A DNA stretch of 64,000 bases from Pyrinomonadaceae bacterium (GTDB lineage: Bacteria > Acidobacteriota > Blastocatellia > Pyrinomonadales > Pyrinomonadaceae). Below, one piece after another: positions 1-64,000 of the stretch. The first letter of the stretch is position 1; the number at the start of each line of letters is the position of its first letter. The stretch is taken from assembly GCA_041492185.1 (NCBI GenBank), contig JBGPWL010000010.1:10117-74116 (forward strand), given 5' to 3'. Below the pieces are notes generated by a model. It did no database searches and was not told the DNA's origin. It saw only the letters and a program-made list of their open reading frames with translations. Position numbers and translations under genes: made by a program.

Positions 1-127
1 TTATGTTCGTTTACAAAGTTGATGCCAATACAGAACTTCGTTTGCTGGTCCCTCATCATGCACAACAGTTCTTTGACTTGGCTTACAACCGCGCCTAAAA
101 ACTCATTCACTTCGCGAGGGCGACCCG

Positions 128-562
128 ATGACTCAAACCAAAGCAATAACGATCCGCTTCGATGCAGCCATTCCCCAATTCACAGTGCCGGACGTCGTGC
201 GGACAGCCGAATATTATCGCGACGTTCTCGGATTCCAAATAGCAGGTTACTGGGATGGAGAGAGCGTTAGCCTTGCACCAGATACTCCTCCGGTCTTTGG
301 GATCGTGTGGCGCGACAATGTTCAAGTGTTCTTCAGCCGCGCCGATCAGTCCGAAGTTCGCACGGGCCGGGCCGAAGGTGCTTATGACGCGGGCTTCCGC
401 ATCGTCGGAGTCGACGCCCTGGCGGCAGAGTTGCGCACGCGCGGCGCCAATATCCTTGATGGACCCGAGACCCGCGTTTACCAGCAGCGCGAGCTTGTGG
501 TCAGTGACTGCAATGGGTTGATCCTGTGTTTCGGGGAAGACACGAGTGGACGCGCCGCTTAG
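128..562 (+). CDS. VOC (glyoxalase/bleomycin-resistance) family protein
   Basis: 144-aa ORF; N-terminal motif FTVPDVVRTAEYYRDVLGF and overall length typical of vicinal-oxygen-chelate fold. Confidence 0.8.
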   Translation: MTQTKAITIRFDAAIPQFTVPDVVRTAEYYRDVLGFQIAGYWDGESVSLAPDTPPVFGIVWRDNVQVFFSRADQSEVRTGRAEGAYDAGFRIVGVDALAAELRTRGANILDGPETRVYQQRELVVSDCNGLILCFGEDTSGRAA

Positions 563-624
563 CCTCGTTGGATCTGATCGCGACTCGCGTTCGTCGCAAC
601 CGCTCTTTAGACCAGGGAACTACG

Positions 625-1014
625 ATGAAGGAAACAAGCAACCGATCCAACTTCACCCCTGAAGGCTGGCACACCGTTACTCCACGAATCGTGGTTCACG
701 ACGCAAAACGGCTTGTAGAGTTCCTCAGGCAAGTGTTCGGGGCAACGGGCGAATATCAGCAAGATCGTCCGGCCGTGATCACGATCGGCGATTCAATGGT
801 CATGATTAGCGATGCCGGAATTCGTAACCCGATAAGCGCCTTTCTGTACGTCTATGTCAGCGACACCGACGCAACGTATCGACGCGCCCTCGACAGCGGT
901 GCGTGCATTCTCGAAGAGCCGTTCGACACGCCGTACGGAGACCGTCGTTGCATGGTGGAAGACCAGTGGGGTAACACCTGGCAAATCGCTACACCTATGG
1001 GAGATCGCGATTAG
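625..1014 (+). CDS. VOC/glyoxalase family protein (PhnB-like)
   Basis: ORF 526..1014 trimmed to the internal ATG at 625 (MKETSNRS...); C-terminal YGDRRCMVEDQWGNTWQIA motif typical of this family. Confidence 0.75.
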   Translation: MKETSNRSNFTPEGWHTVTPRIVVHDAKRLVEFLRQVFGATGEYQQDRPAVITIGDSMVMISDAGIRNPISAFLYVYVSDTDATYRRALDSGACILEEPFDTPYGDRRCMVEDQWGNTWQIATPMGDRD

Positions 1015-1153
1015 CTAACATATCAACTCGGATGGCGTGTCGTGTCCTAAATCGAAAGGCAAAGAGGACACCACTGGATGGCGTGTGTACTTGTTCGATT
1101 TTCTGAATCACTATAGGGAGTGACTGAAAAGCATCGCGCGGCATTGATAACTG

Positions 1154-2131
1154 TTAGCCTTCTCCCGCTTCCTTTTCCCACCCCACCAATAACAGATACG
1201 AATACAACGCCACGCCGGTGAGTGCCGCGATGCTGTATTTGATCAAAGGATTGATCGGCGCGGGCGAGATGAAACCCTCGATGACGCCGGCGATAAAGAG
1301 CAGGACCGCCACTCCCAGCATCAAACGAACAGCCTGAAGCCCACGAGACTTGAGCGCGTCGGCGCGCGACAGATCTCCCGGCATCAGCATCGCAGTGCCA
1401 ATCAGCAGCCCTGCTCCTCCGCCAATGAAAATACAGGACAGTTCGATGACGCCGTGGCCTGCCATGAACGTCACGAGGTCATTGCCGAATCCGGCTCGAT
1501 AGGTCAGGGCGAGCACCGATGCGATGTTCGCGCCAAAGCGGGCCAGATAGAAAAGCGTGCCGGCGCCGAACGTCGCGCCCAGGGCAAACACGTAAATTGT
1601 CACGCGCACGTTATTTTGGATTATGAAACTCGAGCCCAACTGGTTTTCTTTGTTCAGTTCCTCCCACCAGTGCGTTTTCGTCTCGATGTAACGCTCGCGG
1701 AAGGCCGGGTCCACACCGGCCAACTCCGAGAATTCCGGATCGTGACTGGTGCCGACGAATCCGATCAGGCCAAACACCAAAAAGACGCCGAACGACACCG
1801 CGGTATAACGCCACGTCTCACGAAACGTCCGCGGAAAATCATGAGTAAAGAACCTGATGATGCGTCGCCACCCGTGCGCTTCGGCGCGGTAGATGCGGCC
1901 GTGCGCGCGAATCACCAGGCTGTTGAGATAATTGATCAGTCGCGGGTCACGCGATTCGGCGCGCGCTATAGCCAGGTCCGACGCCGTGCGGCGATAGATG
2001 CGCCCCAATTCGCGCACTTCTTCCCGCTGGAGTTTCCTAAGCGCAGTGCGATCGATGATTGAAAGCAGATCTTCGAGTCGCTGCCAGGCGCTCTTGCGTT
2101 CGTCTATGAAACGGTTATGAGCCATTGTCAA
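1154..2131 (-). CDS. SpoIIM-like (DUF95) integral membrane protein
   Basis: 325 aa; soluble N-terminal helical region (RLEDLL...RIYRRTASDLAIAR) followed by about 5 TM segments, as in stage II sporulation protein M family. Confidence 0.7.
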   Translation of the reverse strand: MTMAHNRFIDERKSAWQRLEDLLSIIDRTALRKLQREEVRELGRIYRRTASDLAIARAESRDPRLINYLNSLVIRAHGRIYRAEAHGWRRIIRFFTHDFPRTFRETWRYTAVSFGVFLVFGLIGFVGTSHDPEFSELAGVDPAFRERYIETKTHWWEELNKENQLGSSFIIQNNVRVTIYVFALGATFGAGTLFYLARFGANIASVLALTYRAGFGNDLVTFMAGHGVIELSCIFIGGGAGLLIGTAMLMPGDLSRADALKSRGLQAVRLMLGVAVLLFIAGVIEGFISPAPINPLIKYSIAALTGVALYSYLLLVGWEKEAGEG

Positions 2132-2146
2132 TTGCTGATCCGACTC

Positions 2147-2276
2147 TGTACTTGGTACTTTGTGCTTGGTACTTTGCGGTTAGTAGTCGTTAGTCTCCAA
2201 GGCTGAGAATAGAGAACAAAGAACAAAGTTCCAAGTTCAAAGTACAAAATCGGCAATCGGAAATCGCAAATCGGCA
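2147..2276. repeat. heptamer-repeat hairpin (CTTKGNN / CAAAGNN arms) followed by an AATCGSM x4 tandem array
   Basis: Arms 2147..2176 and 2217..2246 are imperfectly complementary; tandem aatcggc aatcgga aatcgca aatcggc abuts ATG 2277. Confidence 0.6.
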
Positions 2277-3185
2277 ATGTTAGTTGAGTGTGTACCAAAC
2301 TTTAGCGAAGGTCGCAAGACGGAAACGATCGCGCGACTGACCGAAGGGATTGAATCCGTCGAATCGGCGATGGTGCTGGATACGCACGTGGACGCCGATC
2401 ACAATCGTTCGGTCATTACTTTCGTCGCGTCGCCGGAGCAGGTGGTTGAGGCTGCGTTTCGCGCGGTCGCCACGGCGACAAAGCTGATCGATCTTCGTCA
2501 GCACACGGGAGCGCATCCGCGTATCGGCGCCACTGATGTCTTGCCCTTTGTTCCCGTGCGCGGAGTGACGATGAATCACTGCGTCGCGTTGGCGCACGCA
2601 GCCGGCGAACGCATCGCGCGCGAGCTTTCAATTCCCGTTTACTTTTACGAGCGCGCGGCGCTTCGTCCGGAGCGAACCAACCTGGCCAACGTTCGCAGCG
2701 GCGGTTTTGAGGAACTACGTGAGCAAATCTCCAATAATCTTAAGCGCGCGCCCGATTTGGGTCCGCTGAGCGTGCACGAAACCGCCGGAGCAATCGCCGT
2801 CGGCGCGCGCCCGTTCCTGATTGCTTTCAACATAAATCTTCGCACCAGCGATATTTCAGTTGCCCGAAAGATTGCGCGCGCAGTCAGGGCGCGCGACGGC
2901 GGGCTGCCCTGCGTGAAGGCGCTGGGCTTTGAACTGAAGTCGCGCGGGCTGGTGCAGGTGTCGATGAACCTGGTCGACTATGAAACCACCGGCATCAGTG
3001 AGGCTTACGATGCGGTTCGCAAACAAGCAGAGTCGTTCGGAGTAGAAATTGCAGGAGCGGAGATAGTGGGTTTGGTGCCTCAGGCTGCTCTCGACACGAG
3101 CGCTCCTTATTACCTGAAGCTCGAAAACTTCGCCGAAGATGCGATTATCGAGACGCGCCTGCGGGAACGCTTTGCGCGCGGTTGA
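2277..3185 (+). CDS. glutamate formimidoyltransferase
   Basis: 302 aa starting MLVECVPNFSEGR, the hallmark N-terminus of the formiminotransferase domain (FtcD N-terminal domain). Confidence 0.85.
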   Translation: MLVECVPNFSEGRKTETIARLTEGIESVESAMVLDTHVDADHNRSVITFVASPEQVVEAAFRAVATATKLIDLRQHTGAHPRIGATDVLPFVPVRGVTMNHCVALAHAAGERIARELSIPVYFYERAALRPERTNLANVRSGGFEELREQISNNLKRAPDLGPLSVHETAGAIAVGARPFLIAFNINLRTSDISVARKIARAVRARDGGLPCVKALGFELKSRGLVQVSMNLVDYETTGISEAYDAVRKQAESFGVEIAGAEIVGLVPQAALDTSAPYYLKLENFAEDAIIETRLRERFARG

Positions 3186-3268
3186 CGTTTCCAATCCTCC
3201 TCAGCTCGCGGTACACTTCTGCTAACCCCCCGCCATTGAAAACCAACAAGCTGGAAAGGAGTTGTGTT

Positions 3269-3763
3269 ATGCCAGCGACAAAGTTAAAGGAGTTTCTCGA
3301 TAGTCAGAACATCAAATACGTTACCATCAGCCACTCGTCAGCCTTCACCGCCCAGGAGGTAGCGGCGTCAGCGCACATCCCCGGTAAGGAGTTGGCGAAG
3401 ACGGTGGTGATCAAGTTTGGCGGCAAGCTAGCCATGGCCGTTCTGCCCGCTTCTTATAGAGTTGATCTCGAGCTGCTGAAACAAGTGACCGGCGCGCCGG
3501 ATGCCGACGTAGCGAGCGAACAGGAATTCAAAGGACTGTTTCCTGAATGCGAAACCGGCGCGATGCCGCCGTTCGGGAATCTTTATCAGATGGACGTCTT
3601 CGTGGACCAGCGCCTGAGAGAGGACGAGTCAATTGCTTTCAACGCAGGCTCACACACGGAGTTGATCAGGATGTCCTACAGAGATTTCGAGCGGCTGGTT
3701 AATCCGATCACCCTCAGATTCTCCGCCAGCCCGCACGTTGAGGCCAGAGTCTCCGGGGCATGA
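3269..3763 (+). CDS. YbaK/ProX-type aminoacyl-tRNA deacylase domain protein
   Basis: ORF 3182..3763 trimmed to ATG 3269; KTVVIK...AMAVLP...GAMPPFGN motifs typical of the YbaK/prolyl-tRNA editing domain. Confidence 0.7.
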   Translation: MPATKLKEFLDSQNIKYVTISHSSAFTAQEVAASAHIPGKELAKTVVIKFGGKLAMAVLPASYRVDLELLKQVTGAPDADVASEQEFKGLFPECETGAMPPFGNLYQMDVFVDQRLREDESIAFNAGSHTELIRMSYRDFERLVNPITLRFSASPHVEARVSGA

Positions 3764-3792
3764 CGCTTTGCGGACGTTTTGGAATATCGCGT

Positions 3793-5565
3793 TTACGATC
3801 CGAGCTTGATCACTTCGGCGCGGAGTCGAGCGTGACGCTGCATCAACCGTAAATACGTTGATTCATCCGCTCCTGCCTTGGCGCGAATGATTCGCACTAC
3901 GTCGCGCTTCTCGTCCCCGTTCCAGCGATTGAGATTAGGAATTAGCGCAAGGACCGAAGACAGATCGCGCAGCGCGCACAATTCTGACTGCTTCCAATCA
4001 GTTGCCCGCAAACCAAGCGCGCGACTCACCGTCCTGACCGAATCGCTGCGAATACTCTCTGCGTCGCCGGAAAACTCTTTCGCCATGCGCCGCTGGACCG
4101 CGAGACCCAGATTGCGCACCTGGAAACGATCCCAATCACCAGACTGCCTTTCGGGCAACTCGAATATCAGGTGACCTTCGGCAAGCTGGCGAAGAACTCT
4201 TGCTGAGGTGCGATACGCGGGGCGCGTCGCAATTTTTTTCTCTTCGTCGAGTGCAAGCTTCAGTAATTTCGGCTTCGTCGGTCGGAAACCAAGTTTGCGA
4301 TAGAACCAAAACGCGCCCGACTCGATTCCTTCTTCGTTCTCGTAGCCGATCTGGTACGGGTCGATCGTGAAAACCGTTACGCCAAGCAGACGGCGCAGGA
4401 TCGCCAGCGTCCGCGCGTAGATCCACGCGGTTTCACCTTCGCGGAAGCTGTAATAAAAATTGAACCCGCTCTCCAGGCGCTCGAAGATCGAAAGGCCTTC
4501 GAAGTAGCCGACCGGCACGCCATTCTTGAAAATGATCGCGGCGTGATAAGCGCGTAACGGCAAGCGCTGGTTCGGCGGCACGCCCATAAAAAACAGCTCC
4601 ACGCCGCGGCCAATGCTGGCGCGCAAAACTCGAGCGGGATCTCCGTGAGTGAAGCCGTAAAGCTCGCGATAACGAACAGTCGAAGTTTCGCGTGTCATGT
4701 CGAGAATACGCTTGCCTTGACCACGTGAGAGTTTCTTCAGTGGTGGCGTTGATGCTCGCAACTCATTAACAAGTGAAACATCTTTGCGGCGAATGAGCGG
4801 CTGCCGGTGATAAAAAATATTTCGCACCGGCAATCGCATGCCCGTGCGCGTTGCACGAAAGTCGGGCGTCCAGCGCACATAGAGTTGCTGCGATTCGTAA
4901 AGCTCGGCCTTCCCTTTTTCCGTCCCTGGCAACAATGCGAACCTGTCGATCAACCACGGAAGATCGCGCGCCTGACGCCCCTTTGCTTCATGCAGCCACT
5001 TCAAATAAGGCACGTTCGCTTCAACCGCAGCGTCCTCTTCGAGCAAAGGCAAGAACCTGGGCCACGTTGCCGCCAGACGATTCTCATCTTCAAACCAGTC
5101 CCAGTCGAAAGACACTTGGGTCGGGTGCTTATCCAACAGCCAGCGGACGATGTTGTAGGTGAAAGTGTCGGTGACTGAAGTTCCTGTTACGCCGGAGACT
5201 TCCGGATCGTCAAACGGGGAGAGGTCTGCGTCTTGCGCGCGCAGCAAGCGGACTCGCTCCGCGAAAGACGAGAGTTGCGATTCCGCGAGGCGAACTATTT
5301 GTGCACTCTGCGGGTACGCGCGCAGAAAAAGGAGAATTTCGTGAAAGCGAACCAGCGATTCAGCATCTTTGATCTTCAGCTTTGACAGACGAGTGAGTGT
5401 TCGTTCGACGGTTTCGCGCCCGCTGCCGCCGAATTGGCGTTTGGCTTCGTCAAGTTGGTCAAGAAGCTGATTGATTGTATTGGATGGCACGTGTAGATGA
5501 TCTGTCCTGATGCTCTGTGCCTCTGTGTCTCTGTGGCAAATGCTTCGGGCACGACGACGACTCAC
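3793..5565 (-). CDS. conserved hypothetical protein with GNAT-like segment
   Basis: 590-aa ORF; ...GAFWFYRKLGFRP resembles the GNAT acyl-CoA binding motif; the first ~25 codons lie in a CACAGAG repeat, so the true start may be GTG at 5490. Confidence 0.6.
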   Translation of the reverse strand: MSRRRARSICHRDTEAQSIRTDHLHVPSNTINQLLDQLDEAKRQFGGSGRETVERTLTRLSKLKIKDAESLVRFHEILLFLRAYPQSAQIVRLAESQLSSFAERVRLLRAQDADLSPFDDPEVSGVTGTSVTDTFTYNIVRWLLDKHPTQVSFDWDWFEDENRLAATWPRFLPLLEEDAAVEANVPYLKWLHEAKGRQARDLPWLIDRFALLPGTEKGKAELYESQQLYVRWTPDFRATRTGMRLPVRNIFYHRQPLIRRKDVSLVNELRASTPPLKKLSRGQGKRILDMTRETSTVRYRELYGFTHGDPARVLRASIGRGVELFFMGVPPNQRLPLRAYHAAIIFKNGVPVGYFEGLSIFERLESGFNFYYSFREGETAWIYARTLAILRRLLGVTVFTIDPYQIGYENEEGIESGAFWFYRKLGFRPTKPKLLKLALDEEKKIATRPAYRTSARVLRQLAEGHLIFELPERQSGDWDRFQVRNLGLAVQRRMAKEFSGDAESIRSDSVRTVSRALGLRATDWKQSELCALRDLSSVLALIPNLNRWNGDEKRDVVRIIRAKAGADESTYLRLMQRHARLRAEVIKLGS

Positions 5566-6584
5566 AAATGCTTACGGAAAAACGTCGCAACCTTCCAGGC
5601 ATCGAGAGCTTTCCACGGCAACTCGCCCGTGGTGTAGTGTCCGCACGGCAACCACACGACATCGAGATCCAGACCCAGCTCTCTGACATGAGCGATCACT
5701 TCGCGGGTCAACTCAATTGGAAAAGTTAGATCGTAGCGCGCGGCAATAAAGCGCATGGGCCGTCGATCCATCTCGAGCAGGCGGGGAATGAACGGCACCG
5801 GACTGATTGGCCTCCAGAACTCGCGCAGCTCGTCAACCGTCAGATGATTTTCAATCCCGGCGCGCACGTGTTGCGTCGAGATTCCCTGCCAGACCACATC
5901 GGCGACAAAGCCGGATACATGATTGAAAACGCCGACATCGATCGCTGAGTCGTGAGAGAACGCGAGAAAGGCGATGCACGATCCAATGCTCGTGCCCATG
6001 ATGCCGATACGCTCGTAGCCGTTACGATGCAACCAGCTAACGGCGGCGCGTGTGTCGAGCACTGCCTGTCGCATTGATTGAATCGTGCGGCCAATGTTTG
6101 GACTGACGAGGTGATCCGCGCGCTCAAGCTCAGGCGGCCTACGCTCTTCGTGATACGGCATCGTCAGACGCAGCGCGGAAATGCCGAGAAAGTTAAATAT
6201 GCGACACGCTTCGACGTGGCTGTCAGGTTGGGCATTCCACTGCGGCACGACGACAATCGCAGAACGCGGACGCGAGCCGCGCTTCGATTTCGCGGGAAAG
6301 TAGCGAGCGCGCGCAATGTTGTTCTCCGGCGAAGGCGTCTTGATCGTGCTTGTCCACGTAAGCTGATTCGCTTCCAATTTGAAGTCGCTGATTTCAGGCA
6401 GCGCGTAGAAAGCATCGCTGTGCAACATTGCTGCTTCGGTGTGCTGACGCAGCGCATCGCGCGGGTCGTCCCCGTTGACGTGATCGCTAATGAAGGAGAG
6501 CCCCCATTCGAAGGGGCGCACGACGCGGTTATTGTCCCGTTCGTGATGGGCGCGTTCGCGCGCGTGCATGAATGCTTTCCACAA
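5562..6584 (-). CDS. alpha/beta hydrolase
   Basis: 340 aa; nucleophile elbow G-T-S-I-G (IGIMGTSIGSCIA); late His in WLPCGHY. Confidence 0.75.
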   Translation of the reverse strand: MWKAFMHARERAHHERDNNRVVRPFEWGLSFISDHVNGDDPRDALRQHTEAAMLHSDAFYALPEISDFKLEANQLTWTSTIKTPSPENNIARARYFPAKSKRGSRPRSAIVVVPQWNAQPDSHVEACRIFNFLGISALRLTMPYHEERRPPELERADHLVSPNIGRTIQSMRQAVLDTRAAVSWLHRNGYERIGIMGTSIGSCIAFLAFSHDSAIDVGVFNHVSGFVADVVWQGISTQHVRAGIENHLTVDELREFWRPISPVPFIPRLLEMDRRPMRFIAARYDLTFPIELTREVIAHVRELGLDLDVVWLPCGHYTTGELPWKALDAWKVATFFRKHL

Positions 6585-6686
6585 ATTCGCTGTCCTCTTT
6601 CAAAAGAACCGGATTGCCGGAGGTAGGAATCCTAGAATAGATCGGGCAGGAAAGTAAAAGCTGCGCAAAATTTGGTGCGGGTTCAG

Positions 6687-6758
6687 TTTGAAAAGTGGCA
6701 CGGGCGTCCCGTGAATCACGCGCAAGATGCGCGTGCTACAAGCGGACTTAACCAGCAC
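6687..6758 (+). repeat. dispersed ~72-nt double-hairpin repeat, copy 1
   Basis: tttgaaaagtggcacgggcgtcccgtgaatcacgcgcaagatgcgcgtgctacaagcggacttaaccagcac; near-identical to the reverse complement of 39534..39609. Confidence 0.7.
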
Positions 6759-6915
6759 TCAAAATTTTCGAGCCCGCGAAGCGGACGGCAGAGGTTTCGA
6801 GAACGACTCCACCCCTACCGTTCGTTTCGCGGGCCCAGGCATTTCTGCCTCGTGACTCAAGCTATCCGGGAGCCAACCAGTTCGGCCAGTTAACTCCCTT
6901 CAAGTGGTTCGCCGA

Positions 6916-9189
6916 TTATCTCAGCGTCCGGGCCGTGGCAATATTCGAGTAAGCCGAGTTTCCGACGGCATTGAATGCGCGCACACGGTAGCGATATCTC
7001 GTGTTGCGGGCAAGTCCAGTGTTGTTGAAGGTGGTGACATTCGCGCCAACTTGAGCAATCTGCGCAAAGTTGGTGCAACTGCCGCCCTGGCAACGCTCGA
7101 TGTTAAAGCCGTCCTCATTATTCGAGTTGTCGGTCCAACTCAAATTAATTTGACTGATGGATACAGCCGTCGCCGTTAGATTGCTCGGAGCGGCTGGTAC
7201 CGTCTGAGTGGCTTGCGTAGTTGCCTCCGCAGTATTGGAATACCCTGAATCGCCGCCGCCGTTAGTGGCGCGCACGCGATAGCCATAGGTCGTGCTCGCT
7301 GTCAGCCCCGTATTGCTGTAGGTGGTGACATTCGCTCCGACTTGAGCAATCTCCGCAAAGTTTGAGCAACCGGCATTCTGACAACGCTCAATCTTGAACC
7401 CAGTCTCGTCAGTGGAATTATCCGTCCAGGCAAGATTGATCTGGCTGCTGGAAACAGCCGTTGCTGTCAGATTGCTCGGAGCATTCGGTGGTGGAGGCGG
7501 TGGCCCGCCACAACCCAGGAACTTGAACGAGCCGATGCGCGTGTGCCAGTTGAAGCTGCCATTTGAAGGTATGTACTCCTGCGTGTACCAGAAGGTGCAG
7601 TCGTCAACCGGGTCAATGGTCAGATCGCTGTAGTCTCCCCAACGGGTGAGCGTACCGGTTTGGCTTCCCGCGCCGGAAAAGAGCGTTGTTTCACCCTGAG
7701 TCAGCATGTTTACCGGGTCGGTAAAGAGCCGCCCAGCGTAACGGATCTGCGGATTGATCGATGCGCTCGACGCGCTATAACCGACGGCCAGATTTCCCTG
7801 CTGGTCCATCGCCGCACTGCCCATCCAGCGCCAGGTCGTGTCGGGTTGGTAAGTGCTCTCCTGGAATTTCGTCACCGGTCCTGAAGTCACGTTGCGCAGC
7901 TCGAACCAGCGTACCCCGGCCACGCCGCCCGAACTCACGGTGTAGTTCCCTACGACGGCTTCGTGGTCACCGAAGTTGCGATATGCCAAACGAAACATTA
8001 ACCGGTCGCCAATCCCGTCCACCCGGTTGGTCGTGCCCAATTGGGGCACACAACTGCGGGTGGCGGCGCACAGCAACGAAAAGCCTGCTGCGGCAGGGCT
8101 GGAGAAAAGCGTAAACGTCGAGTTCGCCGGCGTGACGAAGTCAACGTGGAAATGGAAAACCCGGTAGGCGCCGGTGCTCGGAAATTCCACGAACGTGGCC
8201 GGAGCACCCGCCGGTGGAAGAATCGAGCCGTCAAGGTCACCGGGAAGGTAGACATCTTCGTTGGGTCCTCCCGTGACTCCAGTAGTGATGAACGTGGCCG
8301 GTAGGCCGGAGAGCATCTTCGCGCGATCGAACGCGAACGGTTGCGGGCCGAGGAAGGCCGTGCCACCCGAGTTGAATACGTTCATGCTCATGTAATAAGC
8401 ATCGGGCCACACGCTCAGGTGCGGATAGTCGAAGAAGTTGGAACCCAGGTGAAAGTCATAGCGGTTATAGCTGCCGGTGGCATTGCTGCTGGTCGACACC
8501 GCGATGCATTCGTCTGTCGGGACGCTAACGCCTGCGAACTGCGTAATCACCCAGCGGTTGTCGATTTGGTCATAGAGCACGACCGGGTCCCCGCTACCAT
8601 TGTTTTGGCAAACGCCGCCAAAGCCACTCCAGAGCGTTGTGATGCCTGCAGGACCTAACTGCGACGCGCCCGTGGTCTTATTAAAAACCTGATAGCCTTC
8701 GTTGACTATTTGAACGTACTGCGTCGCACCCACCTCGCCATTGGTGTCGGGCGGCGCGCAGTTGCACGCCACACCAGGGAAGGCGACGCCTTCAAAGTTG
8801 AGCAGAGGGCTCGGCATGTTGGGCGCCAACAATTTCAACATGAGGCTGACGCTGGAGTCTTGAACGACCGGATCAGCGGTGTCCTTATGTTTCCTGGTGG
8901 CGGGCACCTTTGGATTTTCGTTAGCCTCGCGCTCGACTTTTTTTCCTATGGGCAACTGCTTCATATCACGCAGCGGCGGCGAGGTGTCGTTGTGCACCGA
9001 TGCGCCCACGATGACGCCGCTTTTTTGATCCTGGGTCGTACGAGGTGCAGGCGCCGGGGTTACCGAAATATTTTTATCTGCAGCCGATCCTCTGGGGCGC
9101 TTGGCCTCAATGATTCGCGGAAGCAGAGTTAGGGTGGCGAGCAGCAAAGTAGCCGCAAGTATGACGATCGAACTTGTCCGCATCTTCAT
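6916..9189 (-). CDS. secreted protein with two C-terminal fibronectin type III domains
   Basis: 757 aa; N-terminal signal peptide; two tandem ~92-aa FN3 units (PSNLTATAVS..SQINL.WTDNS...GF.IERC...YRVRA.N). Confidence 0.8.
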   Translation of the reverse strand: MKMRTSSIVILAATLLLATLTLLPRIIEAKRPRGSAADKNISVTPAPAPRTTQDQKSGVIVGASVHNDTSPPLRDMKQLPIGKKVEREANENPKVPATRKHKDTADPVVQDSSVSLMLKLLAPNMPSPLLNFEGVAFPGVACNCAPPDTNGEVGATQYVQIVNEGYQVFNKTTGASQLGPAGITTLWSGFGGVCQNNGSGDPVVLYDQIDNRWVITQFAGVSVPTDECIAVSTSSNATGSYNRYDFHLGSNFFDYPHLSVWPDAYYMSMNVFNSGGTAFLGPQPFAFDRAKMLSGLPATFITTGVTGGPNEDVYLPGDLDGSILPPAGAPATFVEFPSTGAYRVFHFHVDFVTPANSTFTLFSSPAAAGFSLLCAATRSCVPQLGTTNRVDGIGDRLMFRLAYRNFGDHEAVVGNYTVSSGGVAGVRWFELRNVTSGPVTKFQESTYQPDTTWRWMGSAAMDQQGNLAVGYSASSASINPQIRYAGRLFTDPVNMLTQGETTLFSGAGSQTGTLTRWGDYSDLTIDPVDDCTFWYTQEYIPSNGSFNWHTRIGSFKFLGCGGPPPPPPNAPSNLTATAVSSSQINLAWTDNSTDETGFKIERCQNAGCSNFAEIAQVGANVTTYSNTGLTASTTYGYRVRATNGGGDSGYSNTAEATTQATQTVPAAPSNLTATAVSISQINLSWTDNSNNEDGFNIERCQGGSCTNFAQIAQVGANVTTFNNTGLARNTRYRYRVRAFNAVGNSAYSNIATARTLR

Positions 9190-9344
9190 TTATTTTTCTC
9201 CAATTCGTTCAAGTGTCGGTTAAAAGCTATCGGGAGCAAATTTTGCGCTTGTGAGTAATCTATTCTGGGTGCTGGGATGATAAGTCCGCGTCCGATTAAA
9301 GGCAAGCATTTTTTGACTGGGTGTATTTTTTGACTGTGGAAACC

Positions 9345-10919
9345 CTAATCGCGCCGCTCAAAGAGACGCCGAATCATCTGCGGCAGGAGCAATGAACTGC
9401 GAATAATCGATCCGGTTGTGAAGTGTTTTGCGAATCCCCGGAAGAGTTTCCCGGCCAATGGCGTGTAACGAAACCACCACAGGTCCGGCAGGAAAGAAAA
9501 CCGGTTAACGTGAATGTGTTGGGCCGTCACCATCTCCAGCAACCCCATCCGCCCATGCGTTCTGCCATAGCCGCTGTCCTTCACGCCACCCCAGGGAGTC
9601 TGAGCCACCGCGTTTGTGTAAAGCACTTCGTTGACTGTGACGGTGCCGGCTTCGATGCGCTGGGCCAATCGCCGGCCGCGTGCGATGTCTTTGGTCCAAA
9701 CGCTTGCGGTTAGTCCGTATGCGCTGTCGTTTGCGAGCCGAAGCGCTTCCTCTTCTGTTTTGAAAGTCATCACCGGCAACACCGGGCCAAACGTTTCCTC
9801 GCGCATCACCTCCATGCTGTGGTCGACATTCGTCAGCACGGTTGGTTCATAAAAAAGGCCATTGAGATTCGCCGCGCGCCTGCCGCCAGTGAGCACGCGC
9901 GCCCCACGTCGGACAGCATCGTTGACGTGGTCTTCCACAATGCTCAATTGTTTTTCGCTGGACATCGGACCGACGTCCGTGTCGTCGCCCGTGCCGACGT
10001 TTTGCTTCAACGCGCGCGTCTCCGCGACAATGCGATCGATAAATTTTGGCGCGATCGATTCGTGCACGTAACAGCGTTCGACTGCAGCGCAGGCCTGGCC
10101 GGCATTTGCGAACGCGCCCCAAACCGCGCCGCGCGCCGCATTTTCCAGATCAGCATCCTCGAGCACGATCATGGGGTCCTTGCCGCCCAACTCCAGCACC
10201 ACGGGCGTCAAATGTTTTGCGGCAGCTTCGGCCACACGTTTGCCGGCGGCCACGCTGCCGGTGAACATGATCTTATCGACGCCCGCGTCCACTAACGCTG
10301 TGCCGGTCGAGCCGTCGCCGGTAACGATGTTGAGCAAGCCATCCGCCAACCCTGCGCGTTTGAAAATTTCTCCAATTTTCAGTCCGGTAAGTGACGTCAG
10401 TTCGCTCGGCTTGAGCACCACTGCACTGCCGGCCATCAGCGCCATGACGACCTCGGCCAGCGGTGTCGACCACGGAAAATTCCACGGCGAAATGATCCCG
10501 ATCACGCCGAGCGGCCTGTAGATAATTCGCGACGATCGGCCCATCAGACCGTATTGCCCGATGTCGATCTTCTGCGGGCGCAATAGTTTTTCAGTTGTAC
10601 GCGCGAAGTATTGCATCAGATCGAGCGTCGGTACGATCTCCATCGAGATCGCTTCCGAGACGGGCTTGCCGGTCTCGCGCGAGATCAGCGTGGCAATTTC
10701 GTCTACTTCGTCGAGCACAATCTGTCGGGCTTTAAGAATGAAACGTCCGCGCGCGCGAAACGGGCGAGCCGCCCAGGCAGGTTGTGCCGTGCGCGCCCGT
10801 GTCACGGCTCGCTCTACGTCTTCTCGAGAAGTTAGCGGAGCACGCCCAATCTCAGCGCCGGTGGCTGGATCGCGGGAAACGATCTCCGCATCAATAGTTT
10901 TGAAATCTGCGATCTGCAT
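9345..10919 (-). CDS. NAD(P)-dependent aldehyde dehydrogenase
   Basis: 524 aa; ELGGKDP and EETFGPVLPV motifs; catalytic Cys context GQACAAVERCYV. Confidence 0.9.
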   Translation of the reverse strand: MQIADFKTIDAEIVSRDPATGAEIGRAPLTSREDVERAVTRARTAQPAWAARPFRARGRFILKARQIVLDEVDEIATLISRETGKPVSEAISMEIVPTLDLMQYFARTTEKLLRPQKIDIGQYGLMGRSSRIIYRPLGVIGIISPWNFPWSTPLAEVVMALMAGSAVVLKPSELTSLTGLKIGEIFKRAGLADGLLNIVTGDGSTGTALVDAGVDKIMFTGSVAAGKRVAEAAAKHLTPVVLELGGKDPMIVLEDADLENAARGAVWGAFANAGQACAAVERCYVHESIAPKFIDRIVAETRALKQNVGTGDDTDVGPMSSEKQLSIVEDHVNDAVRRGARVLTGGRRAANLNGLFYEPTVLTNVDHSMEVMREETFGPVLPVMTFKTEEEALRLANDSAYGLTASVWTKDIARGRRLAQRIEAGTVTVNEVLYTNAVAQTPWGGVKDSGYGRTHGRMGLLEMVTAQHIHVNRFSFLPDLWWFRYTPLAGKLFRGFAKHFTTGSIIRSSLLLPQMIRRLFERRD

Positions 10920-10957
10920 AGAGTGTTTTCAATTATCACTCAAAGATCGTTTGAATT

Positions 10958-11025
10958 GTAGGGGCAAGGCTTGTCCTTGCCCGCCGTGGGCCGAAAAATC
11001 GGGCAGCCACGAGGGCTGCCCCTAC
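10958..11025. repeat. REP-like composite hairpin
   Basis: GTAGGGGCA...TGCCCCTAC outer stem enclosing GGCAAGG..CCTTGCC and GGGCAGCC..GGCTGCCC hairpins. Confidence 0.55.
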
Positions 11026-11095
11026 GGTCTCGGTTTCTCTCAAGTCATCGCCTCAGTTAGAATAGTCTCACACATCAGTGCAGAGGAGAATTCGT

Positions 11096-12388
11096 ATGAT
11101 CCGACCGCAACTCGCGGAATTCATGAAGCGCGTGGACCAGAAGTCTGTCGCCATCATTCCCGCCGCGCGCGAAGCAACGCGCTCAAACGACACGCAGTAT
11201 CGCTATCGACAGGATTCTGACTTCTTTTACCTGACCGGGTTCGAAGAGCCGGAGTCGATTGCCGTGATTGCGCCGGCGCACGAAAAGAAATACACGCTGT
11301 TCGTGCGGCCACGCGACCCGGAACAGGAAGTCTGGATTGGAAAACGCGCGGGCGTCGAGGGCGCCGTAAGTGAATTTGGCGCGGACGAAGCTTTTCCCGT
11401 CGCGGAGTTTGACGAAAAGCTGTTTGAAATCCTGGACGGCGCAAAGATTCTTTATTACCGGCTCGGCGTGCACGAAGATCTCGATCAAACGATCATCAAA
11501 AAGATTGCCGGCACAAGGATTCTGAATCGCAAGCCGATTGAGATGCCGCAGACGATCATCGACCCCGCGACAGTTGTCCATGAAATGCGCGTCATCAAAA
11601 CTCCGCAAGAGATTGAATTGATGCAACGTGCTGCCGATATCGCCGCCGAAGCTCACGTCGAAGCGATGAAAGCGGTGCGGCCGGGAATGAAAGAGTATGA
11701 AGTCGAAGCGCTGATCGAACAGATCTTTCGCCGCCATGGCGCGATTGGCCCATCTTACACGTCGATCGTTGGCGGCGGCGCAAACGCAACGGTGCTCCAC
11801 TACATCAGCAACAACGATCAGTTGCGTGACGGTGAACTGGTCCTGATTGATGCGGGCGCGGAATACAAAGGCTATGCGTCGGACATCACGCGTACTTTTC
11901 CGATCAACGGCAAGTATTCAAGGGCCCAGCGCGAGATCTATGACCTCGTGCTTGAAACGCAACTGTCGTGCGTCGAGATGGTGCGCCCGGGCACGACACA
12001 CGATGAACTCAAGAGCCATTCAATCGAGATGCTGACGGAAGGCATGGTTCGTCTCGGACTGTTGAAAGGCAAACCTGAGGAGTTGATCAAGGAAGAAGAG
12101 TACAAGCAGTTTTACATGCACGGTCTCGGTCATATGCTGGGCATCGACGTGCACGACGTGGGTCGTTACTATTTTGACAAGCAATCGCGCGCGCTTGAGC
12201 CCGGCGTGGTGATGACGGTCGAGCCCGGCATCTACATCTCGCCCAACACGAAAGACATTCCCGCACAATATCTCGGCATCGGAGTGCGTATCGAAGACGA
12301 TGTCTTGTGCACGAACAACGGCCCGCGCGTGCTCACCAGCAAAGTGCCGAAGCAGCCGGAAGAGATTGAATCGTTAATGGCTCGATAG
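11096..12388 (+). CDS. pepP: Xaa-Pro aminopeptidase (M24B)
   Basis: ORF from GTG 11078 trimmed to ATG 11096 (GAGGAG 6 nt upstream); M24 metal ligands in LIDAGAEYKGYASDITRT, HGLGHMLG, VEPGIY, IGVRIEDD. Confidence 0.9.
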   Translation: MIRPQLAEFMKRVDQKSVAIIPAAREATRSNDTQYRYRQDSDFFYLTGFEEPESIAVIAPAHEKKYTLFVRPRDPEQEVWIGKRAGVEGAVSEFGADEAFPVAEFDEKLFEILDGAKILYYRLGVHEDLDQTIIKKIAGTRILNRKPIEMPQTIIDPATVVHEMRVIKTPQEIELMQRAADIAAEAHVEAMKAVRPGMKEYEVEALIEQIFRRHGAIGPSYTSIVGGGANATVLHYISNNDQLRDGELVLIDAGAEYKGYASDITRTFPINGKYSRAQREIYDLVLETQLSCVEMVRPGTTHDELKSHSIEMLTEGMVRLGLLKGKPEELIKEEEYKQFYMHGLGHMLGIDVHDVGRYYFDKQSRALEPGVVMTVEPGIYISPNTKDIPAQYLGIGVRIEDDVLCTNNGPRVLTSKVPKQPEEIESLMAR

Positions 12389-12397
12389 GAACCACTA

Positions 12398-12425
12398 GGC
12401 AGGAAAATGCGGTATCGGTCCTGCC
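12398..12425. terminator. hairpin between convergent pepP and DHH genes
   Basis: GGCAGGA-14 nt-TCCTGCC 7-bp stem located between the two stop codons. Confidence 0.45.
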
Positions 12426-13402
12426 TACTGCTCCTGCCGACTGCTGCCTGTGGTTGACAGCTCCGCCACAATCTCGCGCATCGCCGTGCGGCCTTCCTCC
12501 ACCTCATCCGTTTTGAGCGAAACGGCGCCGACCACTGCATGCCCGCCGCCGCCGTAGCGTTCGCAAATCTTCGCGATGTTGTGAGTGCGCGGGCGGGGCG
12601 CCCAGGGGTTCGAGCCGACCGAGATCTTCGTGCGCTGTGGTCCGCGCGTAAGAGCAACCGAGTAGGTGGTTTCGGGATATAGATAGTAAGGAATGAATTT
12701 GTTGAAGCCTTCGTAGCCTTCATCGACGAGATCAAACTGCACCACGCCATTCGCAAAAGATGCCTTGCGCCGGATCGCTTCCAACGTCTCACGGTGTTGT
12801 TGAAGTATTGGACGAAAGCGACGCTGCACTTCTTCGCTCGTGGCCACCTCATCGAGAGACTTCGTGGTAAGATCGCGGATTATTTGTTCGATAAATTCAT
12901 CGTCCGGGTCAGCCTCGATAACTTGCATCAACTGCAACGCCGGCGCTTTAAGCTCGACGCACTGCGCGGCTGATTCATAAAGCGCGCCGTCAATGATGTG
13001 CGCCCAATGGATCAAGTCTTTCAGCGGCTCATCGTTAAAACTGAATCGCGAATGCGCGACATCGGCGATGAACTCCGTGCATGATTTGCGGGTCGCATCG
13101 AGAAACTTCTTGTCCGAGTTGTTAACGCGGAAATGCGCTTCATCCTGGGGAGTAAGAAACGCAGACTGGTGGTGATCGAACCACCAGGTCAGTTTTTCAG
13201 AAGGCGAATATTTGAAATCCACGATCGCATTCTCGTCGCCGTCAAACATCTCTTCGTCGAAGAGGTTGCCGGGTCGATGCAGCAATCCCGTGTAGTGGAC
13301 CTCCGCTTCGGTATTGATTCGTTCTTTGTAAAAGCGCGTGAAGGTCGCCGCCGAAGCAACACCATCGAAGCAGTGACCGTGATAAAGGAGCCGGAGTTTC
13401 AT
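12425..13402 (-). CDS. DHH/DHHA1 superfamily phosphoesterase
   Basis: 325 aa; N-terminal YHGHCFDGVASA and C-terminal GGGGHAVVGA (DHHA1 GGGH) motifs; the last ~10 codons lie in a CTGCCTA heptamer repeat. Confidence 0.6.
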   Translation of the reverse strand: MKLRLLYHGHCFDGVASAATFTRFYKERINTEAEVHYTGLLHRPGNLFDEEMFDGDENAIVDFKYSPSEKLTWWFDHHQSAFLTPQDEAHFRVNNSDKKFLDATRKSCTEFIADVAHSRFSFNDEPLKDLIHWAHIIDGALYESAAQCVELKAPALQLMQVIEADPDDEFIEQIIRDLTTKSLDEVATSEEVQRRFRPILQQHRETLEAIRRKASFANGVVQFDLVDEGYEGFNKFIPYYLYPETTYSVALTRGPQRTKISVGSNPWAPRPRTHNIAKICERYGGGGHAVVGAVSLKTDEVEEGRTAMREIVAELSTTGSSRQEQ

Positions 13403-13470
13403 TTAATCTTTCTGTTAACTAAGACTCAAGTGCGAATGAAAGCCCGCCATCTTAGCAACCGAAGACAGTT

Positions 13471-13630
13471 CCCGCAAAGGCGCAACGCGCGCAAAGAGCA
13501 AAGGGCAGAGAGCCAGGAAAGCGATGTGTTGCTCCGAACTTTGATGAGACGTTGTAAATGCGGTTGGGTCTTGCCGTTGGTCGTGAGGCTCTTTGCCCTT
13601 TGCGTCTTTGCGTCTTTGCGCCTTTGCGGG
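13471..13630. repeat. long inverted repeat built from CTTTGCG/CGCAAAG units
   Basis: Arms 13471..13513 and 13588..13630, 74-nt spacer; a shorter relative lies at 28653..28708. Confidence 0.6.
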
Positions 13631-13633
13631 AAA

Positions 13634-14248
13634 CTAATTCTTACAAGGGACGATCACCGCAGTGTTGCTCTTCAAACGATCGCCGATGAACTTGTCCACG
13701 TCCGCTTCGATCAATTCGCCATTGACGACCCAGGCTTTTTCCGTCAACACCTCGCCGCCCTTCGTACAGGCGCCTGGATCGAGAAAGATATTCCACGGTG
13801 AGCCCCACTTGCGAGTATCGCCGGTCAGTTGACGATAGCCATAGTGCGGGGTCTTCTCTCGATCGTCCCTGGTCTCCGATTCGGAGACAATGGGATAGGG
13901 AGGTCCAGAGGGTCCGAAGAAATTCTTTACATCGTCGCGTGAACCATATTCGCTCACGCCAATGATCTGAAAACCCTGGTCCTTATACTTGTCGTAGAGC
14001 TTCGCGGCGACCGGTGCTTCATTCTTCCAGTTGCCACACCACGGCGCGAAGTAAACCACCATCACCAGTTTCTTGCCCTGCATCAGCGAACGCAACTCGA
14101 CCGTCTCGTTGGTTTTGAGATCGGCAAGCTTCCAATTTTTGTAATTGACGGTTTTCTCCACGAGCGGCGAGTATTCGTGGCCGTCCTGCGCGCGCAACGC
14201 CGCAGGAGCGAGCATGAGCACAAATAAAATCAGCACTAACTTTTTCAT
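13634..14248 (-). CDS. secreted thioredoxin-fold (redoxin-like) protein, single-Cys active site
   Basis: ORF 13634..14428 trimmed to ATG 14248 (AGGAG upstream, signal peptide MKKLVLILFVLMLAPAALRA); active-site position reads WCGNW instead of WCxxC. Confidence 0.65.
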   Translation of the reverse strand: MKKLVLILFVLMLAPAALRAQDGHEYSPLVEKTVNYKNWKLADLKTNETVELRSLMQGKKLVMVVYFAPWCGNWKNEAPVAAKLYDKYKDQGFQIIGVSEYGSRDDVKNFFGPSGPPYPIVSESETRDDREKTPHYGYRQLTGDTRKWGSPWNIFLDPGACTKGGEVLTEKAWVVNGELIEADVDKFIGDRLKSNTAVIVPCKN

Positions 14249-14276
14249 TGCATTACTCCTAAACCAAATCAATCGA

Positions 14277-15509
14277 CTAACGATTCTGCGCAGTTGCCGG
14301 GGCCTCCGCCAGCAGCGGTTTGATCGCGGCTTCAAAATTCTCGCGCGATGTCTGTCCAATAAATTTCTGGCGAATACGGCCTTCGCGATCAAGCAAGTAA
14401 GTGACGGGCAAACCGGGACCATTACCAAACTTTTCGCCTATCTCTTCCGCGCCGCGGATAACGGTGTAATCCTGCTTCATGTCCTTTTGAAAACTGCGAA
14501 TAGCATCGGCAGTGTCCACGGGCGAGACCGAGGCGCCGACGACTGAAAAACCCTTCGCTCCAAGATCGCGCTGCATGTCATTGAATTCCGGAATCTCTGC
14601 CTGGCAAGGTTTACACCAGGTTGCCCAGAAATTCAGCAGCACCACTCGCCCCTTGAGCGACGCCAGATGAAACGACTGGCCATCGAGTGTTTGAAATTCA
14701 ACTTCAGGCGGAACCGGAAAATTGTTGTTCGCGGGAGGAGCGCTCGCGCTCACGGGCTGCTTAACTTTCAAGAAACCTTCCAGGTTCGGCAACATCGCGG
14801 CCAATCTTGAGCTTGCCAATAAAGTTGAGTAGCCGCTGGCAATCAACAGTCCGATCAAAATTAGAACGACGCCGGAAACGACCTCAACTTTGTGCAGATG
14901 TTTGCGAAACTTCGAATAGAAACCAAGGAACTTATTAATTCCGAGACCGGTAATGAGAAAAGGAACTGCGAGTCCAGCCGAATAAAACGTCGCCAGCACC
15001 GTACCCCCCTTCCAACCGCCGCTCGTTGCTGCCAACGCCATGATCCCTCCGAGGATTGGGCCAATGCAGGGAGTCCAGCCTGCGGCAAACGCGATGCCTA
15101 ACGTCAGCGACCCGAGCACGCCGCGCGGTTTCTCATTCGAAAACTGCCGCGTGTCTTTATATAAGTATTTGATCTTCAGTAGCCCGATCAGATGCAGTCC
15201 AAAAACTATGATGACCAGGCCGCCGGCAATTCGAATCCAGCGGTTGCTAAGAATCGATGAACCAACCAGACCAGCCGTTGCGCCCAGCGCGATAAAGATC
15301 ACCGACAGACCGATATTGAAGGCAATCGAGTTAATGACCACCGCGCGCATGGCAGTACTGCGGGAGGCGCCATCGCCCTTCAGGTGATCGATGCTGACTC
15401 CCGACATCAGAGAGAGATAGCCGGGAACCAAAGGCAGCACACACGGCGACAAAAAAGATAGCAGCCCGCCGGCAAAAGCAATCAGAATGTTGACCAAAGA
15501 TATTTGCAT
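14277..15509 (-). CDS. cytochrome c biogenesis CcdA/DsbD-type membrane domain fused to TlpA-like thioredoxin
   Basis: 410 aa; N-terminal multi-TM with LSPCVLPLVPGY and TPCIGPILG motifs; C-terminal FWATWCKPCQAE. Confidence 0.85.
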   Translation of the reverse strand: MQISLVNILIAFAGGLLSFLSPCVLPLVPGYLSLMSGVSIDHLKGDGASRSTAMRAVVINSIAFNIGLSVIFIALGATAGLVGSSILSNRWIRIAGGLVIIVFGLHLIGLLKIKYLYKDTRQFSNEKPRGVLGSLTLGIAFAAGWTPCIGPILGGIMALAATSGGWKGGTVLATFYSAGLAVPFLITGLGINKFLGFYSKFRKHLHKVEVVSGVVLILIGLLIASGYSTLLASSRLAAMLPNLEGFLKVKQPVSASAPPANNNFPVPPEVEFQTLDGQSFHLASLKGRVVLLNFWATWCKPCQAEIPEFNDMQRDLGAKGFSVVGASVSPVDTADAIRSFQKDMKQDYTVIRGAEEIGEKFGNGPGLPVTYLLDREGRIRQKFIGQTSRENFEAAIKPLLAEAPATAQNR

Positions 15510-15533
15510 TACTGGTAAGCTACGCGCGGCAGA

Positions 15534-15782
15534 TCACTTTTGCCTGGACTTTCCTTTTGACCGTTCGGGCAAAGCCGCGACTAACGCACGAAGAACAGTA
15601 TTCACCGATTCTGAAGTCTTGAAGACCCGCGACACCTCCGGGTCGAGAAGCACGACGACGCGTTCTTTACTTAGTCGTCCTGCAAACCGGTTAGGCTTAG
15701 CCTTACTGTAATCAAACTTATACTCCGCAAGCATATCTTTCGAAACCTGATTGCGAGATTTAGATACGGGCGTTTTCTTCAT
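15534..15782 (-). CDS. brnA: BrnA-type antitoxin
   Basis: 82 aa; ...YSKAKPNRFAGR... motif; immediately downstream of and overlapping a BrnT-like reading frame. Confidence 0.65.
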   Translation of the reverse strand: MKKTPVSKSRNQVSKDMLAEYKFDYSKAKPNRFAGRLSKERVVVLLDPEVSRVFKTSESVNTVLRALVAALPERSKGKSRQK

Positions 15783-16049
15783 AGTCTTGCCGTTCTCGCG
15801 CGTTAGCTAAACGCGCGCTGATTATGCGAATAATTTCGCCAGACCGCTCGGTGAAACAAACCAGAAGCAACCGGTTGTTTGCGGAATGTCCGATGATGAT
15901 CTCGCGCGTTCATCAACCGAATGTAGGTCATCATCGAATATCCTGGCCAATGGATCATCAAAGACTGTGGTCGCTTCATCAAAGCCGATCTCGTGCGCTA
16001 TTCGATTTGATCTGGCCTTTGCTTCATCCCATTCAAACCGGTAGCTCAT
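15760..16049 (-). pseudogene. brnT: BrnT (DUF497) toxin gene interrupted by a frameshift
   Basis: N-terminus FEWDEAKARSNRIAHEIGFDEATTVFDDP is BrnT-like up to ..DER (about 15900-15906, CGCGCG run). The BrnT-like C-terminus EIIIGHSANNRLLLVCFTERSGEIIRIISARLANARERQDYEE continues in another frame to TAA at 15760. Confidence 0.7.
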
Positions 16050-16165
16050 TCAAGTAATGTGACCCTTAGCGCTTAACGTTTAATCGTTGCAGAGAGGTAT
16101 TCCCTTGTCAATCGCCCACCTTGATTCGCTTGTACGCGCTCCGGTCCAATGACGTTCGACCGCGC

Positions 16166-16591
16166 CTACAGATGCTTACGCGTTTCTCGCGGGTCGCGGA
16201 CCGTGCGGGCATCCCGATCATACCCGCGAATTGTAATCGTGCTGGGCGCCTCGAGATCGCGTTTCGACGGCAGTCTTTTTTCGGCGGTCAAGCGGTAGAT
16301 TTGGTTGTCATTCGGAATGATTGGTTTCAATCCGCCCGCGCCCTTGTCATTCATAAAGCCTTGGAGTGAGTCGCCGACTTGCTTTAGTCGATTGTCGAGA
16401 TCGAGCTTGGTGAGCCTGTGACCCTGAAGATGGAAACAGACCTCGACTTCGAGTTTGTCGGTTTTTGAGTAGCGAACGCCTGCACGGCGTTGAGCTTTGG
16501 TGACCGCCGCATAAATAGCTTTGCGCCACGCTACGGAATCCGACATAAAGTTCGGTATTCGAGCAGTTAATTTCAAGCGGCGTTTCCGCAC
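16166..16591 (-). CDS. rusA: RusA-like Holliday junction resolvase
   Basis: 141 aa; DLDNRLKQVGDSL matches the RusA D-x-D-N-x-x-K-x-x-x-D catalytic motif; a later NDNQI acidic residue; start may be the internal ATG at 16546. Confidence 0.55.
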   Translation of the reverse strand: MRKRRLKLTARIPNFMSDSVAWRKAIYAAVTKAQRRAGVRYSKTDKLEVEVCFHLQGHRLTKLDLDNRLKQVGDSLQGFMNDKGAGGLKPIIPNDNQIYRLTAEKRLPSKRDLEAPSTITIRGYDRDARTVRDPRETRKHL

Positions 16592-16631
16592 AATCTAGAC
16601 TCCTTTGTTCAAGAGTAGCTGTGAACAAGTA

Positions 16632-17123
16632 TTAGCTCGCTCTTCTCCTTCTGAACCACAACGTCAGATTCAAGTAGATGCCCGACGCCGCTGAAAGGCA
16701 CGCCAGCGCCGAAAAGAGGATCAGCATCGTCACTTGCCAGCCTCCCGCAAAGAAGTAGAAATGCGCCTGCCGAAAATAACGAGTCAGGCGTCCGGGAGGC
16801 GGAGTTTTGATGACTGCGCCGGTCTCTGCGTCAATCAATAATGAATCCGCGCCCAGGCCGCCGATTGCCTGATAGACGGGACGGCCATCGCGCATCAGCA
16901 GAGTCAAGGCAGTCGTCGGCAGTTGCCTTCCCGCAAACTTACTCGCTCGCGCCAGCGCGTCGGCGGGCGTGATCACAACTCTCGCCGCATCGATCTTTTC
17001 AATCTTGCCGCCTTCGACCGCATTGGGCCAGGCGTATAGCAAGCCGCTCGACGCCCACGCGAGTACCGGCACCGCGATAATCAAACCCAGCCAGGTGTGC
17101 GAACGATAAATCAGTTTCCGCAT
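16632..17123 (-). CDS. PepSY-domain membrane protein
   Basis: 163 aa; N-terminal TM with SHTWLGLI motif, central PepSY-like segment, C-terminal TM. Confidence 0.55.
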   Translation of the reverse strand: MRKLIYRSHTWLGLIIAVPVLAWASSGLLYAWPNAVEGGKIEKIDAARVVITPADALARASKFAGRQLPTTALTLLMRDGRPVYQAIGGLGADSLLIDAETGAVIKTPPPGRLTRYFRQAHFYFFAGGWQVTMLILFSALACLSAASGIYLNLTLWFRRRRAS

Positions 17124-17154
17124 TCGCTAATGGAGACCAGTAAACGAGGCCCCA

Positions 17155-18519
17155 CTACCTCTTCTCCGTGTCGCCGCGTCTCCCTGTCGCCCTATCCGTC
17201 TTATCATCAGCCGGCTCTTCGATCAGTTTCTTGATCATTTTGCCGAGCGCCGTTGTTTCCGCGTCGCCGGCGCCGACGGCGATGAAGCGCACGTGGCCGC
17301 GACGGTCAATCAGAAACGACATCGGAATTGAAAACACGCCATAGTTCAGATCGTTGGCACTGGAATTTTCCACCGCAAAACCATACGGCAGGTGATTTTT
17401 CTTCTTGAAATCGCGCAAATAAGCCAGCTCTTCAACCGGAGTCAGGCTGCGACCGTCAGCCTGCCCGTAATAGTTTGTTACTCCGAGAATTACCAGTCCC
17501 TTATCTTTGTAACTATCGTGCCAGGTTCTTAGTTTCGGAAAAGTGATTCGGCACGGCCCGCACCACGTCGCCCAGAAATCCAACAGCACGACCCGACCGC
17601 GCAGATCCGCCAGCTTGGTCGGTGCTTGATCGATCCATTCTTTGGCAATAATGTCTGGCGGCGTGTTCGGTGCACCTGCGATGTCGTCGCGAGCGCGCGG
17701 ATCATTTGCCGGATCGATAGTCAAGAGCCTAAGCGTTGCCAGCTTATACAAATTGCCGGAGGGCAAGGACATCGCCAGCCGGCGCAGCTCCTCGGCGACG
17801 GCAACGGCCGCGTCCTTCCGCATCAACTTTAGATCGGCTTCGGTCAGAAACATCATCGCCTTCGCGAGCATGTCGTCGCGCTTAGGCGGATCGATCTTTT
17901 TCGTCGCCAACAACTTCGCCGCTTTGAACATCTCGGCAGCGTGCGGGGCCATCCGCTCGTAATCTTTCCGCGTGTAGAAAGCGTCCGCGACCAGTCGCTC
18001 CATGCCGTAGCGCTCCTGAGTGTTTTGCGAATCCTGTCGCGCGTAATCGGCGAGCGCGCTTTCGGCTTCCGGCATGAGGTTCTGCTTCACCGCGTGAGCG
18101 ACAATCACGCTGCGTGCGATCTGGGCGAACTCGACCACGGGCTTGTCTGCCAGGAAGCGCCGCATTGAATTGAGTGCAGGATCAGAATTATCTGCGAGGT
18201 GATAGAGCAGTCCTGCATAATAAAGATCGGTTCCCTTGAGTGATCCGCGCGCTGCGAGCGTCGCCGCATGTCGCGCCGCCAACTCTCTCTGTTCGCGCCG
18301 CGTGTTCTCTTCCAGCTTCGGATCGAACGGCAACTTCCGGGCGTTAAATTCTTCGTACTTCTTACTGATGTAGTTGTTCGCTTCGTCGTAGAGAACCTGG
18401 GCCGGGCGCGTGTCCGGCGGCGCTATTTCGGCTTTGACACGTCCCGATTGCGCCGGAGACTGCGAGCCGATCAGCAGCAGAGAGAAGAGAAGGAGTAAGT
18501 TTGAGGCAGAAAGTTTCAC
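17155..18519 (-). CDS. secreted TlpA-family thiol:disulfide oxidoreductase with N-terminal helical (TPR-like) domain
   Basis: 454 aa; signal peptide; FWATWCGPCRITFPKL active site; the C-terminal tail is encoded by repeat-like sequence. Confidence 0.8.
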   Translation of the reverse strand: MKLSASNLLLLFSLLLIGSQSPAQSGRVKAEIAPPDTRPAQVLYDEANNYISKKYEEFNARKLPFDPKLEENTRREQRELAARHAATLAARGSLKGTDLYYAGLLYHLADNSDPALNSMRRFLADKPVVEFAQIARSVIVAHAVKQNLMPEAESALADYARQDSQNTQERYGMERLVADAFYTRKDYERMAPHAAEMFKAAKLLATKKIDPPKRDDMLAKAMMFLTEADLKLMRKDAAVAVAEELRRLAMSLPSGNLYKLATLRLLTIDPANDPRARDDIAGAPNTPPDIIAKEWIDQAPTKLADLRGRVVLLDFWATWCGPCRITFPKLRTWHDSYKDKGLVILGVTNYYGQADGRSLTPVEELAYLRDFKKKNHLPYGFAVENSSANDLNYGVFSIPMSFLIDRRGHVRFIAVGAGDAETTALGKMIKKLIEEPADDKTDRATGRRGDTEKR

Positions 18520-18535
18520 GAAAATAATTTACTAA

Positions 18536-19696
18536 TTAATTGACACCAATCAACGCAAAGCGGTCCGGAGAAAATGGCCTAAGCAGATCCGAGAGGACAT
18601 TACCCGCAATCGCTTCCGCGATCAACTCGCCAGTGATTGCAGCCAGCAGGATACCGTTGCGATAGTGACCCGTCGCATAAAACAGTCCTTCAATTTCAGC
18701 ACAGGGGCCAAGCACCGGCAACCCGTCTTCCGCGCGCGGACGCAAACCCGCCCAGGTATCGATAATCGGCAAGCCAGCGATGCTGGGCGTGATCTCCAGC
18801 GCGTGCGACAAGATTGAGTGAAGCCCTTTTGCAGTCACATGCTTCGCAAAACCCACGTGTTCCGAGGTTGAGCCGGCCAACAAACGTCCGTCGACGCGCG
18901 GCACCAAATAACCGCGCGGACTGTAAAGCACATGATGCGCGAAACGCGGATTAGTTTCGAGGCAGACCATCTGGCCGCGCACCGGTTCGATGCGCACACG
19001 CGGCAGCGGCGCGTCTGCCACGGTGATGAAATTGGTCCAGGAGCCACTAGCCATAACCACGCTCGGTGCGCTCACAAAACTGCGCGTTGTTTCAACTCCT
19101 GCCACTCGCCCGTGTTCAATGCGCACGGATTCAACGCTCGTGTTCGTAATCATTTGAACACCGCGCTTTTCGTTTGCTGCAATTAGCCCGACGAGCAACC
19201 TGCGGTTCTCGACCTGGATGTCCAAAGGAAAGCGCAAAGCACCGCAAACATTTTCTGAGATGCAAGGCTCCAGCAGCCGCGCTTCTTCAGCGGTTAGTTT
19301 TTCGACAGCCAGCCCTGCGCGTGTTTGCCACTCGTAACGCTTTTCGATTTCCTCTTGATCGTGTTCGCTGAGTGCGAGATAGAGCGTGCCTGTTGTGTCG
19401 AGTTCAATGTCCGTGCCCGTCTCTTCGCGCAGCGCGGCAGCAAGAGCCGGATACAGGTCGCGGCTCTTGCAGGCTAAGCGGAAAAACTCGTCAGCGCGAT
19501 TGGCTTCTGCCTGCGGGCCAAGTATTCCACCAGCGGCATACGACGCTTCCGCGCCGAGCCTTGCCCGCTCAATAATCATCACGTCATTGATGCCGCGCAA
19601 CGACAACGCGCGAGCGATCGACAGGCCAATGACTCCGCCGCCGATGATTACGATGCTGGCGGTTTCGTTTGGTCCCAAGGTCTTGCTAACAGCCAT
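18536..19696 (-). CDS. thiO: FAD-dependent glycine oxidase (ThiO-like)
   Basis: 386 aa; Rossmann motif IVIIGGGVIGLSIARAL; DAO-family layout; C-terminal GHYRNGILLAP-like motif. Confidence 0.7.
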   Translation of the reverse strand: MAVSKTLGPNETASIVIIGGGVIGLSIARALSLRGINDVMIIERARLGAEASYAAGGILGPQAEANRADEFFRLACKSRDLYPALAAALREETGTDIELDTTGTLYLALSEHDQEEIEKRYEWQTRAGLAVEKLTAEEARLLEPCISENVCGALRFPLDIQVENRRLLVGLIAANEKRGVQMITNTSVESVRIEHGRVAGVETTRSFVSAPSVVMASGSWTNFITVADAPLPRVRIEPVRGQMVCLETNPRFAHHVLYSPRGYLVPRVDGRLLAGSTSEHVGFAKHVTAKGLHSILSHALEITPSIAGLPIIDTWAGLRPRAEDGLPVLGPCAEIEGLFYATGHYRNGILLAAITGELIAEAIAGNVLSDLLRPFSPDRFALIGVN

Positions 19697-19707
19697 ATTC
19701 AGAATGG

Positions 19708-19810
19708 TCAGTTGTCAGTTGTCAGTTGAAGTCTTATGCTTGGAACGCGTTGGATCGAAAGAGCACTAAATGAAGTTTTCTGCCTACTGCTCACTGCTTA
19801 CTGCCTACTG
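19708..19810. repeat. two heptamer tandem arrays (CAGTTGT x3; CTGCYTA x4) in the thiO-icd divergent region
   Basis: tcagttgtcagttgtcagttga (19708..19729) and ctgcctactgctcactgcttactgcctactg (19780..19810); CTGCCTA units recur at 12421..12453. Confidence 0.6.
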
Positions 19811-19816
19811 ATTTTT

Positions 19817-20815
19817 ATGCATACTATCACACTGATTCCGGGCGATGGCATTGGCCCCGAAGTCGCTTCCGCCGTCGTGCGCATCATCGAAGCTTCCGGC
19901 GTCGAGATAGAATGGGAAGAGCACATCGCCGGCCAACAAGCGCTGGACAAATTCGGATCGACGCTGCCTGATGAACTGCTCGAATCAATCAAGCGCAACA
20001 AGGTCGGGCTCAAAGGTCCTATCACGACGCCGGTCGGCAAGGGTTTCACTTCCGTCAACGTCGGCCTGCGCAAGGCTTTGGATCTTTACGCCAACCTGCG
20101 CCCGATCCGCGCGCTGCCAAACATTCCCTGCCGCAATCCGAATCTCGATCTGGTAGTCGTGCGCGAGAACACGGAGAGTCTTTATTCAGGCCTCGAGCAC
20201 GAAATTATTCCCGGCGTGGTTGAGAGTTTGAAGATCATTACCGAGAAGGCTTCGACGCGGATTGCGCGGTTCGCCTTTGAGTTTGCTCGCCGCGAAAAGC
20301 GCAAGAAGATCACCTGCACACATAAAGCGAACATCATGAAGATGTCGGATGGGCTCTTCCTGGAATGTTTCCGGAACGTGTCGCAGGACTATCCGGAAAT
20401 TGAATCCGCTGACATGATCATAGACAACGCGTCGATGCAGCTCGTCATGCGGCCCGAGCAATTTGATGTAGTGCTCTGTGAAAATCTCTATGGCGACATT
20501 GTTTCGGATCTGTGCGCCGGATTGATTGGCGGCCTCGGTCTGGTTCCCGGCGCGAACATCGGCGAAAAAGGCGCCGTGTTCGAAGCCGTGCACGGCTCAG
20601 CGCCCGACATTGCAGGCCTTGGCATCGCCAATCCTACCGCGCTGCTGCAATCCGCAATCTTGATGTTGCGGCACATCGGCGAACGCGCCGCTGCGGATAA
20701 GATCGAAGGCGCTATGCTGAAAGTCTTCGAAGAAGGCAAGGTCCGCACCCGCGACATCGGCGGCACGGCGACGACTGATGAGTTTGCTGATGGTATTATT
20801 GCGCAGATGGTTTGA
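19817..20815 (+). CDS. icd: NAD-dependent isocitrate dehydrogenase (isocitrate/isopropylmalate dehydrogenase family)
   Basis: ORF 19736..20815 trimmed to ATG 19817 (MHTITLIPGDGIGPEV); NLYGDIVSDLCAGLIGGLGL motif. Confidence 0.85.
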   Translation: MHTITLIPGDGIGPEVASAVVRIIEASGVEIEWEEHIAGQQALDKFGSTLPDELLESIKRNKVGLKGPITTPVGKGFTSVNVGLRKALDLYANLRPIRALPNIPCRNPNLDLVVVRENTESLYSGLEHEIIPGVVESLKIITEKASTRIARFAFEFARREKRKKITCTHKANIMKMSDGLFLECFRNVSQDYPEIESADMIIDNASMQLVMRPEQFDVVLCENLYGDIVSDLCAGLIGGLGLVPGANIGEKGAVFEAVHGSAPDIAGLGIANPTALLQSAILMLRHIGERAAADKIEGAMLKVFEEGKVRTRDIGGTATTDEFADGIIAQMV

Positions 20816-20855
20816 TTACGGGGCATAGCCGACCGTGAGGGAGTGGTGAGAAACC

Positions 20856-21305
20856 GTGAAATCAATATTTGACAAAACCGCATTTGACGAAATTCTCGCA
20901 CGGCTTGAGAAATTGCAGCCGACCGCCGAACGACAATGGGGAAAAATGTCGCCGGCTCAGATGCTCGAACATTGTGCTCGAGCCGTCGAGATGGCTACCG
21001 GGAGAAAACCGATGCAACAGGCATTTATCGGAAAAATGATTGGCTGGATATTTAAGAAAGGTTTTCTCAGCGAAAAGCCATTCCCGAAAAACTCTCCGAC
21101 CGCTCCTGATTTTATCATCAAAGATGAGCCCGATCTGGAGGCCACAAAAGCGAGACTGAAAGACTTGATTACGGAGTTTCATCAACTTGGCGAAGCCGGA
21201 ACCGACGGCAATATTCACGGCTTCTTTGGTAAACTATCCGGCGCCGAATGGGGTGTGACGCAATACAAACATCTGGATCATCATCTGCGGCAGTTTGATT
21301 GCTAA
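20856..21305 (+). CDS. DUF1569 (DinB-like) protein
   Basis: 149 aa from GTG; ...[13 protein letters not shown]... and C-terminal [11 protein letters not shown] motif characteristic of DUF1569. Confidence 0.75.
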
Positions 21306-21333
21306 TGTGTTTCGGATTAAAAGGAGTGTCTGC

Positions 21334-21798
21334 ATGATTACGATGAAGGTCAACGGCAAGACGGTTAAGGTCGATGTCGATCCGAGCACGCCTCTGCTCT
21401 GGGTGCTGCGGGACACATTGGGCCTGACAGGGACCAAGTACGGCTGTGGCATCGCGCAATGCGGTGCCTGCACGATCAATCTGGACGGCGCAGCCACCCG
21501 CTCGTGCATCAAGCGCGTCGCTGATGCCGCGGGCAAAGAGATCACAACCATCGAAGGTCTCTCGGCGGACCTCAGCCATCCTTTACAGAAGGCCTGGATG
21601 GAAATCGATGTGCCGCAGTGCGGCTATTGCCAGTCGGGACAGATCATGAGCGCGGCCGTACTGCTGGCGGGAAACTCAAAGCCAACCGACACCGACATTG
21701 ATGATGCGATGACCGGCAACATTTGCCGCTGTGGCACCTATCAGAGAATTCGCGAAGCGATTCATCATGCGGCCGAGATGAAAAGGAGTGCGAAATGA
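21334..21798 (+). CDS. (2Fe-2S)-binding small subunit of molybdenum hydroxylase (IorA-like)
   Basis: ATG 21334 preceded by AAGGAG; [11 protein letters not shown] and CRCGTY cluster motifs. Confidence 0.9.
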
Positions 21799-23930
21799 GC
21801 CCCCTGAAAGAAATGAAGCGACGAGATTTTTTGCGTGTGAGCGCGGCCGCTGGCGGTGGTTTACTCATTAGTTTTTGTTTACCGCTTGATGGTAAGGCCG
21901 CAATCTTTGGGGAAGCGGAAACGAACTTTGCCCCGAACGCCTTTCTACGCATCGGCACTGACGATCGCGTGACCCTAATCGTCGGCCAGTCTGAGATGGG
22001 TCAGGGAGTTTTGACCTCGCTGCCGATGCTGGTCGCGGAAGAACTTGAGGTTGACTTCTCAACCGTTCATTTTGAGCAGTCGCCTGCCGGTGCGGCCTAT
22101 TTCAATTCCAACTTTGGCGCGCAAATCACCGGCGGCAGCGCCAGCGTGAAGACCTTTTATGAACCGTTGCGAAAAGCCGGCGCGACGGCGCGCGAAATGC
22201 TGATCGCGGCGGCGGCGCAAACCTGGAACGTTCCGGCCAAGGATTGCAAAGCGGAACACGGCGCTGTCATTCACGTCGCCAGCGGAAAGCGTCTGCGATA
22301 CGGCGAGCTGGTCGAACAGGCCGCGAAGCTGACGCCTCCGGCAAACGCTCCGCTGAAGGATCCGAAAGATTTCAAATTGATCGGCAAGCCGGCTCGGCGG
22401 CTCGATAGTTCAGGAAAGGTGGACGGCTCGGCTGTCTTCGGCATCGACGTCAAACTGCCGGGAATGGTAACAGCAACCGTGCTGCGCTGTCCCGTGTTCG
22501 GCGGAAAGGTCGCCAGCTTCGATGACTCGAAAGCAAAAGCAGTGAGCGGCGTCCGGCGCGTCGTCCAGATTGATGCGGGCGTCGCCGTCGTGGCGGACAA
22601 TTTCTGGGCGGCAAAGAAAGGCCGCGACGCTTTGGAAGTTAAGTGGGACGAAGGCCCGCGCGCGAGCCAGACCAGCGAAGACATCACGCGCATGTTCGCC
22701 GCCGCGGTAGAAAAACCCGGCGCCGTCGCGCGCAAGGAAGGCGATGTTGACGCGGCGCTCAGTAAGGCCGCGAAGAAAATCGAAGCAGTGTACGAGGTTC
22801 CGTATCAGGCGCACGCCACGATGGAGCCGATGAACTGCACCGCTGACGTGCGCGCCGATGGTTGCGATGTTTGGGGCGGCATCCAGTCGCAGACCTGGTC
22901 GCAGGGTGCGGCCGCGAAAATTACCGGCCTGCCCGTGGAAAAGGTGAACATTCACACGACGATGTTGGGTGGTGGCTTTGGCCGTCGCGCCGAAACCGAT
23001 TTCGTGGTTGAGGCGGTCCAACTTTCCAAAGCCATGAGTGCGCCCGTGAAAGTGATCTGGACGCGCGAGGATGATATGCAGCACGACTTTTATCGTCCCG
23101 GCGCGTATCACAAGTTCGCGGCGGGGTTGGATGCCAGTGGCAACGTCATCGCGTGGCTGCATCGCACCTCGAGCGCGTCGATCTATGCGGCGCACGGTTT
23201 CGGCAATCCGACTGTGGATGGCGCGGCAGTGGAAGGCGCGAAAGAACTACCGTATGCGATCCCCAACTTGCAAGTTGAGTGGGCAAAACAAGAACCGGGC
23301 GTTCCCATTGGTTTCTGGCGATCAGTTGGCCACTCGCACACCGCATTTGCCACTGAATGTTTTCTCGATGAGTTAGCCGCGGCGGCGGGCAAGGACCCTT
23401 ACGAATTTCGGCGCGCCTTGCTTGAAAAATCGCCGCGACACAAGCGCGTGCTCGAACTCGCGGCGGCCAAAGGAAACTGGGGCAAGCCTCTGCCCAAAGG
23501 CCAGGGTCGCGGAATCGCCGTCGCGGAATCGTTTGACAGTTTCGTGGCGCAGGTGGCTGAGGTCACCGTTGGTGATGACGGCAGCGTGCGCGTGAATCGC
23601 GTGGTCTGCGCGATTGATTGTGGACCCATCGTCAACCCGGACACGATCGAAGCGCAGATGCAGAGCGGCATCGTCTATGGTTTGACGGCCGCGCTGAAAG
23701 GCGAGATCACAATCGAGGGCGGGCGCGTCAAGCAGCGCAACTTTAGTGATTATCAGATGCTGCGCGTCAAAGAGATGCCGCGCGTCGAGGTCTACATTGT
23801 CCCGAGCACAGACAAGATGGGCGGCGTCGGCGAGCCGGGCACGCCGCCGATCGCGCCCGCAGTGGTCAACGCGATCTTTGCGGCGACCGGGAAACGAATC
23901 AGGAAGCTGCCGGTTCGATTGGTTGCTTGA
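21795..23930 (+). CDS. molybdopterin-binding subunit of aldehyde/isoquinoline oxidoreductase (IorB-like), Tat-exported
   Basis: ATG 21795 overlaps the upstream stop (ATGA); twin-arginine signal [15 protein letters not shown]; xanthine dehydrogenase-family a/b hammerhead and Mo-binding layout. Confidence 0.9.
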
Positions 23931-23970
23931 TCCTCACTGCAGACCGAAGGGATTACTTACCGAAACCGCC

Positions 23971-24069
23971 ATGCTGAAGGTTTTCGAAGAAGGCCAAGTC
24001 CGCACGCGCGACATCGGCGGCACAGCGACGACGGCTGAGTTTGCGGATGCGATTATTGGGAAGATGTGA
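23971..24069 (+). pseudogene. orphan duplicate of the icd 3' end (last 32 codons)
   Basis: MLKVFEEGQVRTRDIGGTATTAEFADAIIGKM* versus the icd C-terminus MLKVFEEGKVRTRDIGGTATTDEFADGIIAQMV*; 83/96 nt identical by hand count. Confidence 0.8.
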
Positions 24070-24356
24070 GTTCGCAAGAAAGGCCGCGATGTAATCATCA
24101 CGTCCAGTTCGACTTATTCTTTTTTAGCAAGCGAAAGGTCTGAAAAAATGGTTCGAGGTCGATATTTTGACGACATTTGTAGAGCCAAGCCGAAGGCTTC
24201 CGTTGTAGTTTGGTTCTCATTGCCTAACTAGTCGAGGAAGTTAAGCATTGCTCGGAGCAAAAGTCTATGGTCGCAAAACCAGTTTCCCTTTGAGTCCACA
24301 TGGAATTGAAGTCTCTAACGAACGAAAAGTGTTAGAATGTCGCAGAGGTTTTACTT

Positions 24357-24638
24357 GTGAGTTCGCTTCTGACATCAGATCTGCCGACCGCGAACGACGA
24401 TCTCGTCGGGCGGGGACAGACTACGTATCGCGAAAGGCTGGCGTCTGTCCTTGAGCCTTCGCATACCGGCGAGTTTGTTGCTGTCGAGCCTGACTCAGGT
24501 CGGTACTTCCTGGGAAACACGGCGAGCGAGACGCTGGCGGCTGCTCACGCCGCGATGCCAAACAACCTGTTCTACCTCACGCGCGTTGGTCGAGAGACCG
24601 CGCACACCGTCGGCGGACATGCCACAAGAATCCGGTAA
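24357..24638 (+). CDS. small hypothetical protein, upstream partner of retropepsin-like protease
   Basis: 93-aa ORF from GTG; overlaps the downstream ORF by 20 nt; no family recognised. Confidence 0.5.
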   Translation: MSSLLTSDLPTANDDLVGRGQTTYRERLASVLEPSHTGEFVAVEPDSGRYFLGNTASETLAAAHAAMPNNLFYLTRVGRETAHTVGGHATRIR

Positions 24639-24984
24639 CGTCAACTCTCTTCGCGAAGCGTTAGTAGAAATACGCTTTGTGCGTGGCGATGCATGTAAGT
24701 GCGTCGTCGATACGGGCTTTGATGGCGCGCTGATGTTCCCGGTGTCTGTCGCCGAACGCCTGGATCTCCCCATAGTTGGGCGACTAGTTTTCGAGTTGGT
24801 CGGCGGCGCACGAATGAGTGCTGACGTGGCCTTGGGCGAGATCGAATGGCTGGGCGAACGCCGCAGCGTGGAAGTAATTTTGAGCGAAGGCAACGACGCA
24901 CTCATCGGCACAGAGATGTTTGAAGGTGCGAAGCTGGTTGTAGATTACGTCGACCGCGCGGTAATGATTTCGCGCCACGAATAG
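24619..24984 (+). CDS. clan AA (retropepsin-like) aspartic protease
   Basis: ORF 24451..24984 trimmed to ATG 24619; active-site VVDTGFDGALMFP (D-T-G) and LIGTEMF flap-like segment, as in bacterial/archaeal retropepsin-like family. Confidence 0.65.
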   Translation: MPQESGNVNSLREALVEIRFVRGDACKCVVDTGFDGALMFPVSVAERLDLPIVGRLVFELVGGARMSADVALGEIEWLGERRSVEVILSEGNDALIGTEMFEGAKLVVDYVDRAVMISRHE

Positions 24985-25001
24985 CGACGTCTAGCTGAAG
25001 G

Positions 25002-25766
25002 CTACCTCTTTTGCGCGACTATCAGCAGTCGCTGAGATCCTAACTTGAAAGTTTCCTCACCTAGCGAACCGTAGGACGCGAGAATCCCGAAACCAGCATC
25101 ACTGATGAGTCGAACGAGTTCGCTGTAGGTGTAGATGCGCTGTGAAGCGGGGCGCTTGTCTACTTTGCCGTCGCGAATGAAGGTGTACTCGGTGAACGTG
25201 CGGCCTTGTTCGTGATCGTAGCGGCTGTTTGAAAGAAAAGTTATGCCGGCGATTTCAAACCAGCGACGATCTTGAAACGCCGGCAGTAAGCATTCAGCGA
25301 CGGCGGGAGCGTCCAGGACAAAACGCGCGCCTGGTTTCATTACGCGGGCGACGGATTTCAGAAAGTCGGCATTGCCCTCGTCGTCGAGATAGCCAAAGCT
25401 GTTGCCGAAACAGAAACTCCCGTCGAATTCCGCAGTCCAGGGTAGATCGCGCATGTCGCGCTTGTGCCAATCAATCCTTAGATCGCGCTCGACAGATTTC
25501 GTCTTTGCTTCAGCGATAAACTCCGACGCGATGTCTACGCCGGTCAGATCGAAACCGCGCGCGGCAAGCTCGAGCGCAATGCGACCGTTGCCACAGGGAA
25601 CGTCGAGAATCTTTGCGCCTGCATCAAGCTGGAGCTGTTTCTGAATAAAATCAGCTTCCGCGCGCGTTTGTTCCTCGGTTACCGCCGCGCGCCAGAAATC
25701 GAGCGCGATGCCGTGAAAGAAATCTTCCCACCAGTTGGTTGACATGTTGGGTTCCTCGACTCGCAC
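25002..25766 (-). CDS. class I SAM-dependent methyltransferase
   Basis: 254 aa; motif I ILDVPCGNGRIALELA; alternative start at 25745. Confidence 0.8.
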   Translation of the reverse strand: MRVEEPNMSTNWWEDFFHGIALDFWRAAVTEEQTRAEADFIQKQLQLDAGAKILDVPCGNGRIALELAARGFDLTGVDIASEFIAEAKTKSVERDLRIDWHKRDMRDLPWTAEFDGSFCFGNSFGYLDDEGNADFLKSVARVMKPGARFVLDAPAVAECLLPAFQDRRWFEIAGITFLSNSRYDHEQGRTFTEYTFIRDGKVDKRPASQRIYTYSELVRLISDAGFGILASYGSLGEETFKLGSQRLLIVAQKR

Positions 25767-25915
25767 AAGCGATTGCGAATGGTGCTACAAAAAACAAATA
25801 AGCGATTTCCGAGCCCCGGAGTTGCGAAATGCTTATAGCACCGCGTCGCGATATAGAGAGAGCGTCGCAGGAGAAGGAAACCGTCTCAACTCTCTAAGCT
25901 ATAAATATTTCGCGC

Positions 25916-26347
25916 CTAACGGCGCTGCGTGCGAGACTTCGACGCGCGTTGTTTGCCTTGACGCGTTTTGTTTGTTGTGTCACCCGATACAAACTTGTCA
26001 GTCACCTTTTTCGGCAATTTCGCCAGCACCATCTCGTAAGAGTTCCTAATCAGACTCTTCAATTCCTTTTCCTTCAGCGCGTCAAAACGTTCGAGCGCGA
26101 CCCAGTGGTAGCGCGCGACGTAAGGCGCAGGCACGATTCCTTCCTGTTCGGTCAGCTCGGCGAATTTTTCCGGCGTACACTTGAACGACATGACGTGACC
26201 GTAAGAAGGATCGAGCACGAGTACCGCGAACATCTTTTCGCCAATGCAGAAAAGCAGATCGCTTACCCACTGCACGCGCTCTGTGGCGTGCGGCAGCGAA
26301 AGACAAAACTCCCGAACCGATTCTTGATCCATAGAAGTGTCCGACAA
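25916..26347 (-). CDS. MmcQ/YjbR family DNA-binding protein
   Basis: 143 aa; ...FCLSLPHATE...KMFAVL...APYVARYHWV... pattern typical of the YjbR fold. Confidence 0.7.
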   Translation of the reverse strand: MSDTSMDQESVREFCLSLPHATERVQWVSDLLFCIGEKMFAVLVLDPSYGHVMSFKCTPEKFAELTEQEGIVPAPYVARYHWVALERFDALKEKELKSLIRNSYEMVLAKLPKKVTDKFVSGDTTNKTRQGKQRASKSRTQRR

Positions 26348-26422
26348 ACTTCAGTTTGTCGCCGGTTTCGACAATTGAGGCCTTCCCAAGGCACGACAAA
26401 CTGTTCAGTTTGTCGGACCCGT

Positions 26423-27787
26423 CTACACTCCTTCAAGCACGAGCAACGCTGTCTGTCCACCGCCGGATGAAACATTGCTGAGAGAAGACGTCGACAGACG
26501 CACCAGCGCGCCCTCCACTTCATTGTGAAACAGAAAGGGATTGAAGTCGATATTCATCTCGACGGCTTGAACGGGATCGCCGAACATCGGGATGGGGACC
26601 TTGTCAATAAGCACGCGCTCCTGCACGACGTAGGGGCGTTCGAGCGCCAAAGCAATTGCTCGCCCCCAGTCTGTCGGATCTGTTTCCCACCCGATGACCA
26701 CGCCATGGCCACCATAATCATCGTTGGGCTTCAACACCAGACGTTCGCGTTCAGTTCTTAGAATCTCAAGCAGTTCACGCTCAACGCCTTCGAAACTAGT
26801 GACACCGCGACGGACGCGCCGGGTCCAGGGAATATGTTTGCGAATCGCCGCCACTTGTTCGTCTGTGAATAAATGTTCGTTGCGCGGCTCGCTAAGAAGC
26901 GCAAAGCCGGCTTTCTTGTGGGCCATCTTTGTGCGAAAGGAATTTGCCATGCAGACTTTGCGCTCAGCGTAAGCGCGTGCCAGCGGATGACCCTCGTCGC
27001 ACCGCTCGAGGAATTCGTGAATGACGACGCGTTTGTAAACAATGTCGATGCGAAAGTCGCCATTGGTCAACATGGTGGTCAGCACGGCTCCGTCAAACTC
27101 CAGCGCGCGCGGATCGGCGATGACGGTTGCGTAGCCTTCAGATTCAAAATACTGTTTTAGAATCTCAAATTCGCTCGCGGTCGCCACGCCATCCCAATCG
27201 ACAATCGCGATCTGCGGATGCTCTTTGTCGCCGCCCCACTCGCGATACGCCTCCAGCAATGAAGCGAGCAGGCGACGATGAGGTTCAGGCCGCCAATGTT
27301 CGTTGAGTAGCAGAAACTCTTTCATCTGCGGCAGTTCGAACAGGACTTTTTCCAGCTGCAACTGATCGCCAATGCCGGCTGGGCTCTCGGCGTTATATTC
27401 GAGAAACTGGAAACCGGATTCGCTGATGTAGGCATCAAGCCGGCTGGTGACGCATAGACGCGAATAACCGGGATCGATGCGCGCCATTGTTTCCTCCAAT
27501 TCGGTCAAGCCGAGTTCATGCAGCAGCGCGTCATCAACCAGCGCTCGCGCGACCAATGTTTCAAACGCCTCCGCAATCGTCTGCGCCGCTCGCGTGATTG
27601 CGTCATACTGCGAGCGTTGAAGAATGTGCGGACGAAGGAAGGGACAGGTGGGCCGATCGCCGTACGACAAGCCGAGTTCGCGTTGTTGGGCGAACGAACG
27701 CGCGAATAGATCGGAATCGATCGATGGATCGTTCAAGATCCGATCGTCGAGTGCCTGGATGATCCTTTGGGAGAATGGCTGCGACAT
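26423..27787 (-). CDS. ATP-grasp-like protein (circularly permuted type, tentative)
   Basis: 454-aa ORF; FLEYNAESPAGIG resembles the LExN..xPxG motif of circularly permuted ATP-grasp proteins; the functional call is tentative. Confidence 0.55.
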   Translation of the reverse strand: MSQPFSQRIIQALDDRILNDPSIDSDLFARSFAQQRELGLSYGDRPTCPFLRPHILQRSQYDAITRAAQTIAEAFETLVARALVDDALLHELGLTELEETMARIDPGYSRLCVTSRLDAYISESGFQFLEYNAESPAGIGDQLQLEKVLFELPQMKEFLLLNEHWRPEPHRRLLASLLEAYREWGGDKEHPQIAIVDWDGVATASEFEILKQYFESEGYATVIADPRALEFDGAVLTTMLTNGDFRIDIVYKRVVIHEFLERCDEGHPLARAYAERKVCMANSFRTKMAHKKAGFALLSEPRNEHLFTDEQVAAIRKHIPWTRRVRRGVTSFEGVERELLEILRTERERLVLKPNDDYGGHGVVIGWETDPTDWGRAIALALERPYVVQERVLIDKVPIPMFGDPVQAVEMNIDFNPFLFHNEVEGALVRLSTSSLSNVSSGGGQTALLVLEGV

Positions 27788-27815
27788 GTACTACAAACTA
27801 ACCAGCAAAGACGAG

Positions 27816-28003
27816 AGGCCCGAAGGGCCGTCATTCAATAGCCGCGTCCGTAAGGGCGCGGTACCGGTATTGAGAAGAACATATTGAGCGCCGAAGGTGC
27901 GCCACGATGTGTGCCGGCCCTACGGGCCTCAAAAACCAAATACTCTGGCATCTCAATCCACGCCCTTACGGACGTGGCTATTGAATGACAGCCCTTCGGG
28001 CCT
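27816..28003. mobile_element. MITE-like element, 188 bp with 43-bp terminal inverted repeats
   Basis: aggcccgaagggccgtcattcaatagccgcgtccgtaagggcg versus the reverse complement of 27961..28003, 41/43 by hand; several short GC hairpins inside; no ORF. Confidence 0.6.
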
Positions 28004-28029
28004 TAACACTTCATTCGGGCCTGGAGACT

Positions 28030-28506
28030 TCATTTAGGAGCCGGCGCGGGGCTCGCGTTGCCCATGTCCAGAATCACTTTCCACGTTCCGTCTTTTTGCC
28101 GGCGCCAAACGTTGACGTACTTGCCGTAACGCACGATCGGTTTTCCTTCGCCATCCATCGTGCGCAGTTCGTAAGTGCCCCAGGTCCAACCCAGGTCGCC
28201 GGATTTTGCGACCTCTGCCTTCTTCGGTTCCCAGGTGAGCACGTATCCCGAACCCATGCCGGCCAGGATGTCCTTCTTTCCGAAAATCGGATTCGCGCCC
28301 ACGGGCATTTGCATCGCATCGTCAGCCAGATAGATCGCAAACGCCGCCGCCACGCCCTTTTCAACCGACGCCCTGGCAAACTCGACGTCCGTTTTCAACA
28401 ACGCGTCCTGCCGCGAGTTTTTGCCGGCAGACTTCTGAGCTAACACAAGCGGAGTGGCTATGACGAGAGCGATCAGCGCGAACGAGATTGATGGAACTTT
28501 TTTCAT
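28030..28506 (-). CDS. secreted SnoaL/NTF2-like (DUF4440) protein
   Basis: 158 aa; signal peptide; ...GKYVNVWRRQKDGTWKVILD typical C-terminal motif of DUF4440. Confidence 0.7.
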   Translation of the reverse strand: MKKVPSISFALIALVIATPLVLAQKSAGKNSRQDALLKTDVEFARASVEKGVAAAFAIYLADDAMQMPVGANPIFGKKDILAGMGSGYVLTWEPKKAEVAKSGDLGWTWGTYELRTMDGEGKPIVRYGKYVNVWRRQKDGTWKVILDMGNASPAPAPK

Positions 28507-28652
28507 TGATGCTTCTCCAATGTGAACATGTGTTCAGGCGCGAACGAGGCTCTGATACTGACGAGTTCATTCTAGCACCGACAGTGAGGTACAATCACGA
28601 CCCTTTGAGTGGGGTAAGTCTTTGGTTCATCTTCTTTGCGGCTTAGGTAATC

Positions 28653-28708
28653 GCTTTGCGTCTTTGCGAACTGCAACCTTCTATGACAACGGTTTCGCGC
28701 AAAGACGC
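28653..28708. repeat. CTTTGCG-family hairpin, second locus
   Basis: gctttgcgtctttgcgaa ... ttcgcgcaaagacgc. Confidence 0.5.
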
Positions 28709-28797
28709 CAAGTGAAATCGTAAGGCGCAAAGATGAATTAAGACTAGCCGACAGAGATGCTGGTTTTAGTGAGAAACGAAAACGCAGTAACGCCGTC

Positions 28798-29877
28798 ATG
28801 AAGATCCGGATACTAGTGGATTTTGAAGCGTTTTGGACGAGTTTGTCGGAAGACATTCGCGCGGCAAAGCAGTATGCGTTTGTCGAAACGTTTTCGTTTG
28901 AAGGCGACCGCGTTGGCAAGATGCTCGCTGATCTGCTTGGCGCCAGCCAGGCGCACGACAGACGTGTTCTCGTTGATTCGTTTGCGAAGATTGTCCTGAG
29001 TGACCGGTTCTTGTATGCGCCTGCCAATCTGGTCAACGCGGACCTGCGACAGGAAGCAAAAGAGACGAAGCAACTCCACAAGAGCCTGCAGAACGCCGGC
29101 GTCGAGATCAAGCATGGAAATCCTTTTGGTCTTTCACCGCGCCGGTGTCTGACGCGCAATCACAAAAAGTTGATCGTGATCGACGATCGCGTCGCTTATA
29201 TCGGCGGGATGAACTTCAGCGAACACAACGCCGCCTGGCACGACATGATGCTGAGAATCGAAGACGACGACGTGGCTGCGTTTTTGCGAGACGACTTTCT
29301 CGCGTCGTGGGAAGGAAAGAGCCGCGCGCTCTCAAAGTCGTTTGCCGGAATTGATCTGCACACTCTCGACGGCCGCTCAAACGCTTCTGTCTTTGGCAAA
29401 GTTTTGCAGTTGATCGACGACGCGCAGACGTCGATCTTTGTGGAGAGCCCCTACATCACCTTTCCTTTCTACGATCATTTGCGCGAGGCTCGGCAGCGTG
29501 GCGTTTCAGTTACGATCGTTACGCCGCGGCGCAACAACTGGAGCTATTTTGCGGACTATGCCAGATGGGAATCAACGCGTTGCGGAATTGATTTGCGGCT
29601 TTCCGATCAAGGCATGAGCCACCTCAAAGCCATGCTGGTGGACGAGCGGCATTTGATCGTGGGCTCTTCAAACTTTGATTTATTGAGTTACCGCATTTAC
29701 CAGGAGATCCTCGCGATCATCACTGTTCCGGAAGTTGTCGCAGATTTTCGTGAAAAGGTTATGAGCGTCGACCTAAGAAATTCTCAGTGCGCCGAAGATC
29801 AAGAGCGAGAGCACGCAACCTGGTCCCGCTTGCGTGTGAAATTACTCAACAAAGGCCTGACGCTGCTGCTCGATTAG
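28798..29877 (+). CDS. phospholipase D / cardiolipin synthase-like protein (two HKD motifs)
   Basis: NHKKLIVIDDRVAYIGGMN and SHLKAMLVDERHLIVGSSN HxK(x)4D motifs. Confidence 0.8.
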   Translation: MKIRILVDFEAFWTSLSEDIRAAKQYAFVETFSFEGDRVGKMLADLLGASQAHDRRVLVDSFAKIVLSDRFLYAPANLVNADLRQEAKETKQLHKSLQNAGVEIKHGNPFGLSPRRCLTRNHKKLIVIDDRVAYIGGMNFSEHNAAWHDMMLRIEDDDVAAFLRDDFLASWEGKSRALSKSFAGIDLHTLDGRSNASVFGKVLQLIDDAQTSIFVESPYITFPFYDHLREARQRGVSVTIVTPRRNNWSYFADYARWESTRCGIDLRLSDQGMSHLKAMLVDERHLIVGSSNFDLLSYRIYQEILAIITVPEVVADFREKVMSVDLRNSQCAEDQEREHATWSRLRVKLLNKGLTLLLD

Positions 29878-29889
29878 CACGGCTGCGGC

Positions 29890-31257
29890 TCACTTCTTCA
29901 TCAACTCCAGCACCGCAGAGGTCATCGCTTTCACTCCCGCCCTCAGTGTCGGTTCAGGCACCGGCGCAAACACCGCCGAGTGAAGCGAAGGCATCGGCGT
30001 ACCGGTTTCTCTGCTCTGTTTGAGTTTCGTGGGATCGGCCGCGCCGAGCCAAAACATGGCCGCGGGAATCTGGTGGTCCAAACTGAAATAGCCAAAATCT
30101 TCGCTGCCCATGATCGGCGGCGTCTTTACGACGTTCTCCTGTCCCAGCGCTTTCACAAACACGCCGGCCAACTTTTCCGTGAGCGCCGGATCGTTATAGG
30201 TTGCCGTAGTAACTTCGGTGTCGCTGACCTTTACTATCGGCGCGCGATCATTCGGAATTCCCGCAGCCAGTGCGATTCCTTTCGTGATGCGTTCGATTGA
30301 AGCGAGCAGTTTTTGCCGCACTTCTTCTTTGTAAGCTCTGACCGTGAGCAACAGAGTCACTTCGTCGGGAATGATGTTGGATTTCGTCCCGCCGTGAATC
30401 GAGCCGACGGTCACCACTGCCGGATCAAGCGGCGAATTCTCGCGGCTCACGATCGTTTGCAGCGCCAGGATCACCTGAGCCGCTACAACGATCGGGTCCT
30501 TCGTTGACTCTGGTCTGGAGCCGTGACCGCCGATGCCGCGAACTTTGATCTCAACTGAAGTTGAACTCGCCAGCGCATAGCCGGGCGCATAACCAACTCT
30601 TCCGGCTTCGATATCGTTCGAGTCGTGTAGCGCGATCGCATAGTCGGGTTTGCCGAATCGAGCGTAGAGCCCGTCCTTCAGCATTGCTCTGGCGCCATCG
30701 ATCGTCTCTTCCGCGGGCTGGCCAATCAGAATAAGAGTTCCGCGCCACTGATCCTTTAGCGTTGCCAACATCTTCGCCGTGCCGAGCATTGTCGTGATGT
30801 GAATATCGTGTCCGCACGCATGCATGACGCCCACATCCTGGCGGGCTTCGTTCTTGGTTTTGACCGTGCTCGCGTATGGCAATCCGGTTTTCTCTTCTAC
30901 CGGCAGCGCGTCGAGATCGGTGCGCACCAGGACGGTCGGGCCCTCGCCATTCTTCATCACGGCCACAACGCCGTAGCCGGTCCACTCCGGTCGATCGTAC
31001 TTACCGACGTGTTCGGTAACTGTGTAGCCGAGCGCTCTTAGCTGGCCGGCAAAAAACGAAGACGTTTTCTCTTCATAATGCGAAAGCTCAGGCGCGGCGT
31101 GCAGCGTCTTGTAAGTTGCAACGAGCGACCCAATCTCGCGGTCGATCAAAGTGTCGAGCGATTGCTGAGCACTCGCGGTTGCGACAAAGAGACTCAAGCA
31201 AAAGAAGATTGTAAATAAGATTCTACGTTGCATTAGGGGAAGCTCCACATATTTCAT
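29890..31257 (-). CDS. secreted M20D-family amidohydrolase
   Basis: 455 aa; signal peptide; HACGHDIHITTMLG and GQPAEE metal-binding motifs. Confidence 0.85.
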   Translation of the reverse strand: MKYVELPLMQRRILFTIFFCLSLFVATASAQQSLDTLIDREIGSLVATYKTLHAAPELSHYEEKTSSFFAGQLRALGYTVTEHVGKYDRPEWTGYGVVAVMKNGEGPTVLVRTDLDALPVEEKTGLPYASTVKTKNEARQDVGVMHACGHDIHITTMLGTAKMLATLKDQWRGTLILIGQPAEETIDGARAMLKDGLYARFGKPDYAIALHDSNDIEAGRVGYAPGYALASSTSVEIKVRGIGGHGSRPESTKDPIVVAAQVILALQTIVSRENSPLDPAVVTVGSIHGGTKSNIIPDEVTLLLTVRAYKEEVRQKLLASIERITKGIALAAGIPNDRAPIVKVSDTEVTTATYNDPALTEKLAGVFVKALGQENVVKTPPIMGSEDFGYFSLDHQIPAAMFWLGAADPTKLKQSRETGTPMPSLHSAVFAPVPEPTLRAGVKAMTSAVLELMKK

Positions 31258-31272
31258 GGGAATTTCGATCTG

Positions 31273-31794
31273 CTATTTCACAAACACCCGCATCAATTCG
31301 CTGATGCGCGCGAGATGGTAATCGTCGTGTTCGGCCTGGAACAGTATCATATCTACTAAACGCATTTGCACGTTCAAGCGCGGGTGAAGCGCCGAGCGCG
31401 CAAACATTTCGGGCTCAAGTCCCTCAAGCCGCGCGACCACGCGCGTGCGCTGTTCTCGAAACGCGCGCAGGATTGACGCGACGGCCACGGCATTATGATC
31501 GGCTTCGTAAGTCTTCCGGTTCGACATGTCCGCCGCGTGCAGCGTGGCAACGCCGGCAACGTATTCCTCAATTCTTTGGATCACCAACGATTCAAGATCC
31601 AGCAGGTGGCCGGCGTTTTCCTGAATTGACCAGCGGTCACCGTCGCGGCGCGTCAGAACCTCGGCAGACAGCGAGCGAATGCGATCTTCAAGCCGCGCCG
31701 GCGTGCCGCGCACGCGTTCAATCATTTCTGGATAGAGTTCAACGAGAAAGTTGAAATCAAAACGCCGATCAGTCCATTTGATTCGTGCACTCAT
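31273..31794 (-). CDS. DinB family protein
   Basis: 173 aa; four-helix DinB-like pattern with His triad candidates (AGHLLD ... EHDDYHLARI). Confidence 0.65.
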   Translation of the reverse strand: MSARIKWTDRRFDFNFLVELYPEMIERVRGTPARLEDRIRSLSAEVLTRRDGDRWSIQENAGHLLDLESLVIQRIEEYVAGVATLHAADMSNRKTYEADHNAVAVASILRAFREQRTRVVARLEGLEPEMFARSALHPRLNVQMRLVDMILFQAEHDDYHLARISELMRVFVK

Positions 31795-31897
31795 GATTTG
31801 ACCTGGCGCCTAAAATCTTCCGCCACCGGCAACAAGTGTCGAAAGGTTTAGGCACGAGGTATCTGGTGATTGCGCTTCGTGCGAAAGGAACTCGGCG

Positions 31898-32353
31898 CTA
31901 AGCGCCCGCGGCAATGCCCTGTCTTACTTCTTCAATTGCCTTGTTGACAAACTCGATCGCCTTGGCGCGATGACCACCCTTGTCCGCCGTGGCCGAATCC
32001 AGGTTTCGTTTTGCGTTCAGCAAATGTTCGAGCGCGCTTCTCATGTGCGGCTGATCAGGGACTACTGATGATTCGGCAAAAATGTCCGTCACTGATTGCG
32101 CGTGGTTGTGCCGGCGATCGAAAGCAATCCCGCGATTTACCTCGGCGATAGCGGCGTTAACATATTCGATCGCGTTTGCGCGGCGGCCGCCTTTGTTGTG
32201 TTCCGCCACCTGCAGTTGTCCCCTGGCCTTTTGCAGGTCTTCACGCGCCGCTTTCATAAACGGCTGATCGGGCGCCGCTGCACTCGGATAGGCAAAAGCG
32301 ACTGCGCTCAGTAACAACGCCAGGATCAATAGAATAGTCTTCGTGCTCTTCAT
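31898..32353 (-). CDS. secreted protein with internal tandem duplication
   Basis: 151 aa; signal peptide; two ~60-aa units PDQP.M..A...L..A...L..A...KGG.RA.AIE.VN.AI.EV..GIA. Confidence 0.7.
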   Translation of the reverse strand: MKSTKTILLILALLLSAVAFAYPSAAAPDQPFMKAAREDLQKARGQLQVAEHNKGGRRANAIEYVNAAIAEVNRGIAFDRRHNHAQSVTDIFAESSVVPDQPHMRSALEHLLNAKRNLDSATADKGGHRAKAIEFVNKAIEEVRQGIAAGA

Positions 32354-32457
32354 AGAGTTCTCTCCAATTTGTTTTGATGGAAAATCAACGAGGTGATGTC
32401 CGTAAAACGCCGGTATCCTACACCGTTTGAGGCTGCGGCAACAAGACGTACCGGAAT

Positions 32458-33027
32458 TTACTCAACGGCTCCGCGCGACGGAACTTTCGTTTTGCCGTGC
32501 TGCCTCAGGTAATAGTCGTGAATGTAATTTTTCATCCCAATCTCCCACGGATGCATGCCGTACTGATTGGCTTCGGCCTTCGCGCGTTCGCTGGTCCAAC
32601 CGTCGTGCGCGATGCGATAGACTGCGATCACGGTGCCGGTGCGATCCTCTCCAAGCCGACAGTGAACAAAGACGGGTTGATTGTCCGAGTCGTTGATGAT
32701 CGACAACACGCGAGTGACTTGCTCGTCGGTTGGGCGGCCAGTTCGCTTGAAGGGCACGTTGAAGTAACGCAATCCGGCGGCGCGCGCCTCAGCTTCTTCG
32801 GCGCGAGCCTGATCGTTACTCTCACGCAGATTGACGACAGTGCGAATACCGAGTTGGGCCAAACGCTTGAGGCCGCCTCGGCGCGGCTGTGCGCCGCGAT
32901 AAAGCTGTGAGTTGACCTCGTGAAAGTTCGGCAGCTCTTTGTAAGACGTGTTCTGGGCGGCTGCCGAAAAGAAAAGAGAGACAGAAATAATAACGGCCGT
33001 TAAATAACGCGCGGCTCTTGTTTTCAT
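32458..33027 (-). CDS. secreted protein-tyrosine/dual-specificity phosphatase
   Basis: 189 aa; signal peptide; P-loop VHCRLGEDRTG (C-x5-R). Confidence 0.8.
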   Translation of the reverse strand: MKTRAARYLTAVIISVSLFFSAAAQNTSYKELPNFHEVNSQLYRGAQPRRGGLKRLAQLGIRTVVNLRESNDQARAEEAEARAAGLRYFNVPFKRTGRPTDEQVTRVLSIINDSDNQPVFVHCRLGEDRTGTVIAVYRIAHDGWTSERAKAEANQYGMHPWEIGMKNYIHDYYLRQHGKTKVPSRGAVE

Positions 33028-33215
33028 GTCCGACAGTTTACTACGACGATTTCAAGCAGCCGAAGTCTTCCGCACAACAAACTTTGCTGCCTCAAGCCCC
33101 GTAAGAAACCAGCCGATGACGATCGCGCCCAGTTGCATCAGCAGGTACGCGTTGCTAAAGCTCCACCAGGTCCATTCATCAACGTGGCCGCCCACGAAAA
33201 TGAGCACGCCGGAGA

Positions 33216-33641
33216 TCAGGACACTTGCTCTTCCTTTTCCTCCGACAAACTGAACCAGTTGCCCGAGTTGTCTTTCATCACCGTGGCAGTACCCCATGAC
33301 TGCACGCTGGGCGGTCCTTTGAATTCGACGCCGCGTGCCTTTAACGCTTCATAAGTCTTCCGGCAGTCTTTGGTTTCGAACACCCCCCCGCCCAGAACGC
33401 CCTTGTCGACCAGCGATCGCAGTTGCGCGGCGGATTCTTCGTCCAGCATCATGCCCGCTTTTGGCTCCATCAGAATGATCTCAAAGCCGGGCTGGTCCTT
33501 AATTCTCATCGTGAGCCAGCGATAGTCTTCGCCGACCATGGCATCGGTATCGACTTCAAATCCCAACTTATCTCGATAGAACTCGAGCGCCTCCTGCTGG
33601 TTCTTCACCCAGATCAAAGCGTGCGACATTTTTGTAATCAT
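33216..33641 (-). CDS. VOC/glyoxalase family protein
   Basis: 141 aa; ...HALIWVKNQQEALEFYRDKLGFEV... VOC N-terminal motif. Confidence 0.8.
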   Translation of the reverse strand: MITKMSHALIWVKNQQEALEFYRDKLGFEVDTDAMVGEDYRWLTMRIKDQPGFEIILMEPKAGMMLDEESAAQLRSLVDKGVLGGGVFETKDCRKTYEALKARGVEFKGPPSVQSWGTATVMKDNSGNWFSLSEEKEEQVS

Positions 33642-33767
33642 TGTATCTCCACTCCTTCGTCAGGTTTTGAAAAGGAGCATAAGAAGTTTCGGGAAAACTC
33701 GCTTCTCGAAAATTGCGGTATTGATCCGATTCACCCGCGGTGGCGGGCAGGCATAGCCGATCGTCCA

Positions 33768-34217
33768 CTAACGCGGGCCGCTGCCGTCCAGTCCGTACAT
33801 GTAAAGAAAACAACCCGGTACCTTGCGCAGCGACTGCAGTTCGCGCTTTCGATAACTGGCCGGCGCGTCGCCGACACATCTTCGGAAAAGCGAGCTGAAC
33901 GATCCTGGACTTTGGAAGCCCACTTCAAAGCACACATCCGTCACGCTCAGCCGGCGGGAGCGGAGCAGCACCTTCGCCCTTTCGATTCGACGCTGAATCA
34001 GGTACTGGTGCGGTGTTTTGTTGAAGGCCTGGCGGAACAATCGCAGGAAATGATAACGAGAGAAACACGCCTGGCTCGACATCTGGTCCAGGTCGAGCGG
34101 ATGATCGTAACAGTGATCGATGAATTCGCGCGCGCGGCATAAGCGCCGATAGACTTCAGTGCCGAGCAGTTGATCCGCCATGGCTTCTGTCTTCTCCGCT
34201 AAATATTTGGTTCCCAA
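33768..34217 (-). CDS. short AraC/XylS-family regulator (HTH domain only, MarA/SoxS-like size)
   Basis: 149 aa; two HTH units (FSRYHFLRLFRQAFNKTPHQY, VCFEVGFQSPGSFSSLFRR); alternative start at 34181 would remove the overlap with the upstream gene. Confidence 0.75.
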   Translation of the reverse strand: MGTKYLAEKTEAMADQLLGTEVYRRLCRAREFIDHCYDHPLDLDQMSSQACFSRYHFLRLFRQAFNKTPHQYLIQRRIERAKVLLRSRRLSVTDVCFEVGFQSPGSFSSLFRRCVGDAPASYRKRELQSLRKVPGCFLYMYGLDGSGPR

Positions 34218-34834
34218 ATCTCGCGCAGGTCGAGAATAAAGCCCGGCAACTCAGGGTCGCCAGAAATCTCCAACGGATTGTCCATGATTTCGACGCTGCG
34301 GCCGGGCCGGTAAATGTGCACCTGCCTCGTCTCGGGATTAATCAGCCAGCCAAGCCTCACACCATTCTGAATGTACTCATCCATCTTTTCCTGTACGTCT
34401 TCAAAAACGTCTGTTGGCGATTTCAGCTCGATCGCGAAATCAGGAGGCAGCGGTAAAAACTTTTGCTTCTGTTCAGGCGTCAACTCCGCAAGACGCGTGC
34501 GCACCACCCAGGCCGCATCCGGAGATCGATCCGCCCCGTTTGGCAGCTTGAATCCGGTTGAAGAATCAAACGCCGCGCCCGAGCCATCACGCTTCGTCCA
34601 GTTGTGCACTTGGGCCGTAATATCCGAATTACGGTTGCCTGTTTCTCCCCCAGTTGGCGGCATAACGATGAGGTCTCCTTCCGCAGTGCGTTCCAGTCGC
34701 AAGTCACGGTTAATCTGGCAGAGGTGGAAGAACTGGTCGTCGGTCAACTCAACGGCAGGACGCAAGTGAAGCATCCACGGCGATACCCGTCTGGGTGGCT
34801 CGATGATGGGAGGTTCTATGATCGCCTGACTCAT
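34199..34834 (-). CDS. Uma2 (DUF820) family endonuclease
   Basis: 211 aa; ...RLERTAEGDLIVMPP...PDAAWV...PDFAIEL.SP.D... restriction-endonuclease-like motifs of the Uma2 family; AGGAGG upstream. Confidence 0.75.
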   Translation of the reverse strand: MSQAIIEPPIIEPPRRVSPWMLHLRPAVELTDDQFFHLCQINRDLRLERTAEGDLIVMPPTGGETGNRNSDITAQVHNWTKRDGSGAAFDSSTGFKLPNGADRSPDAAWVVRTRLAELTPEQKQKFLPLPPDFAIELKSPTDVFEDVQEKMDEYIQNGVRLGWLINPETRQVHIYRPGRSVEIMDNPLEISGDPELPGFILDLREIWEPNI

Positions 34835-34894
34835 GCGCCTTCTTTCCTCCTGACGCGCGGCATTCTAACACAGGCCTTACGGCCGTCAGCAGTA

Positions 34895-35003
34895 TCAATG
34901 CGGTGGTTGAGGTCCATCGGCGTAATAACTCCCCCCGGGTTGTGCCGACGGCGCTCTTGAACGCCGCGATGAACGCGCTCGTGCTGTCATAGCCGACAGC
35001 CAC
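34895..35003 (-). pseudogene. C-terminal remnant of an AraC-type regulator
   Basis: VAVGYDSTSAFIAAFKSAVGTT... equals the last HTH helix of AraC proteins; there is no N-terminal part and the frame breaks at a G6 run. Confidence 0.4.
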
Positions 35004-35050
35004 GTTTCACGCTATGCTCATGGAAAATGAATTAGCTAAGGAGCGAGCCA

Positions 35051-35446
35051 ATGCCCAACAACGTGAAGCATTTTGCAATTAGCGCTGATGACGTGCCGCG
35101 TGCGCGCAAGTTTTACGAACAGACTTTCGGCTGGCAATTCACGCCCTGGGGACCGCCGGGCTTTTATCTCATTCGCACGGGAACAAAAGACGATCCCGGC
35201 GTGCATGGCGCGCTGCAGGGACGCCGAGAGATTGTCGCCGGCAAACCCATGTTTGGTTTTGAGTGCACGATCGGCGTTGACTCGATCGATGACACTGTAG
35301 CCGCGATCGAAGCCAACGGTGGAAAGATCGTCATGCCCAAATTCACGATACCAACTGTCGGCACGCTGATCTTTTTTGAAGACACGGAGGGAACGGTCAT
35401 CGGCGCGATGGAGTATGACGAAAGCTACAACTTCGAAGCGGATTAG
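35051..35446 (+). CDS. VOC/glyoxalase family protein
   Basis: 131 aa; VKHFAISADDVPRARKFYEQTFGW motif; AAGGAG upstream. Confidence 0.8.
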   Translation: MPNNVKHFAISADDVPRARKFYEQTFGWQFTPWGPPGFYLIRTGTKDDPGVHGALQGRREIVAGKPMFGFECTIGVDSIDDTVAAIEANGGKIVMPKFTIPTVGTLIFFEDTEGTVIGAMEYDESYNFEAD

Positions 35447-35524
35447 TCGCGCCTGGGAGCGCGGACATGCGGGGTCCCCGGCGGGGCAGCCCCGCTGGGG
35501 TGCTCGTCCTGTCCGCATCTTCTC

Positions 35525-36505
35525 TTAAGGCTTTGCCGGCAGCGGCTTGCTCAATACGCCTGAGATCAATTCATTCAGACCGGGATCACCCTCGTGACGA
35601 AACTTGTAGAGCACGGTCAATCGGTTTAGCGAGGTCGCTTTGCTCTGCGCGTTCTTTGGATCGTCGCCCGCGGCGGCAACGGCGCGCGCATAAGCATCGA
35701 TGATGCGATCGATCACTTGATTCAATTTCTCGATCGCCTGCTTGCTCTCAGGCGCGTCGGGCTTGCCCGCAAAGTTCTTTTGGTAGTCGGCGGACATTTT
35801 CGCGTAAGGGCCCGTCTCGTACGCCACCGCCAGCACGTAGTAAGTTCCGGGCAGTTTCTTGAGTTCGCTTTCCAACTGCGCGGCTTTGATCAGATTCTCA
35901 ATCGCTTCGTTGGGTGCGCTCTTCAAACTCAGCAGGCCAACGGTGTAATAAAGATAAGCAAGCGTGTCGTCCTTGCCTTTGAAGGGCCCCCAGTTCTCCG
36001 GCACTTTGCCGCCTTCGATGAACTCGAGCGCCTTCTTCGCATAACCCATCGCTTCGGCATTAAAATTTTCATTCCGCGCGGTCGCTGCCAGATAGCCGGC
36101 GTTCCCCAATGCGATCAAGCTGTCGAGATGATCCGCGTCGTCCGCCATCACCCGCTTGCCGAGCTTGAACGCCTCAACAAAGTTCCGCTCTTCGTAAACC
36201 AGTTGCCGCAGTTGGCCCTGGCGGAGTTCGATTTCATAACCCACAACAAAGTTTTGCACGTACTTCGAAATATCATCGTTGTCCTTCGCGTAGCGCTGCA
36301 AATATGCTTTGGCGGTTTCGTACGCGACCGGCTTGTTGGTCTTGTAGTTGTTGACAAACTTCGTATAGAGATTGACCTTGACCTCGTCATCGGTCTCCTG
36401 CACCGTTTGCGTCTTCGCCGGTGGCTGAGCACGAACCGCAAAACTCGTCAGCGAAAATACAATCGCGCCACTTGCCAATAATTGAATCAAACCCCTGATG
36501 CGCAT
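35525..36505 (-). CDS. secreted helical-repeat (TPR-like) protein
   Basis: 326 aa; signal peptide; helical repeat composition; no specific family recognised. Confidence 0.6.
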   Translation of the reverse strand: MRIRGLIQLLASGAIVFSLTSFAVRAQPPAKTQTVQETDDEVKVNLYTKFVNNYKTNKPVAYETAKAYLQRYAKDNDDISKYVQNFVVGYEIELRQGQLRQLVYEERNFVEAFKLGKRVMADDADHLDSLIALGNAGYLAATARNENFNAEAMGYAKKALEFIEGGKVPENWGPFKGKDDTLAYLYYTVGLLSLKSAPNEAIENLIKAAQLESELKKLPGTYYVLAVAYETGPYAKMSADYQKNFAGKPDAPESKQAIEKLNQVIDRIIDAYARAVAAAGDDPKNAQSKATSLNRLTVLYKFRHEGDPGLNELISGVLSKPLPAKP

Positions 36506-36690
36506 AAGTCCTCCAAACGATTTCCCTGGATGCCTCGCCTTGAGCGCTAACTACTATACCAAAGGCCCGGGCTTCAGCGAATCTTAGTTGTTGTTCGGCG
36601 GAAACAGGTTGCTGACTGGTCCCTTAAGGTTTTTGCAAGTCTTGAGGTTATAATTCATTTTGTTAATGCGAACAAGAAAACAAGGGAGCT

Positions 36691-38730
36691 TTGATGTCGA
36701 CAAATAGAGCCACCAAGCGGCTTGATCGTCTGCGGTTTGTAGGCCGGATACTTTTTCTTACCGAAGACACGACGCTCATTCGCCGACAGTTGCAAGGCGA
36801 GGATCTGGAAGCAGAGCTGACGAAGAAACTCCTGGCCGGTGAGTTGCCGTTGATGAACAACATTTCAACCGACGAGATCACGCCGGGATGGGTGTGCTTC
36901 CATTACGACGAAACGCTCTCGCAGTACGTTTACGTCGGGATGCGCGAAGGCGCGGTGCAAAAAGATGAAGTGAAGAACGGCGGATTTGCGGTCGTCGTTT
37001 CCGGTTTATCCAAAGGCTGCGGATCGTCGCGCGAGACAGCGCCGTATTCGGAAAAGTGGGCGGGCATTCAGCTCGTCATTGCCCAGAGCATCGAAAAGAT
37101 CTACGGACAGAACTCGCAGAACATTGGACTGTTGACCTCAACCGATTTCGGTTTGATTGAACGTATCCGCGGCGGCGAAGAGATTCCGCTGGAAGAATTC
37201 ACGACGGGCCTCGATCCGATCTCGAAAGCAATCGTGGAATACGGCGGGCTCTTTAACTACAACAAAGCTCGGCTCGCCGGAGAAGTCTCGCCACCCTTGT
37301 CAGTACCACCTGCGTCAGCGGGTGGGTCGCGTCGCCCGATGACGATTGTCGAAAAGATCATCGCCAAACACGCCTTTGTTACCGCAGGCAAGATCGGCGT
37401 CGAAGCAGTGAAACCTGGCGATGCTTTGTTCGCGATAGCGGACGTCCGTTTTTCGCACGAGTACGTCACGCCGATGGCTGAAGCGCTCTTGAAACAGGCG
37501 CTCGGTCCTGAAGCGCGTGTGACGGAACCTGAATCCGTTTTCGCATTTCGCGATCATTTGACGTTCCTGAGCCGTGTGATGTCGCAGAAGCATCGCGACA
37601 TGGGACTGTTGGAAAAGGCCGAAGGACTCGCGACCACGCAGGAAACTTTCACGAACGCACAGGGCATCAAGCTCTACGGCGAAAACCCCGAAGGCGGCTC
37701 GGAAGCAATTTGCCACAATGCGGTGGTGGAAGATCTCGCCCTGCCCGGACAAATAGTGATCGGAACGGATTCGCACACATGCATGGCCGGCGTGCTGGGG
37801 TGCTTTGCGTTCGGCGTCGGCGCAACCGACATGGCCAACGCCTGGTACACGAAAGACATTCGCATTCGTGTTCCCGAAACTGTTCGTTACGTTTTCAAAG
37901 GTCACAAACGCGCGGATGTCGCCGCAAAAGATGTCATGCTTTACATCCTCGCTTCGGATTACATGAAGACGAGCAAAGGCATCGGCAAGGTGCTCGAGTT
38001 CGCCGGCGATGATTTGAAGAACTGGCCGATGGACGAGCGCGCAACGCTCACGAACATGGCTGTTGAGGCCGGAGGGACGACGGGGATTATCGAGCCTGAC
38101 GAGCAGACAGTTGAATACATCGTGCGCATGCGCTGCCTCGACGCGAACGAGGTGCGCAAAGGATTCACCCACAGCGATCCGGATGCCGAATATGCAGCGA
38201 CGTTTGAAATCGATCTCGATGAGATTCGTCCGATGGTGGCGCTGCCCGGCGATCCCCGCAACGGCATTCCGATCGATGAGTTGTCAGAGGAAGTAAAGAT
38301 CGACGCAGCCTACGGCGGCTCGTGCACCGGCGGTAAGATGGCCGACATGGACATGTACGCCGAGGTCTTACAAAACGCGCTCGCGCAGGGGAAACGCGTC
38401 GCGCCCGGAGTCCATCTTTATCTGCAGTTTGGTTCGAAGAAGATCAAACAGTACGCTCGCGAACGCGGCTACATCGAAATCTTCGAACGCGCCGGCGCCG
38501 AATTGATCGATCCCAGTTGCGGCGCGTGCATCAACGCCGGCCCTGGCGCTTCCAAGACCGCAGAGACCGTTACGGTGAGCGCGCAGAACCGAAACTTCCC
38601 CGGCCGCAGCGGCCCCGGCAAACTCTACCTCGCGTCTCCGTACGTCGTCGCGGCTTCAGCCATCGCCGGCAAGATCGTCGAGCCTTATGAGTTTTTGCAC
38701 CAGCCGGTGGAAGAACTGTTACCTGCTTAG
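36691..38730 (+). CDS. aconitase-family hydro-lyase with N-terminal swivel (LeuD-like) domain
   Basis: 679 aa; N-terminal GCGSSRETAPYS...VIAQSIEKIYGQNSQNIGLL (LeuD-like), then IGTDSHT, GSCTGG, CGACIN Fe-S/catalytic motifs. Confidence 0.8.
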   Translation: MMSTNRATKRLDRLRFVGRILFLTEDTTLIRRQLQGEDLEAELTKKLLAGELPLMNNISTDEITPGWVCFHYDETLSQYVYVGMREGAVQKDEVKNGGFAVVVSGLSKGCGSSRETAPYSEKWAGIQLVIAQSIEKIYGQNSQNIGLLTSTDFGLIERIRGGEEIPLEEFTTGLDPISKAIVEYGGLFNYNKARLAGEVSPPLSVPPASAGGSRRPMTIVEKIIAKHAFVTAGKIGVEAVKPGDALFAIADVRFSHEYVTPMAEALLKQALGPEARVTEPESVFAFRDHLTFLSRVMSQKHRDMGLLEKAEGLATTQETFTNAQGIKLYGENPEGGSEAICHNAVVEDLALPGQIVIGTDSHTCMAGVLGCFAFGVGATDMANAWYTKDIRIRVPETVRYVFKGHKRADVAAKDVMLYILASDYMKTSKGIGKVLEFAGDDLKNWPMDERATLTNMAVEAGGTTGIIEPDEQTVEYIVRMRCLDANEVRKGFTHSDPDAEYAATFEIDLDEIRPMVALPGDPRNGIPIDELSEEVKIDAAYGGSCTGGKMADMDMYAEVLQNALAQGKRVAPGVHLYLQFGSKKIKQYARERGYIEIFERAGAELIDPSCGACINAGPGASKTAETVTVSAQNRNFPGRSGPGKLYLASPYVVAASAIAGKIVEPYEFLHQPVEELLPA

Positions 38731-38788
38731 GGGCCTGGGGCATGAACGCGATACGTTATCAGATTGAGTACGGCCATACCGCGCTTGA

Positions 38789-39052
38789 AGACTTGGGCCC
38801 TGCTTCGCGCCCATCGCCCGCACAAACTTTGCTTTCGATTTGGGAGGAGTGATTGAACTCTATCCTACGAAGCGAACGATCATTCGCTTCGACGCAGGTG
38901 ACACCATCATTCGTTTGGGCGCGCGCAACATAGCTGCGACACAGGTGCCGGCGCCGGGCAGTTTAGCTCCGATTCGCCTGGTTGTGATCCCGGCATCGGC
39001 CGAAACCACGCACAACTTTCAGGGCAGCATTGGTGTTGGCTTTCGCTTCTGA
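38789..39052 (+). pseudogene. C-terminal fragment of an outer-membrane beta-barrel protein
   Basis: Open frame without signal peptide; alternating beta-strand pattern ending ...GSIGVGFRF* (terminal Phe typical of OMPs). Confidence 0.35.
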
Positions 39053-39053
39053 G

Positions 39054-39419
39054 TTACCGATTATTTGCTTTCACCGCGTTGTTGATTAGTTTCACGGCCG
39101 TCTCGGGATCTTCCACTTCGATCACCAGTTTGTGATAGCGCTCGTGATCCAGCTCCACGACGATCGTCTTTTCCGGATGACGGACGTCCCAAAACACTAA
39201 ACCGCCATCCTGGTAGAATGTACCCGCGCGAAAAATGTTCGGGAGACCGGCGCCGCCTAACTTGATTCCCTGAAACCAGCCCATCGCCGGATCGGGATCA
39301 ACATGCGCGCCGTTGATGTGCGCCAGCGGAATCTCCAGACGACTGCGCAAAGACCACAACTGGTCCCAGCCCTGCACTTCAAAAACTGCTTTGTCGCCTT
39401 CGATACTGATTTCAATCAT
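39054..39419 (-). CDS. hypothetical protein
   Basis: ORF 39054..39674 trimmed to ATG 39419 because the upstream 85 codons are encoded by a dispersed repeat copy. Confidence 0.55.
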   Translation of the reverse strand: MIEISIEGDKAVFEVQGWDQLWSLRSRLEIPLAHINGAHVDPDPAMGWFQGIKLGGAGLPNIFRAGTFYQDGGLVFWDVRHPEKTIVVELDHERYHKLVIEVEDPETAVKLINNAVKANNR

Positions 39420-39533
39420 TTGAAACGCCTCCGCAGAGTGGAAGAATTGTTCGTACGATAGCACAGGTTTCTCGACGCAGGCATTATCCTCCTGAAATGC
39501 GTTCGACACTCCACCTCGCAAGCGCAACCCCTG

Positions 39534-39609
39534 GTGCTGGTTCAGTTCGCTTGTGGCACGCGCATCTTGCGCGTGATTCACGGGCGGGACGCCCGTGCCA
39601 CTTTTCAAA
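39534..39609 (-). repeat. dispersed ~72-nt double-hairpin repeat, copy 2
   Basis: Reverse complement tttgaaaagtggcacgggcgtcccgcccgtgaatcacgcgcaagatgcgcgtgccacaagcgaactgaaccagcac. Confidence 0.7.
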
Positions 39610-39697
39610 TGAACCAGCACCCAACCCCTCGTTGGCTTGGACATTCGACGGCGAGGCGATGGATAATGCGTCAAATCAATTTACGAGGAGATAACTT

Positions 39698-40651
39698 ATG
39701 ATTCCCAGTAAACGTTTCAGCGTTTCCCTACTCGCATTCTTTTTCCTTTGCGTGGCGCAATACGCGTCCGCGCAGCAGCCACCGCTGGCAATCAAGCCGC
39801 TGCGGCCCAGCCAGAAGGCGAGCGTGATGCAGACCGTCGGCGTCACCGACATCACCATTACCTACAGTCGGCCGCCCGTGAAAGGGCGGACAATTTTCGC
39901 GGATGCTCCCGCCACAATGGAGGCGCGCGCCAAGGGCGAGGCCACTCTCGACAATCAGAACGAACGTAAGGCCGGCGAACCCATCGTTCCCTATAACCAC
40001 GTGTGGCGTGCCGGCGCGAACGAAGCGACGATGTTTCAGGTCACCGATGATGTCTTAGTCAACGGACAACCGTTAAAGGCCGGCACCTATAGCATGCACG
40101 CCATACCCGGTAAGGAAGAGTGGACAATCATCTTCAATAGCGATGCCGGGCAGTGGGGCAGCTTTACTTATGACTCGGCGAAGGACGTGCTGCGCGTCAA
40201 GACGAAGCCGCAGATGGTAAACGACAACCAGGAATGGCTGATATACAGTTTCGATCCGGTCACTGATAATTCCGCCACCGTCAATCTTCGCTGGGAGAAA
40301 GTTCGCGTTCCGTTTACCGTCGAAGTCAAAGACGTCAAGGCGGCCTGGCGCGCCAGGGCTGATGCGCTCATTGCCGCCAATCCAACTAACGAAGTTCTTC
40401 CGCTTCAGGTAGCGAACACTTACGCCCGCGACAAGAATTGGGATGAAGCACTAAAATTTGTTGACCAATCCATCAAAGTCAAAGAGACGTTCGCGAATCT
40501 TTCCGCCAAAGCCAACATCCTTTGGGGAGCGGGCAAGAAAGAAGAAGCGCTGACGGTTGCCGATGCGGCCATCGCGAAAGGCAAGGCCGACAAAGTTAAC
40601 ACGACGACCTTCGAAAAACGCGTTGCCGACATGAAAGCTGGCAAGATGTAA
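39698..40651 (+). CDS. secreted DUF2911 protein with C-terminal TPR-like region
   Basis: 317 aa; signal peptide; ITYSRPPVKGR...VWRAGANEAT...AGTYSMHAIP motifs typical of DUF2911. Confidence 0.75.
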   Translation: MIPSKRFSVSLLAFFFLCVAQYASAQQPPLAIKPLRPSQKASVMQTVGVTDITITYSRPPVKGRTIFADAPATMEARAKGEATLDNQNERKAGEPIVPYNHVWRAGANEATMFQVTDDVLVNGQPLKAGTYSMHAIPGKEEWTIIFNSDAGQWGSFTYDSAKDVLRVKTKPQMVNDNQEWLIYSFDPVTDNSATVNLRWEKVRVPFTVEVKDVKAAWRARADALIAANPTNEVLPLQVANTYARDKNWDEALKFVDQSIKVKETFANLSAKANILWGAGKKEEALTVADAAIAKGKADKVNTTTFEKRVADMKAGKM

Positions 40652-40672
40652 GCGTGAATTAGAAATTCTCTC

Positions 40673-41249
40673 GTGAAGGTTACGCATTTTCGATCGCCGA
40701 CCGCTTTCCGAGAGTGGCTGGAGCAGCATCACAAAACCGCGCAGGAACTGTGGGTCGGCTTTTACAAGAAGGGCTCAGGCAAGCCGAGCCTCACCTGGCC
40801 CGAGTCCGTTGCTGAAGCCCTTTGCTTCGGGTGGATCGACGGCATTCGCAAACGCGTCGATGAAGAGAGCTACACGATCCGCTTCTCCGCGAAAGCGCAC
40901 CAGCACGTGGAGTTCCGTCAATATCAAACTCGCGCAACAACTGATCGAACAAGGCCTGATGCAACCCGCTGGCCTCGAGGCATTCAAAGCCCGACGCGAG
41001 AATCGCTCCGGCATTTATGCTTACGAACAGCGCAGTGAAAACCTCCCCGAGCGTTACGCGAGCAAATTCAAGAAGCACAAACTCGCGTGGCAATTCTTTC
41101 AATCGCAACCAGCCTGGTATCGCAAGACCGCTATGTGGCACATCGTCAGCGCGAAGAAAGAAGAGACGCGACTGAAGCGATTGGAAAAATTGATCGAAGA
41201 CTCCGCCGCAGGACGATCAGTTCAGCAACTTGCGCGCAAGCCGAGGTAG
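40673..41249 (+). pseudogene. YdeI/OmpD-associated family gene with a frameshift
   Basis: ORF 40673.. reads ...GWIDGIRKRVDEESYTIRF; the family continuation PRKRTSTWSSVNIKLAQQLIEQGLM... runs in the +1 frame (ORF 40809..41249); break near 40884-40888. Confidence 0.65.
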
Positions 41250-41336
41250 AAAATCTCGAACCTATCACGAGTAGGAACGGAGACTCAAACGCGCTCGGCG
41301 TGGAATGTCGACCGACTTGTCGCCTGCCGAAGCTCA

Positions 41337-44300
41337 TCACTGCCTCGGCCGCTTGCCCCAAGTTGGCGATGGCGGTTCCTTCGTAGCGCGATCGACTGGA
41401 TGTTCTTTCAGCATGCGCATTGCTTCCTGCACCGCGCGTTCGAGTTGCGGATCGCGTCCGGCGACTACGTCTTTAGGCCAGTTCTCGACGTCGATGTCGG
41501 GTGCGACGCCTTCATTCTCAACCGCCCATCTGTTATCGCGCGCGAAGAAGCCGCCGCGTGGCGCGATCATCGATCCTCCATCAACAAATGTAGGCGTGTC
41601 GGCCGTATGAACGAGTCCGCCCCAGGTTCGTTTGCCGACCAGCAAACCGATCTTTCGGTACCTGAACATGTAAGGCATCAAGTCGCCACCCGAACCCGCC
41701 ATCTCGTTAATGATCATTACCTTCGGACCCCAGATGCCCGCTGCCGGACTCGTGAACGGATAACGATCGCCGGCGACGTTGTTGAAGTAACCATCGAAAT
41801 CGCGTTGCAGCACGTCGATGATGTAGTCGGCTGCTGAGCCACCGCCGTTGTAACGTTCATCGATGATCGCGCCCGTCTTGTCCTGCTGCGAAAAGTAATA
41901 ACGATTGAAGCTCGAATAGCCCGGCTGCCCCGTATTCGGCAGATAGACATAAGCGAGTTGTCCGCCAGAGAGTTTTTCAACCAGGCGACGGTTTGACTCG
42001 ACCCACGCGCGCGTGCGCAGACCCTGTTCGTTCGCGACCGGCACCACGACGACATGGCGCGCGCCCTCCATCGTCGGCTTGTCGTTGACGGTCACCGAAG
42101 TTTGTCGATTCGCCGTGCCATCAAGCAAGCGATAAATGTTGTCGGGCGCTTTCAGCTCGACGCCATTGATCGCAAGAATGTAATCGCCGATGTTTACGTT
42201 TGCGCCGGGCACCGCAAGCGGCGAACGAAGATCAGGATTCCAATTTTCGTTGTCATAAATCCTCGTGACTTTGTAACGGCCATTTTCAATCGCGAAGTCC
42301 GCGCCCAGCAATCCTCCTATCACCGGAGGAACATCCGGCATATCCCCGCCGCGCACGTACGAGTGCCCGATCGCAATCTCAGAACCCATCATGTCGATCA
42401 AATAATTCAGATCGGCGCGATGCATTGCGTACGGCAACATCGCGCCGTACATCTCTTTGTCCTTCACCCAATCCGTCCCGTGCAGGTTCGGCACATAGAG
42501 ATAGTCGCGCTGGTTGCGCCAACCTTCGTTGAAGATCTGTTTGAACTCCTCTTTCGGATCGAGATACATACGCAAAGTGAACGTGAGCCTGCCGCTCCCG
42601 GGCTGTGGCGGAGTTCGATCTGCATCAACTATGTAAAGCGAAGGCGCCGGAGGCCGGCCACTAAAAACCACCAAAACGCCGCCGCCGCCGCCGCCGGCCG
42701 CACGATAGACGAGTTTGTGACCATCGGCGCTCACGTCAAAGCTTGCGACTCCGGTGACAAATGTCGCAGCCTTCCGATCGCTGAGCCGATAGCGGATCAA
42801 TTCATTACCACCACCGCCGCCACCAGCTCCGCCCCCGCCCTGACCGGGACGACCAGCTTCGAGATAAAAGACGATGCCGTCAGCGCCAGCCGACAACGCC
42901 GAGTACTGTCGCTCAGGCACGCCGGGCACCGAGATAATTCGGTGCGACAACTCATCAAAATCGATCTGAACATTTACCGGCGGACGCGGCCTGCGCGCGG
43001 GCTGATCCGCTTGCGGTTCGGGTTGAGGGGTTTCGGCGCCTTCGCCCGCACCGGGCCGGCCTCCACGCACAGCACCACCGCCGCCGGGAACAGGACTCGG
43101 CGCGCTCCCGACGCCTTTGTCCTCATCACTCTCGGGCAGTAACGGACTGGCATCGCCTTTCTTCAGCACCGCAAGGTACAAACCGAAATTCTCGTCGTGA
43201 TCGTAAGAGGTCATGTCGAGCCACTGCGAACGCAAACCAAAATCAGTCGAGGCGAGAAACCAGAGGTACTTGCCGCTCGCATCCCAGGCCGGCCACACTG
43301 CATCAGCAAGTCCGTCGGTGACTTGCTTTGTTTCTCCGGTCTCAACGTTGCTCACAAAGATGGCGTGATACATCGATCTCAAACGGCTCGAGTACGCCAC
43401 CCATTTCGAGTCGGGACTCCAAACCGGATTGAGCGTGCGCTGTGGCACCATCCACGGATCGCTGCCGACGACTTTCGCCTGGCCGCTCGCAACGTCAAGC
43501 ACCCAGACATGCAGGTTCGTGTCCGTGAAAACGATCTTCTTCGAATCAGGCGACCACGAAGGCGTGTAGTAATGCGTCGGATGATCAAGCACGATCTCGC
43601 GCGGCGGTGTCAGCCCATCCTGCGCTTCGATGTAGAGACGATACTCGCCTGACTTGTCGCTGAAGTATGAAATCCATTTTCCATCCGGCGACCAAGCTGG
43701 ATCGCGTTCGGCCGAGCTGCCTGAATTAGTGAGGTTGCGCACGTCTCCCTTCTCAGCCGGGATGGTAAATATCTCGCCGCGCGCCTCGACGACGACGCGC
43801 TTGCCTGTGGGTGAGAGCGCCATGTTCGTCATCCGGTTTGTCACGTCCTCCCATTTCGGCATCATCCACGGGAAATCGCCTGCGGCCGTGATGTTGACGA
43901 CATGTTCTCTGCCGGTCCTGGGATCCAGCTCGTGAATGTAACCGGCTTGCTCGAACACAACGGCGCCTTCGCCCGAATCGATTGTCTTGACGTCGAAATC
44001 AGTGAACCTCGTCACTTGCGTCAGTTTCTTCGACTTCGTCTGATAGGACCACACATTAGCAACGCCGTCGCGATCGGAAATGAAATAGACAGCATCGTCC
44101 ACCCAAACGGGATCCATGTCTTTCGAGTCGGTCCACGGCGGCGATACAAGTTCGTAAGTTTTGAGATCGACGATCCAGATCGGGCGGTTCTGTCCGCCGC
44201 GATAGTTGCGACGCTCCTCGTCCCACGAGTTGTTCATCCGGTAGGCGATATGAGTTCCGTCCGTCGAGATCTTGCCCTGGTAACCACGAGGCAGCGGCAT

Positions 44301-44789
44301 CGGTTCCTCAACGCCACCAGCCGCAGGGACGGTCCAAAATCGCGGCGCGCCGCTCGGCGTCCACGTCGCGCGGGCCGATGAAAACAAAATCGCTTTGCCG
44401 TCAGGCGTCCAGCCCTGCACTTGATCGGCGCCGGGATGCCAGGTAAGTCGGCGCGGCTCGCCGCCGTCAGCCGCGACGACGTACACGTCCATGTTGCCGG
44501 CGTACTCGCCGCTGAACGCGATCCATTTTCCGTCGGGCGAGAAATGCGGATTCGTCGTCTGGCCCTGGAAGCTTGTAAGCCGCCGCGCAGAGCCGCCGGC
44601 GCGCGGGACGACGAAAATGTTGTTCGCGTAAGCAAACCCGATCTGCGTAGCGCTCACGGTTGGCGTGCGCAATAGCCGCGTCTGCCCGTTCGGCGTTTGA
44701 GCGCTTACCGACACGAGAGCGCCGATCAATAAACCAAATAGAATGAAAGTGCGGCAGCAATGCTCCGCTGAAAAAGTTCGTGTAGACAT
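41337..44789 (-). CDS. tricorn protease homolog (PD40/WD40 beta-propellers + S41 peptidase domain)
   Basis: 1150 aa; signal peptide; repeated SPDGKWIA.. PD40 motifs; PDZ/S41 C-terminal region; Gly-rich low-complexity inserts. Confidence 0.85.
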   Translation of the reverse strand: MSTRTFSAEHCCRTFILFGLLIGALVSVSAQTPNGQTRLLRTPTVSATQIGFAYANNIFVVPRAGGSARRLTSFQGQTTNPHFSPDGKWIAFSGEYAGNMDVYVVAADGGEPRRLTWHPGADQVQGWTPDGKAILFSSARATWTPSGAPRFWTVPAAGGVEEPMPLPRGYQGKISTDGTHIAYRMNNSWDEERRNYRGGQNRPIWIVDLKTYELVSPPWTDSKDMDPVWVDDAVYFISDRDGVANVWSYQTKSKKLTQVTRFTDFDVKTIDSGEGAVVFEQAGYIHELDPRTGREHVVNITAAGDFPWMMPKWEDVTNRMTNMALSPTGKRVVVEARGEIFTIPAEKGDVRNLTNSGSSAERDPAWSPDGKWISYFSDKSGEYRLYIEAQDGLTPPREIVLDHPTHYYTPSWSPDSKKIVFTDTNLHVWVLDVASGQAKVVGSDPWMVPQRTLNPVWSPDSKWVAYSSRLRSMYHAIFVSNVETGETKQVTDGLADAVWPAWDASGKYLWFLASTDFGLRSQWLDMTSYDHDENFGLYLAVLKKGDASPLLPESDEDKGVGSAPSPVPGGGGAVRGGRPGAGEGAETPQPEPQADQPARRPRPPVNVQIDFDELSHRIISVPGVPERQYSALSAGADGIVFYLEAGRPGQGGGGAGGGGGGNELIRYRLSDRKAATFVTGVASFDVSADGHKLVYRAAGGGGGGVLVVFSGRPPAPSLYIVDADRTPPQPGSGRLTFTLRMYLDPKEEFKQIFNEGWRNQRDYLYVPNLHGTDWVKDKEMYGAMLPYAMHRADLNYLIDMMGSEIAIGHSYVRGGDMPDVPPVIGGLLGADFAIENGRYKVTRIYDNENWNPDLRSPLAVPGANVNIGDYILAINGVELKAPDNIYRLLDGTANRQTSVTVNDKPTMEGARHVVVVPVANEQGLRTRAWVESNRRLVEKLSGGQLAYVYLPNTGQPGYSSFNRYYFSQQDKTGAIIDERYNGGGSAADYIIDVLQRDFDGYFNNVAGDRYPFTSPAAGIWGPKVMIINEMAGSGGDLMPYMFRYRKIGLLVGKRTWGGLVHTADTPTFVDGGSMIAPRGGFFARDNRWAVENEGVAPDIDVENWPKDVVAGRDPQLERAVQEAMRMLKEHPVDRATKEPPSPTWGKRPRQ

Positions 44790-44906
44790 TTGTTTTTCCT
44801 CCAGGAAGGAGACCGATGAATTGCGTGCGTGCCCCTTTTAGCATGAAGCTCATTGAGGAGCAAAGTTTTCTATGCGTTTTCTGGGCCGGCGGCCGCCGAA
44901 CAGATC

Positions 44907-44959
44907 CATATGTAAAGTTAGGCCGCCAACTTTACATATGCGAAACTATATGTAAAGTT
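44907..44959. promoter_or_regulatory. perfect 13-bp inverted repeat CATATGTAAAGTT-N8-AACTTTACATATG plus a third direct copy
   Basis: Read directly; lies in the divergent region between the tricorn-like gene (ATG 44789) and the CYTH gene (ATG 44974). Confidence 0.5.
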
Positions 44960-44973
44960 CCCGCTGGACGAAG

Positions 44974-45561
44974 ATGGGCGTTGCAAAACTAACAGACCAG
45001 AATACCGTCGTGCCTGACAGCAAGTACGCACGCTTCGAGCGCGAGCGACGCTACCTTTTGCGGGATTTGCCCGAAGGGTTGACGCGCGCCGATTATCATT
45101 TGCAGATCACCGACAACTACATCACCGGCACGCGGCTGCGGATTCGCAAGGTGCGCGATCCGCGCACCAACAAATGGACGGTGAAGTTTACCCAGAAGTT
45201 TGCGCCTAATCCGCAAAATTTGTCGCGCACTGTAATCACGAACATCTATCTCGATGCGCAGGAGGCGGAGACGCTGGCAATCTTCGAGGCAAATGAGATT
45301 CGCAAGAACCGTTATTCTTTTGAATTTGAAGGCCGAAAGTTTTCGATTGACATGTTTCTCGGCGACCTGTTTGGGCTGGTGCTGGCGGAACTGAGTTTTG
45401 AGGCGGATGAAGAACTCGAGAGTTTTCCAAAGCCGCCCTTTGCGCTCGCCGACGTCACAAACAATGAAGTGTTCACCGGCGGCAGCCTCTGTCATTCGAC
45501 GTTTGAAGATATTCGCAACGAGATTATGAAAAGCGCGATCGTTGAGATAACGGGCGTATAG
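44974..45561 (+). CDS. CYTH domain protein
   Basis: 195 aa; N-terminal FERERRYLL (ExExK-like) and beta-barrel-type pattern of the CYTH/triphosphate tunnel family. Confidence 0.6.
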   Translation: MGVAKLTDQNTVVPDSKYARFERERRYLLRDLPEGLTRADYHLQITDNYITGTRLRIRKVRDPRTNKWTVKFTQKFAPNPQNLSRTVITNIYLDAQEAETLAIFEANEIRKNRYSFEFEGRKFSIDMFLGDLFGLVLAELSFEADEELESFPKPPFALADVTNNEVFTGGSLCHSTFEDIRNEIMKSAIVEITGV

Positions 45562-45629
45562 AGTACAAGCTTCAGCTTGGCTTTTCCGGTCGCGAACTAC
45601 CAGGCTAAAGCTTGAACTCTAAGCGCCTG
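45561..45629. repeat. REP-like hairpin element, copy A
   Basis: gagtacaagcttcagcttgg ... ccaggctaaagcttgaactc; its 3' 31 nt match 46932..46962 at 29/31. Confidence 0.6.
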
Positions 45630-45703
45630 ACGGATTGACGCGTTCGAGCGCCGTCAAGAATTAGTTGTCATTTACTTTCCGGCGCACACTTGAGATAAGC
45701 AGA

Positions 45704-46870
45704 ATGAACTTCAAAAAGCTCGTCATCCCCATGGCTCTAACGATCGCGCTGGCAATTGCTTTCGCCTGCCGGAAAAACAAGACAACCAACGCCCCAGCTA
45801 ACGCAACTGCTACTCCCGAAGCGTCACGTCAGCCCGAAGTCACCGCAGTTCCGGGAACTTATTTCAAAGGCTCGATCGGTACCTCAACCGATCTACAAAT
45901 GAAACTCGTTCGCGATGGCGAGAAACTGACAGGCAGCTACTTCTACCGAAAAGTCGGCGCGAAAATCGATCTCAAAGGAACCATCGACAAAGAAGGCAAC
46001 GTGACGCTTGAAGAGTTTGGCGCCGGTGGCAAACAGACCGGCGTCTTCAAAGGTCTTTGGAAAACTGACAACGAAGACGGACGCGCCAGCATCGCCGGTA
46101 ACTGGTCAAAGCCCGGCGGAGAAAGTAAGACGGCGTTCTCGCTGCACGAGGAACCAATTAGTTTCACCGGCGCGACGGAGATCGTGGCAAAGCAGATCAA
46201 GGAAGCAAACAAGAAGCTGAATTACACGATCGATGTCGAGTATCCGGAAGTGACCGGAGCGACCGATAATCGCTTCGCGAAGTTCAATCAGGAAGCGAAG
46301 GACCTGGTCACGAAACAGGTCGCCGCATTTAAAAAAGCGCAGGCCGACGCGGCGAAGTTTGCGGCCCAAGCGAAGTCGCCACCGGAGACGCCGACCCTGT
46401 CGAGCATGGCGAGCGATCTCAGTGGCGGTTACACGATCGCCATCGCGAATGACAATCTGATTAGCGTTCAATACGACCTTGGTGGCTATTCCGCCGGCGC
46501 AGCGCATAACAATTCAAGCTCATACGCGCTCAACTACGACGTGAAAGCGGACAAGGTGCTGAAGCTCGCTGAAATTTTCAAGCCCGACGCGAAATACCTG
46601 CAAGCAATCTCGGCTTACTGCATCAGCGATCTGAAAAAGCAGTCGAAGAAAAACGGGAACTCCCTGCCGGACGACATGATTCAGGTGGGCGCGGCGCCGA
46701 AGGTTCAGAATTACAAAAGTTGGACGGTGAGCAAAAAAGGTTTGGCGATAACTTTTGACGCGTACCAGGTTGGGCCTTACGTCGCCGGGCCGCAAAGCGT
46801 ACTCATCCCTTACGCGGCGCTAAAGGATCTGATTAAGCCCGACGGTCCGATTGGCGCTTTCGCGAAATAA
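45704..46870 (+). CDS. lipoprotein with DUF3298/DUF4163-like domain
   Basis: ORF 45665.. trimmed to ATG 45704; lipobox ...AIAFAC; ...YPEVTGATDNRFAKFNQEAK... resembles the RsiV/PdaC-type domain. Confidence 0.6.
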   Translation: MNFKKLVIPMALTIALAIAFACRKNKTTNAPANATATPEASRQPEVTAVPGTYFKGSIGTSTDLQMKLVRDGEKLTGSYFYRKVGAKIDLKGTIDKEGNVTLEEFGAGGKQTGVFKGLWKTDNEDGRASIAGNWSKPGGESKTAFSLHEEPISFTGATEIVAKQIKEANKKLNYTIDVEYPEVTGATDNRFAKFNQEAKDLVTKQVAAFKKAQADAAKFAAQAKSPPETPTLSSMASDLSGGYTIAIANDNLISVQYDLGGYSAGAAHNNSSSYALNYDVKADKVLKLAEIFKPDAKYLQAISAYCISDLKKQSKKNGNSLPDDMIQVGAAPKVQNYKSWTVSKKGLAITFDAYQVGPYVAGPQSVLIPYAALKDLIKPDGPIGAFAK

Positions 46871-46893
46871 GGTTGCAGGGCGACAGGCGTTTC

Positions 46894-46962
46894 GGAGTTC
46901 GACCTTTAGGTTGCTGGTTGGAGAGTCGAAAACCAAGCTAAAGCTTGAACTCTCAGCGCCTG
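46894..46962. repeat. REP-like hairpin element, copy B
   Basis: gagttcgacctttaggttgctgg ... ccaagctaaagcttgaactc. Confidence 0.6.
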
Positions 46963-46981
46963 TAAACGCAACGCTTGCTTT

Positions 46982-47200
46982 ATGAATAAGCTGGTGGGAA
47001 TAAGTGTAGTTGTCGGCGGCGCTTGTCTGATTCTCGTCGGGCTGTTGATCTATTTAGGCGGCTTTAATTGGTTTGGCCGCTTGCCTGGGGACATCCGCTA
47101 CGAAAGCGCGCGCACGCAAGTTTACGTTCCCATCGTCTCGATGCTTTTGGTATCGCTGGCGCTAAGTCTGATCTTCTATTTGATTCGGCGGTTCTTCTAA
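46982..47200 (+). CDS. DUF2905 small membrane protein
   Basis: 72 aa; ...FGRLPGDIRYE...VYVPIVSMLLVSL... hallmark of DUF2905. Confidence 0.8.
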   Translation: MNKLVGISVVVGGACLILVGLLIYLGGFNWFGRLPGDIRYESARTQVYVPIVSMLLVSLALSLIFYLIRRFF

Positions 47201-47222
47201 GCTCACACGACTTCCGGCGCTC
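47197..47222 (+). repeat. 26-nt direct repeat, left copy (island boundary candidate)
   Basis: ctaagctcacacgacttccggcgctc; 24/26 identical to 56788..56813; overlaps the DUF2905 stop codon. Confidence 0.65.
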
Positions 47223-47310
47223 AAATCGCCGGGATGCTCCTTAACAGCAGCGCCAATACCGCGATCTGATTCAATTGTTTCTACGTCGGCAGAGCTTTCT
47301 TTGTATTCGC

Positions 47311-47460
47311 TTATGCCATGCGCCGGCGATTGAAAAGATTTATCACCAGAATCACGAGCGCAACTACGAGCAACAAGTGAATCAGGTTCGTGGTGACAAA
47401 GCCGCCAAGAAACCCAAGCATCCACAGCACCAACAACACTACTAGAATTGTCCACAACAT
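47311..47460 (-). CDS. lmo0937-family small membrane protein (49 aa; below the ORF-track cutoff)
   Basis: Hand translation MLWTILVVLLVLWMLGFLGGFVTTNLIHLLLVVALVILVINLFNRRRMA*; AGGAG 8 nt upstream of the ATG. Confidence 0.65.
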   Translation of the reverse strand: MLWTILVVLLVLWMLGFLGGFVTTNLIHLLLVVALVILVINLFNRRRMA

Positions 47461-47543
47461 GATCGTCTCTCCTTAATCAAACTCCATCTGACCTTCTGAA
47501 TCTCCTTGAGACCCTTGTGTAAAGCTAGTGTGGGCTCCGGCCG

Positions 47544-47564
47544 CTGGGGCCGTCTGTGCGCTGG
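47544..47564. promoter_or_regulatory. Crp-box 1 (tctgtgcgctggagcacatat), upstream of crp paralog 1
   Basis: TGTG-N8-CACA palindrome; centre about 144 nt upstream of ATG 47698; overlaps a perfect 14-bp palindrome AGCACATATGTGCT (47556..47569) that adds a third half-site. Confidence 0.6.
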
Positions 47565-47697
47565 AGCACATATGTGCTAACATTTGTGTTCAGGCCATTA
47601 GCGTTGTCGTTGCCTCTGACGAAAACTCTTTACATCGCGGAAGAGTCCGAAATCCGTTCTGGCTTTTTCAGCGGCGGCGGCGGCATGGAGGGTTCAC

Positions 47698-48411
47698 ATG
47701 TCTGTCTCAATAAACCCTGTTCCCCCAAGGGGAAACCGCTTGCTCGGGAAACTTCCGGACGAGGAGTATGAACGCCTGCTGCCAAAACTTCAGGAAGTCT
47801 CTTTTTCCCTCGGTGAAGTTGTATATGAATTCGGCGGACATTTGGATTATGTCTTTTTCCCTACAACAGCAATCGTCTCTCTGCTCTACACCATGGAAAA
47901 CGGCACGAGCGCCGAAATGGGCTTGACGGGTAACGATGGTGTGGTGGGGATTGCCCTCTTCATGGGCGGAGGCACCATGCCCAACCGTGCCGTCGTGCAG
48001 AGTGCCGGCAGGGCCCTGAGGATGAAGGCAAAGGTGCTGCAAGATGAATTCGCGATGGGCGGCAAATTCCAACACTGGCTGCTGCGCTACACGCAAGCAC
48101 TCATTACCCAAATCTCACAGACAGCCGTTTGCAACCGGCTGCACTCGGTTGAAGAGCAACTTTGCCGCTGGCTGTTGTTAAGCCACGACCGGGTTCCGTC
48201 GGACGAGTTGATCATGACGCAGGAACTGATCGCCGATATGTTGGGTGTCCGCCGCGAAGGCGTGACCGTGGCCGCCGGTCGCTTGCAAGATGTTGGAGCG
48301 ATTAGCTACGTCCGCGGCCACATCAAGATTCTCGACCGCCAAAAATTGGAAGAAACCGTCTGCGAATGTTACCGAGTTGTCAAAAACGAGTTTGACCGCT
48401 TGCTCGGATAG
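47698..48411 (+). CDS. Crp/Fnr family transcriptional regulator (paralog 1)
   Basis: 237 aa; cNMP-binding-type beta-roll plus C-terminal HTH (ELIADMLGVRREGVTVAAGRLQ). Confidence 0.85.
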   Translation: MSVSINPVPPRGNRLLGKLPDEEYERLLPKLQEVSFSLGEVVYEFGGHLDYVFFPTTAIVSLLYTMENGTSAEMGLTGNDGVVGIALFMGGGTMPNRAVVQSAGRALRMKAKVLQDEFAMGGKFQHWLLRYTQALITQISQTAVCNRLHSVEEQLCRWLLLSHDRVPSDELIMTQELIADMLGVRREGVTVAAGRLQDVGAISYVRGHIKILDRQKLEETVCECYRVVKNEFDRLLG

Positions 48412-48418
48412 ATACCAA

Positions 48419-48513
48419 GGCAAAAGTAAAAAGGTAAAAGGCAAAAAGGAAGGGCGAATCAATCAACGGGCCGTTGGTTGTCGCCCTTCTCACTTTTCCT
48501 TTCTACTTTTGCC
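48419..48513 (+). terminator. long imperfect hairpin just after the crp paralog 1 stop
   Basis: Arms ggcaaaagta...gaagggcga / tcgcccttc...tacttttgcc built from A-rich heptamer-like units; inner hairpin CAACGG-GC-CGTTG. Confidence 0.45.
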
Positions 48514-48702
48514 CTGCTTCCAATGTGCGATAACGCAAGGACACTCGCTCTTTCGAGTGGTATAGTCTCAGGACGGCTGATGATGAACCGTTGCGTTATC
48601 AAGAGCGTGGGGCCGCGGAAGGATTAACAGCGAAACAACAGGGTGTGGTTGCTGCATTTTGCGTTTCGGCTAGACGCCCTCTAACGCGTTAGGAAACAAC
48701 TT

Positions 48703-49188
48703 ATGAAACTAACAAACATGGCTGCACTCTTCGCTCTGATAGTTATGATCTGTAGCGCGCCAATCGTCGCACAACGCACGACCCGACCTTCCGCGGCGGT
48801 TCGATCTCCTGAAGTCGTGCTTAGAGAATTCTACAAGTGGTATATCCATGCCGGGAGCCATGACATAGATCCACTCAAGACCGACAAGGCTACTTTTAGG
48901 AAGTACGTCAGCGCGAGGTTCATTCGTGAAATTGAAAGAAACGAAAGACTGCCCGAAGGTGAAGGTTTCGATGCAGATTATTTTCTGCAAACGCAAGACC
49001 CGCTTCCCTCTTCCGATGCAAACAATGAAGCGGAGTGGCTAAAGAGTATCTCGGTATCGAGAGTCGCAGTCAAAGGAACAACAGCCACGGCGATTGTCAC
49101 TTTTTTCGCTGGGTATCCGAAGGTGAAGGTGAGCCTCATACAAGAAGGTGGCGTCTGGAAGATTAATCACGTAGCGGACGCACACTGA
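48703..49188 (+). CDS. secreted DUF3828-like protein
   Basis: 161 aa; signal peptide; ...LREFYKWYI...FDADYFLQTQD... pattern of DUF3828. Confidence 0.6.
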   Translation: MKLTNMAALFALIVMICSAPIVAQRTTRPSAAVRSPEVVLREFYKWYIHAGSHDIDPLKTDKATFRKYVSARFIREIERNERLPEGEGFDADYFLQTQDPLPSSDANNEAEWLKSISVSRVAVKGTTATAIVTFFAGYPKVKVSLIQEGGVWKINHVADAH

Positions 49189-49289
49189 TACGAATCCTTG
49201 CTGGTCAATGAGTCCTGATAAATTCAGCTATGCGGCAGATCATTTCACTGCGGGTTGGTGAATTGCATAATTCGGAAAGGAAAAGATTC

Positions 49290-49757
49290 ATGAAGAATGT
49301 GCTTATGTTCGTTATGCCTTTAGTATTCCTTTGCACACCTTCACTGGCATCACCTTCGCAGAACCAGGACACCACCGTTATTGATAAGTTCATCTCGAAG
49401 CAGGCCACTCAGGAAGGCGGCGACGAGGACGCAGAAGCGAGAAAGGTGGCGGAGGGGGACCTCAACCGCGATGGCACCTCCGACCTCGCAGTCTTATACA
49501 CGATTGAGGGTCAGAACGGGACAAACAACTATGTGCAATACCTGGCCGTATTCGTTCGAGTCAAAGGGCGCCTTCTTCCAGTTACACACGCCGCAGTTGG
49601 CGGCAAGTCTTATCGGGCGGTTGAGCTGGAGTCAATCAGCAACAGCGTAATCCTGTTAAAGACACTTAAGTATGCAGCGAAGGACGCGGCGTGCTGCCCG
49701 AGCAAGAAAGGGACGGCTCGATACGCGCTGGTCAACCGCAGGCTCAAGGAGCTATAG
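49290..49757 (+). CDS. secreted hypothetical protein
   Basis: ORF 49230.. trimmed to ATG 49290; signal peptide MKNVLMFVMPLVFLCTPSLA; DLNRDGTSDLAV (FG-GAP-like) segment. Confidence 0.6.
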   Translation: MKNVLMFVMPLVFLCTPSLASPSQNQDTTVIDKFISKQATQEGGDEDAEARKVAEGDLNRDGTSDLAVLYTIEGQNGTNNYVQYLAVFVRVKGRLLPVTHAAVGGKSYRAVELESISNSVILLKTLKYAAKDAACCPSKKGTARYALVNRRLKEL

Positions 49758-49954
49758 GGTCCGTTCCCCAGCCACAACGAGTCATGAGACCGGGAATCCT
49801 GTCAATCGAGCGCAGAGGAACGACGGTGACGATGGCGTCATCGCGCGCAGGAAGTTGGCGACCATCGTTCTGGTGAGAAGAAGCAACACGATTTATCCGT
49901 ATCATCGACAAGATGCCAAAAGCATCAGGCGACGGTAGTGGAATTCTTACTGAC

Positions 49955-50671
49955 CTACTCAGGCAGAAAGCTATCGTATTCCTCTTTGGTGATTCTGTAG
50001 CATTGACAGACGATCGCCTCCAGCTTTGCCGGCTGGAGGATCGTAAGGATGCCGCGACTGTAGCTAATCAATTTCTCACGTTGTAGATTGCCAGCAGCTT
50101 TGTTTACGCCTTCGCGTCGCACGCCCAGCATGCTGGACAAGAATTCCTGGGTGAGGCGAAACTTCTCCGCTTCCATCCCGTCGCGGGTCGTCAGCAGCCA
50201 CCGTGCCAAGCGGGCATCTATTGAGTGGAAGCGGTTGCACACAGCTGCTTGGGCTGTTTGCGTCAATCGTGAGTGCGTGTATCGTCGCAGCAGGCGCGGC
50301 AACCCTCCTCCGTTTTCGCATTCCTTTCGTAAGGCCGTCGCCTTCATTCTCAGGGCCACACCCGCACCTTGCACGACGGCGCGATTACGTGATGTCTTTA
50401 CGCCCATGAATACGGGGAGGCCGACCATACCCTCGCGGCCCACCATGCCAACCTCGAGATTGGTTCCCTCGCCTTCAGTTGCGAGCAGAGACACAACGCC
50501 ACTCGTCGGGAAATAGACGTGCCGGATGATGTCGCCCGGTTCGTATACGGCTGACCCAAAAGTCAGGTTTGTCAGCTCCAACTTAGTGAGCAGATGCTGA
50601 TATTCCTTTCTGGGCAGTTTGGCGAGAAGCCGATTGGAAACCGGCACCGATCGATTTGTGGCTGGAAGCAT
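49955..50671 (-). CDS. Crp/Fnr family transcriptional regulator (paralog 2)
   Basis: ORF 49955..50743 trimmed to ATG 50671 so the N-terminus (MLPATNRSVPVSNRLLAKLP) aligns with paralog 1 (MSVSINPVPPRGNRLLGKLP); HTH MLGVRREGVNKAAGNLQ. Confidence 0.85.
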   Translation of the reverse strand: MLPATNRSVPVSNRLLAKLPRKEYQHLLTKLELTNLTFGSAVYEPGDIIRHVYFPTSGVVSLLATEGEGTNLEVGMVGREGMVGLPVFMGVKTSRNRAVVQGAGVALRMKATALRKECENGGGLPRLLRRYTHSRLTQTAQAAVCNRFHSIDARLARWLLTTRDGMEAEKFRLTQEFLSSMLGVRREGVNKAAGNLQREKLISYSRGILTILQPAKLEAIVCQCYRITKEEYDSFLPE

Positions 50672-50811
50672 CGAGGGTTTTCCTTCTTCCGGTTGCTTGG
50701 CGCCAAGACAACAAACGGCACAAGAATGGGGTTGCCAGCCCAATCCAAGTGTCTAAAGATGATTTGTCTAACGAACGCTGCGGTATGTATACGACCCAAA
50801 GGCCTGGGCCG

Positions 50812-50832
50812 TATGTGCGCTAGCGCGCATAT
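50812..50832. promoter_or_regulatory. Crp-box 2 (tatgtgcgctagcgcgcatat), upstream of crp paralog 2
   Basis: Centre about 151 nt upstream of ATG 50671 (minus strand); followed by the GCGCATATGCGC palindrome, giving a third half-site as in box 1. Confidence 0.6.
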
Positions 50833-50903
50833 GCGCACTTTTCACAAACCAAACAAGGGCGGTCTCTTTGGTCTGGTTGGAACCTACATCAACGGGTGTG
50901 TTG

Positions 50904-51170
50904 TTACCTCAGGCCGAAACCCCTCCGGCGAAAGAGCGCGTGATAGACGATCAAAAACACTACGGCGCCCGTCACGGCGACGAGCAGGCTATAGAGATTC
51001 AGACCTGTCACACCAGTTGCTCCAAACAGATTGAATAGAAAGCCGCCGACGATCGCACCGACAACTCCTAAGAGGACGTCGCGAACCAGGCCTTCACCCG
51101 TCTTGTTAACAATCTTGCTTCCGATGTAACCAGCGACCAGACCGAGCACGATCCAGGCGACAAAAGACAT
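50904..51170 (-). CDS. GlsB/YeaQ/YmgE family stress-response membrane protein
   Basis: ORF trimmed to ATG 51170; MSFVAWIVLGLVAGYIGSKIV...LLGVVGAIVGGFLF typical of transglycosylase-associated (YeaQ) family. Confidence 0.8.
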   Translation of the reverse strand: MSFVAWIVLGLVAGYIGSKIVNKTGEGLVRDVLLGVVGAIVGGFLFNLFGATGVTGLNLYSLLVAVTGAVVFLIVYHALFRRRGFGLR

Positions 51171-51384
51171 CGCTGAACTTTCCTGCCGGTTGGATATCAA
51201 CATACCGAACTGTGTTACCTCGATGATTGACATTTCACTTCTCCTTCTTTTTTGAGTTCTCTAGTCGTCTCTTGGAAAACATCAGACGGCACAAGAAGGA
51301 GGTTGCTGGCCTGATCCGCAGTGTCGATAGGTGATTTGTCTAAAGAACGACTGAAGCGAAGGATACAACTCAAAAGAACGGCGG

Positions 51385-51405
51385 TCTGTGCGCTAGAACA
51401 CATAT
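51385..51405. promoter_or_regulatory. Crp-box 3 (tctgtgcgctagaacacatat)
   Basis: In the divergent region between the glsB-like gene (minus) and the Gly/Arg/His-rich gene (plus). Confidence 0.55.
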
Positions 51406-51499
51406 AGAGGAAGTGAGGAAAGAAACGGGAGCATCCTCTCAGCCAGGCAGGCGGTCGTACTCGTCTTAAGCGTTTCGCTCGCGATTTATCCTCGCCCCA

Positions 51500-51520
51500 A
51501 TATGTGTGTTAGCGCACATA
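51500..51520. promoter_or_regulatory. Crp-box 4 (atatgtgtgttagcgcacata)
   Basis: Centre 54 nt upstream of ATG 51564; TAGAGT -10-like hexamer starts ~31 nt downstream of the centre (class II-like geometry). Confidence 0.6.
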
Positions 51521-51563
51521 CACCTCAAGCCGCAGGGATTAGAGTCAGCGCCAAGGAGTGAAT

Positions 51564-51842
51564 ATGAAACGAAAAACAATGCAGCTTTTGATGGGGACAG
51601 CGATGGCAATATCCTTAGCGTGTGCCTCGCTGGATGTGATCGCTCAACAGAATGTCAATTCCAGTAAAGGGCAGATGAAGGAAGGCGGCAGAGAGGTTGG
51701 CAGAGCCGGTCGAGGCGTGGGGCGACATGTGAAGCATGGCCGGATAGTGCGCGGTGGCAAACACTTTGGACGACACATGGGGCGTGCCGGTAGGCACTTC
51801 GGCCGCGGGACCAAGCATGCCGTCAAGCATGCAATATCCTAA
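51564..51842 (+). CDS. small secreted Gly/Arg/His-rich basic protein
   Basis: ATG 51564 with AAGGAG upstream; signal peptide, then repeated G-R-x-x-G-R-H units. Confidence 0.6.
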   Translation: MKRKTMQLLMGTAMAISLACASLDVIAQQNVNSSKGQMKEGGREVGRAGRGVGRHVKHGRIVRGGKHFGRHMGRAGRHFGRGTKHAVKHAIS

Positions 51843-52025
51843 GACGAACTTCCTTTCATAACTGAGTGCTGTTACATCTGTGTTGATTGCTCTCAGAGAC
51901 CACTCTTGCGTCAGAAATCGGCAATGGCAGTCGACCGCCTGTGCGCACATAAAGCAGAAATGAAGCAGTACGTTTAATAACGCTTCTTTGACGACCCTGG
52001 GAACCCACAGCCCGTCTTGTTTCTA

Positions 52026-52046
52026 TATGTGCGCAAACGCACATAC
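52026..52046. promoter_or_regulatory. Crp-box 5 (tatgtgcgcaaacgcacatac)
   Basis: 73 nt upstream of a 25-codon ORF (52109..52186) that has an AGGAGG Shine-Dalgarno. Confidence 0.55.
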
Positions 52047-52289
52047 ACGACACTTTAATCGGTCTAAGGTAGCGCCCATTAGTGACATCCCGTAATCAGG
52101 AGGCGACCATGCCAAAGCCTGACGTAGATGGCGTGGTAGCAAGGATCACGCAATTCGTTTTTCCTGCGGAGCGCGTCGCTGCTTAGTCAATCCGCGCTGG
52201 ATGTGGAAGTCAACAACTGTCCGCTTCCAACACCTCCCCTCCCGCGCCAACTGCGCAACGAAGATGCTCAAAAACATTTAGAATGATCT

Positions 52290-52310
52290 ATATGTGTGTT
52301 AGAGCACATA
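52290..52310. promoter_or_regulatory. Crp-box 6 (atatgtgtgttagagcacata)
   Basis: About 228 nt upstream of ATG 52528 (R/D/N-rich protein). Confidence 0.55.
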
Positions 52311-52527
52311 CAAACGCTCGCGGGTAGTTTATGTTGCCGTACTGGCAATTTACTGTGAAAGCATACCAGGCAGTCTCGGATTCAGAGATACATTTGATTG
52401 CGCTCTGATGCTGGCGGCGAACGCGTCGGGCAGAAGAGACACAGGTGATTGAAGCGCGGGTTTCAGCGAGATTCAAACCCACCCTTCGCAAGGTCGAGTT
52501 GCATGTACCTGCAACAAGGAGTTGGTT

Positions 52528-53298
52528 ATGAAAAGAAATCAATGGCTAGGCAGAATCGGGATCGCCGCGCTGGCGTTTTTGCTGCTGCTTGGCGCGGGAA
52601 TCGTCTTGAGCACGACAGCTCGGGCTCAAAATCAAGATGATCGTGATGCCCAAAGCCGTCGGGATCAAAACAACCGTGATCGCAACGATCAATATCGCCG
52701 CGACCGCAACTGGGATCAGTACGGCAACTACGGCGGCTCTGTCGAGTTGCGCGAAACCGCTCTGAACGCTGGCTACAACGAAGGTATCAGGGAAGGCAGC
52801 AATGATCGCCAGAACGGGAGGCACTCTAACTATCGAGACTCTAGTGCCTACCGGAACGCCACGAAAGACTACCGCTCACGTCTCGGCGACCGCGAGTTGT
52901 ACCGCCGATACTTCCGTGACGCATTCGAGAGCGGATACAACGCCGACGGTTATGACCAGGACAGTCGCGATCGAGACAACCGTGATCGTGATCGAAACAA
53001 CCGTGACCGCAACAACAACGGCGACCGAAATCGCCGCGGCCGCAACTGGGACGGCTACTCCAACTACGGCGGCTCCTTCGAGCTTCGCCAAACGGCACTG
53101 AACGCGGGCTACAACGAAGGCATCAAGGAAGGTCGCAAGGACCGCAATCGGCGCAACCGCTCTGATTACCGTGACAAGGGCGCCTACCAGAAAGCCACGC
53201 AAGACTACAGCTCAAGGCTCGGCGACCGCGAGCTATACCGACGTTACTACCAAGAGGCCTACCCTAATGGTTATGACGCCGGCATCAATGGTTACTAG
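52528..53298 (+). CDS. secreted Arg/Asp/Asn-rich protein with internal duplication
   Basis: ATG 52528 with AAGGAG 5 nt upstream; signal/TM; two ~95-aa units (NWD.Y.NYGGS.ELR.TALNAGYNEGI.EG...YR...AY..AT.DY.SRLGDRELYRRY). Confidence 0.7.
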   Translation: MKRNQWLGRIGIAALAFLLLLGAGIVLSTTARAQNQDDRDAQSRRDQNNRDRNDQYRRDRNWDQYGNYGGSVELRETALNAGYNEGIREGSNDRQNGRHSNYRDSSAYRNATKDYRSRLGDRELYRRYFRDAFESGYNADGYDQDSRDRDNRDRDRNNRDRNNNGDRNRRGRNWDGYSNYGGSFELRQTALNAGYNEGIKEGRKDRNRRNRSDYRDKGAYQKATQDYSSRLGDRELYRRYYQEAYPNGYDAGINGY

Positions 53299-53392
53299 AA
53301 GTTTCTTGAAGGCCCTCACCTCTTTTCAAGTCTTCGTTTTCGAATCCAGCTTGCGCTTCGCGGCGCATGCATTCAAAGGAAGTCAGTAAGAA

Positions 53393-53620
53393 GTGAACAC
53401 AAAGACATCAGTCAGACTCATCAAAAAAGGGGAACGCAAAGGGCGAAAGATCCGAGCTAAGGTCCAACATCGAACTGGCCCAAAACAGTGGTCCACAGCA
53501 GTTCGCTCGTGGGTCGTTGAGTCTCAAGAACGCGATCGCAGCGAATCGCTCCCAGCTTTCGACAGTTTGTTCGAGGATGCACTGACGCCGCCGGAACGCG
53601 CAGATGGAAGCGTTGTCTAG
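53393..53620 (+). CDS. small basic hypothetical protein
   Basis: 75-aa ORF from GTG; no family recognised. Confidence 0.4.
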   Translation: MNTKTSVRLIKKGERKGRKIRAKVQHRTGPKQWSTAVRSWVVESQERDRSESLPAFDSLFEDALTPPERADGSVV

Positions 53621-53681
53621 CGATCAACGAACGGCAACGCTCAAACGATTGGAGAGGGCTACACTCGCCCAAAGGAGAAAT

Positions 53682-53876
53682 ATGACACCAGCTAAACCAG
53701 GAGTGGTCAAAGACGAGCTGACAACCCATGACCGAACGCAGGCGGCGATAGAGGCTTATCGGGCCAAGTCCGATGAACGAACTAGCCCGGGACCAAATCC
53801 GGTTCGTGAGAGGCGGTATCTCGACGTGGATGGAGTTCTCGCGCGCTCGTCGTTGCCAGAAGCGTTAAGGCTATAG
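53682..53876 (+). CDS. small hypothetical protein
   Basis: ORF 53604.. trimmed to ATG 53682, which has AAGGAG 5 nt upstream. Confidence 0.45.
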   Translation: MTPAKPGVVKDELTTHDRTQAAIEAYRAKSDERTSPGPNPVRERRYLDVDGVLARSSLPEALRL

Positions 53877-54026
53877 TCACATATTGGACAAGTACTACCT
53901 TCCCGCCAGAGTTGGCGTGAAGCCCCCGGCATGGTGGTGTCCTGATTTATTTCTCTGTGCGATCTCCGCGTCCCCTGTGTCTTGTGGTGAGTGGTTATGG
54001 ATGATCCCGGAGTTCAGATTCGCTGA

Positions 54027-54425
54027 TCAGTGTCCGACCGGGATCCGTTGAAAGCGTGTCTTGCCTTCCACATCTTCCCATGAGATGTCGAGCACATAAG
54101 GACAAGCCTTGCCTGTGATGATCTTGAGTCGTTCCAACTGATCGTGATCGATCTCGCTCGGTCTGCCATTGATCCAGGTTCGGTGGGCCAGGACTGCTCG
54201 CTCTTTGGGTAGGATGGCTTTTACCGCGTCGAATCGAATGTGAGCTTGTGACGGCCCTCCGCCGAAAGTTTCTTCATCTTTCAGGAAGATAGTTAGAATC
54301 TCCATCGACTTAAGGGTTTGGTCACCGGTGTTCGTCAACTCTAAGAGAACCTTCGGTCCGGTATCGATTAATCTGAAGCTGAGAGGTTTGGCTGTATTGC
54401 TATTGTTGCTCATAGTCTTTGTCAC
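54027..54425 (-). CDS. hypothetical protein co-directional with the receiver-domain gene
   Basis: 132-aa ORF 45 nt downstream of the receiver gene; no family recognised. Confidence 0.55.
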   Translation of the reverse strand: MTKTMSNNSNTAKPLSFRLIDTGPKVLLELTNTGDQTLKSMEILTIFLKDEETFGGGPSQAHIRFDAVKAILPKERAVLAHRTWINGRPSEIDHDQLERLKIITGKACPYVLDISWEDVEGKTRFQRIPVGH

Positions 54426-54439
54426 GCTTGTCCGAAACC

Positions 54440-54510
54440 ACCTGCGGTAGCGGGTGGGTAATTGTCATCACTACGCGGCCAGCGGAGCAAAACCACCCGC
54501 TACCGCAGGT
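54440..54510 (-). repeat. perfect 18-bp inverted repeat straddling the receiver-gene stop codon
   Basis: acctgcggtagcgggtgg (54440..54457) and ccacccgctaccgcaggt (54493..54510), 35-nt spacer. Confidence 0.6.
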
Positions 54511-54902
54511 AGTTCCGTCTTTAGCAGCAGGCGAGTGATAAGATTTCTCAACTGGTTGAAGTTGTCGGGGCGAGTGACATGTACATTTCGACCGATGGCG
54601 ACTTCATCACCTTCGCCGACCTCTGCAACGCAAAAGAGCACAACTGGCACACTCTCTCCCAGGCCCGCGCGTTCGCGGATACGGCACGCGGTAACTATTA
54701 TGTCGGCTAGTATGCCGGGTAAACTCACGAGAATCAGATCGGGACGCCTGCGTAGTGCGCTCGTGATTGCGCTGGGTTCATCTCTCATTGCCTCCACACG
54801 GTAACCGTCCACTTTGAGCAATTTCTCAATGCCGTCGCGAGTCTCCTCGACATCCTCCACTACCAGGATGATCAGGGCCGTGTCATTTTCTATGTTCATC
54901 AA
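54471..54902 (-). CDS. stand-alone receiver (REC) domain protein lacking the phospho-acceptor Asp
   Basis: ILVVEDVEETR (beta1 acidic pair) is present, but the beta3 position reads PDLILVSLPG (Ser where Asp is expected); K-P-F position reads RPDNF. Confidence 0.65.
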   Translation of the reverse strand: MMNIENDTALIILVVEDVEETRDGIEKLLKVDGYRVEAMRDEPSAITSALRRRPDLILVSLPGILADIIVTACRIRERAGLGESVPVVLFCVAEVGEGDEVAIGRNVHVTRPDNFNQLRNLITRLLLKTELPAVAGGFAPLAA

Positions 54903-54995
54903 ACGCTTTCTTGTTCGCTTACGGCCAGGTTTTGTTTATCTTCGAGTACATGACCACTAGCGAACCTTTAACAATAGCGACAACTAAGCGGCTTG

Positions 54996-55016
54996 TCCGT
55001 GCGCCAGCGCACATAT
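54996..55016. promoter_or_regulatory. Crp-box 7 (tccgtgcgccagcgcacatat)
   Basis: In the divergent region between the receiver-domain gene (about 104 nt to its ATG) and the Met-rich protein gene. Confidence 0.55.
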
Positions 55017-55036
55017 TGCCTAACTTTTCGGCGTGA

Positions 55037-55114
55037 GATCGATAAATCCCAATCATAAGCGGCCTAGCGCACAGACGGCGCCGCGTGCTTAGCCTAACCT
55101 TGTGTTCTGTCAGC
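55037..55114 (+). repeat. 78-nt direct repeat, copy A
   Basis: 68/78 identical, ungapped, to 56253..56330 (hand count). Confidence 0.7.
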
Positions 55115-55224
55115 AAAGGAATCCGAGGCTAAGACCACTAAAATAGTCAAAGATTCGTTAACTTTTTCGAGGATCTGAAGGCGGAATTCCGCTCTGAAAA
55201 ATGAAGAGGGAGAAAGGTGAGAAT

Positions 55225-55830
55225 ATGAAAATAAACACACGCGCTCTGTTTTTAGCTATAGCCATTATGCTGATCGTATCAATTCCGTCCGTCGCATGGG
55301 CGCAACACAAGCACGGTGGACAGAAAAAGGCGGGCATGTCGGGCATGAAGATGGACATGCCAATGATGATGATGAAATCGCCGCATCACAAGTTGATGAT
55401 GGCCTACATGAAGAGCATGTCTACGTTCGCTACAACACTTCGTGATCAGGCAATGAAGCCAGAAGCCATGGACGTTGAAGTTGCGCGCGCAACTGTCGCG
55501 GAGCTGAGACACAATCTCGATGCGATGGAAGCTCTCCACCAAAAACACATGCAGTCGATGAGCGCAGAGATGCAATCAAAGATGAAGACGATGATGGAGA
55601 AGATGGATAAGAACGGCGCGAAGCTAAAGGATCAGGTGACCGCGCTCGAGACCGATGTGCAAGCCGATAAGCCAGACTCTGCGCAAGTGACGGCACATGC
55701 CAACGCTCTGCTAAAGCATCTCGGAATGATGTCGAAGATGCATGGTGGCAGCAAAGCAGGGAAGAAGAAGATGGCGATGAAGAAGGGTATGAAGATGGAT
55801 CCCAAGATGGACATGAAGAAGAAGATGTAA
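55225..55830 (+). CDS. secreted Met/His/Lys-rich protein
   Basis: ORF 55201.. trimmed to ATG 55225; signal peptide; MKMDMPMMMMKSPHHKLMMAYMKSM and C-terminal KKKMAMKKGMKMDPKMDMKKKM. Confidence 0.7.
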   Translation: MKINTRALFLAIAIMLIVSIPSVAWAQHKHGGQKKAGMSGMKMDMPMMMMKSPHHKLMMAYMKSMSTFATTLRDQAMKPEAMDVEVARATVAELRHNLDAMEALHQKHMQSMSAEMQSKMKTMMEKMDKNGAKLKDQVTALETDVQADKPDSAQVTAHANALLKHLGMMSKMHGGSKAGKKKMAMKKGMKMDPKMDMKKKM

Positions 55831-55943
55831 TCGTTCCCGTGTAGTTGTTGGCTGTTGTTCTGGAAATAGGTTTGGTAATGCACCCGCTGTGTCGTGATCT
55901 AATGCGCGCGGCGGAAGCAATTCCAAATAGGAGGTAAGAATTC

Positions 55944-56198
55944 ATGCCTGAGACAAATCGAACCCGGGTGGCACTGGGTGCAATCATCGTGGTGGTGCTC
56001 ATAGTTTCGCTCCTCTCTTGGAGCGGGATGATGGGCGGTTTGGGTTGGACGAATATGAGCGGCGGGATGATGGGCGGATGGGGCTCGAATGCGAACCCCG
56101 GCAGGTCTGTGCTGACGATCGGCGTTTGGGTACTTATCGTCGTCGGCATCGGAGGGATTATCCTTTGGGCCATTCGTAAGCCCGGCGTACACCGATGA
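55944..56198 (+). CDS. small two-TM membrane protein with Gly/Met-rich loop
   Basis: 84 aa; AGGAGG 8 nt upstream; loop SGMMGGLGWTNMSGGMMGGWG between two TM helices. Confidence 0.65.
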   Translation: MPETNRTRVALGAIIVVVLIVSLLSWSGMMGGLGWTNMSGGMMGGWGSNANPGRSVLTIGVWVLIVVGIGGIILWAIRKPGVHR

Positions 56199-56252
56199 TG
56201 CAAGGTGTGCGATCGTCTTCATGCCCCATGTCTCCTGTGAATTCCGGTACGC

Positions 56253-56330
56253 GATCGATTAATCCAACTCATAAGCGGCCTAGTGCACAGACGGCTCCGC
56301 AGGCTTAGCCTAACCTTCTGTTCTGGCAGG
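56253..56330 (+). repeat. 78-nt direct repeat, copy B
   Basis: Ends 10 nt before ATG 56340. Confidence 0.7.
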
Positions 56331-56339
56331 ACCGACCTT

Positions 56340-56684
56340 ATGAAACTTGTCTTTGTAATCATTGTCTTAGAGAACCTGGTCATTGCTTTGATATTGGCGG
56401 CGGTTTTTGCGCATTCCTGGAGGCGGAAATTCAACTTGCAGCGCCCATTCTCATTGATTGATGCCGGCGACACTCCATCCATCCACTTGGCGACACCGGC
56501 CCTGTTTGATCCGGTACGTTGGACACGACTAAATCCATGGCTGCTCGAAGGCCAACCTGATGACCGGACACCGATGATCGGTTCTGATGGTGAGATCAGC
56601 GGATCAGCATCGGCGCGCCGGTCGTCAGCGAGGCGGTTTCATCAGATTAACTACAAAGCATGGTCAAAAGAGCGGCACAACTGA
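56340..56684 (+). CDS. hypothetical membrane-anchored protein
   Basis: ORF 56283.. trimmed to ATG 56340 because the upstream codons lie in a 78-nt non-coding repeat; N-terminal TM MKLVFVIIVLENLVIALILAAVF. Confidence 0.5.
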   Translation: MKLVFVIIVLENLVIALILAAVFAHSWRRKFNLQRPFSLIDAGDTPSIHLATPALFDPVRWTRLNPWLLEGQPDDRTPMIGSDGEISGSASARRSSARRFHQINYKAWSKERHN

Positions 56685-56787
56685 GAAGTAATCGAAGCGG
56701 TGAAGAAACGGTAGGGTAATCATCAGCATGACTAGTGGCGGATAAGATTAGGTCTTACGCGAGTCTGCGTTTCGATGGGCGGTCCTG

Positions 56788-56813
56788 CTAAGCTCACATC
56801 ACTTCCGGCGCTC
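56788..56813 (+). repeat. 26-nt direct repeat, right copy (island boundary candidate)
   Basis: ctaagctcacatcacttccggcgctc; overlaps the stop codon and last 6 codons of the MFS gene (minus strand). Confidence 0.65.
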
Positions 56814-58059
56814 CACCATCCGAATATTCTCCCGCGTGCGCGCGCGCGAAATAAACGCCGAGCAGAAAAGCTGCCAGCATGATCCCCGCCGCGGTCCAGA
56901 ACGTTGCGAAGATCGAATGGTCGCTCATGTTATGAAAAGCTCCGTCAAAACCTTTGGCAGCAACCGCGCTGTAGATCAAGATCGCCTGCACTGACGGTCC
57001 AACGGCCCGCGCCAAACTCGCCACCGATTGCGTGACGCCCAGCACCACGCCCTGTTCGGCTTCGCTCACGCTTTTTGATGCGAGGCTCGTCAACGATGGC
57101 GTTGCCAGCGAGTTGCCCACCGCGAACGCGCCGCCGACCGCAAGCAGCGTCAGCAATCCAGTGTGCGCTCCGGTAAAAGGAATCAGGAACAGACTCAGAG
57201 AAAACAGCGACGCGCCGATTAGCACCAGCGGCAATTCGCCAAATCGTCTCACCAATTTTCCGATCAGCCCGCCCTGAATCATCGCGCCAATTATTCCGAC
57301 GTACGCAAACAGGTAACCCGTGTGCGCCGCGTCATAGCCAAACCGGAACATCGTGAAGAGGGAGAACGTGGTTGTCATTATCGAGAACGCGACGATGAAT
57401 AAAAAGTAGATCGTGAGCACAAATCCGAGTTTCGGCTGTTTGAGAGATCTGACAACCTCTTTCCAGTCACGACCACCGGCGGCAGAAACGCGCGCGGGAT
57501 GATCCGGCGTCACGGTTTCGGGCAGAGTGAAATAAAGCAGAATGGCATTTGCAAACGCCAGACCGGCAGCAAAAAAGAACGGCACGCCGATGCCCCAATG
57601 ACTGAGCACGCCGCCAATCGCCGGACCAAAAACGAAGCCGAGACCAAACGCGGCGCCTACCAAACCCATGCCCTTCGCGCGATCCGCTTTTGTAGTCGAG
57701 TCGGCGATGTAGGCTTGCGCGGTTGAAATGTTGCCGCCGGTGATACCGTCCAGGATGCGGCCGACAAAGAGCATCCACAGCGTCGTCGCAAAGCCGAGAA
57801 TCAGAAACGAGATGCCCGTGCCGATGATGCTAACGAGCAGCACCGGACGCCGCCCATGTTTATCTGAAAGCCTTCCCAGGATGGGAGCGAAGATCAACTG
57901 CATGACGGAGTAGGAAGCAAAGAGCAATCCTACGTCGCGCGGCGTGGCATTGAACCTCGTGCCTTCGACGTAGAACGGCAGCACGGGCATGACGATGCCA
58001 AACCCGACCAGGTCGATAAAGATCGTGATGAAGATGACCAGTAGCGGCGAACGCTTCAT
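56794..58059 (-). CDS. MFS transporter (TetA/drug-efflux-like, 12 TM)
   Basis: 421 aa; motif A-like GRLSDKHGRRPVLL; 12 predicted hydrophobic segments. Confidence 0.85.
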   Translation of the reverse strand: MKRSPLLVIFITIFIDLVGFGIVMPVLPFYVEGTRFNATPRDVGLLFASYSVMQLIFAPILGRLSDKHGRRPVLLVSIIGTGISFLILGFATTLWMLFVGRILDGITGGNISTAQAYIADSTTKADRAKGMGLVGAAFGLGFVFGPAIGGVLSHWGIGVPFFFAAGLAFANAILLYFTLPETVTPDHPARVSAAGGRDWKEVVRSLKQPKLGFVLTIYFLFIVAFSIMTTTFSLFTMFRFGYDAAHTGYLFAYVGIIGAMIQGGLIGKLVRRFGELPLVLIGASLFSLSLFLIPFTGAHTGLLTLLAVGGAFAVGNSLATPSLTSLASKSVSEAEQGVVLGVTQSVASLARAVGPSVQAILIYSAVAAKGFDGAFHNMSDHSIFATFWTAAGIMLAAFLLGVYFARAHAGEYSDGGAPEVM

Positions 58060-58202
58060 GGGATCAATGACAAGTCATTAATGATCAGAGCGTCAAAATA
58101 TTAGATTATCTCTCGCGAAATGTCGCGCGCTTTTCGCGTTCGTAGTAACATGCCCACTCTTGAGCCCCCTTCACATCAATTAGACGAGAAGGACCAACGA
58201 CC

Positions 58203-60095
58203 ATGCGGCGAAAATATTTGTCTGCGTTCAGCCTGCTAATTCTGACAATTGTCTGCACGCGCTCGGCGGCGGCGCAAAACCGTAAGCAGGATGGTGGGCA
58301 AGCGATCGCTTTCACGGTTTCGATGCCGAAGCCTCACACACATTTGCTCGAAGTTGAAATCCATGTAAAGCGAGGATTGAGGGCGTGGCCGAAGGAAGAT
58401 GTCCTCATAATGCCGGTGTGGACGCCAGGCTCGTATCTGGTTCGTGAGTTTGAACGCCACGTTCAGGACTTCGCCGCGACCGACGCATCCGGCCAGCCAC
58501 TGCAATGGGAAAAGATCGACAAAAATTCCTGGCGCGTGAAGACGAACCTCATGCCAGAGTGGCGCGTGACCTACCGCGTTTACGCGAACGAGCTTTCGGT
58601 CCGAACAAATGAATTGAATTCAGATCACGCCTTCTGGAACAACGCCGCTTTGCTGATGTACTTGCAAGGTTTTCTGGAAGAGCCGTCAACGCTGCAAATT
58701 CTTGCGCCGCAACCGTGGAAGGTGGCCACCGGACTGCCGGTGGAGCCGGGCGCGAAGAACACTTTCCGCGCGGAAAACTTTGACGTGCTCTACGATTCGC
58801 CGGTTGAAGTCAGCAACTTCAAGACGCTCGCCTTTGAAGTAAAGGGAGTGCCGCATCGCATCGTCATTGACGGCGAGGGAAATTACGACGCCGAAAAAAT
58901 GCGCGCCGACGTGAAAAAGATCGTTGAGACGGAAAGTGCGATAATGGGCGGCGAAATTCCCTATCACGATTACACCTTCATCCTGCATTTGAGAGCGAAT
59001 GCCGGCGGTGGTCTTGAGCACTTGAACTCAACGGCGCTCGGCTATCCTCGCTTCGGTTTTCATGCTGCGAGAAGCGGAGGATCGAATTCTGCTTCGCCCT
59101 TCGCCGGACAGTCGGAGCGTGACTACAACGGATTTCTGTCGCTGGTCGCGCATGAATTTTTTCATCTCTGGAACGTGAAGCGCATTCGCCCCGACGCGCT
59201 CGGACCTTTTGATTACACCAAAGAGAATTACACAAAAGTGCTTTGGGTTGCCGAAGGAATCACCGACTACTACGCGGACATCGCGCTGCGTCGCGCCGGT
59301 TTAGTTTCAGACGGAGACTTTCTTGCCGGCGAGGCCAGCGCTATCCAGAGTTTGCAGAACACGCCCGGCCGGCTCGAGCAAAGCGCCGAAGAATCGAGTT
59401 TCGATACCTGGGTCAAGTTTTATCGCCAGGACGAAAATTCGACCAACTCGCAGATTTCTTATTACGATAAAGGCGCGCTGCTGGGCTTGTTACTCGACCT
59501 GGAAATTCGCAAACGGAGCAACGGCGCAAAGTCGTTGGACGACGTGATGCGCTATCTCTACACGGAATTTTTCAAGCAGAAACGCAACTATGGACCGGAT
59601 GATTTTCAGAAGGCTTGCGAGTTGATGGCCGGCTCGAGCCTCGAAAAGTTTTTTGCCAGTTACGTTCGTGGTCGCGAAGAGCTCGACTACAACGCCGCGT
59701 TGGCCGTTGCGGGTCTGCGCCTCGACACTGGTGAGGCCGCAAGACCGCAGGCTTATCTTGGCGCGGACCTGGCCCAGGAAGGTGATCGGCTGATGGTCAG
59801 ACGAGTTTACGCAGGATCGCCGGCTTACGAGCAGGGTTTGAATACAGGGGATCAGATCGTGGCTTTGAACAACATGCGGGTGAACAAGAATTTCTTCGAC
59901 GCGCGTTTGGAAGAAAAGCATCCGGGCGATCCTGTAAGCCTGACGATATTTCGCACAGACGATCTGAGTACGCTGCTAATCAAACTCGGCGCCCGGTCCT
60001 ATGCGCCCTATCGCATCATCCCAGTCGCGCAGCCGACCGACGAACAGAAGCGCAATTATCAAGCGTGGCTCGGCGCACCATTTGAAACAAAGTAG
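58203..60095 (+). CDS. secreted M61 glycyl aminopeptidase with C-terminal PDZ domain
   Basis: 630 aa; signal peptide; HEFFHLWNVKRIRP (HExxH) and a PDZ-like C-terminal part. Confidence 0.85.
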   Translation: MRRKYLSAFSLLILTIVCTRSAAAQNRKQDGGQAIAFTVSMPKPHTHLLEVEIHVKRGLRAWPKEDVLIMPVWTPGSYLVREFERHVQDFAATDASGQPLQWEKIDKNSWRVKTNLMPEWRVTYRVYANELSVRTNELNSDHAFWNNAALLMYLQGFLEEPSTLQILAPQPWKVATGLPVEPGAKNTFRAENFDVLYDSPVEVSNFKTLAFEVKGVPHRIVIDGEGNYDAEKMRADVKKIVETESAIMGGEIPYHDYTFILHLRANAGGGLEHLNSTALGYPRFGFHAARSGGSNSASPFAGQSERDYNGFLSLVAHEFFHLWNVKRIRPDALGPFDYTKENYTKVLWVAEGITDYYADIALRRAGLVSDGDFLAGEASAIQSLQNTPGRLEQSAEESSFDTWVKFYRQDENSTNSQISYYDKGALLGLLLDLEIRKRSNGAKSLDDVMRYLYTEFFKQKRNYGPDDFQKACELMAGSSLEKFFASYVRGREELDYNAALAVAGLRLDTGEAARPQAYLGADLAQEGDRLMVRRVYAGSPAYEQGLNTGDQIVALNNMRVNKNFFDARLEEKHPGDPVSLTIFRTDDLSTLLIKLGARSYAPYRIIPVAQPTDEQKRNYQAWLGAPFETK

Positions 60096-60107
60096 GTTTG
60101 AAGGAAG

Positions 60108-60881
60108 ATGGAACTTCAACATATCAAGTTCGAGATCGACGATCGCGTGGCGCGCATCACTCTCGCTCGGCCGCCGCTTAATATCCTGAACATCGAGATG
60201 ATGCAGGAGATTGGATTGGCGCTCGACGATCTCGTCAGCCATCGCGAAGTGGTGGCGATCGTTTTCGACGCCCCACCGGATGCGCGCGCCTTCAGCGCCG
60301 GCGTCGCGGTCGAAGAGCACGTTGAGGAAACAATCTATCAGATGCTCGATTCGTTCCACGCCATCTTTCGCACCTTGACGCAACTCGCAAAGCCGACGAT
60401 TGCCGTGGTTGATGGCGCAGCGCTGGGTGGCGGATGCGAACTGGTGGCGGGCTGCGATATTGTCATCGCGAGCGATCGCGCGCGGTTCGGCCAACCAGAG
60501 ATCAAGCTCGGCGTGTTTCCGCCGGTGGCTTGCGTGCTGTTGCCACTGATCATCGGCGACAAACGCGCGCGCGAACTCGTGTTGACTGGTGAGATGATTG
60601 ACGCTCCTGAAGCCGCGCGTCTTGGCCTGGTGAATTACGTCGTGCAGGCCGACCGTTTGCAGCAAAAGACGGAAGAGATACTATCGAAGCTGCGCGAGTT
60701 CTCCGGCGTCGCGTTGGAAGCAACTCGGCGCGCGCTCGACCTGGGCCGCGGGCGTTCGCTCGATAGCGTGCTGGCCGAAATAGAGGACATGTATCTGAAC
60801 GAGCTGATGAAGACCGAAGATGCCAACGAAGGCATTAAGTCGTTTATGGAAAAGCGAAAGCCGGCGTGGCGGAACCGGTAA
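60108..60881 (+). CDS. enoyl-CoA hydratase/isomerase family protein
   Basis: 257 aa; crotonase motifs FSAGVAVEE and VDGAALGGGCELVAGCDI. Confidence 0.85.
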   Translation: MELQHIKFEIDDRVARITLARPPLNILNIEMMQEIGLALDDLVSHREVVAIVFDAPPDARAFSAGVAVEEHVEETIYQMLDSFHAIFRTLTQLAKPTIAVVDGAALGGGCELVAGCDIVIASDRARFGQPEIKLGVFPPVACVLLPLIIGDKRARELVLTGEMIDAPEAARLGLVNYVVQADRLQQKTEEILSKLREFSGVALEATRRALDLGRGRSLDSVLAEIEDMYLNELMKTEDANEGIKSFMEKRKPAWRNR

Positions 60882-60883
60882 AA

Positions 60884-61364
60884 TTTTCCATTTATCATTT
60901 GACATTTTTCATTTGTCATTTGAAGGCACGACACCCCGCTTGTATGGAAAAAGTAGCAGTAGCGCGAGTCGCTCAATCGCAAGCAGACGAACTTGAGGAA
61001 CGCTTGATTGACTTTGCAGTACGCATCGTCAAGCTTTCGGCCGGTCTGCCGAAAAATCCCGCCGGGAAGCATGTCGCTGGACAGGTTTTGCGATCCGGGA
61101 CGTCTCCCGCGCCGAATTATGGCGAAGCGAGAGGAGCTGAAAGCCATGCCGATTTCGTTCACAAGCTGCGTATCGTTCTTAAGGAGTTGAATGAGACATC
61201 TATCTGGCTGCGAGTAATTGAACGCAGTCAGATTCTAAAGAAGGAACTCCTTGCGGACATTATTGAGGAAAACCGGGAACTGTGCAGGATTTTCATTGCA
61301 TCACTAAAAACCGCTCGTGCTGGAAAAAATGATAAATGAGAAATGTCAAATGACAAATGGAAAA
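60884..61364 (+). mobile_element. inverted-repeat-flanked four-helix-bundle gene cassette
   Basis: Left arm 60884..60922 and right arm 61327..61364 are reverse complements (35/38 by hand); both are made of NCATTTN heptamers. Confidence 0.55.
60944..61339 (+). CDS. four-helix-bundle protein (23S rRNA IVS protein / Avd-like family)
   Basis: ORF 60866.. trimmed to ATG 60944; ...RLIDFAVRIVKL...GKHVAGQVLRSGTSPAPNYGEA...FVHKLRIVLKELNETSIWLRV... hallmark of the TIGR02436-type family. Confidence 0.8.
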   Translation: MEKVAVARVAQSQADELEERLIDFAVRIVKLSAGLPKNPAGKHVAGQVLRSGTSPAPNYGEARGAESHADFVHKLRIVLKELNETSIWLRVIERSQILKKELLADIIEENRELCRIFIASLKTARAGKNDK

Positions 61365-62252
61365 TGGCTTCAGTCCTGGAGCCGTCGTCTCTTTGTCCTG
61401 CTCGTCGCGCTCGCGCTCCTCGTTCCCGCATTCGGCGTACTGGCCCAAAGGCGAAAGCAAAGCGGATCGCATCCGAGCCGCCCGCGTGAAACTCTAACCG
61501 TCGAAGAGCGCGAACTAGTCGAGGAAGCGATTGACGTTGTCTGTTCCGAAAGAGCGCGCGACGACAAAGGCAGCGCGCCCATTGACGATATGCAGAAGCG
61601 CCCGTCGCTGCCGTTGCGCGCCCCCGAAGTAATCGCGGGCGCAGAGCGCGCCCAACGCCTTCTGGGTCCGGCCAAGAGCCTTGTCATAGTCGCGCTGCGC
61701 CGTCTCTCGGATGAATACAAAATCAGCAGCGACCGGTATCACGCCGCAAGAATCAGCCGGGCGATCGCGCGCGTGCAGGCCGTCAATCGTGTCAGGCCGG
61801 ACGTTGAAGCGCGCGATAACGCGTCTGTCTATCTCAAGAGCCCGCACGCGATCACCTTCGGCACAATTTTTCTGGCGGGTCTGCCTTCCGACGAAGGGAT
61901 GCTCAGCGTGCTGGCGCATGAATTGGTCCACATCGCCGATGGCGACACGGACACTTTGCGACGGCTGTTTCAGGCCGTCGGTAATCGCGCTTCAAGGTTG
62001 ACCGGGTTGCGCATACGCGACCAACGCGCCGAGGAATTGACCTGCGATCTGGTGGGCGAAGTAGCCGCGCAGTCGCTCATTTCCAGCACGCCTAACTATG
62101 AACCGGTGCCGCGGCGACTGGCGCGATCCCTCGAACACAATTGCGTGGACGAAGACGAAGCCGACGAGGATCATCTTTCCCCGCGAAACACCATTCGCGC
62201 GCTGCTGGCTCTCGATCCCGCGCTCAGACGGGGGCTGGTTTACGGCAAGTAG
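61350..62252 (+). CDS. putative secreted zinc metalloprotease (HExxH)
   Basis: ORF 61317..; signal-like N-terminus; LAHELVHIADGD motif; all candidate ATGs (61317/61329/61350) lie inside the right inverted repeat of the upstream cassette. Confidence 0.55.
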   Translation: MTNGKWLQSWSRRLFVLLVALALLVPAFGVLAQRRKQSGSHPSRPRETLTVEERELVEEAIDVVCSERARDDKGSAPIDDMQKRPSLPLRAPEVIAGAERAQRLLGPAKSLVIVALRRLSDEYKISSDRYHAARISRAIARVQAVNRVRPDVEARDNASVYLKSPHAITFGTIFLAGLPSDEGMLSVLAHELVHIADGDTDTLRRLFQAVGNRASRLTGLRIRDQRAEELTCDLVGEVAAQSLISSTPNYEPVPRRLARSLEHNCVDEDEADEDHLSPRNTIRALLALDPALRRGLVYGK

Positions 62253-62268
62253 GAGCGCATTTGTGAGG

Positions 62269-62931
62269 CTAGTAGTATTCATTGGACTCTGCGCAAAGTA
62301 CATCCGCCTCTTCCTTCGCGAGGTGATGTTGCAGAGAAGTGTATAGACTTGAATCGCCTTGCTCCCACTTCCGCGCTATCGCGTAGGCACAGTAGTCTGC
62401 CACCTGGAGCCAGAGATTCGACGCGCTTGCGTGATGATAAACGTGAAAGGGGAATCCGTCGGGAAGTTCGGCCCGGCACGCGATCTTTATTGCCTTCTCA
62501 GTCAATTCCCGGTTGCACTGCCCCGGAAAGCGATCCGTATAAACCAGAAGATTGTGAGCATGCTCCCTGATTGGACCTCGTAACACTAAGCTCAAAGGCA
62601 TTGTTGCGAATCTGGAGTAGAAACTGCCCAAATGCTCGCGATCCTTAGGGGGCACCTTGTTCTTCTGCACCACCACGGCAGCAAATTTCCAGTCTGGGTA
62701 TGAGAGTATCTTGCTGATAACGAGTTGGCGAATGCGCCCATGATCACTGCTCGCGTGGAACTTCTCGATGTTTGAACCTTGCTTCAGCAGTCGAAACCTG
62801 AGCAATTGGAGTTGGATCGCTAAGGGTAGCGGATTGTATGTCCAGACAGCAGCGAACAAGTAGTATCGACTTCCGCGCGGCGAAAAATTGAGATCGCCCG
62901 ACTCATCTAGGTGAAGATGAAGAGTGCTCAT
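62269..62931 (-). CDS. DUF3800 domain protein
   Basis: 220 aa; N-terminal HLDESGD motif characteristic of DUF3800. Confidence 0.7.
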   Translation of the reverse strand: MSTLHLHLDESGDLNFSPRGSRYYLFAAVWTYNPLPLAIQLQLLRFRLLKQGSNIEKFHASSDHGRIRQLVISKILSYPDWKFAAVVVQKNKVPPKDREHLGSFYSRFATMPLSLVLRGPIREHAHNLLVYTDRFPGQCNRELTEKAIKIACRAELPDGFPFHVYHHASASNLWLQVADYCAYAIARKWEQGDSSLYTSLQHHLAKEEADVLCAESNEYY

Positions 62932-62957
62932 CGCCTAAAGCTCGGCGGAAAAAGCGA

Positions 62958-63010
62958 CCTCCCCGCCTAGCCTTTTGGCTGACCCCATTGGGGTCTTTTC
63001 AGCGGGGAGG
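62958..63010. repeat. nested hairpin element
   Basis: CCTCCCCGC ... GACCCC-att-GGGGTC-tttt ... GCGGGGAGG. Confidence 0.45.
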
Positions 63011-63196
63011 AACCTTTAGAGTTTGCCGAATAATCGGCTTTACCTGACCGCAAGTGTACTTCAACGACCTTCCGACCGCAAGGTCTGGCCTCCCATATCC
63101 ATCGTTTTGCAAGACAAAGCGGGTGAGACTGTAAGCCCTGGGCTAAAGATCGCACGGAGGTTGCGTGCCGAAATTAGGATCAGGATCAGCATTGCG

Positions 63197-63226
63197 TTGA
63201 CAACGGGAACTACGTCTTCCTATGAT
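63197..63226 (+). promoter_or_regulatory. sigma70-like promoter candidate (TTGACA-18 nt-TATGAT)
   Basis: Hexamers read directly; the -10 ends 11 nt before ATG 63238, which implies a very short or absent leader. Confidence 0.35.
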
Positions 63227-63237
63227 CGCCCCGTCAC

Positions 63238-64000
63238 ATGTTGCACACATCACTCCGACACAATCACTTGCCAACGAAACATAAATCGAAATCGAAAGTC
63301 GAGCGGAACGCCGGCACGCGAGTCTCAATCAAAACCACCGCAATCATATTTCTAATCGCGATCGCTTCCGGCTGTCACCGCAAAGTGGAGCGCGACGACG
63401 TGCGCCCGTTGGTGATGCACGACGTGCCGGCAAACCGGCTGGCGTATCGCTTTGAAGGCGACACCGGATTGCCCTCAGAGATCAAGATCCAGGACACGGC
63501 CGAGCAACTGGAGACGATTCGAAACGACTTCAAGACTAATCGCAAAGCCGAGGCGTTGCTTCGCACGGTAACCTCGCCGGATGGCCAGCGCGCGCTCGCG
63601 CTTTATGCAACGGGTGAGGAATCGAACGAGGCTTTTCGTATCGACATTTATTCTTCGGACGGAAAATTCCTGCGAAACGTCACGCCGCCGGGGCTCTCTT
63701 GCGTATTTCCGGAAACCGTGGCCTGGGCGCCTAACGGCAACTCCATCGCATTCATCGCGCGCCGCAACCCACAACCGACGCCCTCTCCGACACCGCTTGA
63801 CGAGGTCGAGCCAGTGACACCGTCGAGTTTGCCCACTCCGATCCCCTCACCATCGGTGGCGCCGGCGTTCGCCCCGCTGCAGATGTTCGAGACCGAACAG
63901 ATATACATCTGCAATCGCGACGGCTATGAACTGAAGCCGCTCACTAAGCGCGAGGGCTTGATCTATTTTTGTCTTTCGTGGGCGCCGGACAGTCATGCGC
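63238..64000 (+). CDS. lipoprotein with PD40/TolB-like repeats (partial, runs off the window)
   Basis: Hand-translated open frame with no stop before the window end; lipobox ...FLIAIASGC; ...SPDGQRALA..., ...WAPNGNSIAFIA..., ...WAPDSHA PD40-type motifs; Pro-rich linker. Confidence 0.7.
   Translation, partial: MLHTSLRHNHLPTKHKSKSKVERNAGTRVSIKTTAIIFLIAIASGCHRKVERDDVRPLVMHDVPANRLAYRFEGDTGLPSEIKIQDTAEQLETIRNDFKTNRKAEALLRTVTSPDGQRALALYATGEESNEAFRIDIYSSDGKFLRNVTPPGLSCVFPETVAWAPNGNSIAFIARRNPQPTPSPTPLDEVEPVTPSSLPTPIPSPSVAPAFAPLQMFETEQIYICNRDGYELKPLTKREGLIYFCLSWAPDSHA

Follow-up and report, generated by a model that had tools for sequence, protein, structure and literature searches.

A four-helix-bundle protein gene between inverted heptamer arrays at a gene junction of a Pyrinomonadaceae bacterium

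Positions 60883–61365 of the window (the whole 64,000-nt stretch of contig JBGPWL010000010.1 that was analysed) probably represent a hairpin cassette of the intervening-sequence (IVS) type, which lies in sense orientation where two host genes of the same direction meet. The IVS-type module is not bound to rRNA: it occupies ordinary operon junctions and is oriented like its hosts. The original prediction had described the four-helix-bundle (4HB) gene at this site as a self-contained insertion cassette. This reading is supported by the arms around the other 4HB copies of the genome, by the presence or absence of the gene at the site in relatives, and by the recurrence of the arms across phyla. 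Each 4HB paralog is paired with a different heptamer family that also exists many times without a gene, and a model of recognition between protein and repeat can now be tested directly.

Anatomy of the cassette and its protein

The features of the locus are as follows.

60108..60881, + strand: upstream host gene, enoyl-CoA hydratase (PF00378, E 9e-51; TAA stop at 60879–60881)
60883..60921, + strand: left arm, 39 nt, approximately 5.5 tandem CATTTNN heptamers, 21% G+C
60922..60943, + strand: spacer or leader between the left arm and the 4HB ATG, 22 nt, read from the sequence
60944..61339, + strand: 4HB protein gene, 131 aa (PF05635/TIGR02436, 23S rRNA IVS protein family)
61327..61365, + strand: right arm, 39 nt, tandem NNAAATG heptamers, 36/39 complementary to the left arm
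61350..62252, + strand: downstream host gene, secreted HExxH protein, putative metalloprotease (from the ORF list)

The repeat search showed that the predicted inverted repeat is real; the coordinates first given were off by 1 nt. The cassette is 483 nt long, and its arms are 92% complementary (36/39) and 405 nt apart. The left arm consists of the units ATTTTC, CATTTAT, CATTTGA, CATTTTT, CATTTGT and CATTT. The period scan gave 7 as the best-scoring period.

The arms are tightly fitted to the neighbouring genes. A single spacer base separates the hydratase stop from the left arm, which starts at 60883, 1 nt before the position first given. The 4HB stop TGA (61337–61339) falls within the right arm. 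The probable start of the HExxH gene is the ATG at 61350, which is followed by a signal-peptide-like N-terminus, or the in-frame ATG at 61329, and both are inside the right arm. The claim that this arm holds all candidate starts was thus right for the two ATGs and inexact for an in-frame GTG at 61317, 10 nt outside. Profile searches gave no Pfam match for the HExxH protein and only a weak match to HtpX. Neighbouring genes take start codons, stop codons or C-terminal residues from arms of this kind. Annotation pipelines misread such junctions because the arms inflate the ORF calls.

In the predicted RNA fold of the region, the MFE and centroid structures agree on a stem of approximately 38 bp that is closed by the arms. 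The z-score of the fold was −5.8, and none of 100 shuffles folded equally well. The promoter scan found no promoter-like site on the + strand of the cassette. The 22-nt leader has no obvious Shine-Dalgarno sequence and could not be aligned with the leaders of close homologs.

The 4HB ORF matched PF05635 with 55.8 bits (cut-off 33.8) and TIGR02436 with 80 bits (cut-off 24). These matches confirm the proposed family, which includes the IVS proteins and the homologous Avd (PMC10053308). PF05635 was the sole Pfam match of the ORF, and an HUH/Y1 transposase domain was absent. The protein carries the family motif Q-x-x-R-S-x-x-S-x-x-x-N-x-x-E. The residues GQVLRSGTSPAPNYGE match the motif GxxRxxxSxxxNxxE given in PMC3936711, and Q, S and E are invariant across the six paralogs. 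Sequence comparison showed that the protein is homologous to the solved structure PDB 2RLD (E 2e-18, residues 17–125), an entry with five chains. An assembly of five four-helix bundles is also given in the title of the paper on the Xcc0516 structure cited in PMC3936711.

The G+C content of the 4HB gene is 49% and its GC3 is 46%, against 59–61% and 68–72% in the neighbouring genes. The G+C content of all six 4HB copies in the genome is 47–53%. Between the 4HB gene and its close homologs, pN was 0.13–0.24 and pS was 0.67–0.90; the synonymous sites are therefore saturated, and dN/dS is below 0.1. These substitution ratios indicate that the 4HB protein is maintained by strong purifying selection.

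Heptamer families around 4HB genes in this genome and across phyla

Six 4HB genes were found in the genome, none of them in an rRNA gene as judged by the flanking sequence. The question raised by the original prediction, whether other 4HB genes are flanked by inverted repeats, was answered positively for all other copies. Inspection by eye placed all six genes within inverted heptamer arrays, and no two genes share a heptamer family; the heptamers of the other five paralogs include, written as RNA, GUAAAAA and CAGUGGG. The copy on contig C50 has a weak left arm, with an automatic score of just 7. Under one automatic criterion, whose windows let the arms overlap the ORF ends, matching period-7 inverted flanks were found at 12 of 3683 ORFs, and 4 of these 12 were 4HB genes (Fisher p ~1e-9). 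Same-family arrays also bracket eight housekeeping genes (8/3677 non-4HB ORFs).

The genome contains approximately 430–600 heptamer arrays. The family of each 4HB gene also occurs as gene-less arrays (6 to ~60 per family), and five of the six 4HB-bearing families rank among the seven most abundant. Other abundant families have no cognate 4HB gene, namely AAGGATG (52 arrays), AATYCGC (27) and AAACTCG (20). The 39-nt arm pattern of the cassette is shared by approximately 20 gene-less hairpins with loops of 23–103 nt, which look unrelated to each other by inspection. The CATTTNN arms have a fixed polarity and conserved termini; the left-arm terminus (ATTTTCCATTTGTCATTT...) recurs on these ~20 hairpins and on close homolog cassettes in other genomes. 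Between the facing stop codon and the start of a gene-less hairpin, the median distance is 8 nt. No gene other than 4HB was found inside CATTTNN-family cassettes or hairpins.

Homologs of the 4HB protein with 70–80% identity were found in two congeneric species, in another genus, and in three genomes of the class that belong to other families. Each lies at an unrelated locus and has CATTTNN arms with the same termini. Since close homologs at unrelated loci carry the same arms, the 4HB gene and its arms usually move or persist together. The arms keep their heptamer and termini although the synonymous sites are saturated. The arms are conserved far beyond neutral expectation and co-vary with the protein clade. 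Arm complementarity was higher within one copy than across copies (0.67 vs 0.52, p = 0.03). Pseudogenised 4HB copies are common. Some integrase-like genes in other genomes are disrupted by the cassette and are not its partners.

CATTTNN arrays were present in all seven of the 41 genomes with a close 4HB homolog. One of the genomes (G038) has three copies and only 2 CATTTNN pattern matches. Four genomes (G004, G022, G023 and G031) have CATTTNN arrays without a close 4HB homolog; in G022 and G023, more distant 4HB genes lie beside, or are flanked by, related CATTTAN arrays. The array counts in the 41 genomes do not track the presence of the cognate 4HB gene cleanly, and this result is ambiguous.

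In a survey that used a single consensus-like paralog as query, with a sample biased towards relatives of armed genes, inverted arms with a best period of 7 were found at 96 of 111 4HB loci from at least 10 phyla. The median arm was 32 nt and the median inter-arm distance 428 nt. Armed loci were found in Nostoc punctiforme and Calothrix, between cas6 and cas4 in Anabaena sp. 90, and between suf genes in Riemerella. The armed locus of Azospirillum lipoferum lies in helix 45 of the 23S rRNA and has the same architecture as this cassette. Both neighbours were co-directional with the 4HB gene at 65 of the 96 armed loci, and both were antisense at 6. Heptamer distance follows protein distance (Mantel r = 0.58, p = 0.001). 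The heptamers around one 4HB subfamily are of the CAGTNGN type and resemble the STRR and TAACTGA units. The package of gene and arms recurs around the family in many phyla, which links it to the unexplained heptamer repeats scattered through this genome. 4HB genes within cas, suf or restriction-modification operons may be passengers and not components of these systems.

History of the site and proposed mechanism

The hydratase and HExxH genes are adjacent in 13 relatives, and HExxH orthologs were found in 14. The original prediction had proposed to look for empty sites in relatives, and the site does show presence or absence of the gene: none of the 13 relatives has a 4HB gene or a remnant of one between the flanking genes, searched to E up to 10. 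A paralogous cassette on contig C15 gives a further case. Four species of the genus carry it at one junction, which is short and clean in two further species. Comparison of the hydratase–HExxH junctions indicates that the cassette at 60883–61365 is an insertion specific to this species. No target-site duplication was visible. The exact ends of the cassette cannot be defined, because the junctions of the relatives are too diverged or are filled by other hairpins. Neither a recombinase nor recent movement was seen.

At the same junction, the arms of the sister species G004 match those of the cassette in register (identical at 34/41 and 39/41 positions) and enclose an 87-nt loop. This loop had no similarity to the 4HB gene: the best local alignment scored 16, against a shuffle mean of 17.1. 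The loop as a deletion remnant of the gene is therefore unsupported. Because G004 has the same arms with an unrelated loop, the arms may predate the 4HB gene at this site. A gene-less CATTTNN hairpin, one of hundreds of intergenic heptamer hairpins close to stop codons, could have stood at the junction first. A hairpin of the same family that bore the gene could then have served as donor, and homologous recombination or gene conversion across the two 39-nt arms could have copied the gene into the loop. The cassette would then not be self-mobile, and the hairpin families would be landing pads. The ~20 hairpins with the same arms and unrelated loops agree with this order of events, as do the same two junctions that hold heptamer hairpins of different families in different genera, and the gene-less hairpins that start, like this cassette, shortly after a facing stop codon. 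We nevertheless consider it possible but doubtful. There is no second copy of the cassette or donor copy of the 4HB gene elsewhere in the genome, and close homologs in other families have the same arms at unrelated loci. Furthermore, the closest relative by flanking-protein identity (G001) has a different hairpin at the site, so the history of the site is not simple.

Vertical inheritance of an accessory or regulatory gene with an autoregulatory hairpin would require that an ancestral gene was lost independently in all sampled relatives, and is very unlikely. The strong purifying selection is compatible with it, as are the C15 paralog, whose protein diverges at about the rate of the host genes, and a tRNA-adjacent 4HB copy common to G004 and G017. 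It conflicts with the result for the 13 junctions, with G+C and GC3 values far lower than those of the neighbouring genes, and with the nearest homologs, which belong to other families of the class and occupy unrelated loci. A chance or generic origin of the inverted repeat, as a terminator or as simple sequence generated by slippage, can practically be dismissed. Heptamer arrays are indeed very common here, and eight housekeeping genes also lie between them. However, matching arrays stand at 4/6 (by eye 6/6) of the 4HB genes, compared with 8/3677 other ORFs, and the arms recur around the family across phyla. The CATTTNN arms show conserved termini and a fixed polarity. They lack a T-run, the loop is 405 nt long, and the terminator scan gave no more matches than in shuffled sequences. 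The terminator alternative, which the original prediction had raised against itself, thus fails. It is scarcely conceivable that the 4HB gene and the repeats belong to a diversity-generating retroelement (DGR), with the gene encoding its accessory subunit Avd, despite the homology of PF05635 to Avd. The check for a reverse transcriptase and template/variable repeats, also suggested beforehand, found no PF00078 reverse transcriptase in the 96%-complete genome and no long direct repeats at 60500–61800 beyond the heptamer arrays. The neighbours of the gene are the hydratase, the HExxH protein and a DUF3800 protein. Since the genome has no reverse transcriptase, a DGR role is excluded for this assembly, with 3–4% of the genome unassembled. 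An integron attC cassette was also rejected, since the ORF has an arm at each end and there is no integrase in the vicinity.

For the preferred reading, an IVS-type cassette at an operon junction, we propose the following mechanism. The cassette would be transcribed by read-through from the hydratase gene. The arms would pair in the RNA to form the ~38-bp stem, and RNase III, which is encoded in the genome, may cut this stem by analogy with the Coxiella 23S rRNA IVS. Cleavage would release the 4HB message and expose the start codon of the downstream gene, which lies in the right arm. The 4HB protein, a pentamer in its solved relatives, may recognise the approximately five heptamers of its own arms. 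A pentamer that reads about five heptamers would explain the 7-nt periodicity and the co-variation of protein and repeat. Movement would be rare. It would rely on host functions or on recombination between same-family hairpins, because the cassette encodes no recombinase.

More generally, we tentatively speculate that PF05635 pentamers could be sequence-specific partners of heptamer arrays. Each subfamily might recognise its own heptamer in RNA or DNA, travel inside an inverted pair of it, and maintain or spread the gene-less hairpins of the same family, as RAYTs do for REPINs.

Comparison with known systems

RAYTs are REP-associated tyrosine transposases, each lying between inverted copies of a REP of its own family. 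The cassette resembles them in part: a single-copy gene lies between inverted copies of a short repeat that is dispersed as hairpin doublets in the same genome, and different paralogs pair with different repeat families. The differences are that no catalytic domain is known in the 4HB protein, which is not an HUH/Y1 enzyme, that its repeats form periodic heptamer arrays around unrelated loops, and that several abundant heptamer families have no cognate gene. MITE and IS elements resemble the cassette in their terminal inverted repeats with conserved outer ends, their insertion polymorphism, and their many gene-less copies beside one gene-bearing copy. Unlike them, the cassette encodes no transposase, the 4HB gene being its sole ORF, and a target-site duplication was not detected. 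Its gene-less counterparts have interiors that are related neither to one another nor to that of the gene-bearing copy.

Avd is the pentameric, nucleic-acid-binding partner of the DGR reverse transcriptase. To our knowledge, no heptamer arms have been described for Avd genes. Avd of the DGRs (Bordetella phage BPP-1; PMC10053308) shares the homologous four-helix-bundle fold, whereas no reverse transcriptase was found in this genome, nor were template/variable repeats near the gene.

The origin of abundant intergenic heptamers in cyanobacteria, xanthomonads, Beggiatoaceae and, here, acidobacteria has been a puzzle since 1990. Published examples are the inverted GGGAATC pairs of Xanthomonas (PMC4692102) and the TAACTGA repeats of Beggiatoaceae and cyanobacteria (PMC4679880); neither paper mentions a 4HB/IVS protein or a gene within the repeat pairs. 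Like the arrays in this genome, the intergenic repeats (cyanobacterial STRR, Xanthomonas, Beggiatoaceae) are abundant 7-nt arrays, often hairpin-capable convergent pairs near gene ends, and they occur in the phyla in which 4HB genes are numerous. The difference is that several families here each have one gene-carrying member.

The purpose of the conserved ORF in 23S rRNA IVSs has been a puzzle since 1993. ORF-bearing IVSs are known from Coxiella burnetii (S23p) and Leptospira (PMC4990558; Ralph & McClelland 1993 cited there). The Coxiella IVS is 428 nt long. Its terminal inverted repeats, with 3–4 GACAGAT heptamers, form a 28-bp stem; RNase III cleaves within this stem, and the IVS protein is apparently not produced in vivo (PMC4990558). 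This paper was the only one that a literature search returned for a link between the 4HB/IVS protein family and heptamer arms. The cassette and the 23S rRNA IVS both have a PF05635-family protein in the loop, a similar size (483 nt vs 428–444 nt), and a long stem of terminal inverted repeats (39 bp vs 28 bp in Coxiella) with tandem heptamers (CATTTNN vs GACAGAT). Both also have a G+C content below that of the host and a patchy distribution, with horizontal transfer proposed. They differ in position: the cassette lies between two protein-coding genes, outside 23S helices 9, 25 and 45. RNase III excision has been shown for the IVS and is proposed by analogy for this cassette. The IVS work also made no link to genome-wide gene-less heptamer hairpins or to co-variation of protein and heptamer. 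If PF05635 proteins do recognise their own heptamers, the 23S rRNA IVS, the operon-junction cassettes and the STRR-type intergenic heptamers would be three faces of one widespread system.

Anatomy of the cassette

The repeat search returned a single dominant inverted repeat, with arms of 39 nt each that are 92% complementary and lie 405 nt apart. The arms enclose a four-helix-bundle (4HB) gene of the 23S rRNA intervening-sequence (IVS) protein family, and this cassette is situated between the enoyl-CoA hydratase gene and the gene of a secreted HExxH protein.

Features at the cassette (window positions)
60879-60881: TAA stop codon of the enoyl-CoA hydratase gene (PF00378); the left arm follows after one spacer base
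60883-60921: left arm, CATTTNN heptamer run (ATTTTC CATTTAT CATTTGA CATTTTT CATTTGT CATTT)
60944-61339: 4HB ORF in the loop, 131 aa, with PF05635 and TIGR02436 matches
61327-61365: right arm, CATTTNN heptamer run, inverted, 39 nt

The feature is real. The original prediction gave the repeat coordinates one base off, and it described the heptamer make-up of the arms correctly. The 4HB ORF scored 55.8 bits against PF05635 (cut-off 33.8) and 80 bits against TIGR02436 (cut-off 24), and it matched the solved structure 2RLD (E 2e-18), which bears out the predicted protein family. Within the right arm lie the stop codon of the 4HB ORF and two in-frame ATGs of the HExxH gene (61329 and 61350). The in-frame GTG 61317 is located just beyond this arm, so the claim that this arm holds every start candidate stands for the ATGs only.

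The RNA fold showed a stem of ~38 bp closed by the arms, in the MFE and centroid structures alike (z-score -5.8). The G+C content of the 4HB gene was 49% (GC3 46%), and that of its neighbours was 59-61% (GC3 68-72%). The promoter scan found no + strand promoter-like site in the cassette. A DUF3800 protein gene (62269-62931, - strand; PF12686, E 8e-10) is convergent with the HExxH gene.

Insertion sites and homologs in relatives

Within the family, 14 relatives have an ortholog of the HExxH gene, and the hydratase gene adjoins it in 13 of them. The proposed comparison for empty sites detected no 4HB gene or remnant in any of these 13 retained-neighbour junctions (six paralogs as queries, E up to 10), so the gene is species-specific at this position. 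The orthologous junction is seldom bare, and several relatives have heptamer hairpins there.

Hydratase-HExxH junction in relatives' genomes
G001 (locus L008): GGGGAGA-type hairpin
G003 (L011:1086-1485): CAGGAGG-type arms, 345-nt loop without a 4HB gene
G016: AAGGATG arms
G010 and G024: other heptamer hairpins
G005: no hairpin

The G003 loop contains a nested second inverted repeat with 55-nt arms (1163-1217 / 1276-1330 of L011). In G001 the HExxH ORF is open through the hairpin, with an ATG of the left arm in frame (L008); translation of the hairpin may extend the protein at its N-terminus, or the ORF call may be inflated. In G004, from the same genus, CATTTNN arms matching those of the cassette (34/41 and 39/41 identical) stand in register, with the same start and end points, around an 87-nt loop without similarity to the 4HB gene. 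The arms therefore predate the species or were gained twice.

The 4HB protein of the cassette has its nearest homologs, at 69-80% identity, in a patchy set of genomes: G001 and G003 from the same genus, G010 from another, and G033, G037 and G038 from other families of the class. Close homologs of the gene lie at unrelated loci, all with CATTTNN arms of the same termini; the module is inserted and conserved, gene and arms together. Among these copies pS was 0.67-0.90 (saturated), pN 0.13-0.24, and dN/dS <0.1, so the protein is under purifying selection. The leaders (arm to start codon) could not be aligned. The arms are conserved as sequence, beyond mere pairing potential. The arm match was 0.67 within one copy versus 0.52 between copies (p = 0.03).

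The cassette homologs L025, L031, L050, and L052 (G033, G037, G038) are located within tyrosine-recombinase genes resembling integron integrases. On either side of the arms lies coding sequence, for the N-terminal part (...TYxDWIKRFI...) and the C-terminal part (...IYTHVLxxGGxGVRSP...); the central part is absent, and the left breakpoints vary by copy.

A paralogous cassette with GTAAAAA arms occupies the same junction in the genome holding the window (contig C15), G001 (as a pseudogene), G003, and G004. In two same-genus genomes, G002 and G005, the site is a ~45-nt junction with neither arms nor gene, and other genera have unrelated heptamer hairpins at the equivalent junction. The left arm (C15:4400-4450; orthologs L142-L144) forms the end of the upstream gene, its final 3-4 codons and its stop (e.g. 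...AEVKRKK*), and in G001 the upstream ORF runs on through the arm; the arms thus rewrite the ends of neighbouring genes. The orthologous 4HB proteins are 72-87% identical to the C15 copy beside 78-81% for the flanking protein, which indicates that an inserted cassette can persist vertically for long. The species-specific gene at the window junction, the empty sites of the C15 type, and the joint presence of gene and arms at unrelated loci support the predicted self-contained insertion cassette.

Heptamer arrays in the genome

A six-frame search of the assembly (4.7 Mb, 55.6% G+C, 160 contigs) found six PF05635 genes. The proposed catalogue showed that inverted arrays of tandemly repeated 7-nt units enclose all six, with a different unit for each copy: CATTTGT (window copy), GCAGTGG, CCTGCCT, GCAAAGG, GTAAAAA, and GAGATCT. 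Their G+C contents were all 47-53%. Matching period-7 inverted flanks were called at 12 of 3683 ORFs by a single automatic criterion, including four 4HB genes (Fisher p ~1e-9); the other two were missed through ORF-boundary or threshold effects only. The remaining eight are ordinary housekeeping genes (e.g. lpxA, mreC, trigger factor, sppA), each simply lying between two separate hairpins. The paralog C83:14506-15064 (L005) has a GAGATCT-type array in frame within its own ORF; the array codes for DLKFEISDLKS, and a C-terminal extension of 60 aa comes after it. The left arm of this paralog adjoins a separate AAGGCAA hairpin.

Tandem Repeats Finder showed that period 7 prevails above modest scores. 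Depending on the filter, there are ~430-600 period-7 arrays in roughly a dozen families, and ~95 inverted heptamer pairs have loops <100 nt. Exactly one 4HB-bearing member occurs in each of five of the seven largest families; AAGGATG (52 arrays), AATYCGC (27), and AAACTCG (20) have no 4HB gene. The CATTTNN family comprises ~22 hairpins, nearly all with the polarity CATTT...AAATG and with conserved outer ends (ATTTTCCATTTGTCATTT / AAATGACAAATGGAAAAT), and the entire 39-nt arm pattern of the cassette recurs in several. Their loops are 23-103 nt and mutually unrelated, and only the window copy has a gene. The median distance from the facing stop codon to a gene-less hairpin is 8 nt, and the window cassette is likewise close.

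Arrays and hairpins of other heptamer families are present in the window at 2143-2278, 19707-19810, and 48417-48449 (12259-12394, 29823-29926, and 58533-58565 of its contig, C109). In the ribosomal-protein operons of contig C10, heptamer arrays fill many intergenic gaps (e.g. 5172-6362, 14810-15386), and rpsK and rplP are each bracketed by same-family arrays.

Distribution, proposed mechanism and known systems

With a consensus-like paralog as query, a search through one genome per species gave 80 loci from Acidobacteriota, Chloroflexota, Planctomycetota, Verrucomicrobiota, Clostridia, Spirochaetes, Chlorobium, Desulfobaccales, Chromatiaceae, Acidimicrobiia, and Hydrogenedentota. When the loci of the relatives were added, inverted flanks with a best internal period of 7 were present at 96 of 111, in a sample made up of relatives of armed genes. 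The median arm was 32 nt (4-5 units) and the median inter-arm distance 428 nt. Heptamers differed by 1.1 mismatches at <30% protein divergence and by 3.5 at >60% (Mantel r 0.58, p = 0.001). The gene lies in sense orientation inside co-directional gene pairs; both neighbours had its direction at 65 of the 96 loci and the opposite one at 6.

Examples from other bacteria
Nostoc punctiforme pNPUN01: CAGGAGT arms
Calothrix brevissima plasmid: GGGTGTA arms
Anabaena sp. 90: CAGGTGA arms, between cas6 and cas4
Riemerella anatipestifer plasmid: AAGGTTC arms, between two suf genes
Azospirillum lipoferum AZO_p2: GGACAGA arms, within 23S rRNA helix 45 by flanking sequence
Gemmatirosa kalamazoonensis plasmid 1 (L137, NZ_CP007129.1:1007201-1008336): 8-nt unit GGGCAGGA in inverted arrays, not 7 nt

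Plasmids gamma and alpha of Nostoc sp. PCC 7120 (L133, L134) have identical 4HB genes with only the right-hand CTTCTGC/CCTCTGC array left, and on gamma an ISL3 transposase gene adjoins the left side (L133).

We propose that the cassette would be transcribed by read-through and that its arms would pair in the RNA. The stem may be cut by RNase III, as in the rRNA IVS; such a cut would release the cassette RNA from the host transcripts and unmask the start codon of the downstream gene in the right arm. An RNase III gene is present in the genome, and the proposed check for a reverse transcriptase found none there. Binding of the 4HB protein to its own arrays is suggested by the 7-nt period, by arms of 4-5 units, by pentameric relatives, and by the co-variation of protein and heptamer. 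One pentameric relative has the solved structure 2RLD; Xcc0516 is pentameric by the title of the structure paper cited in PMC3936711. The cassette encodes no recombinase, and no target duplication was seen at it. The arms-only allele of G004 makes recombination between same-family hairpins a plausible route to new sites. The putative link of the cassette to the heptamer hairpin families spread across the genome is the point of interest.

The literature search found no publication joining the IVS protein, the PF05635 genes of cas loci, and heptamer pairs. PF05635 genes within cas loci were listed in 2013 with the arms unmentioned (PMC3936711). The descriptions of inverted heptamer pairs in Xanthomonas (PMC4692102) and of TAACTGA repeats in Beggiatoaceae and cyanobacteria (PMC4679880) include no gene. 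The IVS of Coxiella burnetii is 428 nt long, lies in 23S helix 45, and codes for an S23p protein of the 4HB family; its terminal inverted repeats form a stem of 28 bp with 3-4 GACAGAT heptamers, which is cut inside by RNase III, the protein is apparently not produced in vivo, and the authors hold the element to be horizontally acquired (PMC4990558). Such an ORF-bearing rRNA IVS is the closest known kind, and the window cassette is a variant of it outside rRNA.
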